Below are positions 1-64,000 of a stretch of DNA of 64,000 bases, in pieces; within the stretch, counting starts at the first letter, position 1, and the number at the start of each line of letters is the position of its first letter. The translations under genes and the position numbers were made by a program. The DNA is from Curvularia clavata. Taxonomy: Eukaryota. The DNA lies in NCBI GenBank assembly GCA_023920165.1, contig CP089276.1, forward strand, positions 3,782,001 to 3,846,000, written 5' to 3'. Under the pieces are notes generated by a model. The model did not search any database, was not told where the DNA came from, and worked only from the letters and a program-made list of their open reading frames with translations.

Positions 1-134
1 ATAGGCTGCGGAGAGAAGGTATATATACTAATATGAACAAGAGAAAAACAAAGTATGAGAAAAGGAGAACAAATGAACGCTATGAACCAAATGTTATACG
101 AAACTAAACGATTTAAGGGAGTGAAGAATAAGAC

Positions 135-539
135 TCAATATCGTGGAGCGTCCTGGCGCACTGCCTCATTGTAACTTGGCGGCGGGTCTTCTTCACCAAC
201 CCTCTCGGTACTCACACTCCTGCGCCTGCTTCCATCTCGTGATTCAGCATATTGCCCGCGACGAGCCTCTTCTAGTGCTCTTTGCGCATCATCACGTTTT
301 TCTTGCGTCCGTTGTTGTCGCTCCCGAGTCGTCATTGGCGGTGGTGGTGCCGATGATGAAGAACCGTAGATTGCTTCGTGTTGCTACTAGCATGTTAGCA
401 CACGGGATAAAGTATCTGTGGAGAGTAAAGGACATACGGCAATGGCCTTTTTCTCTTTTCGCTCCAGTCTCTTCTCAGATATTGTACGTCCTAGTTTTTC
501 GGCGCCAAGACCGATACTGACAGCAATGAGACCAGCCAT
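135..539 (-). CDS. Small hypothetical protein (~116 aa, 2 exons) with a C-terminal PPSY (PY) motif
   Basis: ATG at 539. Exon 1 539-438 (MAGLIAVSIGLGAEKLGRTISEKRLERKEKKAIA), then intron 437-384 (GTATGT...GCTAAC...TAG). Exon 2 383-135 is in frame with the 135..335 ORF and ends EEDPPPSYNEAVRQDAPRY. Confidence 0.7.
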
Positions 540-2640
540 GGTTGACAGTTCAGGGCGGTGATAGTTGGTGGGCTGATTCGAGTAAGGTTGATAAACAGAT
601 CCTTGAGTGGAATATTCTGCAAGACGTGATCCACAGCAGCCTGGTCGGAATGGCGAGGCAAGTTGTCCGGGCCCCAGTGGATATCCCGCTCTCTTTCTGC
701 AACACATGGTAAGCACTGTTGAGCTAGGAGATGGAACGACTACCAGCAGTATTTTTTTTATGGAAGCTCGCCAAAGTGAGACAGTTTATAACTTGAGAGC
801 CCTACCTTTTTAACTGGCGTTGGCTCTATCTCTATGGTTCCCCGCAGTACTCGCCTGTCATGGATACCAGGAGAATTGATGTCAGGGTACAGTACTCTTC
901 GTGCAGTTTGAATGGATGCTCAACGAGACAACAGGAAACAGTTGCTCCGTTCCCGTCGTTTTGTACAAGTTACGGCCGAATAATGGTGACGTAGGATGGT
1001 GTGGCGCAGCCTGTGGCTTTTTGATTGGCTCTTCTATGCTCGGCTATGCGAATGCGAGATGTTATGGCGACACAGCCTCAACTGCTGCGTGCAGGACCAT
1101 TGAAGACCGCACCCTTTTGCGATAGATTGAGTAGATAGCAGGTCGCATACGCAAGTTGGTCGAAAAGGGACGTAGACCTACATGGTCTAGCCGTCTTTCC
1201 TTGTGAGAAGGCCTAGGAGTAGCACTTCTGGCGTAACTTGCATACAATGTGTGGTAACTCTTACATCCAATGTTGCAGCTCCACCTCTTTCCTTTTCATC
1301 AGCGCTAGAGGAATCAAGCAGCACATGCATGTTCTGTGCTACTACCGTTTTTTTTTGATGGCCAGGCCTGTAAAAAAGTAGTAAAGCGTTGCCGCCAGCC
1401 TTTTCTGCACGGCCCATGCTTTTGTCAAACTAGGGTAATGGGCTATCTATGTTGCCCGGCGGCCATCTCCTCTGAACGAAGATCTTCTGCTAGGATATCG
1501 TTGATCATCCGATGTGTGGAATAGCCATCGATCCCTTTTACAAAAGAACATTTAGTTGCACACCATCCTAAGGCGCAAAGAAAGTAGAAGAGTGCGGATC
1601 CGGACAGACCGTGTCGGTGGTACAAGACGGAATGAAATTAGGGTCAAAGGATTACAGTGCAGTGCTAGCCTGGTGCTTACAAGGCTATGCAGTGGATTTC
1701 TACTCTCCAAGAGGACTAGGGGGCCAAAGTACTTGGGTTGCAACTGATTCACAGCGTTTTTGTGACCCCCCCTGGAAATTCAAGGGTAAATGTGATGGTA
1801 ATACTCTGAGTTATCCAATCAGAGGCGTGGTAAGGCATTGCTAGCACCTATAGCACACAGGCTGGGTGCTCTGACCAAGACGCCACTTCCATCATTCGCA
1901 AGACTGCGGTGGGATGGCGTTTGCCAGTCGTCCTGAGGCGCCGTGTGTGAATTTGCCAATACAAGAAGATTTGCACGACGGGTATAGGGATAAGCGGGGG
2001 TGGGTGATGTAATCACATGGGGAGGAGAATAACGTTTCAAGATAGTTTGAGCGGCCGAGGATGTGTGTCTGGTGTTGGGCATGCCTGTTGGTTTCGACGT
2101 GAGAGCGGCGCATGTAACCGTGCACAGGAGAATGAAGAGGATAGGGGCATGTGTCAAGTAAGCAGTGTTCCGCGGCTTGGGGTTACAAGGCTTTGTGATG
2201 AGTCGACACTGTGACTCGAGAATCGAGGTGTAGCGAGGCAGTTGGACAGGCGCAAGGCAGAGACAAAGTATGGAACATGGATCAAGCATGAACAAATGAG
2301 CATGTCGGCAGGGGTCGGACGGGAAACAGGCTTTTTGCAGCAGGCCAATGAATATGGCTATTGGCGGCCCACAGCTCGGCTTGTTGGAAGAAGAAGGGAG
2401 AGAGGGAGCGCCATGCATCTGGTAGGAATGCACGTGGCCAGTCGGTGCAATGAGGGGTTTTCCCGGACAAAGGCCTAGAGGGAATGTCAGGAAAAGCTGA
2501 TTGTTGCTTTTGGCTCGGGCTTGCACCGGCATGCCGACTGCAGCGTGTGCTGAGGGTGATTGGTGGCTAGAGCCGATGGATGCTGTGTGTGCTGCCTGAC
2601 CTAAAAGATGACATGGGTGTGCGGGCGGATGGGCCAGGCT

Positions 2641-2655
2641 GGGGGGGGGGGGGGG
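2641..2655. repeat. Poly-G homopolymer (15 nt)
   Basis: Direct reading of the sequence. Confidence 0.95.
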
Positions 2656-3469
2656 AGCGATAGTGAAGCATACCTCAGATATCAGCGCCGTGGTGGTTTG
2701 GGCGAGGCAGAGGGCCGAAGGAGCTGTGCCCTGCCCTCGAGGCGTAGGGCCTGACTATGAACGAACAGCAGTTCCGTGGATCGAACGCTGGGTCCTGAAG
2801 TCGATCTCGCTATGGGCGCCCCTCAGTGCCATGATTCGCTCGAGGGTCGGTACTTGGTGCGCCAAAGAGCCGGACACGGTGGGCTTGGTCGTGAGAGCGG
2901 CCACGGCTGGGGCAGGCACCAGGAGCCACAACCACCAAGGCGGGCTGCTGCGCTGCGCTAACAAGGCGCCATGGTCCTTTTTTTTGCGCGGAGTCGGAGG
3001 AGGGCCGAGCAGCCTGTAAGGATGCAGCAGCCGGGCGTCTGGAGCCTGGGGCGAATCCGCGAGATGCCGCAGACAGAGTGTAGGCTAAAGCTGCGCCCCG
3101 ACCTATACCGAAGGCTGCTAAGAGGACCGGCCGTGCAGAGTGCATGAGTGCCAGTACGTAGACGACGGGCGGAAGCAGGATAGAGAGGGCGATGGAGAGA
3201 TACTAGACACGCACGCGCGTTATCAGCACGGGGGACGGCGGCGAGGCATCGAGTCGTTTGGCGTAGTGCGGCTGCGCCTGGCCGCGAGGGGGGAGGGGAG
3301 GGGGAAAGGGTACCTGTTGATGAGTGCGACAGCGAATCCAAGACTCGTACAGTAATCAAATTAGCTCAGGCCTGTGGCTCTCGCAAGCCTGGTCCGCTCC
3401 CAACGCGCCCTGGGGGGTCTCTCTGCCTGCTTTGCCTGCCTGCCTTGGTCTCGTCCCCTACCCATACCT

Positions 3470-3690
3470 TTCCACTACCACCTCCACCCCACCATCACCA
3501 CCTCCCTCTCCACCTCCATCATCATCATCATCGTCGTCACCACCACGGCCGCCATCCATCGCAACGACTCCCAGCCAGCCCCGGAAGGCTGCTATCCCTA
3601 CCGCTACTGACTGCCCTTGCTAATTGCATTGCTGCCCTCCACGACCAAGTCCACCACCACCACCACCACCACCACCTCCACCACCACGAC
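3470..3690 (+). repeat. CAC/CAT trinucleotide-rich low-complexity tracts upstream of the RRM gene (purest run 3651-3687)
   Basis: ccaccaccaccaccaccaccaccacctccaccaccac at 3651-3687 and catcatcatcatc near 3517-3531. These tracts produce the spurious poly-H/P/W/G ORFs in the track. Confidence 0.85.
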
Positions 3691-4207
3691 CGCGCCCACG
3701 ACGCAGAAAAAGAAGCAGCAGACGACGACGAGTTGGGCACCACCATCTCTGCCATTGTCTCGCGCGACGGCTGCAGTGTGCCTGTAAGTGCGTGCACTCC
3801 TCAGACGAGACCCGGCGCGGCTCCAGGCCCTGACGCCTATTGGCTTGAGCGGCCCACCCCCCAGGCCGCTTCGACAACGACGCGGATCGCCCAGGCTCGC
3901 TGTCGCTCCCAGCTCCCAGCTCGAGTCCGCGTCTGCGCCCAAAAAGCCCCTCTGCCTACCACCGTCGCTTGCATCGCCGCCTGCTTTCTGCCCAAACCTC
4001 GCGCTCCCACCTCTCTCCAGCGCCGCACATCCCCTTGGTTCCCTCGCGCACGTCAACGCTCCGTCCTTTGTCTTCTGCGCATGCCCATCCCGCCACCCTC
4101 TGCCCGCCAGAGTTGCTCTCGGCTTCCCGTCGCACCCTCCTGGCCCTCCGCCCACCGTCCTTTGTCCCTGCGACACCCGCCCCGACAGCGTCACCACACA
4201 CGACACC

Positions 4208-5878
4208 ATGACCACCAGACCTAGTCCCAGCAGCACAAGCCCTTCGATCCTGTCCAACAGCCCCTTTCCTCACGGCTCCCACAGCAGCTCCACGTCGTCG
4301 TCGCCCCCAAAGTTGTTTGCGTCGCACAACACCATGACTGCCGACGCCTTCGCTTCCCCCATGTATCCCGCCCCAGGCGCAATCGGAGAGCGCAGGCCCG
4401 TCGACAAGGCCCCCACCCGCCACAGCATCCTTCTGCGCAAGCTGCCCAGCAACAGCGACCGCGAGGCGGTGCGCAACATCCTCCTCTTCGCCAAAGACCT
4501 CATCGACTGCGAGCTGCTCCCCCAGCCCAGGCACGCCGACGACAAGGGCTTTGCCAGCGCCATCGCCCACTTCCAAACATTCGAGGGCGCAAAGGAAGCC
4601 CGCGACTTGCTCAACGGAAAGCGCAATGCCACCAACGATGCCACGCTCGTCGTTGAGCTGATGCACGAAGCGCCGCCCCCCGGCGCCGTCGGGTCGCGTC
4701 GCAACACCATGGACAGCATACCCGCCCGTCAAGCCTCAGTCGCCAGCACCATGTCCACCTCGACCGCCAACGGCCGACAGTCGTCGCGATACAACGGCAC
4801 CTTCCAAAACATGGAGAAAATGTCCCCACCCAACGGGACCCCAGGTCTTGGCAACGGAGAATTCCCGGTCAATAACCTCTTCTCGCCGACATCTCCCGTC
4901 AACACCTCCTTTACCAGCCGCAATTTGGGCAAGTCGGTCATCAACGACGAGGCCGATGATGACGATGGTCTGCTGAACGAATCCATTGGATATGCCACTG
5001 GTGGCCCTCAGGCTCAGTCCACCATGCCACGCCGTGCCACGAACCCAAACTCTTCCTCCATTCCTGTCCAGCGTTTTGGAAGTCTGTCTCTCAACACCAA
5101 TGGGGCTGCTGGGGTCAAGTCGCCGCCCATGCCAAACTATGCTTCCCCTCGTTCTGGGTCCAACATGCAGTCACCAGGACCCTCCCTGTCGGCCATGTCA
5201 CCGCACAGCATCCCATCTGCTCTCAGCAGCGGACCCAGCACAAGCTATCAGCAGTATTCCCAGCACTTTGCAAGGCCTACATACCCACCAGTGAATCCGG
5301 CAGACCAGAACCCACCGTGCAACACTCTCTACGTGGGCAATCTTCCAATGGATACTTCCGAAGACGAGCTCAAAGCCGTCTTCTCAAAGCAGCGTGGATA
5401 CAAGCGCCTCTGCTTCCGGACCAAGCAGAACGGCCCCATGTGCTTTGTCGAATTCGAGGACACGTCCTTTGCTACCAAGGCTCTCAACGAACTCTATGGA
5501 TATATGCTTCACAACAGTGTCAAGGGCGGCATCCGCCTGAGCTTTTCCAAGAATCCCTTGGGTGTACGCAGCGGCCAAAACTCTGGTCTAGGCCCACAGT
5601 CTGCCATCACACCCACTACCCCTCTTTCCGCCTTTGGCAGCGGCGTCGCTGCTCCTCCTGGCTTCTCCACCGCCACCGGTCCACCACCGGGCTTGTCAGC
5701 TCCTCCCGGGCTATCTGCTGCTGGCCACACCAATGGTAGCTCCGGCTTTGGCATGTACGCCAACGGTGGTTTTGGCATGGGCCCCAACGGCATGGCCGCC
5801 TCGATGCGTCAGCCACTGGCGTCCAGTGGCACCGGCAACGGCTTTGGAGGCTACTCCTCCTTCATGATGGGCCGCTAG
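4208..5878 (+). CDS. WHI3: Whi3/Whi4/Scw1-like RNA-binding protein (C-terminal RRM, degenerate N-terminal RRM-like region, low-complexity linker)
   Basis: Long ORF 3788..5878 with first ATG at 4208 (alternative 4334). Signature PPVNPADQNPPCNTLYVGNLP...FSKQRGYKRLCFRTKQNGPMCFVEFED...GGIRLSFSKNPLGVR. Confidence 0.85.
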   Translation: MTTRPSPSSTSPSILSNSPFPHGSHSSSTSSSPPKLFASHNTMTADAFASPMYPAPGAIGERRPVDKAPTRHSILLRKLPSNSDREAVRNILLFAKDLIDCELLPQPRHADDKGFASAIAHFQTFEGAKEARDLLNGKRNATNDATLVVELMHEAPPPGAVGSRRNTMDSIPARQASVASTMSTSTANGRQSSRYNGTFQNMEKMSPPNGTPGLGNGEFPVNNLFSPTSPVNTSFTSRNLGKSVINDEADDDDGLLNESIGYATGGPQAQSTMPRRATNPNSSSIPVQRFGSLSLNTNGAAGVKSPPMPNYASPRSGSNMQSPGPSLSAMSPHSIPSALSSGPSTSYQQYSQHFARPTYPPVNPADQNPPCNTLYVGNLPMDTSEDELKAVFSKQRGYKRLCFRTKQNGPMCFVEFEDTSFATKALNELYGYMLHNSVKGGIRLSFSKNPLGVRSGQNSGLGPQSAITPTTPLSAFGSGVAAPPGFSTATGPPPGLSAPPGLSAAGHTNGSSGFGMYANGGFGMGPNGMAASMRQPLASSGTGNGFGGYSSFMMGR

Positions 5879-7102
5879 CCGCCCCCATCCTAATCTGCTA
5901 TGCCATTACGAGTGATGATCACGGAGTTGAGGGCGCATTCATCACCGAGCATTTGCAAGTCTTGCTTCGTCTATTGTTGACACTATTTTCAGTCATTTCA
6001 GTCATGGCGAGGTGTTGAGTGGTCTGGGTTATATTTGGCTTCATTAAATCTAGGGGCATGGGTACTGGCGCGGAATCTCCTGGGCTATCATGCCCGTTGG
6101 ACGTGAACCTCTTTCCAGCATACAGCGATGATTCCCCCTTGTGCGATTGCTCATTCGGTATTCCTGGAGTTCGGACAGAGTTTCTGTTTTATCCTTGTTG
6201 TTTTTCTTTGCTCGCTTCCACCGCATCGTCCTTGGGCTTGCACCCACCCAGAATACCACTTCTGTCCTGTCGCAGGAAAGCTGTTCTTCATGGGCATCGC
6301 CATGTTCATGTTGTAAGCGTACTCTCGGGGTTCTCATGTCTTTTCCTCTTTTCTTTTGCTCTTCCTTCTGCAACACATTTGTTACTGGTACTCATCGTCA
6401 GGCGCTACCAATTCTTAATGGGCATTGGTTTTCCATGGTCGATTAGCGGAACATGCAGGTGTCTGTGTCTTTGCATGGTGGGCTATTCGATTGGTTCACG
6501 AACGTTTCTTTTCAGTTTTCGAGGCTCATTTACACGATAGATGCGCAAGCGGCGCCACGGTATGGCTGGGCTGGACGCTATCCTGTCTTTACAGCGTATT
6601 GATTCGTTGGCATTCACTTTTCCTCCTTACTTCCCCCCCACAGTGGCTCTTGCTCTGTATGCAACGGCCTCACGTTACCCCAATACCCTTTTAAACGCAA
6701 ACATGGAGTTAGGGACTGAATTCAAGTGCATTTGACGAGTTTTCTTTGAGCGAACGTGATGCTATTGCATTGGGTTTATTGCTTCGTTCTCGTAATTACG
6801 AATTCCAGTTAGCTACTACTGAAAAATTGATGAATTTATGACATGAGAAATGCCTCGACCCGCAGAAGTCTCATCTGGTTTCCATGTTGTGGTGCCCCGC
6901 TCCGTGAAAGTGGTTTCGGTGCGCATGCACGCCAAGACGCTAGCCACAAGCCGCAACTTCCTCAGAATTTCCTGCAAGCAAACCATCCATCACTTCGCTC
7001 TCTACCTCGTCATCCATTGCACCCGTCCGCCTCTTCCCTTCTCCTTCTCCTTTTGTAATTGTACTTGCTTATGCCAATGCGGTAGTATCCGCCTCGCTGA
7101 AC

Positions 7103-8539
7103 ATGCCTCCGCGGTTACCAAGTTCAAAATTTTCAGCTTCGGCTGCCCCATCACAGATATCCTCGTGCTCAGCCACAAGGTCACAAACTGTGTCATTACC
7201 AGTGCGGTCATCGCGACAGTTCTCACAAACACCATGCCCTCAGGTGACATTACGGCGGCGGAAATTCTATGAGTGGCTCAATGGTCCTGGCCGACAGCTG
7301 AAAGAACCCATACCCGGCTCGACAAACTACCTGGGCGCTTACGACAAGTATGGCAACTTGGTACGAGCGGGTCCAGGATGGCGGAAAGACGGTGCTGTGA
7401 AGGCTGCGACAGCGGCTAAACCAGAAACATCCAATGCCGAATCACAAGCAGACAAACCAGCCGAGACGACGCCCGAAGCACAGGAGAACCTGGACGAGCT
7501 AGAGGCGGCGATACGGTCTGGTGATGCTGAGAGCAAGGAGACTAGCAAGAAAGGCGAAGAGATGGATGACGGCAAGCTTCCTCCAGAAACGGCGGAAGAC
7601 TTGCGACCGTTTCCCCTCAACCAATACTTCCGCAGTCAGCCGGTCCTGAGTGAGGGCCTGCGCGAAGCAATATACAACAGAGTGAAGAAAGAGGGCGCGA
7701 GTGTGTCGCTTGCCAGTGTTGAGTTTGGTGTCAGTAACGAACGCGTTGGCGCCGTTGTGCGACTGAAGCAGATGGAGAAAGAATGGATAGCCCAGGTATG
7801 TTGCACCCTTTCTTTACCTTCCCACGACATGATGAGCTTCTTAAAAAATCGATTAGTCTTTAAGACACCCACATGGTTACAAAAATTAAGTCATGCTCTT
7901 GCTGAACGTCGTCATCACATCTGCTTTTTTTCAGACAGTCACTTTCTAGATGACAACTGTTAACACATCTCTTAGGGTAAAAAGCTTGCGCTGCCTTACT
8001 CCAAGGCTGTTCTCTCCATGCTTCCCACAACTCCATACGTTGATCCTTCATTACCACAAAACAAAGGCAAGCGACCGGTCACTCATGAACCGATCAATGA
8101 TCTTATTGTACATCCTGCAACACGCCAACAATTGTTTGTGCCAGTTGCTGAGTCTCGCCGCTTCACACGTGTTGATGCTGGCAAGGCGTTTGATAACAAC
8201 TTGCTGCCGGCCGATGCGCGAATTCCCCACCCAGAACTTGTGCAGGCGGAGCGCGAACTTGAGGCAGGTCTCTCTTTCGATGAGCGAAGAAAGCTTGCGG
8301 AAGAACGTCTAGAGAAGCAGCAAGAGCAAAAGAGAAAGGAAGAGAAGCGGAAGGAAGCCGAGCTAAAGGCTCTGAAGGTGGTCCCTCAGCGGAGATGGGA
8401 TTTCGTCATCCAAGATGTCAGCGTTGAGGCTGCAGGACGTGATGGAAGAGGTGCAGCGGCAGCTGGTTGGCGCTATGGCGTGCCACACCAGGACCGCAAG
8501 AGAGGTATACCCAAAATCCCCACGAGGGTAGAAGCATGA
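7103..8539 (+). CDS. MRPS35: Mitochondrial small-subunit ribosomal protein mS45 (Mrps35/Bot1 family), 2 exons
   Basis: Exon 1 7103-7795, intron 7796-7975 (GTATGT...TTAG), exon 2 7976-8539. Arg/Ser-rich presequence. Motifs PFPLNQYFRSQPVLSE, RVGAVVRLK, FVPVAESRRFTRVDA, GWRYGVPHQDRKRG. Confidence 0.85.
7824..7912 (+). ncRNA. Intronic box C/D snoRNA with an antisense element to LSU rRNA
   Basis: Terminal stem ACGAC (7824-7828)/GTCGT (7908-7912). Box C ATGATGA at 7829-7835, box D CTGA at 7902-7905, C'-like ATGGTTA at 7873-7879. TCGATTAGTCTTT (7849-7861) is the reverse complement of the conserved LSU rRNA segment AAAGACUAAUCGA. Confidence 0.8.
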
Positions 8540-8805
8540 GTGTATCATATTGTAATGTCACATGATCAAAGCACGCGTCCACGAAGGATCGCACGAGGGA
8601 AGCAACCCAAATCTGATGAGCCCATGACTTAAGCTTTATTCAAGTGTACTATGTTATGCGATTCGTCTCGTTGTGCATGAAGGCGCATATACTATGCCTC
8701 TAAATTGTGTTTAGATAGACTTATGGATCTGGGTGGCAGGATAGCGTCCACCGACGGCGTGCATTGTTGGTTTTGCATGGACAAGTCTCAACAAGACTCC
8801 GTCCT

Positions 8806-9409
8806 TTACCGGTACTGGACTTTCTGACCACCTCGCTTCTCCATCTTGGCCTGCCTCTTGCTAGCCTGCGGCTGAGGGACACCTGCGGCATCCTGGTAAC
8901 CACCCCTCATGCCCGTGTAGGTGCCCCAGGCGGCGTAGGCACTGTACGCGGGGATGACAGTCCACAACAGCCACGCGTAGTCCCCAATGATGGCAGCCAT
9001 GATGATGCAGCCGTAGGTCCAGTAAACGACATCCCACATGTACTCAGTCAGGCCCTTGGCATCGAGGTCCTCGCCAGGTCGCTTCACGGCGCCATCAGCA
9101 GTGAGAGTGGGGCGAGACAGGCGCTCAAAGTAAAGCTGGATGAGGAGCTGCGGAGCCGAGAGGAGGAGGTAGAGAAGCAGCGATTTGCGGGTTAGAGAGG
9201 CGCGGAAGATGAGGGCTCGGAAAAGCCACCAGAAGCCATGGACGACCAAGGTAACGTAGAGGGTCTGGTTAAGGCGCTTGGTGTTGGAGGCGGCGAGGGT
9301 TTTGGTGGCTTTCTAGAGGAGGGAATGAGCAATTGCAGGCAACAGGCATTTTCCTTGAACGAGGCATCTCGCAAAGGCTGGTTTGGCGTAAATGACGTAC
9401 CTGTGCCAT
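8806..9409 (-). CDS. SND2: SRP-independent targeting protein Snd2/TMEM208 (DUF788) homolog, ~171 aa, 2 exons
   Basis: Exon 1 9409-9401 (MAQ), intron 9400-9313 (GTACGT...TAG), exon 2 9312-8806 (KATKTLAASN...GEDLDAKGLTEYMWDVVYWT...SKRQAKMEKRGGQKVQYR). Several hydrophobic segments. Confidence 0.85.
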
Positions 9410-9839
9410 GATGAAGGCGAATGCGGCGGTCGAGCAGGGACGAGGTGCGGAACTCGTGAGAGAGAGGATTGTATGTGTGCATGGCCCGTGCGCCATAACA
9501 ATCGCGCGCAACCTCGATCGCGACAAAGGACGAGCAACAAACTTCGCGCCCACCGCCGCCCTCTCGTCTTCCTACCTACTCATCCGGACCGCTATCGGCC
9601 CCTAACGCAGTCGAAATAGTGCGCCTACCGTGTTTACCAATTCATTTTGTCGAACACACCGCTAGCATCACCTCCGTATAGCCACCGAGGAACACAACCG
9701 ACCTTCACTACAACACGCCTTCCCAACGACACCGCCCGGGCCTGTGCCCTCACCAGCCCTACCACCGACTCTGCTCCTCACATGATCGCTCGTACTATGA
9801 ACTCTCCAGCCTAAAGCCTCGCTTTATCGTCCGGAAAGC

Positions 9840-12211
9840 ATGTCACCCCCGCCAGGCGTCAATGCCCAGCTGCGCCAGCTTGTACACTACCATCTCGACA
9901 ACGGCTTTGCTGAAAACGCACTGTTCCTCGCAGGCCGCCTGCAGGCACTCGAGCCTCGCAACCCGGATGCCGCGCACCTGCTCGCGCTCTGCAATCTTCG
10001 CCTGGGCAGATACAAGGCCGCCTACGACGATGCGCGGGCAAAGAGCATGCACACACAGCATCTGGGATGCGCCTACATCTTCGCCCAGGCCTGTCTCTCC
10101 CTCGGTCGCCATGAGCAGGGTGCTCAGGCCCTGGAGAAGGTGCGCAGTCTGTGGGCAGGCCGCAACCACTGGAGTAGGTAGTCCATGCTGCTGCCTCCGA
10201 CTCCAATCCGCTAACCACAAACTCAGACAAGCATTCCGAGACCTCACGGCGACATGTGCCAGACGCAGCAGCATGCTATTGTCTGTTAGGGAAGCTATAT
10301 GCAGCCCATGGCGACACCAGAAAAGCCATTGACTACTATGTCGAAGCGCTCAAGATCAATTCCTTCATGTGGGATGCATTCACCGGCCTATGCGATATTG
10401 GCGCCGTTGTCCGCCCGCACAACATCTTCAAAATAACACCCGATATGCTCCCTTTTGTTCCGACACCTGAAGTAGACCCTTTCAACCCTTCCTCGCGGCA
10501 ATCTGGTGATGGTGGACTCAACTTAGGGGGATCGAGTCTGCTCTCCAAATTAAATGGCCGTGCCACACAACCGAACTCACATAATGAATTTGATACCCCA
10601 GTATCCAACGGACAGAATATGCACGACGAACATGTCATGATGGGCGAGACTGGCGGCCCTGTCATGTCACGCGCAGTCACCTCGAGAGTTCGTACCAAAA
10701 CGAATCCTGATGGCGATCAGACAGACATTCCACGCCCTGTATACCAGAACGGACACAAGCGAACCGTATCTGGTCATTCATTACACCAATCGCAAAACGC
10801 ACCCTCGCAGCCGCTAGATCCTACTGCAGCACCGCCACGCCGCAGTGTCAGGCTGCTGAATTCCATCACACAGATCCGCCCATCAAACCCCAGGCAAGGG
10901 GGGGCGTTGACCAAGGAAGCAGAGTCGAAAGAGCGGCGCGAATTACGAAAAGCAAGAGCTGCGGCCCCTAAAGCACGATCGGGGACTACTTCAACTGTAG
11001 GAAGAGTTGTCAGCGGGAACAGGAAAGCGCATGTTGAAATATCCGAGCAACCTAAACCAGAAGGCAGGTCTAATAACTCGGCGACAACAGCTGTGGCTCC
11101 ACCTCCGAAAATGTCAGCACCAGCCGATACATCCCGAGAGCGAGAGGTCCTGAGCTGGTTGTTAGATTTGCTTCTCAAGATTGGCCTAGGATATCGACAT
11201 CTGAGCCGATATGATGCGCCCAAGGCACTGGAAGCATTCTCGGCTGTACCCAAGGCTCAGCGCGAGACGCCCTGGGTCCTTGCACAAATCGGCAAAGCGT
11301 ACTATGAACGCACATACTACGCAGAAGCAGGAAGCACATTCCGAAAGATTCGGGAAATGGCACCTTCATCACTGGAGCACATGGAAGTGTATTCGAACAC
11401 ACTTTGGCAACTAAAAGATGAGGTTGCTTTGGGCCATCTTGCCCACACACTTATGGACCAGGATCGACTCTCCCCACAGGCCTGGTGTGCACTCGGCAAC
11501 GCTAGTTCTCTGGACCGACAGCACGATGACGCTGTAAAATGCTTCTCGCGCGCCACAAAGTTGGATCCAAAGTTTGCATATGCCTACACCTTACAGGGCC
11601 ATGAGCATGTTGCGAATGAAGAGTTTGACAAGGCTATGGCAGCCTACCGCAACGCTATCAGTGCGGACAACAGACACTACAACGGCTGGTATGGTCTCGG
11701 TAATGTATATGAGCGTCTAGGCAAGTACGAAGTGGCCGAGAAGCATTATCGGGCAGCGGCAGAAATCAACCAGAACAACGCCATGATTCTTGTTCGAATC
11801 GGTCTTGTAAGTCATTCATATCCGCTGCTCCCTTCACCACTAACAATTCTCCAGGTTCTGGACCGCATGAGGAAGACTGAGCCCGCCTTGCTGCAATTTG
11901 AGAACGCCGTGCGCATCGACCCGCGATCCGTCATGGCTCGATTCCGCAAATCCCAAGCGTTACTCAAACTCCAAGCGCCTCAAGAAGCCCTCAAAGAGCT
12001 CCTGTATCTCAAAGACGCTGCACCAGAAGACCCAAACATCCACTTCTTGCTGGGCAGGTGTTATAAAAAACTGCGGGACCGCTCGAGCGCCATTCGCCAC
12101 CTTACTATTGCTATGAACCTGGATCCAAAGAGCCACGGTGTCATCAAAGAAGTCATGGAGAACATTGAGCAAGAAGACGACTTGATATGGAGTAGTGATG
12201 ACGAGCATTGA
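9840..12211 (+). CDS. CDC27: Anaphase-promoting complex subunit Cdc27/Apc3 (BimA/Nuc2), TPR protein, 3 exons
   Basis: Exons 9840-10173, 10227-11806 and 11855-12211. N-terminus YHLDNGFAENALFLAGRL. TPR block with MEVYSNTLWQL, SPQAWCALGN, FAYAYTLQGHEHVANEEFDKA, RHYNGWYGLG. Confidence 0.93.
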
Positions 12212-13046
12212 TACGAAACCTCTTTTTTGGCTTTCTCTGCTTGTATCTTTTATTCTTCTGCGTCTTCTTCTTTTTCACCTTCTTCTTTGACGAACGAACA
12301 ATTACTTCATGACCTGCACCTGGCATCTGCCCTCATGTCTTTTTTTGCACCCGATGAGATTGACGACGACAACGAAACAGTTCTCTCTCTCGACTCGCGA
12401 AACATGACTATCACACATACACACACACACACAACACCCTTACCACCACTACCACTACCCTTGTTTTTGATACTTAGCGTGTCTTGCTTGTACCTTCTTA
12501 CTCCATTCGCATTTGGGCGTCTTGACTTGGCATTGTCTGAGCATTTTTGTGCGATTCGAATTATTGCATTGGGAAGCGGGTGGCACGGAAGGGATACGTG
12601 GCTAAGGAATTGTACGGCTAACGCGGGAATGCGAAAATAACTAGATGAGTTTTAATCGTTGGGTCCGCGCTTTGGGAAGTGACGATGAGACGCACCATGT
12701 GCTATTGCTGTAGACGCGGGGGTGATGCCAGCCGAGTCCTAGTAGTTATATCTGCGTAATGGGTTAATGATGAGTTTAGGTTATTGCTGGCGGTAGTAGG
12801 CGTTGAGTAGTGAGGACTGATTCGTATGCCAGGAAATGCTAGGCACTGGTATTTCCCATGTCTTGAGCAGAAGGGACAGAGTCAGACATGATGGAAGGTC
12901 TAGGCAATGGATATCAAAAAAGTGTATTCGCACACTACGCTATCAGCTTTCACTCTTCGCCCCCAAAAAATAAACTAATTCTCAATACCGGTCGTCATAC
13001 TCTATAGTTTGTCGTAATGAGATTGTGAATTGTAACAGGTATGTTT

Positions 13047-13959
13047 TTAGAAACAGAACACCTGATCCTCAAGCTTGCTAACAGGCCTCGCCCTGTCGTA
13101 ACCCAGGCTCTCTGTGGCCTTCTTCATGGCCGCAACCATAGGTGGGGGACCACAGATGAGAATCTTGATATCCTTTGCGGGCGCAGGGAGCTTCTCCTTG
13201 ATCATATCTGCCGTGACGAAGCCAACACCGCCAGACCAGTTCTCCGGTGGGTTGTTCAGAACGTAGTGAACCCTGAACTTAGGGTCCTTAGCGGCCAGAC
13301 CATCGAGCTCGTCCTTGAGCAGAATATCCTCGGGGTTAACATTGGCGAAAATGAGATCGACCTCGGTCTTGTCGCCTGTTGCTCGTCCACGCATAATAGC
13401 CTTGGCAACCTGCAGCATAGGCGTGATTCCGGTACCGCCAGCAATCATACCAAAGTGCCTAACCATGTTGGGCGTGTAAACCATGGCGCCCTTGGGACCC
13501 CGGATCTTCATCTTGTCGCCAATCTTCATTTCAGCAACATACTTGGAGATGTTTCCAGTAGGGTACGATTTGATGAGCAGATCGACATGGCCCTTGTCCT
13601 CGTCCGAGGTAATGGGTGTGTACGAGCGGACGACTTCCTTGGGCTGGCCGGGGATTGTAGCGGCGAGAGAAATGTGCTGGCCGATGGGCAGACCGAGGAT
13701 ATCGGTAGGACGGGGTAGCTTGAAGCGGTAGATGGCCGTGTTGTGCGAGAGGACTTCCTTGTGCTCTAGTTCGAACTCTTGGAACTCGGTCGGCTTGAGC
13801 ACTTTGCGGGGTGCTGGGTTGGGTGGGTTAGCATCAACTTTTTGACTGGAGCAGAATGGGCTGCTACGTACCACTGCTGCTGCTGGCATACACCAGGTAG
13901 CCACCCACAATGGCGACCAGAGCCACCGCAAATGGCAGGAGATCCATGACTGATACCAT
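13047..13959 (-). CDS. CBR1: NADH-cytochrome b5 reductase (~284 aa, N-terminal membrane anchor), 2 exons
   Basis: Exon 1 13959-13872 ([29 protein letters not shown]), intron 13871-13814 (GTACGT...GCTAAC...CAG), exon 2 13813-13047. Motifs [36 protein letters not shown]. Confidence 0.93.
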
Positions 13960-14720
13960 TGTTCAAACGCGCGTGGGGAAGACGGGCGTTTATAAGTTCT
14001 AGCAGGAATGAGGGAGGGCGAAAGCGGTGGGAGGCACTTGGGGAATCAGGGTTGCCGAAAGTTCGGAGCTAGGAAGCGCTGCCCCACGAAACGCTTACTT
14101 GCTGTGATTGGCTGCCGTGGCGAGTTCAACGATTCAGGGACTCGTTGCGCATATTAGGGAAACTTGACCCACATCACGTGAGTATAGTACGACTACGCCG
14201 CCCGGGTCTGCTTGCTTGAATTCTCCCATGCGATACGCTGAGTTCATGTGACGGGTATACCGGAGCCGCGGTCAGCACGGAAATATGCCGCCATGTCGCC
14301 ACGGAGTATGCCTGACAAGTACCTATACTCTCCGATCCGGGGCTATCCGACGGCTTCGAGTGATCGTTGTTTTCCGCAAACACCAGAAATGCCTCTCGGA
14401 TTTTTGTCACTTGCAGAAACACTCCGATTACTATTCTGGGCTGGTGAAATGTGTAGGAGTATGTTTGAACATTAGAACAAAAACAACAATAGAAACGAGG
14501 TAGTTAAGGACATTGACATGTCTCTTTGATACTTGTTATGTTGACCTGGACTGCGGTACATTACGCTTAAAAAATATCCCGAGGACATAGATTCTGCAAC
14601 AGTATTCTTCACCTTGTCCAGTTACTAAGTGCTAGACTTATTAGGTGCCACCAGCAACTATTCACAGAAATGCGTTAAGCATGCCCAGCACCTGCTAAGC
14701 AATTCAGTCCTGCCGTACTT

Positions 14721-16007
14721 TCATTGACTTTTGGGCTGAAGTCCCATTTTTGCGACCAAAGCCTCAGCAATGTCATGTGCGAAGCCTTCGTCGTTGATCG
14801 GTCGGTCGTCTTCCACAATGTCAATTCCGCTTCCTTGAAGCCCGCTCTTAATAGTATCAAACAGCACTGCATCGGCCTTTGCATCTTCGAACGGTCCTCC
14901 AGGTGTTGCAATCATACTGATTCCTCCCTTGGGAAGCCAAACTTGCACAGCCTGTGGATTCTTTGCATACTTTTTCAGCTGTGTCGTGATAAATTCGCCG
15001 ACTTGTCTTGCCTCGCTTTCCGACGTCCTCATGAGCGTTACAACTGGGTTATGCTCATACAGCTTGCGGTCTTTGTAATGCTCTGGAATGGTGGCCTTGG
15101 GACCAAAGTTCGTCATATCTGTTGCACCCACAGAGATGATATTGGGTATTCCCGCTCTTGCTGCAGCTTCCAGGCGATGCTCGCCTGCGCTCATAACGCC
15201 GCCTGTTATGTGATCGCATATCTCTGTCGTTGTAAGATCAAGCACTGCATCAAGACCCTGTTCCTGCACCAGTCGCTCCATGGCCTTTCCACCGTGTCCC
15301 GTAGCATGGAAGACATATGTCTCGATATCGTATCTCGCCTCTAGATGTCTTCGAATACCATCGACAGCTGGAGTCGTGACGCCAAACATTGTGATACCAA
15401 CGCGTTTCTTCTTGGGCTGAGTGATGGCCTTGTTTTTTGATTTATGTGCATGAGCCATGCCTGCAATGGCAGCCCCAGCATTGCTGAGGACCTGTCGAAG
15501 TACTTGATTTAAACCAGCCACATCAACCACGCTGTACATCATCGTTATATCCGTCTCGCCAACAATCGGGCCAGTGTCGCCACTCGCTATAGTCGAAACA
15601 ATCAGTTTCGGAAAGCCAATTGGCAAAGCATTCCTCATCACTTCTGCAGCAAGCGATGTGCCACCTGAGCCGCCCGCACTGACAACAGCATCACACATGC
15701 CTTCCTTCAGAAGATGCTTCACGGCTCTTGTCGCACACCCCGCCATGGCTGTGATGAGCTCGCCTCGTGGCAGCTTGCTGACAAGCTCGAATCGGTGCGA
15801 CGCTTGACCGGCTTCTATTCCATCACCAAAATCAGAGAGTAATCGCTCCTGGCCGATCTCAATGGCTTCGTGCTTTGTGAGGCTACGGCCCACATCAATG
15901 AGTATTACATGGGCCTCGTTGCGGTGAATGCGTTCTCGTAAGAAAAGCAGCTCTTCTAATTTCGTATCGCAGGTACCAATCAGCACGACACGAGGATGGC
16001 CAGACAT
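14721..16007 (-). CDS. UPF0261 / Tm-1 N-terminal-like ATP-binding domain protein (428 aa, intronless)
   Basis: Motifs IGTCDTKLEE, AGGSGGT, LPIGFPKLIVST, MYSVVDVAGLN, GITMFGVTTP, VFHATGHGGKAME, DLTTTE, HNPVVTLMRT. Confidence 0.88.
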   Translation of the reverse strand: MSGHPRVVLIGTCDTKLEELLFLRERIHRNEAHVILIDVGRSLTKHEAIEIGQERLLSDFGDGIEAGQASHRFELVSKLPRGELITAMAGCATRAVKHLLKEGMCDAVVSAGGSGGTSLAAEVMRNALPIGFPKLIVSTIASGDTGPIVGETDITMMYSVVDVAGLNQVLRQVLSNAGAAIAGMAHAHKSKNKAITQPKKKRVGITMFGVTTPAVDGIRRHLEARYDIETYVFHATGHGGKAMERLVQEQGLDAVLDLTTTEICDHITGGVMSAGEHRLEAAARAGIPNIISVGATDMTNFGPKATIPEHYKDRKLYEHNPVVTLMRTSESEARQVGEFITTQLKKYAKNPQAVQVWLPKGGISMIATPGGPFEDAKADAVLFDTIKSGLQGSGIDIVEDDRPINDEGFAHDIAEALVAKMGLQPKSQ

Positions 16008-16228
16008 GTTGATAATGATGTAGTGGAGATGTGTTGTGAGTAGACTCCACGGACTGCTAGTGGGTCTTGATGATCATTCTCATGTGATAAATCCCCGCTC
16101 GGATAATGTCGTCATAACCTTGGCTCTCACAACCTTTCTTACTATAATCTCTGCGTTGTTGCAGGGTTGCAATCAAAACAATCCGGATACTTAGTTTCTC
16201 TTTGTGTTATATTTGAAACGCAGCAGTC

Positions 16229-17130
16229 ATGTCGCCTCCAACAGACCGCGCCGCTATCCTTCAAAACCTTCGCTCACAAATCAACAATGGGAAAGTCATT
16301 GTTGGCGCTGGCGCTGGCATCGGTCTAAGTGCCAAATTTATCGAAGCAGGAGGCGGCGATCTGATTATAATATACAACAGCGGACGATACCGGATGGCGG
16401 GGCGTGGATCGCTTGCGGGGTTGATGCCTTATGGAAATGCCAATGATGTTGTACTTGAGATGGTAAGTTCAACATATAGAAAAACTACAAAAGATATTCA
16501 TGTGCGGGCAACTGATTGCCACAGGCAGGAGAAGTCCTACCCATTGTCAAGTCTACCCCAGTTCTAGCAGGAGTATGCGCCACAGATCCATTTCGAGACA
16601 TGCAGCGCTTCCTCAAGCAACTCAAAGACCTTGGCTTCGCAGGCATACAAAACTTTCCTACTGTTGGCTTAATCGATGGAATGTTTCGGCAAAACCTGGA
16701 AGAGACAGGAATGTCATACGATGCCGAAGTCGAAGTCGTCAAGATGGCGCGAGAGATGGATCTGCTGACTACGCCGTATGTGTTCAATGTCGAGGAGGCA
16801 AAGAAGATGGCGAATGCAGGTGCAGATATCCTGGTTGCGCACATGGGCTTAACGACCTCCGGCAGTATTGGAGCTACGTCTGGCAAGACCTTGGACGAGT
16901 GCGTAAAGTTGATCCAGGAGATTCAGCAGGTGGCATCGGGTATCAAGAGCGATGTGATCATTTTGTGCCACGGTGGCCCGATTGCGAAGCCAGAGGACGC
17001 AGAGTATGTGATTAGTCGGACGAAAGGTGTGCATGGCTTCTATGGAGCGAGTTCTATGGAGCGATTGCCCGTCGAGGAGGCTATTACGAATATCACCAAG
17101 ACTTTCAAGGGAATAAGATCAAGTGCGTAG
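16229..17130 (+). CDS. TIM-barrel protein of the PEP-hydrolase-like / TIM-barrel signal transduction family (Tm-1 C-terminal-like), ~279 aa, 2 exons
   Basis: Exon 1 16229-16462, intron 16463-16524 (GTAAGT...CTGAT...CAG), exon 2 16525-17130. Motifs [72 protein letters not shown]. Confidence 0.9.
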
Positions 17131-18116
17131 GTCTAGGGCGAGAAATCAGAGATAAAGAGATTCGCGCTGGTTACAATGTAAGCTTCGTGGGCTTTGTCTT
17201 TTTGGACCATCGAGGTGTCTGATATGATATACCGCTCGTGATGATTTACAATTCATGATAGATCAAAATTATGACAGCCTGATCTCCAAAACTTAATGTA
17301 CCAAACTATCGCTTAGAGGGGCAGTCTATCTTATTCCTTTTGTTGATCCCGCGGACTTACGACCTTTGCTCCGGAGGTTACAGCCGCACCAACAGAGCTG
17401 GTCCAGCAGTGCTGTGAACCACGAAGCGGAGTGCTCATCATCATGATGTGCACTAATGGGCCTTTCAAAATGCTCACGATCGATACTCTAATTAGTAAAT
17501 CATATAGCATTACTCGGCTCTACTTACCATACCAATTGTATTCCTGTTTGCAATTCCAATCTGGTGCCTGCCAAGGGTATGTCGCCAAAACTAAGTCGTA
17601 CACACATAGATACGATATCTCGATAATCGGATTGGGCAAGATAAATCGTCGGAGAATCAAAGGTACCTATCTTTTCTAGACTGTTTCAAATACTTATTAT
17701 CGCGAATCGAGCGCAGAGCAATGGATTGTTCGATTACCGACTATCGCGTTACGCTATCGCAAAAGTCGCAAAAGAACCACCAACATCCCTGCACATGCAG
17801 AAAAGGCCCGCTACCATCGGAAGTGACGTGGGTAGTTATCCGAGCATATGCCATGGGTTCTGACAGTCCAAAACAATGACGCGATAAAGATGACAAAAGC
17901 TGCCGCGGGGTAGCATCAAGTACCCCACCTGGAGCTCTTGCTCGACGGATATATCCGATGCTGCACGTCTTCTACACAGTATTGGATTCAGAACCCTTGT
18001 GTGCTTGTCCTGGGGCTCACTCTGTCACATTTATTAATCAATGATCTCTGCTTGCCCATAGTCCCCCAAGAATTACTCGCATTTCTCCTGACGCAACGTT
18101 AACTCCAGCCATCGCC

Positions 18117-21100
18117 ATGGCGGAGGCCAAGATCACACAGCGGGGAATCCGCATTGCCATTGATGTACGCATTCTTCTGACATGAATTGGCCATGCATGA
18201 TTACTGACTATGTAGCGTGGTGGTACTTTTACAGACTGCGTGGGAAACCCCGGTACGGGCAAGATGGAAGACGATGTTCTCATTAAGCTGCTTTCCGTCG
18301 ACCCATCCAACTACGATGATGCGCCGCTTGAAGGCATTCGTCGCCTCCTCTCCAAATTCACTGGCACCGAGATTCCCCGTGGACAGCCGCTGGACACATC
18401 CAAAATCGAAAGCATTCGCATGGGTACAACGGTGGCCACCAATGCCCTGCTAGAGCGCAAGGGCGAGGATATCGCCATGGTAGTGACAAAAGGCTTCAAG
18501 GACTGTCTCGAAATTGGCAACCAGAGTCGGCCTAACATTTTTGCCCTGGATATCCGGAAGCCAGAGGTGCTCTACAAAAAGGTTGTCGAAATTGACGAGC
18601 GTGTTACACTGGAAGACTATGCCGAAGACCCAGAAAGGCATCAGACCAAGGCAGCAAGCATTGAGGAGGCTGGAGATGACGCTGAACTGGTCAAAGGACT
18701 GTCAGGCGAGACAGTGCGCATATTACAGCGACCACAGGAAGATGCGATCAGAAAGCAACTCCAAGATGTATATGATAGTGGATTGAGGAGCATAGCAGTT
18801 TGCCTGATGCACGGCTACACATATCCGAAGCACGAAGCGCTTGTAGGCAAGATTGCAAGAGATATTGGGTTTGAGCATGTCAGCTTAAGTCACGAACTCA
18901 TGCCCATGATCAAGCTGGTTCCGCGAGCAACTTCTGCATGCGCAGACGCATACCTCACCCCTGCCATACGAAAGTACATTGATGGTTTCTCCAAAGGGTT
19001 TGAAGGCGGACTTGGTACCAAAAGCGTAAAGCGCGAAGCGGGTTCCAAGGGTGCACGATGCGAGTTCATGCAGTCTGACGGAGGTCTGGTAGACGTCGAT
19101 ATGTTTTCGGGCCTTAAGGCCATCCTGTCGGGACCTGCTGGGGGTGTTGTAGGCTACGCACTAACATCCTACGACCCGCAGACCAAGATACCCGTTATTG
19201 GATTCGACATGGGAGGCACAAGTACCGACGTCAGCCGATATGGCGCTGGGCGATACGACCATGTCTTCGAGACTACTACTGCCGGAGTCACTATCCAGTC
19301 ACCGCAACTCGACATCAACACAGTTGCGGCTGGTGGTGGATCGCGTCTTTTCTGGAAGAACGGTCTTTTTGTCGTTGGACCAGAATCAGCAAGCGCACAT
19401 CCTGGCCCAGCATGCTATCGGAAAGGCGGTCCGTTAACAATTACGGATGCAAACTTGTTCCTCGGCCGATTACTACCGGACTTCTTCCCCAAGATCTTCG
19501 GCAAAAATGAGGACGAGGGCCTGGACGCCGAAGCCAGCGAGAAGCTGTTCAAGGAACTGGCAGAGCAGATTAACAAGGAGATTGCTGGAGGTAATAAGGA
19601 AAAGGAAATGTCACTGGATGACATTGCCAACGGCTTTATCAAGATCGCAAACGAGACCATGACGCGACCCATCCGTAGCTTGACCGAGGCGCGAGGCCAC
19701 GATACCTCAAAGCACCGACTTGCGACCTTTGGTGGTGCTGGTGGACAGCACGCGGTTGCCATAGCCGAAGCACTTGGTATCTCACAGATTCTTGTTCACA
19801 GATATTCTTCGGTACTTTCCGCTTATGGCATGGCTCTCGCCGATGTCGTCGATGAAAGGCAAGAACCAGAGTCGAAGGTTTGGTCTGATGAGAAGGATGT
19901 GAGAGAGTACTTGCAGGCCAAGATGGCGGACTTGAAGAGCAAATCAACTGTCACTCTAAAGGAACAAGGGTTCGACGAGGACCACATTCACTTTGAGGAG
20001 TACCTTAACTTGCGCTACCGAGGAACTGAGTCAGCACTCATGATTATCAAACCAACAAAGGAAGAAGCCGAAAAGGAATACGGCGGAGATGAGTGGGCAT
20101 TCGGAAAAGCCTTCGTTAAGCAGCATGAGCAAGAATTTGGCTTCACACTGCCAGACCGCGATATCATCGTGGATGATGTCAGAGCACGAGGAATTGGAAA
20201 GACCTTTGAGGGATTGGAAAAGAGCGTAGACCAACAGCTAAAGGAGATTAAGCCCAAAGATCTCTCAGGCGATACGAAGCGTTATGATACACGCAAGGTA
20301 TTCTTCGAGGGTGGCCGACAAGACACCTCTGTGTACAAGCTCGAAGACCTGGAGGTTGGCGATCGCCTGAAGGGCCCTGCCATTATTGCAGACGGCACAC
20401 AGACTATCGTCGTCACTCCCGGTGCTACTGCTCTCGTCATCAATACGCATGTCGTGATAAACATTGGTGAGAGCGAAGAACAAGACAAGCAGATTGGCAC
20501 AAAAGAGGTGGATCCCATTCTGCTCAGTATCTTTGCTCATAGGTTTATGGCTATTGCCGAGCAGATGGGTCGCGCGCTGCAAAAGACGAGTGTATCCACT
20601 AACGTCAAAGAGCGATTGGACTATTCTTGCGCTCTGTTCGATGCAGAGGGCGGATTGGTTGCAAACGGTAAGTCAGGCACTTACGAAAATTGACACAACT
20701 AACACACACATAGCGCCCCATCTCCCTGTCCATCTCGGAAGTATGTCGACATGTGTCCGAAAACAGGCAGCCATCTGGAAAGGCAAGCTCAAGAAGGGTG
20801 ACGTCCTAGTCTCCAACCACCCTATGTTTGGAGGCACGCATCTGCCAGATATTACTGTGATTACACCAGCTTTCAGTGGCGACAACATCATCTTCTATGT
20901 TGCTTCCCGCGCACATCATGCTGATATTGGCGGTATTCTTCCTGGTTCAATGCCCCCAGCCTCCAAAGAGCTTTATCAAGAAGGCGCGGCTATTAAATCG
21001 GAGAAGCTCGTATCAGAAGGCCATTTCAACGAAAACCGCATCACTGAGTTGCTTCTGGATGAGCCAGGCCAGTATCCTGGATGCTCTGGCACCCGATGCC

Positions 21101-22404
21101 TTAGCGACAACATCAACGACTTGAAGGCACAAGTCGCCGCGAACCAAAAGGGCATCAATCTCATCAGCACACTCATGTCTGACTATGGTGAGGAGGTTGT
21201 CAAGTTCTACATGACCAACATCCAAGCCAATGCCGAGAAATCTGTCCGAGCGTTGCTAAAGGATGTGTACAAGCGCTTCGAAGGCCAAGATCTCAGCGCT
21301 GAGGAGTTCATGGACGATGGAAGTCCCATTCGTCTCAAGGTCTCCATCGACCCCGAAAAGGGCGAAGCCGTCTTTGACTTCTCAGGAACAGGACCCGAGG
21401 TGTATGGAAATATCAATGCCCCTGAAGCCGTCACTTATTCGGCCATCATATACTGTCTCCGCTGTCTCATCAGTGAAGACATTCCGCTGAATCAGGGATG
21501 TTTGAAGCCGATCCATGTCCTCATTCCCAAGAAGTCTTTCCTCTCACCCTCGGATAATGCAGCTGTCGTTGGTGGCAATGTACTCACGAGCCAACGTGTT
21601 ACGGACGTCGTATTGAAAGCCTTCCGCGCCTGCGCTGCTAGTCAAGGCGATACCAACAACCTTACTTTTGGCTTTGGCGGCACGACATTTGGAGAAGGGG
21701 AAAAGAGCGGAGAGAGGAAAGAGACCAGGGGATTCGGATATTATGAGACCATCGCCGGAGGATCCGGTGCAGGACCCACATGGAACGGCACCAACGGAGT
21801 GCATACTCATATGACCAATACTCGCATCACGGACTCTGAAGTATTTGAGCGCCGATATCCTGTTCTGCTTAGGGAATTTTCACTCAGACAAGGGAGCGCA
21901 GGACGCGGAATGCACGTTGGTGGTGAGGGAGTCATACGCGATATTGAATTCCGCATCCCAGTTCAGGTTAGCATCCTTAGCGAGAGAAGAGTGTATCATC
22001 CATATGGCATGGAAGGAGGAGGCGACGCCGCCTGTGGTCTCAACATCTGGGTTCGCAAAGTCGACAAGAAAGCCCTTGACAAGAACTCTGACTCCAAGAA
22101 ACCCATTGAGCCTCAGGAATCAACTTCTCAAGCTCCCACAACATCTAGCGATGTGGAAGCTTTGGAGAAGAAGGACGCTGGAAGGGGTAACAAGGAAGAT
22201 GTCGAGTACAGGTATATCAACCTTGGTGCGAAGAACACCGCTAGCATGCGGCCTGGTGAGCGGATCATCATTCACACCCCTGGAGGTGGTGGATGGGGCA
22301 AGGAAGGAGAGCAGAGCAGGGTACAGGATAAGAAAGATCCTAAGCAGGGTTGGAAGGGAGGAAGTGTAGCCGGACGGCAGAGTACCGCCGAGGCTAGCGC
22401 TTAG
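18117..22404 (+). CDS. OXP1: ATP-dependent 5-oxoprolinase (hydantoinase A/B fusion), 3 exons
   Basis: Exons 18117-18164, 18216-20667 and 20714-22404. Motifs IAIDRGGTFTDC, MGTTVATNALLERKG, FDMGGTSTDVS, NVKERLDYSCA, APHLPVHLGSM, GGTHLPDIT, HTHMTNTRITD, TPGGGGWG. Confidence 0.95.
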
Positions 22405-22600
22405 AATGATGTAGATGTGCGGATACTGTGGATGTTTTGATAGCAAACATGTATGTGTGAAGTTCTCATTATTCATATCCTAACCATTTCTGACTATCCG
22501 AACAATGTCAAAGAAAAACATAAGTAACGCCACTCGTGACCAGAGAATCACGTCAATAACGCCATCAGCAATCAGAGCAAACTTGAGCGAATTCAAATCA

Positions 22601-23893
22601 CTAGCCCCCAGCCTTTCCGTCCTTTTCCCTCTCCTGCGCGAACTCAGGCCCTTCGTAAAATGCAATCATATCCCTCCAGCCCCGCTGCCACTCCTCCTTT
22701 AGCCACCCTCCCTCTGCCACCCAAATCTTCTCATGAACTACCTTTAACTTATTCACCTCGTCCTCACTCGGGAAGAACCCGCCCCACTGCCTTTCGAGCC
22801 TCGTTGCCGGGAACGCCGTCTCAGGCCCAAACTGCCAATTCAAGAAAGCCTGCTCAGCCATCAAGCAATCATACTTATCCGTTTTGACATAATTCTGTAG
22901 CAAGCGCTGATGCATGCGCAGCGAAGGTGTGAAAACCATCGACCCCACATTGATGTTCGGATGTTCGATATTAAACGGGTCCTGCGGAATGCCGGCAAAG
23001 ACGTACGGCTCGCACACGGGCCCATCCGCCAAAAAGTCATCCAGATGCAGCTTCTCTGGGATACAGCTGCTGACTTTGGGTATGTCGAACATTTCGTCCA
23101 TGTTTGCGAGAGGAAAGGCGTCAGCATCCAGGAAGAGGATGCGGCGGAATTCAGTCTCTTTCCACATGTTGAGTTTGGCGAAGAGATCTTTCCAGCGGTT
23201 TTGTACCCCGGGGACATTGGGATGCCATGGCAGAGGCGATAGCTCACGGACGAGAGCCCCGGCGCCTGATAGTAGGGCGCGTTGCTCTGCTGTCACGTAT
23301 TCGGCTACGTAGACTATGAAGGGGTGCTTCTGAGTGCGTGACTGGGGCGACCATAGCAGACGATAGATGAGGGAGTGGATAGCTAGGAAGTAGGGATCTT
23401 TGATAGATGGGTTTCGAGTAGCCAGAAACGTAGCATATGCGTATTTCTCCGTGCCCCCGGGAACATAGTTGTGAGGTTTGTGGCCAGTGAACCGCTGTAG
23501 GGTTGGGATTGGGAGTATCAGATCAAGCTCCTTTTGGAAAGCAAATTCAGCTTCCAGGACGGTCTGGCCATTCTGCGCAGCTGGAACGGACTTGTCCTCC
23601 GGAGGAGCTGCAGCTGAACCAGGGCTTTCCGGGGCCGCTTTGGCGGGCGAGCTGTCGTCGCCTGCTGTCACGTGCTTCTTGGGGTCGGTTTGCGGGGAAG
23701 CCGCCGCACCTTGAGATTGCGGAGAAGCTTTCAGATCGGAGGGTAGCACTTCGATGCCGGTGTTACTCTCTTTGGTATCGTAGTACGCATGAGTAACACC
23801 CACATGTCGGGAGTGACTGCTATGTTGTGAGACCAGGAGGATTGTACCGAGGCATGCAATGGTAGCCAGAGCGATATTGTGCCGCCTCCTCAT
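22601..23893 (-). CDS. Glycosyltransferase family 8 protein, type II membrane topology (430 aa)
   Basis: Short basic N-terminus, TM segment and low-complexity stem. Motifs YAYATFL, FAKLNMW, ILFLDAD (DxD), INVG, AEQAFLN, VVHEK. Confidence 0.8.
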   Translation of the reverse strand: MRRRHNIALATIACLGTILLVSQHSSHSRHVGVTHAYYDTKESNTGIEVLPSDLKASPQSQGAAASPQTDPKKHVTAGDDSSPAKAAPESPGSAAAPPEDKSVPAAQNGQTVLEAEFAFQKELDLILPIPTLQRFTGHKPHNYVPGGTEKYAYATFLATRNPSIKDPYFLAIHSLIYRLLWSPQSRTQKHPFIVYVAEYVTAEQRALLSGAGALVRELSPLPWHPNVPGVQNRWKDLFAKLNMWKETEFRRILFLDADAFPLANMDEMFDIPKVSSCIPEKLHLDDFLADGPVCEPYVFAGIPQDPFNIEHPNINVGSMVFTPSLRMHQRLLQNYVKTDKYDCLMAEQAFLNWQFGPETAFPATRLERQWGGFFPSEDEVNKLKVVHEKIWVAEGGWLKEEWQRGWRDMIAFYEGPEFAQEREKDGKAGG

Positions 23894-24518
23894 GTTGAAG
23901 TGAGCAAATTGGTGCTTTGCAGGCGTTACTCCTGCGTTTGTTCAAGTGCAAATAGTTGCTCGGATGTTGGACGTTCACATGTACCGATTGGGGTCCAATT
24001 TCATGTGGTACAGAGCATGTGTTAGTATATCCGAGGTCCCGGTAGATACAATAGCAATGCAATATGAAGCCTCCTCTCCTGGGGGCTGGATATCCCGAAA
24101 GCGACCACGCCATAAAGTCTGTACATAATTCAATGGCCGGCGGTGTTGGTACCTGATTCGGATATTGCCGATGCGATGACGACGATCAGCGGCAGGGCAG
24201 GGGCCATGGTTCTTCTCCGAACGAATACCCTGGAGGCGCCGGAGCGTGCACCGTATTCGACCGTCAATACAACGGGCGCTTAGGTCGTGTGACGCATCCG
24301 CTCCTTTGCACCTGCCTTAGTGCGGCGAAACGTGCGTAACGTATTCTGCCCCTCAAGTGCGACCTACTCCATAATCGTCACATGAAGCCGAATTTTTTTT
24401 TTAAGGATCGACAAAACACGGTCACGCAATTACAACATGTGGAGATTGGCATGAGGGGTTTCCACGCGAAAAACAAAGCTAGTATCCGTATTTTGTTATA
24501 CTACAGCCAATTGAGCTC

Positions 24519-26018
24519 TCATCGTGTTGACTGACTACGGTGGTGACCCGGCCTAGTCTGCTGTGCAATTGTCTTCTTGTAGAGCCAGTTGGTAAACTTG
24601 ACGCTTGGCTCATCAACCAGCTTTGTCACAATCTCGGCAAAGTACAATGTGAAGGACAGTATGACAGGTTGCAGGAGCCAAAATCCCAGTTCCAGCCCCA
24701 GTGGGCCTTTGATAGGCAGTGGGAATTTGTTGACCCACTGTGGTATACCGTCTGGGTGGGTCGGTCTCGTAAAGCCTACCAAGGCGTACAGTCGGTCTCC
24801 GAGGGTCCAGATAACGATTCCGTGGACGAGATAGAGCGCAAAAGACACGCGGCCGAGATACTGGCAGAAGCGCGTCTCAAAGAAACACTTGAGCCATGGC
24901 AAGCGGGGCACTGATGCGACGATGAAGAATGCTGCCCAGAAAAGATAGAACCATTTCGCGTCAAAGACGGCCTGTGGCTTGAGATAGGATAGCCAGACCC
25001 ATCCTGGCGATTTGGCGAGAAGAGCAACCCGGTCCACGTCGGGCGCGTCGAATGATGGCGTGCCTCCAAGATAAAGAGCAATCACGAACAAGTGAAAGAA
25101 GATGAACTCTTTGAAGTCGCTCAACACTGAGAACACATGTGGAAGTTGGTCTTCTTGTGCGAGCATGTCCAGGTCGCAGAGCAGCATTCCAGACATGAAC
25201 ATTGCGCCGTAGTAGCCGTCCACGATGTAAAGAAAATAGAATGCTAGAGCCGCCTCGCACCAGAGACGAGCATTCTTCGTGCACCGAGTGAGGGCGGAGA
25301 GCGCAGTGTAGATGATGATGGATCCCTTAAACTCCACGGGAATAGACCAGACGTGTGCGTGAAACTGGATCGGAAAGGTGTAGATGTCAGTCGAGAAAAC
25401 GAAGCTGTAGTTCTTGAACATCTGGTACCAGGTGACGATCTCCTTTCGGTATGTTTCTTCCAAAGGACGCAGGTCAACCCATACGCCGCTCCAGTAACGG
25501 AATGTCATGAACACAAAGGTAACCACAATGACAGGGAGGTACAATCGCATCCAACGGCGGAAGAGGGCGGAACCAATGCTGTCTGCAGCACTCACAGCAT
25601 GGCTATCGTGGATCATGCGCAGGCTCTTGAGAGAGAGCACATAACCAGAGATAACGAAGAAGATGGCCACAGCAAAGTGGCCACCAGAGAAGAAGTTGCG
25701 TACAAATGGTAATGCTGCAAAGAAGTGTCGACCTTCATAGCCCCAGGAATTCTCAAACACCTTGTTACCTCGTTCTCCATGAGCCCAGAGTTGGTTGTGG
25801 TGAAAGTATACCAGGAGTGCAGCGAAGCCTCTCAGACCATCCAGCCACGCCGTTGGCCTGATCGGCTTGCTTTTTGAGGCTGATCGAAAGGACAGGAATT
25901 CCGGGCGCACGATGTCGAGGCTCCATCTGACCGTACGAACTGGTTTCCAGATGGAAGGCGAGAGTTTGATTTCGTCAACACCTTCGTGGCCCAACAGCCC
26001 GTTATATTTGGCCGCCAT
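24519..26018 (-). CDS. Acyltransferase family 3 (polytopic membrane O-acyltransferase), 499 aa
   Basis: Motifs TAWLDGLRGFAALLVYFHH, AVAIFFVISGYVLS, RRWMRLYLP, HVWSIPVEF, YLGRVSFALYLVH. Many TM segments. Confidence 0.88.
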   Translation of the reverse strand: MAAKYNGLLGHEGVDEIKLSPSIWKPVRTVRWSLDIVRPEFLSFRSASKSKPIRPTAWLDGLRGFAALLVYFHHNQLWAHGERGNKVFENSWGYEGRHFFAALPFVRNFFSGGHFAVAIFFVISGYVLSLKSLRMIHDSHAVSAADSIGSALFRRWMRLYLPVIVVTFVFMTFRYWSGVWVDLRPLEETYRKEIVTWYQMFKNYSFVFSTDIYTFPIQFHAHVWSIPVEFKGSIIIYTALSALTRCTKNARLWCEAALAFYFLYIVDGYYGAMFMSGMLLCDLDMLAQEDQLPHVFSVLSDFKEFIFFHLFVIALYLGGTPSFDAPDVDRVALLAKSPGWVWLSYLKPQAVFDAKWFYLFWAAFFIVASVPRLPWLKCFFETRFCQYLGRVSFALYLVHGIVIWTLGDRLYALVGFTRPTHPDGIPQWVNKFPLPIKGPLGLELGFWLLQPVILSFTLYFAEIVTKLVDEPSVKFTNWLYKKTIAQQTRPGHHRSQSTR

Positions 26019-26636
26019 GGTCGTTGGTGAAACAAAATAAGTGACAATTGAGCAATTGAAATAGTAATATGAAGAGCGACTAATACCGGATACTTGAAGA
26101 GCTCATGGATGCTCAAAACAATGACGGAGGATGCTTGATGGCAGGATGTGCATAACTTGCACAAGCCATCGCCAATTTCACAACTGGACATACGTACGTT
26201 AGCAGCGCAACGTTGAATGTGACAATGCTAGAAAGGTAATATGATTGGACTATCTCATTTTACGAGATATGATGCGGGGACTGTCAAGGGGCAAATACCT
26301 AAAACGTCCAAGTTCCCGACGCACTTGCAGGGGCGAAATTTATAAGCTTCAGTCTACCCGGCTTGGAACTGGGGTTGTACAGCATATTTTCAAGGGTGTA
26401 CTCCTAGCCTCGCATGTACATGCGGGGTTGAGAACCTCTTCATGAGGCTGCCCCTGCATGTGAATGGAGACGGCCGTACCGAGGATGAATCTTGGAATGG
26501 CATTGGTGGATGCGGCTGCATGGTCATGCTCCAGGGAGAAAGCCCGTATTCTAGGCTGGCTATGGAGACGATCACTCAAAGGTGTTGGAAGGGCTGGGTA
26601 AAATTGGCACTCTCGTAATGTTGTAATAACTCCAGC

Positions 26637-27944
26637 ATGCGCTCACGATCAAGGCCACCTCCGCCCAAGCTCCATCTGAAGATCGATATGCATCCACGCT
26701 CCCCAATAGTGTCGCAGTTCTCAGGCAAGCTCACCAGCCAAGTGCGGAGAGTCTTGCCTGCATACATTGCTCTGATCTTTCTCTTCTTGTTCTTCGCAAA
26801 TACTGAGTTATTCACAGCCCCTATCCGAGCTGCGAGCAAATACAAGCGCGAGCTCAAGTACCAGCAGCCACTTCAGCCAGTGGGTTCAGTGATTCCAAGG
26901 AAGATATGGCAGACATGGAAGGTCGGTCCTCTGGGCTTTGAGCAGCGCGACTCAGACTCAGCCAAAACCTGGTCCCAAAAGAACCCTTCATACCGGTACG
27001 AGGTGTTGACGGATGACAACGCAAATGAGTACCTCGAGTGGCACTACGGGTCACACGGTCTTGACAGAAAAGATCTCGTCGACCTCTACAAGGAGCTGAA
27101 CATCACGATCATCAAAGCCGATTTGCTGCGGTACCTCGTGATGTATGCAGAAGGTGGTGTGTATGCCGACATTGACGTGGAATGCCTACGGCCCATCGAA
27201 AGGTTCATACCTGAACGTTACAACGAGCCGGATGTCGACATGATCATCGGAGTAGAAATCGACGAGCCTGCCTTCGCTGACCACGAAATTCTTGGATCCA
27301 AGTGCAAGTCCTTTTGCCAGTGGACATTTGCCGCCAAGCCCAGGCTTCCAGTCATGATGAGGCTCATCGAGAATATCCAAGACTGGCTACACGAGCTGGC
27401 CAAAGCGAAATCAGTACCCATTTCACAACTTCAGTTGGATTTCGACGAGGTCATCAGCGGAACAGGGCCATCGGCATTCACCAGGGCTGTCCTAGAACAG
27501 ATGACAGCACAGAACCATGGAAATCCCGTCACCTGGGATCTCTTCCATAACCTGGCAGAATCGAGACTCGTTAACGGCATTCTCGTGCTCAATGTTGAAG
27601 CCTTTGCCGCTGGTCAAGGACACTCCGACTCTGGTAACCACGGCTCTAGAGGCGCACTGGTCAAGCACCATTACCACGCCTCGGGCTGGCCCACGCTCCA
27701 TCCTCGGCGAAACCACCCCATGTATGGCGAAGTAGAGCATTGCAACTGGAAGCCGGATTGCGTAGCGGAATGGGTGAGTGATTTGCGGACCTTAAACTTT
27801 TGGCAATGTATGCTAACATGCACAAAGGACAAGAACGTAGCTGAATGGGATACTCTATCCAAAGAAGAACAGGACAAGCGCCTTGCCAGCAGGCCGGCCC
27901 CTCCTCCTGGAGCTCCTGGAGCGCCACGGCCTTTTGGAAGCTGA
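26637..27944 (+). CDS. Glycosyltransferase family 32, Och1/Hoc1-like alpha-mannosyltransferase; probable 54-nt intron at 27774-27827
   Basis: N-terminal TM (AYIALIFLFLFFA). Motifs IPRKIWQTWK, KADLLRYLVMYAEGGVYADIDV (DxD), FCQWTF, GTGPSAFT, VKHHYHASGW. Intron GTGAGT...GCTAAC...AAG. Confidence 0.88.
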   Translation: MRSRSRPPPPKLHLKIDMHPRSPIVSQFSGKLTSQVRRVLPAYIALIFLFLFFANTELFTAPIRAASKYKRELKYQQPLQPVGSVIPRKIWQTWKVGPLGFEQRDSDSAKTWSQKNPSYRYEVLTDDNANEYLEWHYGSHGLDRKDLVDLYKELNITIIKADLLRYLVMYAEGGVYADIDVECLRPIERFIPERYNEPDVDMIIGVEIDEPAFADHEILGSKCKSFCQWTFAAKPRLPVMMRLIENIQDWLHELAKAKSVPISQLQLDFDEVISGTGPSAFTRAVLEQMTAQNHGNPVTWDLFHNLAESRLVNGILVLNVEAFAAGQGHSDSGNHGSRGALVKHHYHASGWPTLHPRRNHPMYGEVEHCNWKPDCVAEWVSDLRTLNFWQCMLTCTKDKNVAEWDTLSKEEQDKRLASRPAPPPGAPGAPRPFGS

Positions 27945-28459
27945 AGCCGAAGCCAGTAACTGAATGGATGATGCAGCTTGTGCCTTTCGTCCTAACCCTA
28001 GGGACCTGAGGTGGCGAGAAGGTAGCCTTATCGTTATTTCACTGCGGTGGTTCGCCATATCAGCGATAGTGCACCTTCAAGAGGTGGAGCTTCCAGTGGA
28101 AAGCGCATAGCTTCGCGGTGAGCTACGCAATCTTCCCTGTAGACATGTGATAGATCCTACTTTGGAGGTAATGTCATGTAGATGTAGACAGCGCATCGCA
28201 TGAAAGGGCTTGAATTAGGCTACGAAGTAATGAATTAATCTCGTTCGATACCATTAACGTTGCGAGTCCTGAACGCGCTCTCGGTGAACGGATTCAAGAT
28301 TTGGCTAACATGCGGCACTCGTGACTGCCACGTCAACGTATGCTGATGGTCTGAATCGCATTACCGGCTATGGTAACTCAATTAGCAAGCCTGATATCTT
28401 GGAGTTGCAGCTATGAGGTAGCAGTTGTTGGCAATGAATGTCTAGTCACGTGTAGATTT

Positions 28460-28830
28460 GTCGCGCCCGATACACTACGTCGCGCCTGAAATCACGCCCG
28501 AAAGCCCAGGCCGAATCCAGCAGCGCTAAGTCGCGTTCGAAAGTCGCGTTTGATAGTCTAAGCCAAATTAGATGGCGCTAGGTCACGGTCGAAGGATCAC
28601 GCCCGTTAAGCTAAGCTAGATTTAGGAGTACTAAGTTACGTCCGAAGTCGCGCCTGAAAGTCACGACCGACAACACTAAGTCGCGCCCGAAAATACTGAG
28701 TCACGACCGAACATACTGAATCACGACCGAACACACTGAGTCACGACCGAACATACTGAGTCACGACCGACAACACTAAGGCACGACCGATAACGCCATG
28801 TCACGCCTGAAATCGCTGAGTCGCGTCCTA
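28460..28830. repeat. Minisatellite: 20-bp unit (TCACGACCGAACAYACTGAG-like), ~8.5 regular copies at 28661-28830, with irregularly spaced degenerate cores upstream
   Basis: tcacgaccga/tcgcgcccga/gcacgaccga/tcacgcctga recur exactly every 20 nt from 28661. Similar cores (gtcgcgcccga, gtcgcgcctga, tcacgcccga, gtcacggtcga) occur from 28460. Confidence 0.92.
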
Positions 28831-30309
28831 CAACGGGCTTGATAACGCTCATTCATACCCGGCACTCAGCACCAAGTCATCTCGTAATTGAAACCCCTGT
28901 CGGATAACTGACGGCGACGCTCGGCACGTCCAAGTCATATCGAACAACTCTTACAGAGGGGCCTGACAACCTAGAACCCCTTGGTTAGACGGAATAGCGT
29001 CCGCAGGACCAGTATGTGTTGGATCAAAATGATGACACCTGGAACCACTCCTTCTTTCTTGTACGTGAAACGTTAGCCAAAAACGCAAATTTCCAAAATT
29101 TTGGTCTTTTGGCAAGGCAGAGAAGCAAATAATTCGGGTTTGAATTTCACCCAAGTATCGTACTGATTGTACTGCCCTTGAACAAACAGACAGACAAATA
29201 ACTGTCGCAGACTGGATTGCGGGCACAAGACATTGCTCAGTCGCACGTTCTACCTATGTACAAGATGGGCAAAGTCTGGACTGTGAATAGGAAGGGAAGT
29301 GGAGCGCAGATGATTAATCTGCCCTACGTCATTTTGGAACGATCAAGAACAACATGATCAGAATCGGTCATGCAGAAAGCCATGATTAATAAACTGGACA
29401 AGAAATCTGGATGATCGTTGGTTTATCTGGTTTCATCAAAAACATTTCAACGCCAAATTGATATGATAGGGAATAGAAAGTAATCTCAACTAGCATGAAG
29501 TGAAATTAATTAATGTGTATAGCTTTCCGAACATGTTAGTTGTAAGATAGTATTGGAAATATCGGTGTTCACAAATCTATGATTCCCGAACATGAAGCAT
29601 CCCAAGTGCTTGCATATTCTATGGGCTTTGTTCGTCCTAGAGTATGCGCCTGTGATTATTATTTGTGGGGCTAGGAATCTATCTCCATTGTGTGTTACTT
29701 TGAGGATTGTCCCGTACTCTAACAGACTTCAACGACGACACATTGATACTGGAATCCGCTCAAGGGCTACAAACTTCCCGGGTAGGTAGGTGACCCTTAC
29801 ACTCTCAGTTACGGAGCACTAAGTTGTGAGTTCAGGCAAACTAGTTTTTTGTGAGGTCACAGGCCCAAAAGCATGACTTAGCTGCCACCCACGCCACTTT
29901 GGCCTACTGCCTCACGTCTTTGCTCTTTGCTCTTTTCTCTTTGCTTCTTGCTGCCAGGCTGCAGGCTGCAGGCTTGACAAGCTGCCTTGAATAGCAACTC
30001 GGTTGCTGCTCATGCCCTTTGCCGCGCTAGCCTGGCTTAGGACAAGCTGTTTTCTCTTTGCTGTTGCTTTGTTATTCTGCTTTGCTTTCTGTTTGCCAGC
30101 TGCAGGCTTAACAAAGCCGATTGAATAATAATTCGATTGCTGCTCAAGCTATTTACCTGCGCCAGCGTTGCCCGTCAAGCTGCTGGCATCAGCCAAGTCT
30201 GGCTGATATTTTTTTTGCTGTAGTTAGCTCTATTTCTATGGTATATTACCTAGAGATGACCTGTAGTTCGCTTAGTGTCTGCGATTTTAGTACCTCAAAT
30301 AGATGGTTG

Positions 30310-30408
30310 CTTCTTCTTCTTCTTCTTCTTCTTCTTCTTCTTCTTCTTCTTCTTCTTCTTCTTCTTCTTCTTCTTCTTCTTCTTCTTCTGCTGCTGCTGC
30401 TGCTGCTG
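30310..30408. repeat. Compound microsatellite (CTT)26(CTG)7
   Basis: Direct count from the sequence. Confidence 0.95.
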
Positions 30409-31967
30409 CTCGTCCACTTGCACTGCGTGAAGTCGGCCTCACAATTTTACTGGGGACACGCTACGCTTAGAATGAGATCAAGTGTTTCTTCAGCCCCCGC
30501 TTCTATGCTTCACGGAGATACGAATCTCTCGACTACAACAACTTGATCACTACCTAAAGATCTCTCGAACTCTCCTCAAGTCCGAACAACACTTTAATGG
30601 CATTATTCCTAAATGTTCCTCCGCTCGAAGTGAACTAGTAACGGAAACTTCTCGTGAAGTTTCTTTTAGCAGTTCACGTTCCATTGTTCCTTGTCATAGG
30701 CATCTCACATTGAAGATTTAGACAACTACGGCACCTTAAATGTTTCCGAGCCATCAACAGAAGTACTAAGCCAATTCTTCCACAGCATTACACATTTAAG
30801 CACAGTTAAACACAGCTCCGCTATGAAATATTCACGGTACCCTTAAGCCAAGTACATTACGGTCATTATATCGGTCGCCAAAATATGAGCAATCATCTCA
30901 CACCATGATACGATATGATATACGCAACTTTACACGCAAAGAAGTGTGTCCCATCCCCTAGGACGCAAACGTCCCCAACGTCGCCATCCTACAAATCATG
31001 TACTGCCATCGTATCCAGCCCTCAAGAGCCGCACCGTCTGCCCAGGAAACCCAAAGAAAATCTACCTTACCTAGTGCCCCTCACAAATAAGCAGCATGCA
31101 TCCCATTTTTCGAATTCCTCTCTTTCAAGATCACTCAATGCTAGCAAGTTCAACAATATTAGTTCTCCAACCGTCCTTGTTTTACACGCAGTGAAGCGTA
31201 AATCCTAGAGCTTTGCCTCAGTGCCCCAGCTACGAACAACCCCCTCACCACCATTGACATGAAGCATGACCACTGGAATATGCCAGCTACGCTAGTGCAA
31301 ATGGTGTAGAAGATCCCCATAAAGCATTGTATAGGTGATTACCGTAGTTTTCCGGGATGAGCTGGCATGGGCTCGTAAATTCTTGGTTCCAGTGGGAATG
31401 AATGGCCTGGGAGACGGGATGTAAGATTCCGTGCAGGGGTTTGACGCCCCAGGAATGGTGTGTATGTCGGGAACATTGATTCTTACGTTGTAGGTGGATT
31501 TTTGGAGTGGAATAAGGACATTGAGGCGTAATGTACTTGTATCACGGAGCCCTGGCTTTGCTCTTAGAAAAAAGTGCATCAGACGATGGGCTTTAGATGT
31601 TATAATAAAAGCCTTGGAAACCGGACTTCGAGGTTTTCACTTACACTCAAGCATTAACAATAGAGAAAGGGGGGTACAAATAGTGAAAAGCAAACTAGCA
31701 GCTTTAAGGATACTGTCAAATAGCAAAACACCCACAGGCGGAATTAAACATCATCATTGAGACATCTAAGCTAACACAACTAGAACCTTACAGCACTTAT
31801 CAGTTTCTCATACAAGTCCCTGAAGACACGGCACAATATCTGCACATTGACGGCACTGGATCAGAAACCACTAACCCAGTTGCCACACCTTCAACTACAG
31901 CGTCCGAGTATACCACACGACCCAAAAAAAGCACATCTCCTCATCTCTTCACCAGTGACATGTTTCC

Positions 31968-33242
31968 TTACCACAAACCCTTCTTCTCTACTCTCAACGG
32001 CCTTACTTCATGCGCCCCCGACGCAAGCAAATCCTCCAAACTCCTGCGCCTCGTACTCCCGTAATCACTCTCTGAATACTCCGACATCCTCCTTCCGCCT
32101 TCAACACTCGGTATATCACCAGAAAACTGTTGTTGGACATTATAACTCGTACATCTAGAAATGCTCAAGTCGCGCTGATCTGGTTCGTATCCTACAGACT
32201 CATAACGCGCATATGGAAAACCGATGGTACCAGACGTTGTACCTTCTCCCTCACCTCCATCACGTGTCTCCTCGCTACCATATGCAGACACCTCATTGTC
32301 GCGCCTACCGTTCGAATCCATTTGCCCTGAAACCGAATGCGGAACAGAAGCACCATTCATGAGCGCCGACATATGTTGCGAGACGCCGTCGGGGTTTGTG
32401 GCGTCTTGCAGCTGGCCATTTGCCACTTGTATCTTCTTTGCTTTTTTCTTAGTGCTCCAGTAGAGTTTCAGGAGGCTGATGAGGAGGGCGAGGAGGACAG
32501 CAGCAGAGATGGTGCTGCCAGCGATGATGGCAGTGCTGGAGGCGTGTTTGGAGGAGGATACGGGTGGACTTGTAGTTGATGATGTTGTTGCTGTAGAGGT
32601 GGACGAGATGGTCAGCCCTGATACCGAGCTTGATTCACCTGACTTACTCGAAATAGCACTGGTGAGTGCATTGTCGTGGCTTGTAGTTGAAGTAGGGGGT
32701 ATCGATGAAATCGATGCAAGCGGTGTTACAAATGGTGCCCATTCATTGGGAATGTCTGCCAGAGAATTCCCTAGCTGCTTACAACCCTCTTGATATAGCT
32801 TCATAAATGCTTTCATTAATATTAGCTTTTTATTCTCTTTGACTGTAAATCCGCAGCTCACCTCTCTTCTTGCCGTCATCTACACATTCTTGGAACACAC
32901 AGTGAGCAGAGAAATATTCATTGTTGCCCAGGGACTGTGCCCTTGCACAAACACAGCGAAAGTAGCCTGTTTTTGTAGTGGTGCTTCCGCAGCTGAGTAT
33001 ATTAATTTTGATCTTATCGCGAGGCAGGCTCCTTTTTGCACTTGTCAGGCATTTCTCGGGAATCTAGTTTGTTCAGCAACCGAATTTGTTGGGTTGACAG
33101 CGGATATGCGACTTACGAGGCAGGGTTCTGCATCAGCAGCAGCAGATGACATGTTTATCTGAACTAGATTTGAGGAAGGAGAAGGGGTAGATAAAGGCGG
33201 AGGCGGATCGTATTGGCGAAGGATATGGGAGTCTCCGCTCAT
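31968..33242 (-). CDS. Single-pass membrane protein with a divergent CFEM-like 8-Cys domain, Ser/Thr-rich stalk and cytosolic tail (~389 aa, 3 exons)
   Basis: Exons 33242-33117, 33063-32862 and 32809-31968, joined by GTAAGT...TAG and GTGAGC...GCTAAT...AAG introns, give one open frame. Cys pattern C-C-C-CxC-C-C-C. TM AIIAGSTISAAVLLALLISLL followed by KKKAKK. Start codon uncertain. Confidence 0.68.
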
Positions 33243-33572
33243 GATTTGGATCTGTGTATGACTGAGAAATTCCAGAATTTCCGTCGAAATAGAGAGGCTT
33301 GTAGTTGCAAACACACTCTATCATGAGACAGCGGCATGAGGTATGCCAGATACTGGAATTGAAGAGCGAGTGTCGATCTCGTGGGCAGATATGGAAAGAC
33401 AGTTCACCGCCGACGATACTACTCGGTTAAGCCACACAATCAAGCAAAGACACCAGGTAAAGAAAAGAATTCAATATCATCAAAGGAGTGTCATTATCTA
33501 TTACGTAGTCGTCGTGCTATGGCATATGCTATCTCATAAAAATTATGTAGTCGTGAAGATTGGTGGGAAAGT

Positions 33573-34036
33573 TTATTGTGGGTAGTCTACTGGCTCCCAC
33601 GTGACAGTCTTGTTCAAGCTTCCATACTCAGGTAGCGAACAGACTTTTACAAGCAACTGTTCGTAGTCTGTAGAGCATGTCAGATCATGATTCGTTAAGT
33701 CAATGTCACGTGACCAACTTACTGGCAACTGCCCCCAGTGTGCAAGTTTTCTTGCCTGGTTCACCGTCTAGGCATGGCTGTACGGTTTTTACATAGCGAT
33801 CCACATCCTCTTGTGGCAAGTTGCAGAGACAGACCAGGTTGCCAGGTGCGCAGCCGTCAAAGTAGCCGTCAAGGAGGCATTCGTTCTGTTCCTCTTGATT
33901 AGCATGTACCTCGATGTCTGCGTGTTGTTCAGCATACCGCGCCACATGTAGGCAGTGGACTTGTGTAGTTTGTCGGTAATGACCAGGCGGCGGGAATAAG
34001 GGTTACGATGGCAAGGATGGAGCTGCTGATTCTCAT
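33573..34036 (-). CDS. Small secreted CFEM-like cysteine-rich protein (~118 aa, 3 exons)
   Basis: Exons 34036-33938, 33885-33723 and 33667-33573. Signal peptide MRISSSILAIVTLIPAAWS. Mature region LPTCGANECLLDGYFDGCAPGNLVCLC...QPC...KTC...KVC has 8 Cys. Confidence 0.78.
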
Positions 34037-34847
34037 TGTTGCTGTTGGTAGTTGTGTGTGAAGGTTGATGAAAGAAGTCGTGGAAGAAGTCTTTACTTGA
34101 GGTTGACAGCTCAAAAGTACAGCTGAACGTCAGGGCGCACTAGACCAGCCTCTAACCAGCCCCGAATTGAATTGGGCGCGCAGATCGCAGCTTCTTTATT
34201 GTCTTCAGTTACTAGCACGCAAGGGTAACGTTGCCTTGGTAGCCTGTGGAGCAACACTGCCGTGACTGATTCACGCCACCGCTGCTTTACCCCGGCGCCC
34301 AGGAAGCGGGGGGAAACAGCTCAAACACGCGGCGTCATTGACAGCGCCAAACTCCGAACAAGCGTTCCCTAGAAGTGGAAACGCGATCATCAGCTGATGG
34401 CAAATATGCATTCGGTGTGCTCATGCGGCTGCAGCTTTGGCTTCCGCTGTGGGGTCCACCGCCGCATCAAGACAAGGTCAACCATGTCGATCCAGGCATA
34501 GAGCGACAACTCCCGAGGCTGACATGCCGAACCTGGTTTTGCATAGACATTGACTTCATGCTGATAAAATCCATTGATCAATTCGTAGATTACAATACTA
34601 TCAGTGTTGCAACCCAAGAAAAATGGTTGCGAGAGGACAGGATTGCCGCCCAGATCCATGTCTCGGGTTGATTAAAATCGGAAAAAGAGAAGCCTCCCGT
34701 CTTCGCCCCCCTTCTTCCCGGCACCGCTACGTAAGTGGTATCACGTCTGTGATACGCAAAAACTTTTGGACCTGTCCAAATGTTGCGGGCCTGGATCTCG
34801 CATCTCACTCCATTCCGTCTCTAGTGCGGCTTACTGTGGCAGCAAGC

Positions 34848-35292
34848 TTAGAATAAGCAGTCCAAACAACAACAGCATGCCAGACCCGCGCACAGTCCAG
34901 CAAAGAGCCCGCCGCCTCCGCCACCTTGCCTCCTGTCATCCTGATAGTATCCGCCTGGTGGAGGAGGTCCCTGTTGGTACTGCATCTGCTGGCCACCGTA
35001 TTGTCCCTGTGGTGGACCGTACGGTCCAGGCTGGCCTTGTTGGTACGGGTTCGGGCTTGCACCGTAGTAATCTTGTTGGCCACCTTGGTTGTAGTACGGC
35101 TGCATACCACCGGGAGCAGGGCCAGCGTCATAGTGAATGGGTGCTGGAGACTGAGGGTATTGAGGGGGCGCGCCTTGGTCCTGCTGCCGTGTTAGTGTCA
35201 TGCGCTCATCGTGCAAAGGGTGGCGAGAGCAGTGCGCGCCGCCATTGTCGTTAGCTGACAAGCGCAAGGGGACGTACATATGGCTTCGACAT
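34848..35292 (-). CDS. CYSTM-domain (cysteine-rich C-terminal membrane anchor) protein, P/Q/G/Y-rich, 2 exons
   Basis: Exon 1 35292-35278 (MSKPY), intron GTACGT...ACTAAC...CAG. Exon 2 is PQYPQ/QQG-rich and ends GLFAGLCAGLACCCCLDCLF. Confidence 0.85.
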
Positions 35293-36508
35293 GTTGGCGG
35301 TTTGTGTGAAGGTCTATCGGGTTTGTAGAGTAAAGGCGACAGAGATGCTCGTTAAGAGGGGACTCTTGAGGCGTTATTACTGCAGGCGTTCCGCGGCAAA
35401 GCTGGGCAATATCTTGTCCGATGTCGATCAGCTGCTAGATCCGCGTCTGCTTCTATGGTGGACGTTGGGGTCGTGACGGCAAATTTGGTGAAGAAAAGAG
35501 GCGAGGAGTGAGTGACGTGTAGATATGAAGAGGAGATGCACCAAAGAGCGACAATGCGGTTATTAGAGTGAACCCGACTGCTGAGGTGATCACACACCAG
35601 ACGTCGCGGCGTACGAAGGAGGGTGGCTGAGCTTGCGTGGCGGATCAGCTTAGCCACATCTGTCGTAGTGCGCCGCGTTTACCCTCACGGGTGCAAATCG
35701 CTTCCATCTCAGCGGCCGCGTGGTACCGTGCCATGCACTAAGCTGCAGCTGCTCTGCATTAATACGGCAATCCTTGCGTACAAGGCGTATGTATGTATGT
35801 GGACGGTGTTAGTAGGTATCCGGTGCGAAGGCCCTTCAACACTTGCAAAGCACAGGTCTACAAGCAGTCACAAGCACCTAATATATCTCAGCTCAACAAT
35901 CCAGGAGGCCCCAAGACCACGAGTCCAATTGATCAGATCTAAGCTTGGAGGTTGTTGAATACATATCATATACGATACAAGTCACAGTCACAATAGGGCA
36001 AGGGACTATCTAGCTGGTGCAAAGTATACAAACCTTACATATCGAACATTTCGCATCGGGAGTGGGAGGGGGTGGGCGTCGGGGAATAGCGTAAACGTGA
36101 CATCGAACGGGAGGGATCGAAGAGGGAAAGAGAGGTTGGAAGACTTCGAGGGACTACGGACCGACCGAATAGTGTACAGGAGGGAGGCAAGGAACCCGAA
36201 CCGCATCGATGTCGACCGATCGACCGAAAACAAGGCGAGAAGACCGAACCGAAAGGTAATCGCCGTGACCGTTCGCCAAAGAAGATCCGAATCGAGCTTT
36301 TCGACTGCTGAATGCATTAATGTCGTGGCAGGACATAGACGTTACTCTAGCCTCCACTCGGAGAAACAAAACATGATCCCAGAAACCATTATCCGCTCGA
36401 TAAAACACTGTGCAGGTACCAATTTCGAGCACGCGCATCAATACTAGCCTTGTGCAGACAGCGACAGCAGTCCAGATACTGCCTGCTTGTGAGTTGCCAG
36501 CTCATGGC

Positions 36509-37548
36509 TTACTCTGCTACGTCCAGATCGTCATGAGCCGCTGGTGGGGGTGATTCGACTTCAATCCTGGTTAGAGCTTGGATGGCGGAAGTATCTGGTG
36601 GACTCACTTTTGCGAGGTTCGGCGGCCGGCTCAGCCTCGCGCTCACGGTCGCGTCTCTCATCGCGGTCGCCGCGGTCACGGTCACCACGGTCGTCCTCAC
36701 GGTCACGGACGTCCTTCATTTCACGGTCTCCATCAATGGGGCTCCTCGATCTATCGCGGTCACGGCGGTCGTAGTCACGCTCGCGGCGATCGTCCTTGCG
36801 GGGGGATCCGCCGCGTTCGCGACGTGGGGAAGTGCTGCGGCGGCGTGGAGAGCGCACACCACGGTCGGCACGCTCGCCGCGATCGGAACGGTCTCCTCGG
36901 TCACCGCCACGCTCGGAACGCTCACCACGAGGGCGGTCACGTCCGGAATCGAAACGCCACGACGCCGATGGCGGTGTACGTGCCCACTATTGCTTGTTAG
37001 ATGCAGCCGCTTTGTTGCAACTTCCTAGACGTACCTCGATCTTCAACAAGTCGTCACGGCCGATGCGCTTGTTGTGCATCTCATGGTACGCATCATCGGC
37101 ATCGCGTCGAGACTCGTATTCCACAAAGGCGAAGCTGCTGGCCTGTTAGAGCCCGAATATGTGGCTTGGGGGTGGAGGGATAACTCACAGCCTAGACGAA
37201 GCCGAACGGGGAGCCGGAATGTCGCAACGGACAAGGCGACCATAGCTTGAATACTGTCAGAACGAGATTCCGGGATAACGATGTAGAGGTGTTGAAGTAG
37301 GTTATGCGCTGCTTACGCGCAGGCGCAACCAGAGAGAAAGCGGCGTCGCGCAAGAGAGCGGTCGCAACCGAAACCAAATATGAACATGGAAACAAATGCA
37401 GAACCGAGTATTATGATGGGGGAGGTGGATGCGAGGGCGATCGAGTTGGGGCGAGGACATACCGTTCGAACTCGTAGGCGAGGTCGCGAGCGCGTGTTCC
37501 GTGGCCGAAGCCGGTGACGTAGAGCGTAGTGCCGCCGCCGCGAGACAT
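36509..37548 (-). CDS. SR-family splicing factor (RRM + RS/RD domain; Srp1-like), ~223 aa, 5 exons
   Basis: Exons 37548-37463, 37245-37189, 37134-37035, 36986-36608 and 36558-36509 splice to [64 protein letters not shown]...IEWARTPPSASWRF...RSPRRRS...HDDLDVAE. Confidence 0.9.
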
Positions 37549-38019
37549 GGTTGCAGTATATGTGCGGGTGTCGTGTATGCGTCGAGGTGTTGCGAAGGCT
37601 GCAGTTGAGACTGGGTGGTTGTTGCGGTTGTGGGTGTTGATGGAAGATTCCAAGGCGGACAAAAAGACCTGGAGGCAGCTGCAGCAAACGCTTTGGCTGG
37701 CGCTATGGCCACATTTCTTGGCGGCCTCCTTCGGACGACGTCAAGCTCCACGCTAACGACGGTTTTTTATGGGCACTTTACCGATGGATGTTCACTGACA
37801 GGCAAAGACATCACGCCACTTTCGATTTCCTTTTGTGGTAAAATATATACTTCGAAGCGGTGAAATGCGAAAGATGATCGTCTGTTAATATTTACTTTTT
37901 AACGCCGAGTTCCATAGACTCGGTAAACATCAAGTGAAGACTATGCCAGGTACCAGTGTACCTGTGTAACAACCATGGTACATTTGTAGAACAAAATCTA
38001 TAAACTACATTTGTACAAA

Positions 38020-39744
38020 TTAAGACGGAAACGCCCCATACGGTGCTCCATCAAGCTTGAAGTATCCCGGCTGGAGTGTCTGGAAGACGCCTGTGGGATC
38101 GTACGTGGACGCAATGCTCTTCAGCCTTTGCTTGTTGGTTTCTCCATAGCTACTGATGACATCTTGATAGGGCGACGCGTAGTTCATATAGATATAGTCG
38201 CTGTTGAGGTCCTTCTTCTCTGCTTCAGCGACGAGACGCTCGTATAGGCTGTTGCTGAAGGTCATGATCCGGGCGTTGTCTGCAACATTTGTCCACAAGA
38301 TAGCAAGGTTGCAAATGAAAATGGGGCCATCATCAGGATCGAGGCCTAATGCATTGCCGCCGTTCTGTTGCATCTTCCGCATGGCCGGAGTGGTGATTGC
38401 CTGGAATGAGAGAACGGGTAGGATGCCCGCAGCGTCTTGGATGGCCGGCAGCATGTCAAAGAAGATATCGATGAAAGTCTTGAAGATGTCCTTGTCGACC
38501 TTGAAAGTGCGGTCCCAGTACGTCTCCTGTACACCGTCAGGAGCGCCTGCACCAAGCTGATTCGCCAACGTCGACATGTTAGCCACAGCAGTCAGGTCCA
38601 TGATTGCTGGAATAGCTTTCCACTCGTCAAATACAGGAGGCCAGGGAGTCGGGTCCGAGTATTCAAGGTCCTCTGCTGCAATCTTCATGCCGTTCTGTAG
38701 TGCGAACGAGACAATCTGGGCCTGCTTTGTGTCCTTTTCGGCGTTGACTGCATAGTTGTAGTAGGCTTGGTATATCTTGTCCCACTGGTCTTCAGTGTGA
38801 GCACGCTGCCCACCCCACATTGCGCCTTGGACGAACGTTCTCATGTGAAACGCAGTGACGATGCCGAAATTGTTGCCACCGCCACGAAGAGCCCAATAGA
38901 GATCAGGGAGCTCCTCGGCACTTGCAGTAACAATGATGCCTGAGGCTGTCACTACTTCGAAAGAATCGATGTTGTCACATGCCCATCCGTAGGCATTTGC
39001 GTAGTGAGAGATGCCTCCTCCAAGAGTCAATCCAGAGACTCCGACCGAGGATATCTAGATGTTATGAGAAATTTTGAAGCCACAAGAGATGGGGAGAGTC
39101 AGTAACATACCCGCCCACCGATCACTTCGCGTCCATATTGCTCAATCCATGGGTAAACATCGCCCCAAGTATTGCCTGGTCCGATGGAAGCTATGCTCTG
39201 ATCGGATGATAACGTCTTTCCATTCAGCTTCTCAAGCGCGATAGTGATACCGCCCTCGATGCTAGAACCTCCTGCAAACGCAGCATGTCCGCCTCCTTTT
39301 ACAGCAAAAGGACATTGCGTGAGTCGAGATAGCAAGACAGCAATTGAGACGCCAGAAGCACTGCTAGGTTTGAACACGCAGAACGGACTGACTGCTGCTT
39401 GCTGAGCCGCCCAGTAATCGCCAGTAAAGTTTTTGTAAGCAGCGCTTCCTTGCGAAAGCACACTGCTGTTACCGAAAGTAAGCCCGAGAGCAGAGCACTG
39501 GTTGTGTAATTAGCATGGGGGCCAAACGAGCTGCATATGATAATCTGAGACTCACAGCTATAGAGCAAGCGGCAGGTGAAGAGAAGCTTGCTAGTCTTGC
39601 TAAACCAGGAATCGTCGCGACGTCTACCCCTTGCTCAAGGAGCGCTTTGGTAACATCAAAGTCAATGGGCTCAAAAGCGCTTGCCAACGCGTCTGTCGCA
39701 AGCACACTGGATAAGGCCGCCGCAGCAGTAAGAAGGAATCTCAT
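38020..39744 (-). CDS. Secreted FAD-linked oxidoreductase (BBE/VAO-like, PCMH-type FAD-binding), ~536 aa, 3 exons
   Basis: Exons 39744-39556, 39497-39111 and 39054-38020. Signal peptide. Motifs FAVKGGGH (candidate covalent-FAD His), VGVSGLTLGGG, PDLYWALRGGGNNFGIVT, YMNYA, YDPTGVFQ. Confidence 0.9.
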
Positions 39745-41260
39745 GATCGCTGTTTGCGGATCCAGGGTAGGTACCGAGAGTCCGGGTCTGCGACCAAGAT
39801 GCAGGGAGCTATCGGGTTAATGTAGTCTGGGCTATCATGTTCGCAAACGAGCTCAGATTACACTACCAGCGGCGTCCTCGTTGAGCGGGAGCAGAGTGCC
39901 GTGGCGAGGCGGAAGAGAACGTCGGCCGGTGCGTTCGCGAATAGTAGCGCTGCTAGTTCACATGTTAGCATGGGAGAGGCTAGGTCCCTGTCAATATGCC
40001 GTGTCCAAACCGCCACCGGTATAGAGTATCCGCCTGTTGCCAAGCTGTAGTTCATGGGCTCGCAAGTTTCGCTGCACCAGCTCACTAGAGCTGCATGGGC
40101 CTTTACAATTCGTATCTATCAACGTCAGGTCTTGTTAGTAGATATTTCGCTTCCACTTACTTGGGTTACTTTGCCACGCGGGTGTTCCACAGCTTTTCTT
40201 ACATTAACACTACCGGCGCGACACAAAAGGGGCGTTCCCGAGTCATACGAGCCCTCCCCAGGTGGCGCTTACAAGTGGATATTAGAACAGCCCTCCCGAA
40301 CCGCTTCTGCATCATCGCAATCAGAACGTTCGGCCGGAACGTCAGCGCCACCGCGCCAGCGAGGTGCCTTTCTCCAATAGTTGTTGGGGTGCATACAGTG
40401 TTAGCTTCGTATTGCTAGAGTATGCTTATGCTGGGCAAGCCAGCAATCAGCGAACAGACGGGGCTAGTCCCGCTGTGGCTGACTTCGCCGAGGCCAGAGG
40501 GAGTGCATTTCTGCGCGCTGCCAGGACAGCAGCATTTTTAGTCTGCGACCAAGAAGGGATGGCGAAAGCGTAAGACTCCAGATAATATCGTGATCGACGA
40601 ATTGCAGTGCTGGCAGCGCGCCGGGTCCAGACTCGACTACCGAGTCCTGCAGGAATTCCAAGTCGCAAAAAGGAAGAAGATGCGCAAGGGCAGGCGCTAA
40701 TGTTTATTTAGGCGTTCTGGCGGGCAGGCGCCCTTGTCCGCATCAGCCTTTGGAGTATTATACTCCGTCGCAGACATGGATTTAATATTGCAACATGTTG
40801 TCCGCGCAAACCAGATGCGGTGCGCCTCTTCGTGATAACTCGAGAAGTTCGGCGGATGGGCAGACAGGCGGAATACCAAAATCCAGGAACGAAGCCCCTG
40901 TGTACCGGCCCAGCGGATATCGTCAATCCAGTTTGTCCAGTTTCCCCTAGGCACACACGTGGGTGGCACCATGCAGCCGATTCCATGCATCTTACAGGCC
41001 TGCGGATCCCTCCGTAAATACACATGAGCCCTGGTCAAGCTAATGTTGGATGAGCAATTTTGTTTGTAAACCGTACCTTCCGCCCCTAGGGCTTTGTATC
41101 TGAAGTCTCTCCGCGGCCATTTTTGTCCTGTCTGCTCCAGGCGCAGCATTCTCTCGCGACGCCGCACCTGCCATCAGAAGAATGTCGCAAGCGCCGCGGT
41201 GATTTTGCCATACTCGTTGATCCTTAGGGCCCGGCCTATCTCCGACCTCTTGTACCTATC

Positions 41261-42580
41261 ATGTCGACGGGTACTGACTGGATCGCGCAACATGATCTCC
41301 TCCGGATCGACTATGCGATGGTTGCCATCACCTCGACCGTGTTTGCAGTACGTGTCGCTGTCCAGATCTGGCGACGAAGACCCATCGGAGCGCAAGACAT
41401 CCTGCTTTTTATCGCTTTCCTGGCCTACCTTGCTTTCAGTATTCTCTATATAGTCATTACGCCTATCTTCTTCAAACTCCAAGCGGTGGAAGCAGGACGG
41501 ATAGCGCCATGGCCGACCATGATGACGGATCTCAGGCTCGCATCCGAGGTCATGTGGCAGAGTGGTATAGAGTACTGGACATGCCTCTGGTTTGTCAAGT
41601 TCTCGTTGTTGGCGCTTTACAAGAAATTACTCGCCGGAATGCCTAAGACATACCTGTGGGTATGGTGGGCCACGGTAGTGTTTTGCATCGTGGTACGTGA
41701 GGATGGCCTTAATGGCTTCGTCTCCTAAAACCATACACAGGCATGGTTAACATTTTGTGCAGACATGGGCAACATGTATCATCACAGGTCCAGGGCTGGC
41801 GTGTGACGACACCAAGGCGTTCTTCGAAAAGGGCAAATTGTGCTCATCACTTGGCGAGACGCGTCGCCAGACAATAAACCTCTACTATGCGTATGCTGTT
41901 GACACGCTCACGAATCTTATGGGTATGTTGTGAAGTTTCCAGCTTCTGCTCGGATTGAGTATCAGTACTGACTTGTCTCGAAGTCATGATCCTACCTATT
42001 AAACTTATCTGGAATCTACAGATGGAGAAAGCGAAAAAGATTGGATGTGGTCTTCTCTTCGCTTCTGGTTTTGTTTGCATACTCTTTTCCACTATCCGTA
42101 TTGTCCAAGTGGGTCGGGACGGGAAGCCTCAGTCGCCAGACCCGAAATGGCTTACTCTGTGGACCATTGTCGAGTGCTCAACAGGTGAGGGTAGTTGCTC
42201 GTCTTCCATCGAATTATACTGACACTTCACCAGCCGTTATGATCGGTTGCTGTCCAATGCTTGCTTCTGCTCTACCAAAGGGATGGGTTCGGTCTTCGCA
42301 TACACAGGGCTATGTTCAGCAGTCTCCAAACCAGTCCGATGAGACTGAATCTAGAAGCCACCGTCTTCACGATATGCATAGTTCTAAGAGCAGGAGGAAA
42401 CGCAGTGAAAAGACTTCGGAAAATGTCAGTGTAGCCAGTCATGATGAGCTTCCGGAACGCCGAACGGGAGGAACTGGTATTAGAGTCACTGATGAGATGC
42501 GTGAACAGCACAGGCGACGGATGGAAGAGGACCAACGTATCAAAGGAGAGCCTTTAGAAGTCCATCGAGAAGAAGTGTGA
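41261..42580 (+). CDS. PTH11-like (fungal rhodopsin-domain) integral membrane protein without CFEM, 4 exons
   Basis: Exons 41261-41692, 41763-41922, 41984-42184 and 42234-42580. Motifs WTCLWFVKFSLLALY, DTLTNLMVMILPIKLIWNLQM, LWTIVECSTAVMIGCCPML. About 7 hydrophobic segments. Confidence 0.85.
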
Positions 42581-43377
42581 ACCAGTTTGTAGCCTTCAGC
42601 AATCTTGGAAAAATGAAACGAGTAGCTGTTTTCATTTAAGCGTATGTGGACAGGCCCTGTAGGGGATCAGAGGATCAAGACCGCCCTTTATCTGTGTCCA
42701 ACGAGCCGTAGCCAGCTCTTGTCGCTGGTATCAAGTCAGACTCAACACGCCTATAGTGCACTGTAGCATATCCACGAAACAGTGCCTAGTAACCCTTAGT
42801 GCAAGCATATCATAGGGTGCTCTCGAGGGTTGAACATGACAATATCGGTGGTTGGTCTGACAGTTGAAACAAATAGTGGTTAACTGGGCGGTACACCTCG
42901 TCGAGAAGCACGTGTGTGTGTGCTGACTGAATCGACGTCTGGCAAGAATCCAAGTTATTCCCCGGCTATGCAGCTAGATACACTCGAATGGTTATAATCA
43001 CATGCCTGTACATCGAGTGGCGAAACAGTGTGACGAATAGAGGCATGATGGTAGGAAGTTTCTAGGGTAGCCAGTGCTGAACAATCGCTAGGCGCTAGCC
43101 CGGCGGCAAATGCCGAGCTCGATTGCGCAGAACTTGACCGCAACGCTTCCAAACAATTACTCCCTTCCCCACACCACCAAGTTCCGAGCCTGCACTTCAC
43201 GCGCAATTCCTTTCCACGATTGACGATAGATTTATTACGACCGTGCCATAAAGTCCAGACGATCGCCTTCGGCGAAGGAAGTCGCGTCGGTTCCCTCGTC
43301 GCATCCTTTGTTGCCCACCGCCGCGCAGCGCCAAACCTACGCGACAGCTACCTTTCATCATCACCCGCGTTCTCACC

Positions 43378-45010
43378 ATGGCCGATTTTGCGAGCGACTC
43401 GCCACTGGCGATGCAACTGCAGCAAGTTGTCCAACCCAAGCTCGCCGAGTTTGGATGGACAACGGGCGGCGACGACACCACGCTATTTGAGTACATCCTG
43501 CTTATGCTAGCCAACGACAAAGACGAAGCGCAGGTCGCGGCGGAACTGTCAAATGATCTCCTTGACCTGGGCCCAGAAAACACAGAGACACAACAGTTTG
43601 CGCGGTGGTTATTCGAACAGATCCACCAGCTCAGACAGTCGATTGGCGGCAATGGACAGGTTGCGCAATCAGTTGAAGGTCAAATGGACAGCACATCCAA
43701 CGACTACGCAGCGGCTGGACAAGATACAGATATGGAGGGTGCATCGGAGGGGCAAGGCAACATGTAAGTTCACACGTTATAGCAGCCATTTACATTATCT
43801 AACAATTTGCAGTCCCACAGGTCCCAAGGCCATGCGTAACGGCAGCGGCGCGCAGGCAGGACGCTCAGCACGAGGCGGCCGCATGCTCAACCAACTCAAT
43901 AAGAACATGGATCGGAATAACGACTCGGCCTTGCATCGCGTGCGAGGCGCTGGCGGAGGCGCCGGTCGAGTAAACGCGCACGCCCGCGATGCACCAAAGG
44001 GTCCGCGCGGACAGAACATCGGTCGCGGTCTCGAAGCCATGGCAAACGGTCGTGGCATGGGCAACGCCAACGTGAACATGGGTCAGAACATGGGTATGCC
44101 TATGGGTGGAATGCCTGGTATGCCCATGGCCTCAATGGGCGGTCAGAACAACATGAACGGAATCGGATTGAACCCACAACAACAGATGGCGCTCATGCAA
44201 ATGTACGAACAGCAAGCGCAGATGATGCAGCAGATCTTTTCTGGTGCCACCCCAAATGCTTTTGTCAACCCCAACTTCGGCCAGAACCGCAACGGATCTA
44301 AGAAGCCATTGCACCAACGCATAGACCGATCTCACCAAGGCGGCAGAGGCATGAACCCAAACTCGAAGCCGTTCAAGAAGGATGGCGAAGACGAGACAAT
44401 GGCGGATGGTGCGCCTGGAGAGAGTGGCAGCGGTATGGACGTCGAGCTGCCATCAAGCCGCAATGAGCCTTCATCCACCATGTGCAAGTTCAACCTGCGC
44501 TGCACAAACCCCGATTGCCCTTATGTTCATCAGTCGCCTGCTGCCATGCCCGGTATCACTGTCGACATGAACGATACTTGTGATTACGGAGCTGCTTGCA
44601 AGAACAAGAAGTGTGTTGGCAAGCACCCATCACCGGCACAGAGGCAGAAGTACCAGGCGGAACAAGAGTGTGCTTTCTGGCCCAACTGCCGCGATCCTTC
44701 GTCGTGCCCGTACAAGCACCCTCAGGGCAAACCATGCCACAATGGTGCCGACTGCACGGTCGAAGGTTGCAAATTTGGACACAGCAAAATCATGTGCAAG
44801 TTTAACCCTTGTCTGAACCCCCGTTGCCATTACAAGCATGAGCCTGGTCAGAAGAAGAACACGACCAATGTTTGGGTGGCGCCGAAGGAAGGCGAACATG
44901 TTAGTGAGAGGAAGTTTGTCGACGAAGAGCAAAAGGAGGAGCTCATCCTTCCTAACAAGGACCAGGAGATGAATGCACAAACTAACGAGAGCGTCAATGT
45001 GCAGTCATAG
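43378..45010 (+). CDS. NAB2: Nuclear poly(A)-binding CCCH zinc-finger protein, Nab2-like, 2 exons
   Basis: Exon 1 43378-43763 (PWI-like N-terminus, LFEYILLMLAN), intron 43764-43812, exon 2 43813-45010. Tandem CCCH fingers CKFNLRCTNPDCPYVH, CKNKKCVGKHPSP, CKFNPCLNPRCHYKH; HVSERKFV. Confidence 0.85.
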
Positions 45011-45512
45011 GAACGGTATGGAAAGGGGAAAAAAAGGTTGTTGAGTGGTGGACATGATACCATGGTTGGAATAAACAAGTAGGAACACAGAAGCGGGTGG
45101 ATGCTGGAGAGCAAAGCAAAGCATTGTACAATAAGCCTAGAGATGGCTGAATGAGGCGTTATGGCTGGCGGCGCTGCCGTGACTTGGAGGAAGCCTTTCT
45201 TTTGCAAAATGGAAGCTGGTTCTCTGCGGCTGTGTGGCTGCCTTGTTCTTCTTAACTATATTCTCACTGCTTTTGCCTGTGCTTCGTGAGTGACGAGTGT
45301 TGTAAAATAGAAGAGTATCCATCACTGATGTCCGCGGTGTTGGACGCATTCTCCGAAACACCGGGGAAGGAAATCAATGACGGCAGCAGCGGGCGGTCAA
45401 AGCTCGGACATTTTCGCGCAACGCCCATGTCACCACGAGCAATTCACGTTACGTATGGCTCACAACGTTTTGGTCGCCTGAACGCTCTTCTTCCGCGACC
45501 AATTGATCGGCA

Positions 45513-47412
45513 ATGCGGTTCCAGAATGTCTCGCAGAAGACGTTGAAGACCGTTGCCGCACGCCCCGTGCTCGCGTCGCCATCATGCCACCTCCCCTCAC
45601 ATACCAACCGCCACCGCCCGCTGCTTGCATCGTCGTCACACCTTCTCCGGCAATGTCGCTACCAATCATCGTATCCTGAGCGCATTGCTGTTCTCGGGAG
45701 CGGAATTGGAGGCCTGTCCAGCGCTTACTTCCTCTCAAAAGAGTTTCCACAAAGCAAGATCACGGTATTCGAAGCGGGGAAGGAGACGGGAGGGTGGATC
45801 AAGAGTCGCAGGATTGGGGTAAAGGGTCAAGATGGAAAGCCCGCAAGTGTGCTTTTCGAATTGGGTCCGCGAACGCTGAGGAACGCTCCCGTTACTGCGG
45901 GCTTAGTATGTTGCGCGGGTCTTTTATGATAGGCATTGTGCTGACGTACGGATAGATTCAAGATCTCGGTCTCGTCAACGATATCGTATACACCAAGCGG
46001 ACCGAACCTGGCGCAAAGAATCGCTTCATATACTATCCCAACGAACTCAACCGTCTCCCTTCGGAACGCCCCTCGCTTGCCGACTTTCTCTCGCTATGGC
46101 GGACGGGTATACTTGCTGGTGCAATGAACATGATTCTCGAGCCCATGAAGCTTAAGCGACCAGCTTCCATGACTGACGAGACAGTCGGGTCCTTTCTCTC
46201 TCGAAGAGTAGACAAGAGGATAGCGGATAACCTGGTCTCGGCCGTTTTCCATGGCATCTACGCGGGTGACATCTGGCAGCTCAGCGCAAAATCACTGCTC
46301 AGCCTAGCCTGGCAGTTGGAAGGCCGGTACAATAACGTACTGGGGGGATTTTTCCGCATGCAGAATGAAGACCCGCGACCGGAGCAGCTGACACTCGCCC
46401 ATCCATACGATCGGGAATTAATACGAGTTATCAACGAGGAAATTGATCTGGAACTGGACTTTGCGAGAAACCTGGAGGAGACGAGTATGTTCACATTTAG
46501 GAACGGTCTGCAGCAGCTGGTTTGGGCTTTACAGGAAGCTTTACAGGCAAGAGAGAATGTGGACATCAAGGTGGAAACACCTGTTCAATCTTTCAAGCCG
46601 CTCACTGGAAGTGACAAGATGGGCGTGGAGATTGTTTCCGAGGTATGTCCTGCGTCTTGGCTTGCAAGAGTCGGTACACTGATAAATTGCAGCATCAAGG
46701 TTCAACAACAACAGAGACATTCGACGTTGCCGTCTCTACCCTGAGCAACGCAGACCTAACGCCCTACGTTACAGTCATGACGGTCAACCTTTTCTACCCG
46801 AACACTAATCTTCTCCCCGTCGAAGGTTTCGGCTACCTCATCCCACAATCCGTGCCCTTTGAGCAAAATCCCGAGCGCGCTCTCGGTGTCATCTTCGACT
46901 CTTCGGCCATAAAGGGCCAGGACACGGCCGACGGCACCAAACTCACCGTCATGATGGGCGGCCACTGGTGGGATGGCTGGGCCGACTACCCGACCGAAGA
47001 AGAAGGTATCGAAATGGCAAAGAGCGTTCTTCAAAGACACATTGGCATCACCGAGCAGCCCACAGCATACACTGTCAATCTAGCGCGCAACTGCATCCCA
47101 CAGTACACGGTTGGCTATGCCGACCGCATGAAGGACTTTGCGCAGGGCATGTCGTCGGAATTCAAGGGCAGGCTGCGCGTCGTGGGCAGCCAGTTCAATG
47201 GCGTGGGCGTCAACGACGTTATTACGGGTGCGTGGAAGGTGGCGAAGGATTTACGGGGCGAGGGCTGGAAGAGCAGGAGTTGCGGACTGGACAAGATTAC
47301 GGATGAGAGGGAGTGGGTGGTTGTTCCTTCGAGTGAGATGGCGTATGTGAAGAAGGCAGGGGTAAGGGTTGACAGCAATGGTATGAACAATCGGGGTGAT
47401 GGAGGTGTGTAG
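45513..47412 (+). CDS. HEM14: Protoporphyrinogen oxidase, mitochondrial, 3 exons
   Basis: Exons 45513-45905, 45956-46642 and 46693-47412. Motifs IAVLGSGIGGLS, GGWIKS, FELGPRTLR, HGIYAGD, GFGYLIP, LGVIFDS, CIPQYTVG, GVGVND. Confidence 0.92.
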
Positions 47413-50400
47413 GTGTGTACTCAGCTTTTCTGTTTAAAGTGAGTGTTTTGTATATATATTCGGTCGAAGAGCTCGGCTGGTAGAGAAAAAGGGATGTTGA
47501 TTTGTTCAGTGTGCTGCGTGTGTGTTGAGGTGTATTTCCCATCACGATTCTTGTGTTTCTGGTTAGTTTGAGCGAGATGTATTCTCATTGTTGCGTGGTA
47601 TCACATTTGTTGTACAATTTACACGTCTTAGTTCAGGTGTACAACTTGTGCGTCTGAGAAAGTAATGAGAATGAGGGTAACGACAAGATTCTCCTGTTTC
47701 CCACACGTACAATATCACTTACGTGTTTATTCAAGTGCATAAACCAGGCACATTTCACTCGTACTGCGTCTGACATAGGCACGCAAGGTCACCAAATCAA
47801 GTCATCCATGTCCACCTACCAGATCGCAACAAGCGATTCGTCCACAACCCAGAGACGAAATTTAATGGGACTCGTCCTAACAAGAGTAGAGTCAAGAAGC
47901 AGAAACAGGGAACAGAGGGTGTCACCCGCTCCGCCGAGCCTTCCAACGAACTCAACAGAAGAAAAAAAGGAGGCGAAGCGGTTACATTGAGACACGCCTC
48001 TTGCCAAGGATACTGAGTGTAACCTCCAGTTGCACCCAGTCTCTGGAAACCTTAAAACGACAGCATTGAAGCACTTGGCGCCAATCTGTGTACCGAGTAC
48101 TTCACAACCTTGGGTTGCAGGGTGGTATTGACGGGCTCTCGCAGCTCATGTATTCCCATGCCAAGTGAGCCTGGACAAATGGCAGATGGCCGAGGAAAAG
48201 AGGGGATAGGGATCTCCGTTGGAGAATCATGACTCTATGGAGGGGATCGACGGGTCATGGCAGAGCGGAAGTTGGAGGGATTTTTTTTTCCATCGGTGAA
48301 ATGGAGATAGATGGGTATTGCAGTTAGATTGCGAGTAAGCGGGTTGGTAATATGTATCAATCAAGTCGATATGATATGCTGATTGCTCGAGCTGGAAGTG
48401 GGATATTCAAAAGGAAATTGGCAAGATAATCAATGAGACAACGCAATAGTCTGGTGTGGGGGTCCTCAGCATCCGAATCATGGTTCTGAACACAATGTCT
48501 AGGACAGGACGTAAACGCCAAGAGGTCCGGTGTGCGGATGTTGCCATTAGCTTGGATGTAGCGATGATCCAGCGGAAAGAGCAGATCCTATGCTGAAAGC
48601 AGGTCGTCCATTACACGCGTCTTTGCCAAGTGATCTACGTCTCTTGTCGCGCCCTATCCGCGCTGTCGTAATCGCCTCTCTAGAATCGTGGGACTAGGAA
48701 AAAGAATCCGGGATATGACGGCATATCGACCCGAGTGCTTAGGTATTCTTATCGGAGTCTTGACGACGACAAGTCGGGAGTCCTCGGTGTAGAAGATGCA
48801 CCCCATCTTGGCGCTCTTCACAACTAGACTGGTGCGTGTTGGCAGTCGTAGAACCTCGCCCGAATGGGATAATGCATGTTGCACTCAGAGTTTCCCGAGT
48901 CAACTGGTTGCAAGCGTTGCAAAATGGGTAAGAGGGCCATGGTCATGGTCATGGCCATATATGGTATAATTCCAGATGGCATTCAAGCTGCAGGGGTGAT
49001 GGAAATGGTAACGTCGGTGAGTCTGCGAGAAGCATTGAGCAAGGCCAAGTAGATGTCATGTATTTTGTCCAGATTGACGCCAGAAACAAAGGCGGCAGAT
49101 TGTTGAGTGCCAAGCGCGGAACCACATCCCTCCCACGTGCCAAGAAGGCTACCATAAAAGCAAGTTGGTATTGGTGGGATTTGCCAAGCAAACACTCGGA
49201 CGGGGTGAATCTGTGAGACGTGGCCCAACATTGGCATCCGAGAGCGTTGCATCGAAACGACCTACTCCAAGTTGAGCTTGCACCACATCATGTGTTGTTT
49301 GGGTTGCTACTCTATCGGGATCGACAGGCTGTTGGTTTACGGCTGCTATGTGCCAAGTATTGTGCCAGATGTGTCAGATGTGCAAATGGGACGTAATATG
49401 TCAATACAACAGGAGATTGGGCTTGTTGCAAACGCAGAGACTCGAGTGTCGTGTCAAAATCCGAAAAAGAATTCCGGTGAGTAGATGGGACGCAGCAGTT
49501 CAGGGCCATTCGGATGTTTGGAAGACACGTTTACTGCGCAGGATGAGGCCGAGAACGAGGTCTTGACGTGGAGTGACGACGTGCAGCCGAAGGAATTGGT
49601 GCGATGATTTCCCGTCGATCCTGGTAACCCCAGAGTATACGAATCCGGGGGGCCACCTGGACGTGTTAACGAGGCTGCAGTCAGAATAAGAAGCAACAGG
49701 CACTACTGCAGGTGCACACGGTGTGCCAGTGGGGAAGCGACGGGTTGGGAAACCAGTCGCTTGACTACAAGTCTCAGCACCACTCACCGCCCCCAGTGCA
49801 CCATGGCCAATAAAACATGGTTGCTTACTGAAACGGTAGGAGGTGCGGAAAGGGGAGAGTGAGAGTGAGGCGCAATCTGTCGGTTCAGTGGAGCAGCGGA
49901 CGAACAGAAAAGTCACTAGGGCAGTGGGGGTGGGCAGTTGACACGAATGCTTTGCAAAGCAACCGCCGACGGTGGCTCGCAAGCGTGCAAGTGGTATGTC
50001 TTGTTTTGGGCAAGCCGATCAAGTGCATATGCTTGTCATCGGCTGCCGTCTCAGCGACGCGGAGGGGACGGTAGGGCAGCCGTCATTGGAGGGAGTAAAA
50101 AAGGTGGAGCGCCGGGTGGGCTCAGCGATGATGGGAGTGGGCATGCAAGGCAATCTTCAGGGCACTATACGAAGGGTGCCGATGACGACAGGCGCGGCGT
50201 GCGAAGGGTGGTCATCAGAGCAGACGGTTGACCCGTGACTCAGCGGGCGAAACGGGCCTGTGTGGGAAAGCTGGGGAAGGCCCTTGTGGGCGGCGGTTGC
50301 TTGGCTGGTCGTATCTGGTGGTTAAGGTCCGCCCAAGCTTTGGACAAGACGAGCGAGGGCTGCCATGGCTACACACTACTGTCTGTCGTCCTAGGCGGGC

Positions 50401-51491
50401 GCACATGGGCGAAGAGACGCGTTCGCGAGGCGGGCGAATCGCGCTTGGGCGGAAGCAGGGCGGCAGGGAAGCTCAGGCCAGTGCATCGAACGGCGTGCTT
50501 GGTACGCTCTGTGGGAAGCAGGGCAGGCTGCGCTGCTGACGGCAGGCGTCGACGACCGCTGGCTGCGGCATTTTACGTCTCTCGTGGCTGTTGTTGCGCG
50601 CGCGCTCTCGCTCTCTCTCTGGGGGGTGACAGGGCCGATTTGGACGTGGCAGTGCCGGTGAGTTGCGAGCGGCGGCGGCGGTGATGTGCTGTGCTGTGCT
50701 GCGCTGCGCTGGACGGTGACGGGGGAGCAGTGCCAGTGCCAGATGACGGCGGGAGGCCGTATGGGCGAGAATAGGGCCATGGCCCGCGGCGTCTGCTGTC
50801 GCAAGAGGTGCATGCGGTGAATCAAGTGTGGGGGTTCGGAGGAGCGGCCTCTCAGCTGGCTGTGGGGGGAGAGGGTGCACTGTGCAGGCGAGGGCGGCGA
50901 GGGCAGCGAGGGCAGGAGCGACCGGGGGGTCCTGCCGCATGTACTGTACCCACACCCGTCCACCCCCCCAGTGCGCACATAACATATCAAAGCCCGAATG
51001 CCTGGCTGCCCTCTGCCCTGGTCCCTCAAACCGGTAGGGGCTATCACCGCCTGCGCCTGCGCCTGCGCCTTCATGCTCTAATTCATCGTCGTATTCGTCG
51101 CCATATCCCCTTCCCGCTCCCCGTCTGTCTCGCTGTCTGGCTGTCTGTTTCCCTCCCTCCCTCCCTCTCCCGCCCGGCGCCCTCGCCCGGCCACCCTCAC
51201 CCGTCACACATCTGTCTGCTTCCCACTGTGTATATGGCTCTGCTACAAGCCCACCACCTGTACCACACTCCGCTCTTGCTGCCCACCCTCGATATACACC
51301 CCTCCTCCTCGCTCGACGCTTGCTGCTGCTACTGCCCTAGCCCTCTCCAGCGTGCGTAGTCACAAGCCAAAGGCCTAGCAGCCCTCTAGTCTTCCTCGAT
51401 ACTGCTATACCTCACCCATTTTCCTCCATTCACCCTCCCCAACGCTCGCCTGCGTTGCCGACCAATCGGAGCCGCATATCCTCCTGTCGCC

Positions 51492-53627
51492 ATGCCCGTG
51501 CTCGCCGCACAGCCGCGCCAACTCTCAATTTCTTTTGATGAACCAACCCTTTCCGACCGCCTGCGTCATCGCGACTCCCGAACCCACAACCACCACCTTA
51601 CCACTGAAGACGAGGACGAGAGCACCGGCACCGCTAGCGAGCCTGCGGAGCCTCTCACACCAACCAGCCATAGCAGCGATGGCGGCCCTTTCCCCCATCC
51701 CTTTCGCGACGACGACCTGGGCGACAACGTCTTCGCCACCCCACGTCCCGTTCCCAACGATGTGACCAGCAAACCTCCTCACCAACCCGCAGATGCACCC
51801 TCGCCAAGCCCGCCCTCTTATACTAACACGTCCCAACCACCGGACCGCGAGCCACCCTCCGAAAAGCGCAGACTTGGCAAGCGCGTCGGAAATCTCATTC
51901 GCGGCAAGCTGCACAGGAGCCATTCAAGCAGGGACGGAACCACGCAATCAGAGACTTCGGGTCCGTCTACGCCAAGCAGGTCGCCAAAAGCAAAACCGGA
52001 CACGGACACTTACATTGTAAAGACTGGCGTCGATGGACCAGCAGAGTTGTCGACGCCAGCAGTCGACATCCCCCGCCAGACAAAGAGGTTGAGTACTTTC
52101 TCCTTGACTCGACGTTCGGACCGCTCTTCTCGTGCAAGCTCTCCGCCCTTGTCTGGCTCGCCCAGTAGCAGGCCTTCAACCGATCGGAGGCCCGATTTGG
52201 CCAAGAAGCCTGCATCTTCTACAGGTCTATCAAACATGAGCAGGCCGAGACCCGGCATCACTTGGGCAGGCAGTGGAAATGTCACGACAACCAAGAAGAC
52301 GGGCTTCCTACGGAGACGGTCTGCGAGTACAGAGCAGGTGCCTCGAGTCGACGAAAATACCGAAAAACCCACTGCTGGCATGCTCGCAACCTTCTCCAAG
52401 CCGGCCGCACAGGGCGTAGGCATGAAGGCACGCCGTCTCAGCGTCAACTTGCCTGATGATTTCATCATTGACTGGTGCGAACTAGACAAGGAGTTCAAGA
52501 GCTCGAGTCTGATGCCCGGAAAAAGGGGGAGGGTACTGGGTAAAGGTGCGACGTCCGAGGTTCGAATCATGGCACGAAGAGGAGGCATTACCAGGGAAGA
52601 GGACTTGGTTGCTGTAAAAGAGTTTCGAGAGCGAGACAAGGATGAGACCGAGGAGGACTACGTGCTGAAGATCAAGTCCGAATACAGCATCGCCAAGAGT
52701 TTGCACCACCCCAACATTGTCGAAACCGTGCGCCTGTGTACGAACCGCGGCCGCTGGAACCACGTCATGGAGTTTTGCACATATGGAGAAATCTACTCGC
52801 TCGTAGAGCGCAAACTCTTTGCTGGTGGGCCAGAAGGATTCTATAGCCGCGACGACCGCTTATGTTTCTTCAAGCAGCTCCTCCGCGGAGTAGATTACCT
52901 ACACAGCCATGGCATCGCCCACCGAGACATCAAGTTGGAAAACCTCCTTCTCAGCAAGGAAGGTCATCTCAAAATCTCCGATTTTGGCGTCGCCGAGGTC
53001 TTCAGCGGTGAGCATCCTGGCCTCCGGGCTTCTGGTGGAGAATGCGGCAAGAACATGCGACATGTTCGTCTTTCTGCCCCTGGTATCTGTGGCAGTCTTC
53101 CGTACATTGCGCCCGAAGTCCTCCAGAAAGACCACAGCTATGATCCACGCCCATTGGATATATGGTCAACTGCCATCGTCTACCTGACCATGACCTTTGG
53201 CGGCTGCCCATGGCAGGCTGCCAAGCCAGAATTTGAATATTATGCGCGATTCAAAAAGGGCTGGGATCAATGGCTAGAAGCTCATCCGGATGGTCAAATC
53301 TTCGATGGCCCAGACGGCCACCCCAAGTGTGGCAAACTGTTCAGCCTCATCGAGCCGCCATCCATCAAGCGCGTGATACTGAAGATGCTTCATCCCATTC
53401 CATCCCAGCGCATTACCATCCGCGAAGTGCTCAAAACCACTTGCATCAAGAACATTGGCTGCTGTAGTCCGGAATCCTACGATGATCCCAAGATCACTTT
53501 CGACGCTTCCAAGGCGTCAAGCGCAAGAACCGCGCCCAAGAAGTACCTGCATCACCACATCCCTCCCAAGCCAGAGAACAAGGTTGGAAAAGCACTCACC
53601 CACCGTTTCGACATGGGCGAACGATGA
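51492..53627 (+). CDS. Ser/Thr protein kinase of the fungal HAL/Npr1/Ptk2 family (711 aa, intronless)
   Basis: Motifs LGKGATSEV, VAVKEF, EYSIAKSLHHPNIVET, HRDIKLEN, SDFG, CGSLPYIAPE, YDPRPLDIWS. Long disordered N-terminus. Confidence 0.92.
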   Translation: MPVLAAQPRQLSISFDEPTLSDRLRHRDSRTHNHHLTTEDEDESTGTASEPAEPLTPTSHSSDGGPFPHPFRDDDLGDNVFATPRPVPNDVTSKPPHQPADAPSPSPPSYTNTSQPPDREPPSEKRRLGKRVGNLIRGKLHRSHSSRDGTTQSETSGPSTPSRSPKAKPDTDTYIVKTGVDGPAELSTPAVDIPRQTKRLSTFSLTRRSDRSSRASSPPLSGSPSSRPSTDRRPDLAKKPASSTGLSNMSRPRPGITWAGSGNVTTTKKTGFLRRRSASTEQVPRVDENTEKPTAGMLATFSKPAAQGVGMKARRLSVNLPDDFIIDWCELDKEFKSSSLMPGKRGRVLGKGATSEVRIMARRGGITREEDLVAVKEFRERDKDETEEDYVLKIKSEYSIAKSLHHPNIVETVRLCTNRGRWNHVMEFCTYGEIYSLVERKLFAGGPEGFYSRDDRLCFFKQLLRGVDYLHSHGIAHRDIKLENLLLSKEGHLKISDFGVAEVFSGEHPGLRASGGECGKNMRHVRLSAPGICGSLPYIAPEVLQKDHSYDPRPLDIWSTAIVYLTMTFGGCPWQAAKPEFEYYARFKKGWDQWLEAHPDGQIFDGPDGHPKCGKLFSLIEPPSIKRVILKMLHPIPSQRITIREVLKTTCIKNIGCCSPESYDDPKITFDASKASSARTAPKKYLHHHIPPKPENKVGKALTHRFDMGER

Positions 53628-56193
53628 CGACGAGCCGACGCATATTGATCATTACTATCTCCTAATCCCTTGCATTGAATCGGCATGGACACGACGAGCA
53701 TGGCGAAGCGCCAATTGCAGTCTTTTTTTTTGAAACTCCTCCGCGGTCCCTATTCAGCATATTTCCTTTCCTTAACTAGCATGTCTGTCAATCGTCTTAT
53801 CTACGGATATCCGACAGACTTCAGACAGCGAATGTCATTACGCCGAGCTATCTACAAACTCTGGTTCCCATGTGTCCTATCGTCACATCTTGCGCGTTGC
53901 TTATCAATCCCCTGTGTCCTCAACCAAACTTGCCATTGGTGGCCCTACGCAAAACTGCCGATTCACCAGGCGAGAAAGATCACCACACTCGATACGGCGC
54001 CATGGCGTACGCATCTAACTCCTAGTTCCTGCTGATCTTCCGCTCTATCGCCACCGCGGCTCTGGCGACGGTTACCTTGACACATCGCAAATGTCCGATG
54101 TCTTTAGCTTCCCTGATATGGGGCATGAATTTCCGGGGGCTGTCATGTCCCTTTTGCCCGACATGGCGCCGAGCCGCACGAGCTGCGTCACAAGCGTTGG
54201 CGCAGCACAATCCGTTGTTTTGCTGCCGTCCTTTCTCAGCGAGCATCACAGCAGGATTGGCACACATGTCATGAGAGGTGAAAGAAAAAGGTGGCGTGAC
54301 TAAAAAGGGCAGGAGGCTTGGTACGAGGTAGAGTCGAGGTCAGCGCCCAGCAGCGTCAGCCTTGTCAATACATGCAAGTGCCTGCGATAGAAGCTTGGCA
54401 ATTTTTCGCTTCTCGCATCCATCTCCGGCAATCCAGTCCACAGGCTGTTTCGCTGGGTCCGGGGTCTAGAGGTCCAATCATAGCAGCAGCTAGTTTGCGC
54501 ACGTTTAAGACGACATTGCATCTCGACCAGCACGAGGAGCATCCCCACATTGGAAGTGGAGCCAAGCCCTGGAGTGGCAGGCAATCCACAAGCAAAGCAG
54601 ATGTCTGGTACGGAAAACGTGGGTGCTTTGGTAGGCTGGCGGCCAGAATATCGGAAAGGCCGCGTGTCACGCCTTGATATCTGTTTTTTCGTTGCATATT
54701 CTTGGGCACTTCGAAAGCGGGGCAGGATGAGGGGCAGATGAGCATCTGTCGAGGCCGATCGCTGCCGACATCAGCTCCAAGTGAGCAGCGTTGGTTTGAA
54801 TAATGTCCTACTCGTTTGTTGAGAGGAACATGACTAATGTATATACTAAACATTTTACCGTCTCAACGGATATGTAAACCCAGCAAGTGAATACCATACA
54901 TGTTGGAGTACACTTGACGCCCTTTGCGCTTATCGACGTTAGCGGGGTAAAGAGCAAAAGTAGTTTGGCAAGCCTTGCAAGCCACGTTTTGTTTTTATTT
55001 TCTACGCTCACATGTACATACTGAGCGAATCTTAATGCAGATAGGAATGTATAGTACAGCCGTTTCATCACGCGACCTGGTCGTGCTCCTAGAGCCCAAG
55101 ACAAACCAGTGCGGAAAACAGCGGTGAATCCCCACCAGGGTTTTCCGATTCCCGCTCCCGCTGCGCCTCAAGACGGGAGGGTATTACGCCATCGTGGAGA
55201 GGTTTGCATGTCGCATGTACTGTTTGTATCTAGGTGTATTATAGGGAGAGGATGATGGACGGGAATAGCCGTGGACTATCCCCATACGGTAAATCCTTAA
55301 TATACGTGTGCTCGTTTACATTCTTCAACCTGACCTTTAGAAAGACGCGGCACAAGGATTAACAGCGGCAATTCCAGATGATCTGAATCCAAATACCTAC
55401 TAACTTCTAACAGAACTACAAATCAAAGCCCGCCATCGCTCTGGCACGAGAGCACTGCCGAAAAGAAGAAAAGAAAATGGCGATCAAACGTTCAAAAGTA
55501 TTTACCCCGCAGCAGTGAATCCTCTACTAGGCCAAATTCCAACCCCCACAAACCCGATCAGCCGTAAACCACCATGGACCGTTTTTCTGTTGCTTTCTTT
55601 TTCTTGTGAATAACTACTACACAACACAACGACCGCCACGCCAACGTCTTCCCTGCGCCACTGATGAAATCCAGCATACATGAGTTTTACCGCCGCGGAC
55701 ATAACACCACATCACTTTTCTACCTTGCACACCGATTACAACACTAAATCCCACATCCACCCTCTGCTCTCCCCAGACCTACCAAACACACCCTGCAACC
55801 ATCCGCTGATCCCCATGAGCCCCACACAACCTCTTCCCTTCTATCTTCTATCCCCCGTAATCTCCCTGCACCTTGCACGCACATACCCCCCATGCCAGCG
55901 CCCCCCAACTTCCCTGTCTCACTTACTCACGCACACACCGATGCACTGCATCTTGCATCACACGCACACACCGACACATGCGCATCCCCATCTACACCAA
56001 TCACACCTGGTGCCGCGTAACAAACAAGACTTGTGCCCAGCCCCCAAGGCCAGCGCTTCTCGCGATCAAGCTCGCAAAAGCAAAAAAGCTTGACTTTTGC
56101 GTCTGTTTGGTGGGTCATGGGTTGCACAGCCATCATACAGCATTCTGACACGTGCGTCGGGATACTACTAGGGGAATGGTAGGTTTATGGGAT

Positions 56194-56213
56194 GGGGGGG
56201 GGGGGGGGGGGGG
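56194..56213. repeat. Poly-G homopolymer (20 nt)
   Basis: Direct reading of the sequence. Confidence 0.95.
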
Positions 56214-57442
56214 CTTTGTTTTTCTGACCGGTGAGGAGGACGAGCGAAGGGGGAGAGAGGGATAGGTGTGTTTGTGGAGGATGGGGAGATGAAGACAGCG
56301 CTGTGGCTGGGTGGGGGATGTATGTCAGTGACGTTTGAGTCGGAAGAGAGAGAGAGCGTGTGGGGTTGGGTTGCACATTGGTTTGGAATAAGGTGGGTTG
56401 GATGCTTGATATCCTCGTCTATTCGTACTTGAGTGGCTGAGCAGATGGTCCTGTCTTTCTCCTTTGCCTGATCGTTTGGAGCCCAAGACAGTCTCTCTTA
56501 CGTCTTTCCCTTTCAATGTCCTTTGAGCCTGTGGGTTTGGTTTTGCACTAGGTAGGCCGGATACTCGATACCCCAGTCTCTTTTACTCAGGCGGGATGTT
56601 TGCACATCTTGAGTTGAGGCATTTTGCACAAGGTAGCTTGTCTGGTTGGCATCCTCGTCTCTCTTACCCGGGTAGCCCGGGAGATGGCTTGCTCCTTCAC
56701 ATTGACCTTTGGAGCCCAAGATCATATTCACATCATGCGCCCTTCCTTGGACACGCACACACCGCCCCGGTTACCCCTCAAGCGCGATTTTTTGTGAAAG
56801 AGCTGAATGATCGTGGTTTTCGGCGAGATACACGGACATAATCTCACCACGTAAACTGAGGGCTTTTTCTCTTTGGAGCCAGAACAGGGGCAATATGCAG
56901 CCACCTTTCTTCTTCCCCCCAGCTTACATACTACCTGTCTAACCTTCGTATTGGTATCGCCGGATGTCCGCCTGGTCCTGGTCATCCTAGCCCCTTTTCC
57001 CTTTCCCCTCATTCTACTACCCTTGCTCCCGCTGCTTCCGGGCCGCTGCAGGGAGAGGCGTGGGATGGCTGCAGGAATGTGAGCAGGGACTGCTAGCTGG
57101 GCTGCTCGCATCGTGGTAGTTTAAGTCGGGTTGTAAAGTATGTAGTAATACATTGTCCTGATGGGGGAAAGACAAAATGGTTCAATACTTGTAATCAATA
57201 ACAAAATCCATCCGCACTTTATACCCGTTGCTTCCGATCTTACTGTTTCATCCCCCCCAGCTTGGCGGGAGGGGACGGTACTGCCGTCCCCTCACCACTC
57301 TTGATGGGATGCCACATGACGCGACATGGCCTCCCGCTTCGCAGCCGCTATTTCCCGCCAGACATGGACATATTTGCCCTTTGTGCCCGCTATCTTGTGT
57401 ATTACCTGGAGCAGTCCGCAATGAGTGGCGGTGGACGGCTTT

Positions 57443-57514
57443 GTTAATTGAGTAGCAAGCGAGTCGTTTGATTGAGCAGCAAGCGAACCGTTCAATTGAG
57501 CAACACGCAAGTGG
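57443..57514. repeat. Three degenerate 24-bp tandem repeats just upstream of the 57570 gene
   Basis: ATTGAG cores at 57447, 57471 and 57495, followed by tagcaagcga, cagcaagcga and caacacgcaa. Confidence 0.8.
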
Positions 57515-57569
57515 TTTTATTACACCCGATCCCAACATTCCCCCAGACATCTCTCTTTGACACAAAACG

Positions 57570-58585
57570 ATGGATACGAATCATGATACGCCGGTCTGCC
57601 CAGATTGGGCCTTCCTGAACAATTCCAACGTCCAGTGAGTAGTGCGCAGTTCACCAAGACAAGCCAATCGTTAACGTTGACTAGCGTCGCAAAAGACCGG
57701 GGCTGGTTCAAGACCTATACGCCTTTTAATTCTACGGTCTCGGATTTCCTCTTTGCCTCTTCTCGCAATACACCAGTGTTGGGAATTGGCACTGTGGAGA
57801 TCCCTACCAAACGCTCACCGAACCGATCTGGTGTATCCTCTCACGGTACTCTGCATCTCAAGGAAGTTTTGCATGTGCCCGATTTCGTCTGCAACGTTAT
57901 TGGAGGTCCAATCTTTTCTGATGGCTACGATGTAACAATTCGCTTCGGCCCTACGAAATTGGGAACTATCGAAGACAGCCAGGGCAAGAGCATGGCGTAC
58001 TTTGACCCGAGCAGACCGCTGTTGTGTATCAAAGTCAGAAATTCGCCAGAAGGTCCGAAACTAGGTCCGTACGCACTGCAAAAGGACAAAATGTACGCGC
58101 TCAGCTGTCGATGGGAGCCCCGTGAAGAGCAAAGATGGCTAGACTACAAGGCCAGGAATGGTCTCGACAACCGTGGATCAACACAGATCATCAACCCCAA
58201 TCCGCCGTACACAGATGAGGAGAAAAGCTTCCTCAAAACCAACTTTCGCGATGAGTACCATTTCCTTCTCCAACATGGTCTCAAGATCCATAGTGATGAG
58301 GACCGCGCAGAGGGAAGAAGGATCCTCCGCGCCATCATGCGTGAAGACGATGAAGAAGATTCCGACGGTGAGCCTGAAGACGACGAAGACGATGGATCTG
58401 AATTTGATCTTGAAGGCCACCAGGCTGATTACAACTTCTCTGCAGAGCAACTCGATTGGATTGGGGAGCACTATGGTAACTCTGAGGCGTTCATGATCTC
58501 ATACGGCCTGAGGTTCTACGATGACGATGATCTTGAAGAGGCAAAGGTAATTGCGGATGCCATGATGCATGATGATGATGATTAG
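57570..58585 (+). CDS. Hypothetical protein (~321 aa, 2 exons): N-terminal Ty1/copia protease-like beta-barrel region plus a duplicated ~44-aa C-terminal repeat and acidic tracts
   Basis: Exon 1 57570-57634, intron 57635-57684 (GTGAGT...TTAAC...TAG), exon 2 57685-58585. Spliced product MDTNHDTPVCPDWAFLNNSNVHVAKDRGWFKTYTPF...VLGIGTVEIP...LHLKEVLHVPDFVCNVIG. Confidence 0.8.
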
Positions 58586-59461
58586 TTCATCGCGAAGTAC
58601 GATGGTATAGAGACGCTGATTGTATGGCTTCAACGGGTCTTCTTGTAATTGTTCTCAAAGAATCAACTTGCTTTTCGTCAGTACGGGTTTACCCTTCTGA
58701 AGCCTTTAAGCTACGTATGCATCACAACAGGTCCGTGTCGTTTCATGAGCATACTAGCACTCTGTTGGAGGGTCGTCAATCTCTCAACTATGTTGCAGAG
58801 CCATACTTTCTCCTTACCTTTACGTCTTGTCGCTTCGCTCTCTCTTGCATACCTTAGTTCTACACAACGTCTCTCCTTCAATCACAAATACTACATGAAT
58901 ACAGTCGAAGCGTGAAGAGTATTCTACCTGACTGGAGCCGCTCTAATCTCTTGAATCGCGGTGCTGCACCTTAATGACTCATTGGGGGTTATCCTTTGCA
59001 GCTCCCAGTCACTCAGCTCCGGGATATGTGATGTGCAATTACTCACATGTATTCTGTTCAAAACAACTAGTTGCATGTACCGCTACCAACAACTCATAGA
59101 TGTGTGGAGAGATGCTCATTTAGCGAGATGTGGTATAGGGAATCATGGTAAGTGAGATGAGAAGCCATAGTGAGTCTAATCTATCAGCCGAGCTGTTTGG
59201 ATTGTTTGGTATCGGAGCTGTTTCGACACTAGGTGCTTGTTGTAGAAGAACTACTTCTTATAGGCACTGGCACAAATGGAATAGTAATGACCTGACTACA
59301 ACAAGTTCGTCAAGGAAAAAGGACGAGCAGTTGAACAGGGTGATTAGTAAACAGGTGCTGGGGAAAAGAAACTTGGACTATAGTATCGCAAACCATCACA
59401 ATGCTTTCTCAACTAAACCTCTATTCGCGAGAAATACAGTCAAAATTCGCTGTCCTATTCA

Positions 59462-60076
59462 CTAGCCAATTACAACCCCAATATCTCCTGCTTGGTAAAG
59501 TTCATCTTCTTGATTTTGTTGAGCCGGCTGCGCCAGCTGCGATAGTTCTTTCTCCTGATTCTTCCAGCGTATGCACACAATGGCTGTCAAAGTTAGTCTT
59601 TTGGCTCACTGAAAAGTGATATTAGCCATCTATGTCTTACCCGCTTGGTTCTCTGAAAGTTGAAGTTTCGCTGGCTCTCCAGGTGTCAAAGAAAATGTAG
59701 CGCATTCTAACAAGGGTTTAGAGAAGGAGTTTTCAACTGAATTGTACGTATCTTACCACCAGCTAAAATCTCCGTAATTTCGGCGCTCCTTACAGCGATC
59801 TGGAAATCCGTTGCTGCCTCTCGGTCCTTAGTCCAACAGGCGGGCGTTGCATCTGCAAATTCACCTTCAGGATCCAAGCACCCAATGTACCAGTCGCCAC
59901 TGCGCAGGTAGCCGTCGGTCAGCGTGAGGATGGCGGGGTGTTTGATTTTGTCCATGGGCTCCACTTTGGCAATCTTGCCATTCTTGTCCGAGTCGTCCTT
60001 GTGCGGATTGAATATAATTTGCTCATTTATTTCAAGGAAAAAAAGGTTCAGACACGTTGTCGATTCGGTGGTTCAT
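59462..60076 (-). pseudogene. Three-exon hypothetical gene interrupted by a +1 frameshift in a T7 run (pseudogene or sequencing error)
   Basis: ATG at 60076 reads MNHRIDNVSEPFFP*. Removing one T from 60038-60044 joins it to the 59707..59964 frame (EPFFLEINEQ...PAILTLTDGYLRSGDWYIG). Two downstream GTAAGA...CTAAC...AG introns keep an open frame to TAG at 59462. Confidence 0.6.
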
Positions 60077-60929
60077 GATGGCTTTACAGGTGTAGTTGGA
60101 ATAGTAGTAGTGAAATGCGTCTTGAAGGATAAACGCGTTGAAAATTGACAAACAAAAGTCTCCAGACTTTCTTGTACCTTCTCACCGCAAGTTGAGCTCC
60201 AGTGACACTGCACATAACTTGCAGTGATGTGCAGTTCTTATGCTGCATAAGATACTTTTTCTTAGCTTTGGGGAGCCGAAATGCGTCAAAAGCAAAATTA
60301 ATCGTATTGCGACTTTTACCATCGCTATTTTGGTCAGCGGTGGTTGTAGGAGAAGGCTATGGTGTATCAGGAATTGCAGCAAAGGACAAATTTATGATAA
60401 ATAATATCTAGTCATTTTTCGGCCTGAAAGACGTCAGCGATTGCAATTCCACTGATCGTACGCTTCACACCAACATGGGCGGTAATCTAAACCTGAAAAC
60501 CACAATAAAACATGTTAAAACAGCAGGAAATAAAAGGGTCTAACGACACGAAAAATTCTCTTAGGCTGGCAGCCCTTATGCAGAGAATACACTCGCAGGC
60601 ACAAGCAATGGAAGGCTAGTTGCCAATGCCACCCACACCCTAGATACACAGCTATTTGAAGCCGAGATTCAAAACTCCTAGCCCTCACTCTGGATGCTGA
60701 TTGGTAATTATGTTGCGAGGAATGGGTACAAGGTACATTCAGGATTTTGTGGGGATGCTAAAACTCCCGAGTGGGTCAAAAATTAACGGAGATCCGACAG
60801 AGCACTAGCCTTATTCGTCAAAAGAGTGGGACAGCATCACGCTGAGCGAAGAGAGCCACCATGTTGACGCTCAGAGAAATAAATTTTGATAAAGTTATAT
60901 TTGATAATATTCGTCTTTTTTTCATCAAA

Positions 60930-61000
60930 GCATTCTTGGTCCAACGGTAGGATAATTGCCTTCCAAGCAATTGGCCCGGGTTCGACTCCCGGAGGATGCA
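60930..61000 (+). tRNA. tRNA-Gly (anticodon TCC), intronless
   Basis: Acceptor stem GCATTCT/AGGATGC. Anticodon arm ATTGC-CTTCCAA-GCAAT with TCC at 60962-60964. T-loop GGTTCGACTCC. T-run about 30 nt downstream. Confidence 0.95.
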
Positions 61001-61544
61001 CAACATCCTTCTCTCGATTGCAACGTTGTGATTTTTTTGCTTTTCCAACTGGGTCGGGCGAAGAAGTCAGATCTGCCTTTTTGCCGTTAACCGCATGGGA
61101 TTACCGTTTTCTTTGAGATTTTTTTCTTTTTAGCGCTCGTCTTGATGCCGTCAAGTAGAGAGGAATGTCTATAGCGTACAGGGTGCAGTTTTGTCGCAGT
61201 GTGGGAATTTGGTGGTCATGTCGTGTCAATTCAACTTTAGTCACCTTCCTTTCGCTGTTCTAGACTCACAATAACTATAATAAAGAGTAGTCAACCTATT
61301 TGTTTGTAACACAAATACTAACTTTCTATTATATTCTATCAAATATCTCGCGCTATAGTTATTAGATAGTTACAAAAAGTAGCTTATCAAAATCGCGTGA
61401 GTTCTCTGCGTCTATAATAGAAGTTATATATATTTTATGCTATTCTAATCTTAACTCTATTCTATAGGATTAAGGTCCGCAAACTCGCTAAGAAATCTGG
61501 GATTAAGGTCGATTTTGACCTTAATTCTGTCGGAGATTGAGGAT

Positions 61545-62144
61545 AGGGATACCATGCGTCTGTACAAGATGTGTAAAGGTGTCAAACCCCTCCATAATAA
61601 AGTCTAAGTCATGCGCAAGTGCGCGATTGAGATTGAGAGATCGCTGTCGCCGTACATGAAGCTCAGGCTGCCGTTTGAGCTATTATTCTGCCCATCGCGA
61701 GCTTGCAGTTAGTGGAGGACCAGGACCATCATGAGCTTGTTGAAGAAGAAATTAGCACACGATACAATCATAGGCAGTCGTACACAAACGCCAAGTTTAT
61801 CAAAGCGTGCGATGTAATCTTATAGAGCTTGGTCTTACGCCTTAGCAAGCTTGTAGGTGCCAGAAGAATGTTGAGAATATGTTGGGCGGCCTTTTGATCG
61901 GGCGAGTAATCGTTGGTATAGAACACTGTATTCACGCGCAAGCTGCTTAAAATTGGACTTTAAGATATCCTTGATAGACTTTAACATCTCTGTGATACGA
62001 TCATTAATCGAAGCTTGAGATGGAGCCATTATGGGAGCTACAAGTAGGGATTAAAGTGATAGAGTTGCAAAAAATATTGTATTGAAGGTAATATCGTATT
62101 GAGCGTCGGCACTCGCCGCAGCCGAGTGCCAGCGCAGTTGACGT
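61545..62144 (-). mobile_element. RIP-degraded, truncated Fot1/pogo-type (Tc1/mariner superfamily) DNA transposon, 5' part
   Basis: Minus-strand translation from 62029: ...LAREYSVLYQRLLARSKGRP...KLAKA*DQAL*DYIARFDKLG...RLPMIVSCAN, frameshift, LLQQAHDGPGPPLTASSRWAE**LKRQPEL...LVQTHGIP. This fits HTH + CENP-B-type DNA-binding regions and ends before the DDE domain. Candidate terminus ACGT at 62141-62144. Confidence 0.8.
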
Positions 62145-62683
62145 AGCTACGCCTTGGCACGGATAGAATTTGGCTGGCCAAGCTGTAATTTATAAGCAGT
62201 CTACTCGGGCGGACATCTATAAGTTCCGAGAATCTATACCCTTCATGGACTGGGCGAATTGGGTCTCTATACCAGGAAGGAAAAACAAGATTTCCTCCGC
62301 AGATACTAACTCTATAATATGAGCTATCAATTATCTATATTTCGGCCAAGAGCACTAGTGCAGCCCCCTGCTTAAGAGCAGGTAAAACAATAACGTGGGG
62401 CACGTTGTTTAGCTTTTGCCTGTATAATGCTAACAGACCGGAACCACGGACATCCATTAGTGGCACCGACACTAACTACTGAGATTGTAAAGGTGGATTC
62501 TATTCCCCATCAGGGCAAGATAGATAATATTAAGAGACTGTATGAATAAAGAAAACAAGCGAATGGTTATATAAAGTCATGCCGCTTATGCACTTATTCT
62601 CTCTGAGTATCAAGTTCATCTGTATATGTTAAACAAATTATCTCTCAAAATCCCTTCACTTTTTGTTACTATCCTTTCGTACG

Positions 62684-64000
62684 ATGCCTGGTTATCCTCT
62701 GTTTTTGCTTGCTGTAGCCCTATTTTACAACATCCTTGCTACAGCATCATCGATTCTATTTGCTGGGGGAACTATAATCGCATTCGACTACAACACTGAG
62801 TCGCTTCAAATCATTCGCAATGGTTCTATCTTAGTAACCAACGACTGTATCGCCGCCATTATACCTGCTTCCGCCGTGGTTGATGTGCCAAAGAACACGG
62901 AGATAATCAATGCCACGCAGAAGATCATCACTGCAGGCTTCATCGACACACACAGACATGGTTGGCAGACTGTCTTCAAAACACTTGGATCGAACGCCAG
63001 TCTTGCCGAGTATTTCTATCGCTATGGACCAAGTAGTGGCGCTGCACTCTTAACAGCTGATGACGTTTATATCAGCCAACTGGCAGGGCTCTATGAAGCA
63101 CTTAATGCCGGTGTTACCACAGTGCTTGACCATGCGCACCACACCTGGTCAGGAGAAGCAGCTGAAGCAGGTCTGTCAGGATCAATTGATAGTGGTGCTA
63201 GAGTCATTTGGAGCTACGGGTTCCAGAACAGTACCAACTATACTATGCCACAACAAATTCAGAACTTCCGCGATATTGCTACCAAGGCAGCATCTAATGG
63301 CTCTTCTACGACTCTGGGTATTGCTTACGACTCTTTTGGCCCGAATCCGGTACTTGAAGAGGTTAATGAGATTATTCAATTAGGAAGGTAAGACGCTGAG
63401 CACGCAGTTGATATAATTGCTTAACCTGCCGGCAGGGAATATAATGTTTCTTTAATAACTGCACACTCGTTGCAGGGTCCTTGGGGTAGTAAGTTAATAC
63501 ACTTTTGGATAGTGTCCCCGTCCCATCAGCTCTATTTATCTAAAACTAATCCGGAAAAGTCACAAATAGCCCTGAAGATTTACAATCCTTAGGCATTCTC
63601 AACACCTCGATCCCAATAGTCCTCTCGCACGCAAGTTTCCTCACCTCAACCGGTGCCGACCTTCTCCGCAGCACAAATCAATACATCTCTATTACTCCAG
63701 AATCGGAAATGCACTACGGCCACACCAACCCGCATAGCCACCAAATCCAAGATCAGTGTGCACTTGGTGTTGACACACACTTTACCTTCTCCACGGATAT
63801 TCTAACGCAGGCGCGGATCTGGCTGCAGAGCGCGCGCTACAGGATGTACAATTCAGTACTTGATACGTGGCGCATCCCACGCAACAACCCAATGTCGGTC
63901 AACCAAGCATTCTTACTTGCGACACGCCACGGTGCACTGGCCCTGCGACGACCGGACCTTGGCGTCCTAGCTACTGGAGCCAAGGCAGATCTTGTTGTGT
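62684..64000 (+). CDS. Amidohydrolase family protein (Atz/Trz, MTA/SAH-deaminase-like) with N-terminal signal-like peptide; runs off the end of the window
   Basis: Exons 62684-63387, 63436-63488 and 63560->64000. Motifs AGFIDTHRHGWQT (HxH metal site), EALNAGVTTVLDHAH, ITPESEMHYGH, ALGVDTH, GAKADLVV. Confidence 0.88.

Follow-up and report, generated by a model that had tools for sequence, protein, structure and literature searches.

Three adjacent genes of the Pleosporales fungus Curvularia clavata, encoding a GT8-like glycosyltransferase, an AT3 acyltransferase, and a GT32 glycosyltransferase, raise the question of whether their arrangement marks a dedicated pathway that builds and acylates a glycan. 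The genes lie in a 64,000-nucleotide stretch of DNA (hereafter the 'window'), and their features are collected in Table 1. The original prediction described them as adjoining genes about 620 bp apart, with AT3 and GT32 divergent; open reading frame (ORF) calls indeed give the order GT8-like gene, AT3, GT32, with intergenic gaps of 625 and 618 bp. It also held that all three products are membrane proteins, the glycosyltransferases being of type II with DxD motifs and AT3 being polytopic—a forecast with which the hydropathy scan and the motifs agree—and that the locus has no PKS/NRPS core; no core synthase was found near the trio in the window.

Table 1. Features of the three-gene locus, in window coordinates.
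Feature	Positions	Strand	Details
GT8-like (glycogenin-fold) type II membrane glycosyltransferase gene	22601..23893	-	430 aa; intronless
AT3 (Acyl_transf_3) polytopic acyltransferase gene	24519..26018	-	499 aa; intronless
Divergent promoter region, common to AT3 and GT32	26019..26636	.	RNA contigs, sequence, alignment, k-mers
GT32 (Och1-like, non-Och1 clade) exon 1	26637..27773	+	ORF, PF04488, trees
GT32 in-frame GT..AG intron	27774..27827	+	54 nt; RNA joint in 4/4 runs
GT32 exon 2, including stop codon	27828..27944	+	RNA contigs, sequence

Each of the three genes is transcribed: RNA contigs, which give no expression levels, span them in all four runs, drawn from three studies. Unbroken contigs cross the GT8-like gene (22546-24021/24089), contigs without a splice joint cover AT3 (24547-26146), and the GT32 transcript contig extends to about 28326. 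The GT32 ORF (435 aa) reads through the in-frame intron and the product is therefore 417 aa long; the intron is spliced out in the contigs of all four runs, and the 18-residue insert that read-through would create is missing from all 13 aligned relatives.

The AT3 protein matches PF01757 over residues 57-459 at 85 bits (cutoff 31; E 6.7e-24), and neither an SGNH domain nor any other fused domain was found in it. Invariant in 16 orthologues are H74, F120, F121, and S124-G125-Y126 (the FFxISGY motif), together with R154-R155-W156, R158, W224, I226, P227, and E229 (WSIPxE); R63 is kept in at least 90% of them. R63 and H74, with the FFxISGY motif, fit the Arg-X10-His pair of the first helix and the FFxISG-type motif that we take to be the hallmarks of AT3 proteins, as known from bacteria. 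The hydropathy scan, at a strict threshold, finds at least six hydrophobic segments (the AT3 core has ten helices), and a comparison with solved chains gave no significant sequence match, the single one standing at E 0.71.

The GT8-like protein falls below the Pfam cutoff (PF01501, 15.7 bits vs 24.3; E 0.011). Its assignment to GT8 is nevertheless supported by sequence and model, because PF01501 is matched by 17 of 25 orthologues at E<=0.01 (best 2e-6), a profile of the 25 sequences finds glycogenin-2 (E 2.2e-8), and the AlphaFold model, of moderate confidence only (mean pLDDT 63.4), has glycogenin-1 and -2 as its top Foldseek matches (E 1.5e-8; TM about 0.5 on the target). Profile and model both point to a glycogenin-like GT-A fold with a DxD motif, here D256-A-D258, whose two aspartates do not vary among 25 sequences. 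The one N-terminal hydrophobic segment of the hydropathy scan corresponds to a transmembrane stretch (residues 7-25), followed by a disordered stem rich in Pro, Ala, and Ser (about 27-120). Some databases name the orthologues 'alpha-N-acetylglucosamine transferase', and a likeness to yeast Gnt1 is a matter of such naming. Among the 120 matches listed, all named members are from Pleosporales; Bipolaris and Exserohilum, the closest named relatives, are not among these 120 and do occur in the AT3 and GT32 lists.

The GT32 protein matches PF04488 (57.4 bits, cutoff 23; E 2.4e-15) and begins with a 35-residue tail, followed by a single transmembrane anchor (residues 36-54). Both aspartates of its DxD motif (D178-I-D180) are invariant in 14 sequences, and alignments show the catalytic motifs of all three proteins to be intact. 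Conservation is 50-60% identity over the sampled lineages, with a mean column identity of 55% in the 14 sequences. Its sole significant solved relative is Saccharomyces cerevisiae Och1 (structure 9n3s; E 3.4e-27), against which it scores 98.8 bits, compared with 263.3 for an Och1-clade protein of Paracoccidioides and 102.7 for an unrelated paralogue. A GT32 phylogeny, which the original prediction had proposed as a means of separating this gene from true OCH1, does so: FastTree recovers a 30-row clade with the window GT32 (support 100) apart from the Och1 clade (support 99), which contains S. japonicus Och1, Saitoella, and Paracoccidioides, and IQ-TREE gives both an SH-aLRT of 100. Since Pezizomycotina and Taphrinomycotina have members in both clades, the two are old paralogues. 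On sequence grounds, the window GT32 is thus placed outside OCH1, in an old and distinct Och1-like clade for which no characterised member was found.

The residues of the active site point the same way. With the published list of donor and acceptor residues for 9n3s as a guide (in the part of that source used here; PMC12312940), a hand mapping indicates that the donor site is kept (T93, D126, D162, R165, Q228, and H344 corresponding to T103, D139, D171, R174, Q263, and H463), whereas the acceptor residues E243, Q260, S443, and Q448 of Och1 become E207, S225, A324, and H329. Three of the four acceptor residues that the structure paper does not list as main-chain contacts are thereby changed (Q260 to S, S443 to A, and Q448 to H, the C-terminal alignment being weak), and Och1-clade representatives still have Q at the first of the changed positions and S at the second. 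The candidate identity of an OCH1 orthologue was rejected on clade and reciprocal score and on the acceptor site.

Of 48 metagenome loci whose upstream flank is 4 kb or longer, 46 have AT3 on the upstream side of GT32 in divergent orientation. After loci with GT32 proteins at least 97% identical were merged, the pair is present at 40 of 42 distinct loci (10/10 close and 30/32 distant), AT3 not being found within 10 kb of GT32 at the other two (L060 and L075). The median gap between the matches is 768 bp at close loci and 1664 bp at distant loci. On a FastTree tree with few named references, loci with the pair cluster with named GT32 proteins from Dothideomycetes (Pleosporales), Sordariomycetes, Leotiomycetes, and Eurotiomycetes (Chaetothyriales), and some fall in lineages without a named reference; the tags B7494_g2853/g2854 document the adjacency in a named Leotiomycete. 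The entire trio is kept at 8 of 9 Pleosporales-like metagenome loci and, by consecutive locus tags, in Neocucurbitaria cava, Plenodomus lindquistii, and Pleosporales sp. CAS-2024a, whereas a GT8-like gene stands beside the pair at none of 26 distant loci. It is the divergent AT3-GT32 pair that forms the conserved unit, GT8 being an addition confined to Pleosporales-like loci. Absence of linkage in relatives had been named beforehand as one outcome that would speak against the original prediction; the pair has stayed linked, and the proposal of a three-gene unit holds for AT3 and GT32 and for close relatives, its GT8 part failing at greater distance.

This linkage exceeds background synteny. 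When the ORFs of 58 distinct loci, the window among them, were clustered, no further family proved common to the window and the distant loci; a small O-FucT-like family, added later to that control, occurs at 4 of 80 loci. The window's other neighbour, a 5-oxoprolinase gene, is found only at four close loci (inverted in two), and the remaining neighbours are not retained outside Pleosporales-like loci. Comparing AT3 with GT32 identities across loci yielded no information for the distant ones (Spearman 0.17, n=33).

Other glyco-enzymes occur beside the pair elsewhere. Protein X, a GH130/beta-mannosyltransferase-like membrane protein absent from the window, is encoded at 13 of 26 distant loci and at the one close locus without GT8. 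Its layout is that of a type II protein, and a beta-propeller, five-bladed-like in the model, is predicted for it; the top 10 Foldseek matches of the model are all GH130-type enzymes, with beta-mannoside phosphorylases of GH130, a mannoside synthase (9erg, E 4e-9), and Leishmania mannosyltransferase/phosphorylases as best matches. A language-model search assigns it to BMT (PF12141) clusters at 0.94, and none of 15 members has a Pfam match. Because protein X and the window GT8-like protein share no detectable similarity, the notion that X is a diverged GT8 was rejected. An O-FucT-like protein is found next to the pair at 3 of 26 distant loci, and the remaining 10 have no recognisable glyco-enzyme beside it.

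AT3 transcript contigs end near 26146-26185 and those of GT32 start near 26536. The promoter region from which the two genes diverge contains ATGCGGGG at 26272 and 26420, CATGTGAA at 26457, CCGAGG at 26479, and AAGCTT at 26344. CCGAGG and AAGC.T are invariant across 11 aligned Pleosporales-like intergenic regions. Motifs recur across the sampled lineages as well: ATGCGGGG is present in 13 and CATGTGAA in 14 of 33 distant intergenic regions, compared, for either, with 1/27 and 0/27 size-matched flanks—counts to be read in the knowledge that the motifs were chosen post hoc from the same data, that mononucleotide shuffling provided the null, and that related loci inflate them. The recurrence of the motifs bears indirectly on co-expression.

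Several explanations may account for these observations. The pair may be kept only by a bidirectional promoter or by chromatin, with AT3 and GT32 serving separate pathways and GT8, X, and the O-FucT-like protein being coincidental neighbours. The strictly head-to-head linkage across a short intergenic region, the motifs recurring within that region, and the distant loci that lack a glyco-enzyme neighbour all suit this explanation, which we nevertheless regard as unlikely: three putative lumenal glyco-enzyme families recur by the pair, on either side and in different lineages, which would be unexpected if the promoter alone constrained the locus, and AT3 and GT32 are both predicted to be membrane enzymes with lumenal chemistry. 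An identity of GT32 with housekeeping OCH1, the enzyme initiating the outer chains of N-glycans, with incidental neighbours, is suggested by several databases that label orthologues 'alpha-1,6-mannosyltransferase Och1' and by the match to 9n3s; the far lower score than that of a true Och1-clade protein, the well-supported separate clades in both tree methods, the differing acceptor-site residues, and the tail with its anchor in place of a signal peptide make this reading extremely improbable.

A further possibility, to which we give quite little weight, is that the module is natural-product-like, producing or decorating a small glycoside or glycolipid for secretion, with AT3 acylating an exported product in place of a cell-surface glycan. 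The fungal AT3 roles found in print, in the sections of the source drawn on here, are confined to natural-product clusters (of squalestatin, zaragozic-acid, and fusicoccin type) and include no glycans (PMC12423673). One distant locus (L044) carries a polyketide synthase on the far side of AT3, immediately next to it; this locus is the only one with a core synthase near the pair among 13 loci examined, and the window trio has none beside it. The conservation of GT32 is atypically high for secondary metabolism. Type II GT32 and GT8 enzymes, moreover, normally work on lumenal glycoconjugates, which also counts against a natural product.

The reading that we prefer, and consider somewhat probable, is a lumenal glycan or glycolipid module in which AT3 and GT32 work on the same glycoconjugate, with O-acylation and with lineage-specific accessory transferases; the window is best explained as holding, in its Pleosporales form, a gene pair that is old in filamentous ascomycetes. 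Both enzymes would act on one lumenal, presumably Golgi-located, glycoconjugate (an N- or O-glycan, a GIPC, or a GPI), leading to one common product. GT32 may add a hexose, by analogy probably alpha-mannose from GDP-mannose. AT3 would take an acyl group (probably acetyl) from acyl-CoA in the cytosol and pass it through the membrane to a sugar hydroxyl of the glycan, in keeping with the mechanism proposed for TmAT/AT3 proteins, in which a cytosolic acyl-CoA donates its acyl group to an extracytosolic sugar (as outlined in part of PMC12423673). A third, lineage-specific transferase would add a further residue: in Pleosporales the GT8-like retaining alpha-glycosyltransferase, and in many other lineages the GH130/GT91-like beta-propeller protein, a putative beta-mannosyltransferase, or the O-FucT-like protein. 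As a tentative extension, which we hold to be plausible and short of probable, the pathway may be old and shared by at least four Pezizomycotina classes, with AT3 O-acylating the mannose glycoconjugate of a non-Och1 GT32 and the accessory transferase being swapped. More boldly, the module might act on inositol-phosphoceramide glycolipids, by analogy with GPI synthesis, in which an acylation step by GWT1 precedes mannosylation. The dedicated O-acylated-glycan pathway of the original prediction accordingly survives in part: the linkage of the pair favours it, and GT8, replaced elsewhere by other glyco-enzymes, drops out of its conserved core.

Moulds carry 'extra' Och1-like GT32 genes, for most of which an explanation is lacking, and the functions of och1-2 and och1-4 are described as unclear in the passages drawn on here (PMC9769593). 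Surface glycans and glycolipids of fungi have a bearing on drug targets, on recognition by the host, and on how the wall is assembled. The head-to-head AT3-GT32 pair is a concrete, testable pairing of two orphan families; a base-labile acyl group on a defined sugar is its prediction, and the conserved promoter motifs can themselves be tested. If the extended reading is true, the pathway would be the first AT3-dependent system of glycan or glycolipid acylation in fungi; cluster finders that depend on a PKS/NRPS core would probably overlook such modules. A literature search, mostly of abstracts, found no AT3 gene beside an Och1-like gene, no O-acylated fungal GIPCs from AT3/Och1-like genes, and no GH130/GT91-like proteins beside AT3-GT32.

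Among known systems, the zwitterionic GIPC (Af3c) pathway of Aspergillus fumigatus invites comparison and provides a precedent, its genes GntA, GdaA, OchC, and ClpC/ClpB being reportedly clustered, as Seegers is said to have described in Glycobiology in 2022. In the parts of the sources drawn on here, OchC (Och1-3) is an Och1-like GT32 that has turned from N-glycans to a glycolipid (PMC9769593, PMC11218662), and the title of the OchC source paper, as a review cites it, speaks of characterising a gene cluster (PMC11218662). The likeness to the window, at the level of families, lies in an Och1-like GT32 and Golgi-type glycosylation genes; unlike the window, the Af3c pathway has no AT3 among its steps as described in those parts, and it has a de-N-acetylase and Cap59-like mannosyltransferases that are not seen at the window locus. 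With S. cerevisiae Och1, the window GT32 has the Pfam family and the DxD motif in common, differing in clade, score, and acceptor site, and its tail and anchor set it apart from filamentous-fungal Och1 proteins, which are reported to have signal peptides (in the portion of PMC3012087 used). The GT8-like protein shares a GT-A fold and DxD with glycogenin and other GT8 retaining glycosyltransferases and, unlike glycogenin, is membrane-anchored with a long disordered stem. Protein X resembles GH130, GT91 (Candida Bmt), and Leishmania enzymes in its predicted propeller-like fold, the Pfam match being absent. AT3 proteins O-acetylate surface glycans in bacteria (OafA/OafB and Oac), and the window AT3 has its domain, its R..H pair, and its FFxISG-type motif in common with these and with the TmAT superfamily (HGSNAT, CASD1, and GWT1/PIG-W); it differs from the bacterial O-acetyltransferases in being eukaryotic, in being without a fused SGNH domain, and in being partnered by a GT32.

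The divergent genes for an AT3 acyltransferase (Acyl_transf_3, PF01757) and a GT32 glycosyltransferase (PF04488) stay together in other fungi, and in Pleosporales-like loci they are mostly joined by the GT8-like gene. Scanning metagenomes with a GT32 alignment gave matches in 271 stretches, 136 of which encode a relative; the loci described here are the best 80 of these 136, each extended by at most 10 kb on either side. In tblastn searches with the window proteins as queries, 46 of the 48 loci having at least 4 kb upstream show AT3 upstream of GT32 in divergent orientation. After merging at GT32 identity of at least 97%, the pair is present in 40 of 42 distinct loci (10/10 Pleosporales-like, or close, and 30/32 from other lineages, or distant); the sole exceptions are L060 and L075, in which AT3 was not found within 10 kb. 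The entire trio is kept in eight of nine close loci, bearing out the linkage that the original prediction of a three-gene cluster for an O-acylated glycan presupposed. GT8, AT3, and GT32 carry consecutive locus tags in Neocucurbitaria cava (N0V83_001039/40/41), Plenodomus lindquistii (NX059_004345/46/47), and Pleosporales sp. (ACEQ8H_006864/63/62), as do AT3 and GT32 in the leotiomycete Chlorociboria (B7494_g2853/g2854), and one 708-aa Ascochyta gene model (P0064) fuses GT8 to an AT3 domain. In a tree with named references, the loci group with Pleosporales, Sordariomycetes, Leotiomycetes, Chaetothyriales, and lineages without a named reference, several of the Sordariomycetes-grouped loci being placed directly beside a Sordariales reference.

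No other ORF family is common to the window and the distant loci (ORF clustering, 58 distinct loci including the window). The 5-oxoprolinase gene, GT8's neighbour in the window, occurs in four close loci only and is inverted in two of these, and three loci have the UPF0261/PEP-hydrolase gene pair on the trio's other flank; the surroundings have therefore been rearranged, with the pair (and the trio in Pleosporales-like loci) left intact. The window's UPF0261 and PEP-hydrolase-like genes are adjacent and divergent, and they are still adjacent in the Pleosporales-like loci L010, L011, and L049. The 5-oxoprolinase and GT8 genes are convergent, and their transcripts are merged in RNA contigs; the joint and the replacement observed between them in different studies (see table) are due to an intron in the 3' UTR or else to a difference between strains.

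Features of the window and of metagenome loci holding a GT32 relative (L numbers)
Feature	Position	Strand	Remarks
UPF0261 + PEP-hydrolase-like genes	14724-17127
5-oxoprolinase gene	18264-22404	+
Interval between 5-oxoprolinase and GT8	22404-22601
GT..AG joint	22451-22513		63 nt; one study's RNA contigs
Replacement with 2 other letters	22451-22545		95 nt; another study's RNA contigs
GT8-like ORF	22601-23893	-	430 aa
AT3 ORF	24519-26018	-	499 aa; Pfam Acyl_transf_3, E 6.7e-24
Intergenic RNA contig	26333-26484		151 nt; low depth, two runs
GT32 ORF	26637-27944	+	435 aa as read through; Pfam GT32/Gly_transf_sug, E 2.4e-15
GT32 intron, GT..AG	27774-27827	+	54 nt; spliced out in RNA contigs, 4/4 runs
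Lower G+C (0.45-0.47), few ORFs	28000-31900		~4 kb around microsatellite
20-nt tandem repeat, ~7 copies	28658-28834		just past GT32 transcript
Perfect (CTT)x26.7 microsatellite	30310-30389
Protein X	L002:5570-7075	-	also in 20 further loci
O-FucT-like	L028:1812-3314	-
O-FucT-like	L033:14112-15539	+
O-FucT-like	L042:4773-6023	-
O-FucT-like	L057:4585-5199	+
Second AT3 paralogue	L054:3702-5450	-	directly beyond conserved AT3; one distant locus
Polyketide synthase	L044:1595-6541	+	directly beyond conserved AT3; one distant locus

The ORFs agree with the predicted positions, divergence of AT3 and GT32, and spacing of about 620 bp (gaps of 625 bp for GT8-AT3 and 618 bp for AT3-GT32), and Pfam matches confirm the predicted families of AT3 and GT32. 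The GT8 call is less direct, as the window protein alone falls under the Pfam cutoff (15.7 versus 24.3 bits), but 17 of 25 GT8-like orthologues match PF01501 at E ≤ 0.01, the profile of these 25 matches glycogenin-2 (E 2.2e-8), and glycogenins are the first matches of the AlphaFold model in a Foldseek comparison (E 1.5e-8); by profile and predicted fold, assignment to GT8 is still supported. In that model (mean pLDDT 63.4), the core at about residues 130-290 is well modelled, a helix lies at the N-terminus, and residues 27-120 form a disordered stem. GT8 and GT32 each have one N-terminal hydrophobic segment, AT3 has many, and the AT3 family motifs are intact. All three genes lie under RNA contigs from four runs in three studies; such contigs do not serve to rank expression. 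The GT32 intron corresponds to an 18-residue insert missing from 13/13 relatives and, being spliced in every run, gives a product of 417 aa; no joints occur in contigs over AT3 or GT8. Among the matches listed, the named best ones are from Pleosporales, AT3 being 81% identical to Bipolaris oryzae and Exserohilum turcica proteins and GT32 89% identical to a Bipolaris oryzae protein. Bipolaris and Exserohilum, the closest named AT3/GT32 relatives, are not among the 120 GT8 matches listed; the gene is either unannotated or lost there.

The position beside the pair varies. GT8 adjoins it in none of 26 distant loci, and the only close locus without GT8 (L002, n = 9) has instead a membrane protein, here called protein X, which adjoins the pair in many non-Pleosporales loci (13/26 distant) and which the 64-kb window lacks. 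Protein X mostly takes GT8's position and strand (in L045 and L075, it lies downstream of GT32), has no Pfam domain, and shows no similarity to GT8. The members of this uncharacterised family have about 430-500 aa from a conserved start and combine a type II layout with a beta-propeller like that of GH130. In its model (mean pLDDT 74.5), an N-terminal helix and disordered stem precede the propeller, and the model's top-ranking matches are to GH130 beta-mannoside phosphorylases and a mannoside synthase, with Leishmania mannosyltransferase/phosphorylases coming next; a language-model search returned Candida-type beta-mannosyltransferase clusters, which we treat as a lead only. An O-FucT-like family (45-56% mutual identity; weak, sub-threshold match to PF10250) is beside the pair, on either side, in 4/80 loci, three of them among the 26 distant loci and none among the nine close ones. 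No recognised glyco-enzyme adjoins the pair in the remaining 10/26 distant loci (0/9 close). The pair's other neighbours (helicase, polyketide synthase, oxidoreductases, second AT3) are unrelated.

That the GT32 is a housekeeping OCH1 is very improbable, and we reject this identity on its separate clade, low score to the Saccharomyces cerevisiae Och1 structure 9n3s, differing acceptor residues, and N-terminal layout. Among 1.84 billion representatives searched, 183 proteins match at E ≤ 1e-30, and identity falls abruptly from above 50% (one match at 44%) to 40% or less. The phylogeny that the original prediction called for sets the window GT32 apart from true OCH1: in FastTree (123 rows), it belongs to a 30-row clade (support 100) with members from Dothideomycetes, Sordariomycetes, Leotiomycetes, Chaetothyriales, and the Taphrinomycotina yeast Savitreella, and Schizosaccharomyces japonicus Och1, Saitoella, and the Paracoccidioides 'initiation-specific alpha-1,6-mannosyltransferase' lie in another (support 99); both have SH-aLRT 100 in IQ-TREE (47 rows). 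The Paracoccidioides protein scores 263.3 bits against 9n3s, the window GT32 98.8, and an unrelated paralogue 102.7. Och1-type motifs are kept in the Och1 clade, and the window clade has motifs of its own. When residues named in PMC12312940 were mapped by hand from the GT32-9n3s alignment, the donor-site residues proved to be kept, and three of the four acceptor residues lacking a main-chain-contact description there differ. Moulds are described as having several Och1-like genes, only one a true Och1, and signal peptides are reported in mould Och1 proteins (PMC3012087), instead of which the window GT32 has a 35-residue tail and then an anchor.

The RNA contigs end near 26146-26185 for AT3 and begin near 26536 for GT32, so that a few hundred bases serve both genes as a common promoter region. 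When 11 Pleosporales-like intergenic regions are aligned, CCGAGG and AAGC.T are both invariant, and several words exceed mononucleotide-shuffle expectation across 45 intergenic regions. ATGCGGGG is found in 13/33 and CATGTGAA in 14/33 distant intergenic regions, each versus 1/27 and 0/27 size-matched flanks, an enrichment that is a lead rather than a test since the motifs were picked post hoc; the window has two copies of ATGCGGGG and one of CATGTGAA, all between the transcript ends. The separate intergenic contig lies between the blocks AAGCTT and CCGAGG; it may extend the 5' end of one of the genes, or it may be a short transcript from the promoter. With such a region between the genes, the constraint on the pair could be one of the promoter only, which we consider unlikely. 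That the module makes a small, natural-product-like glycoside is slightly less likely still.

A glycan or glycolipid module best fits the trio. Its core would be AT3 plus a non-Och1 GT32, with an accessory transferase that may vary by lineage. By the accepted mechanism, AT3 proteins take the acyl group of an acyl-CoA in the cytosol and transfer it to a sugar outside the cytosol (PMC12423673). Recruitment of an Och1-like GT32 to a glycolipid has a precedent in OchC of Aspergillus fumigatus, although, unlike the window pair, that pathway includes no AT3 in the steps described (PMC9769593, PMC11218662). In the literature searched, we found no description of an AT3-GT32 pairing. Gene clusters for glycosylation are already known, as is glycan acetylation by AT3 proteins; what would be new is a pair of AT3 and GT32 kept through several fungal classes with its accessory enzymes swapped.
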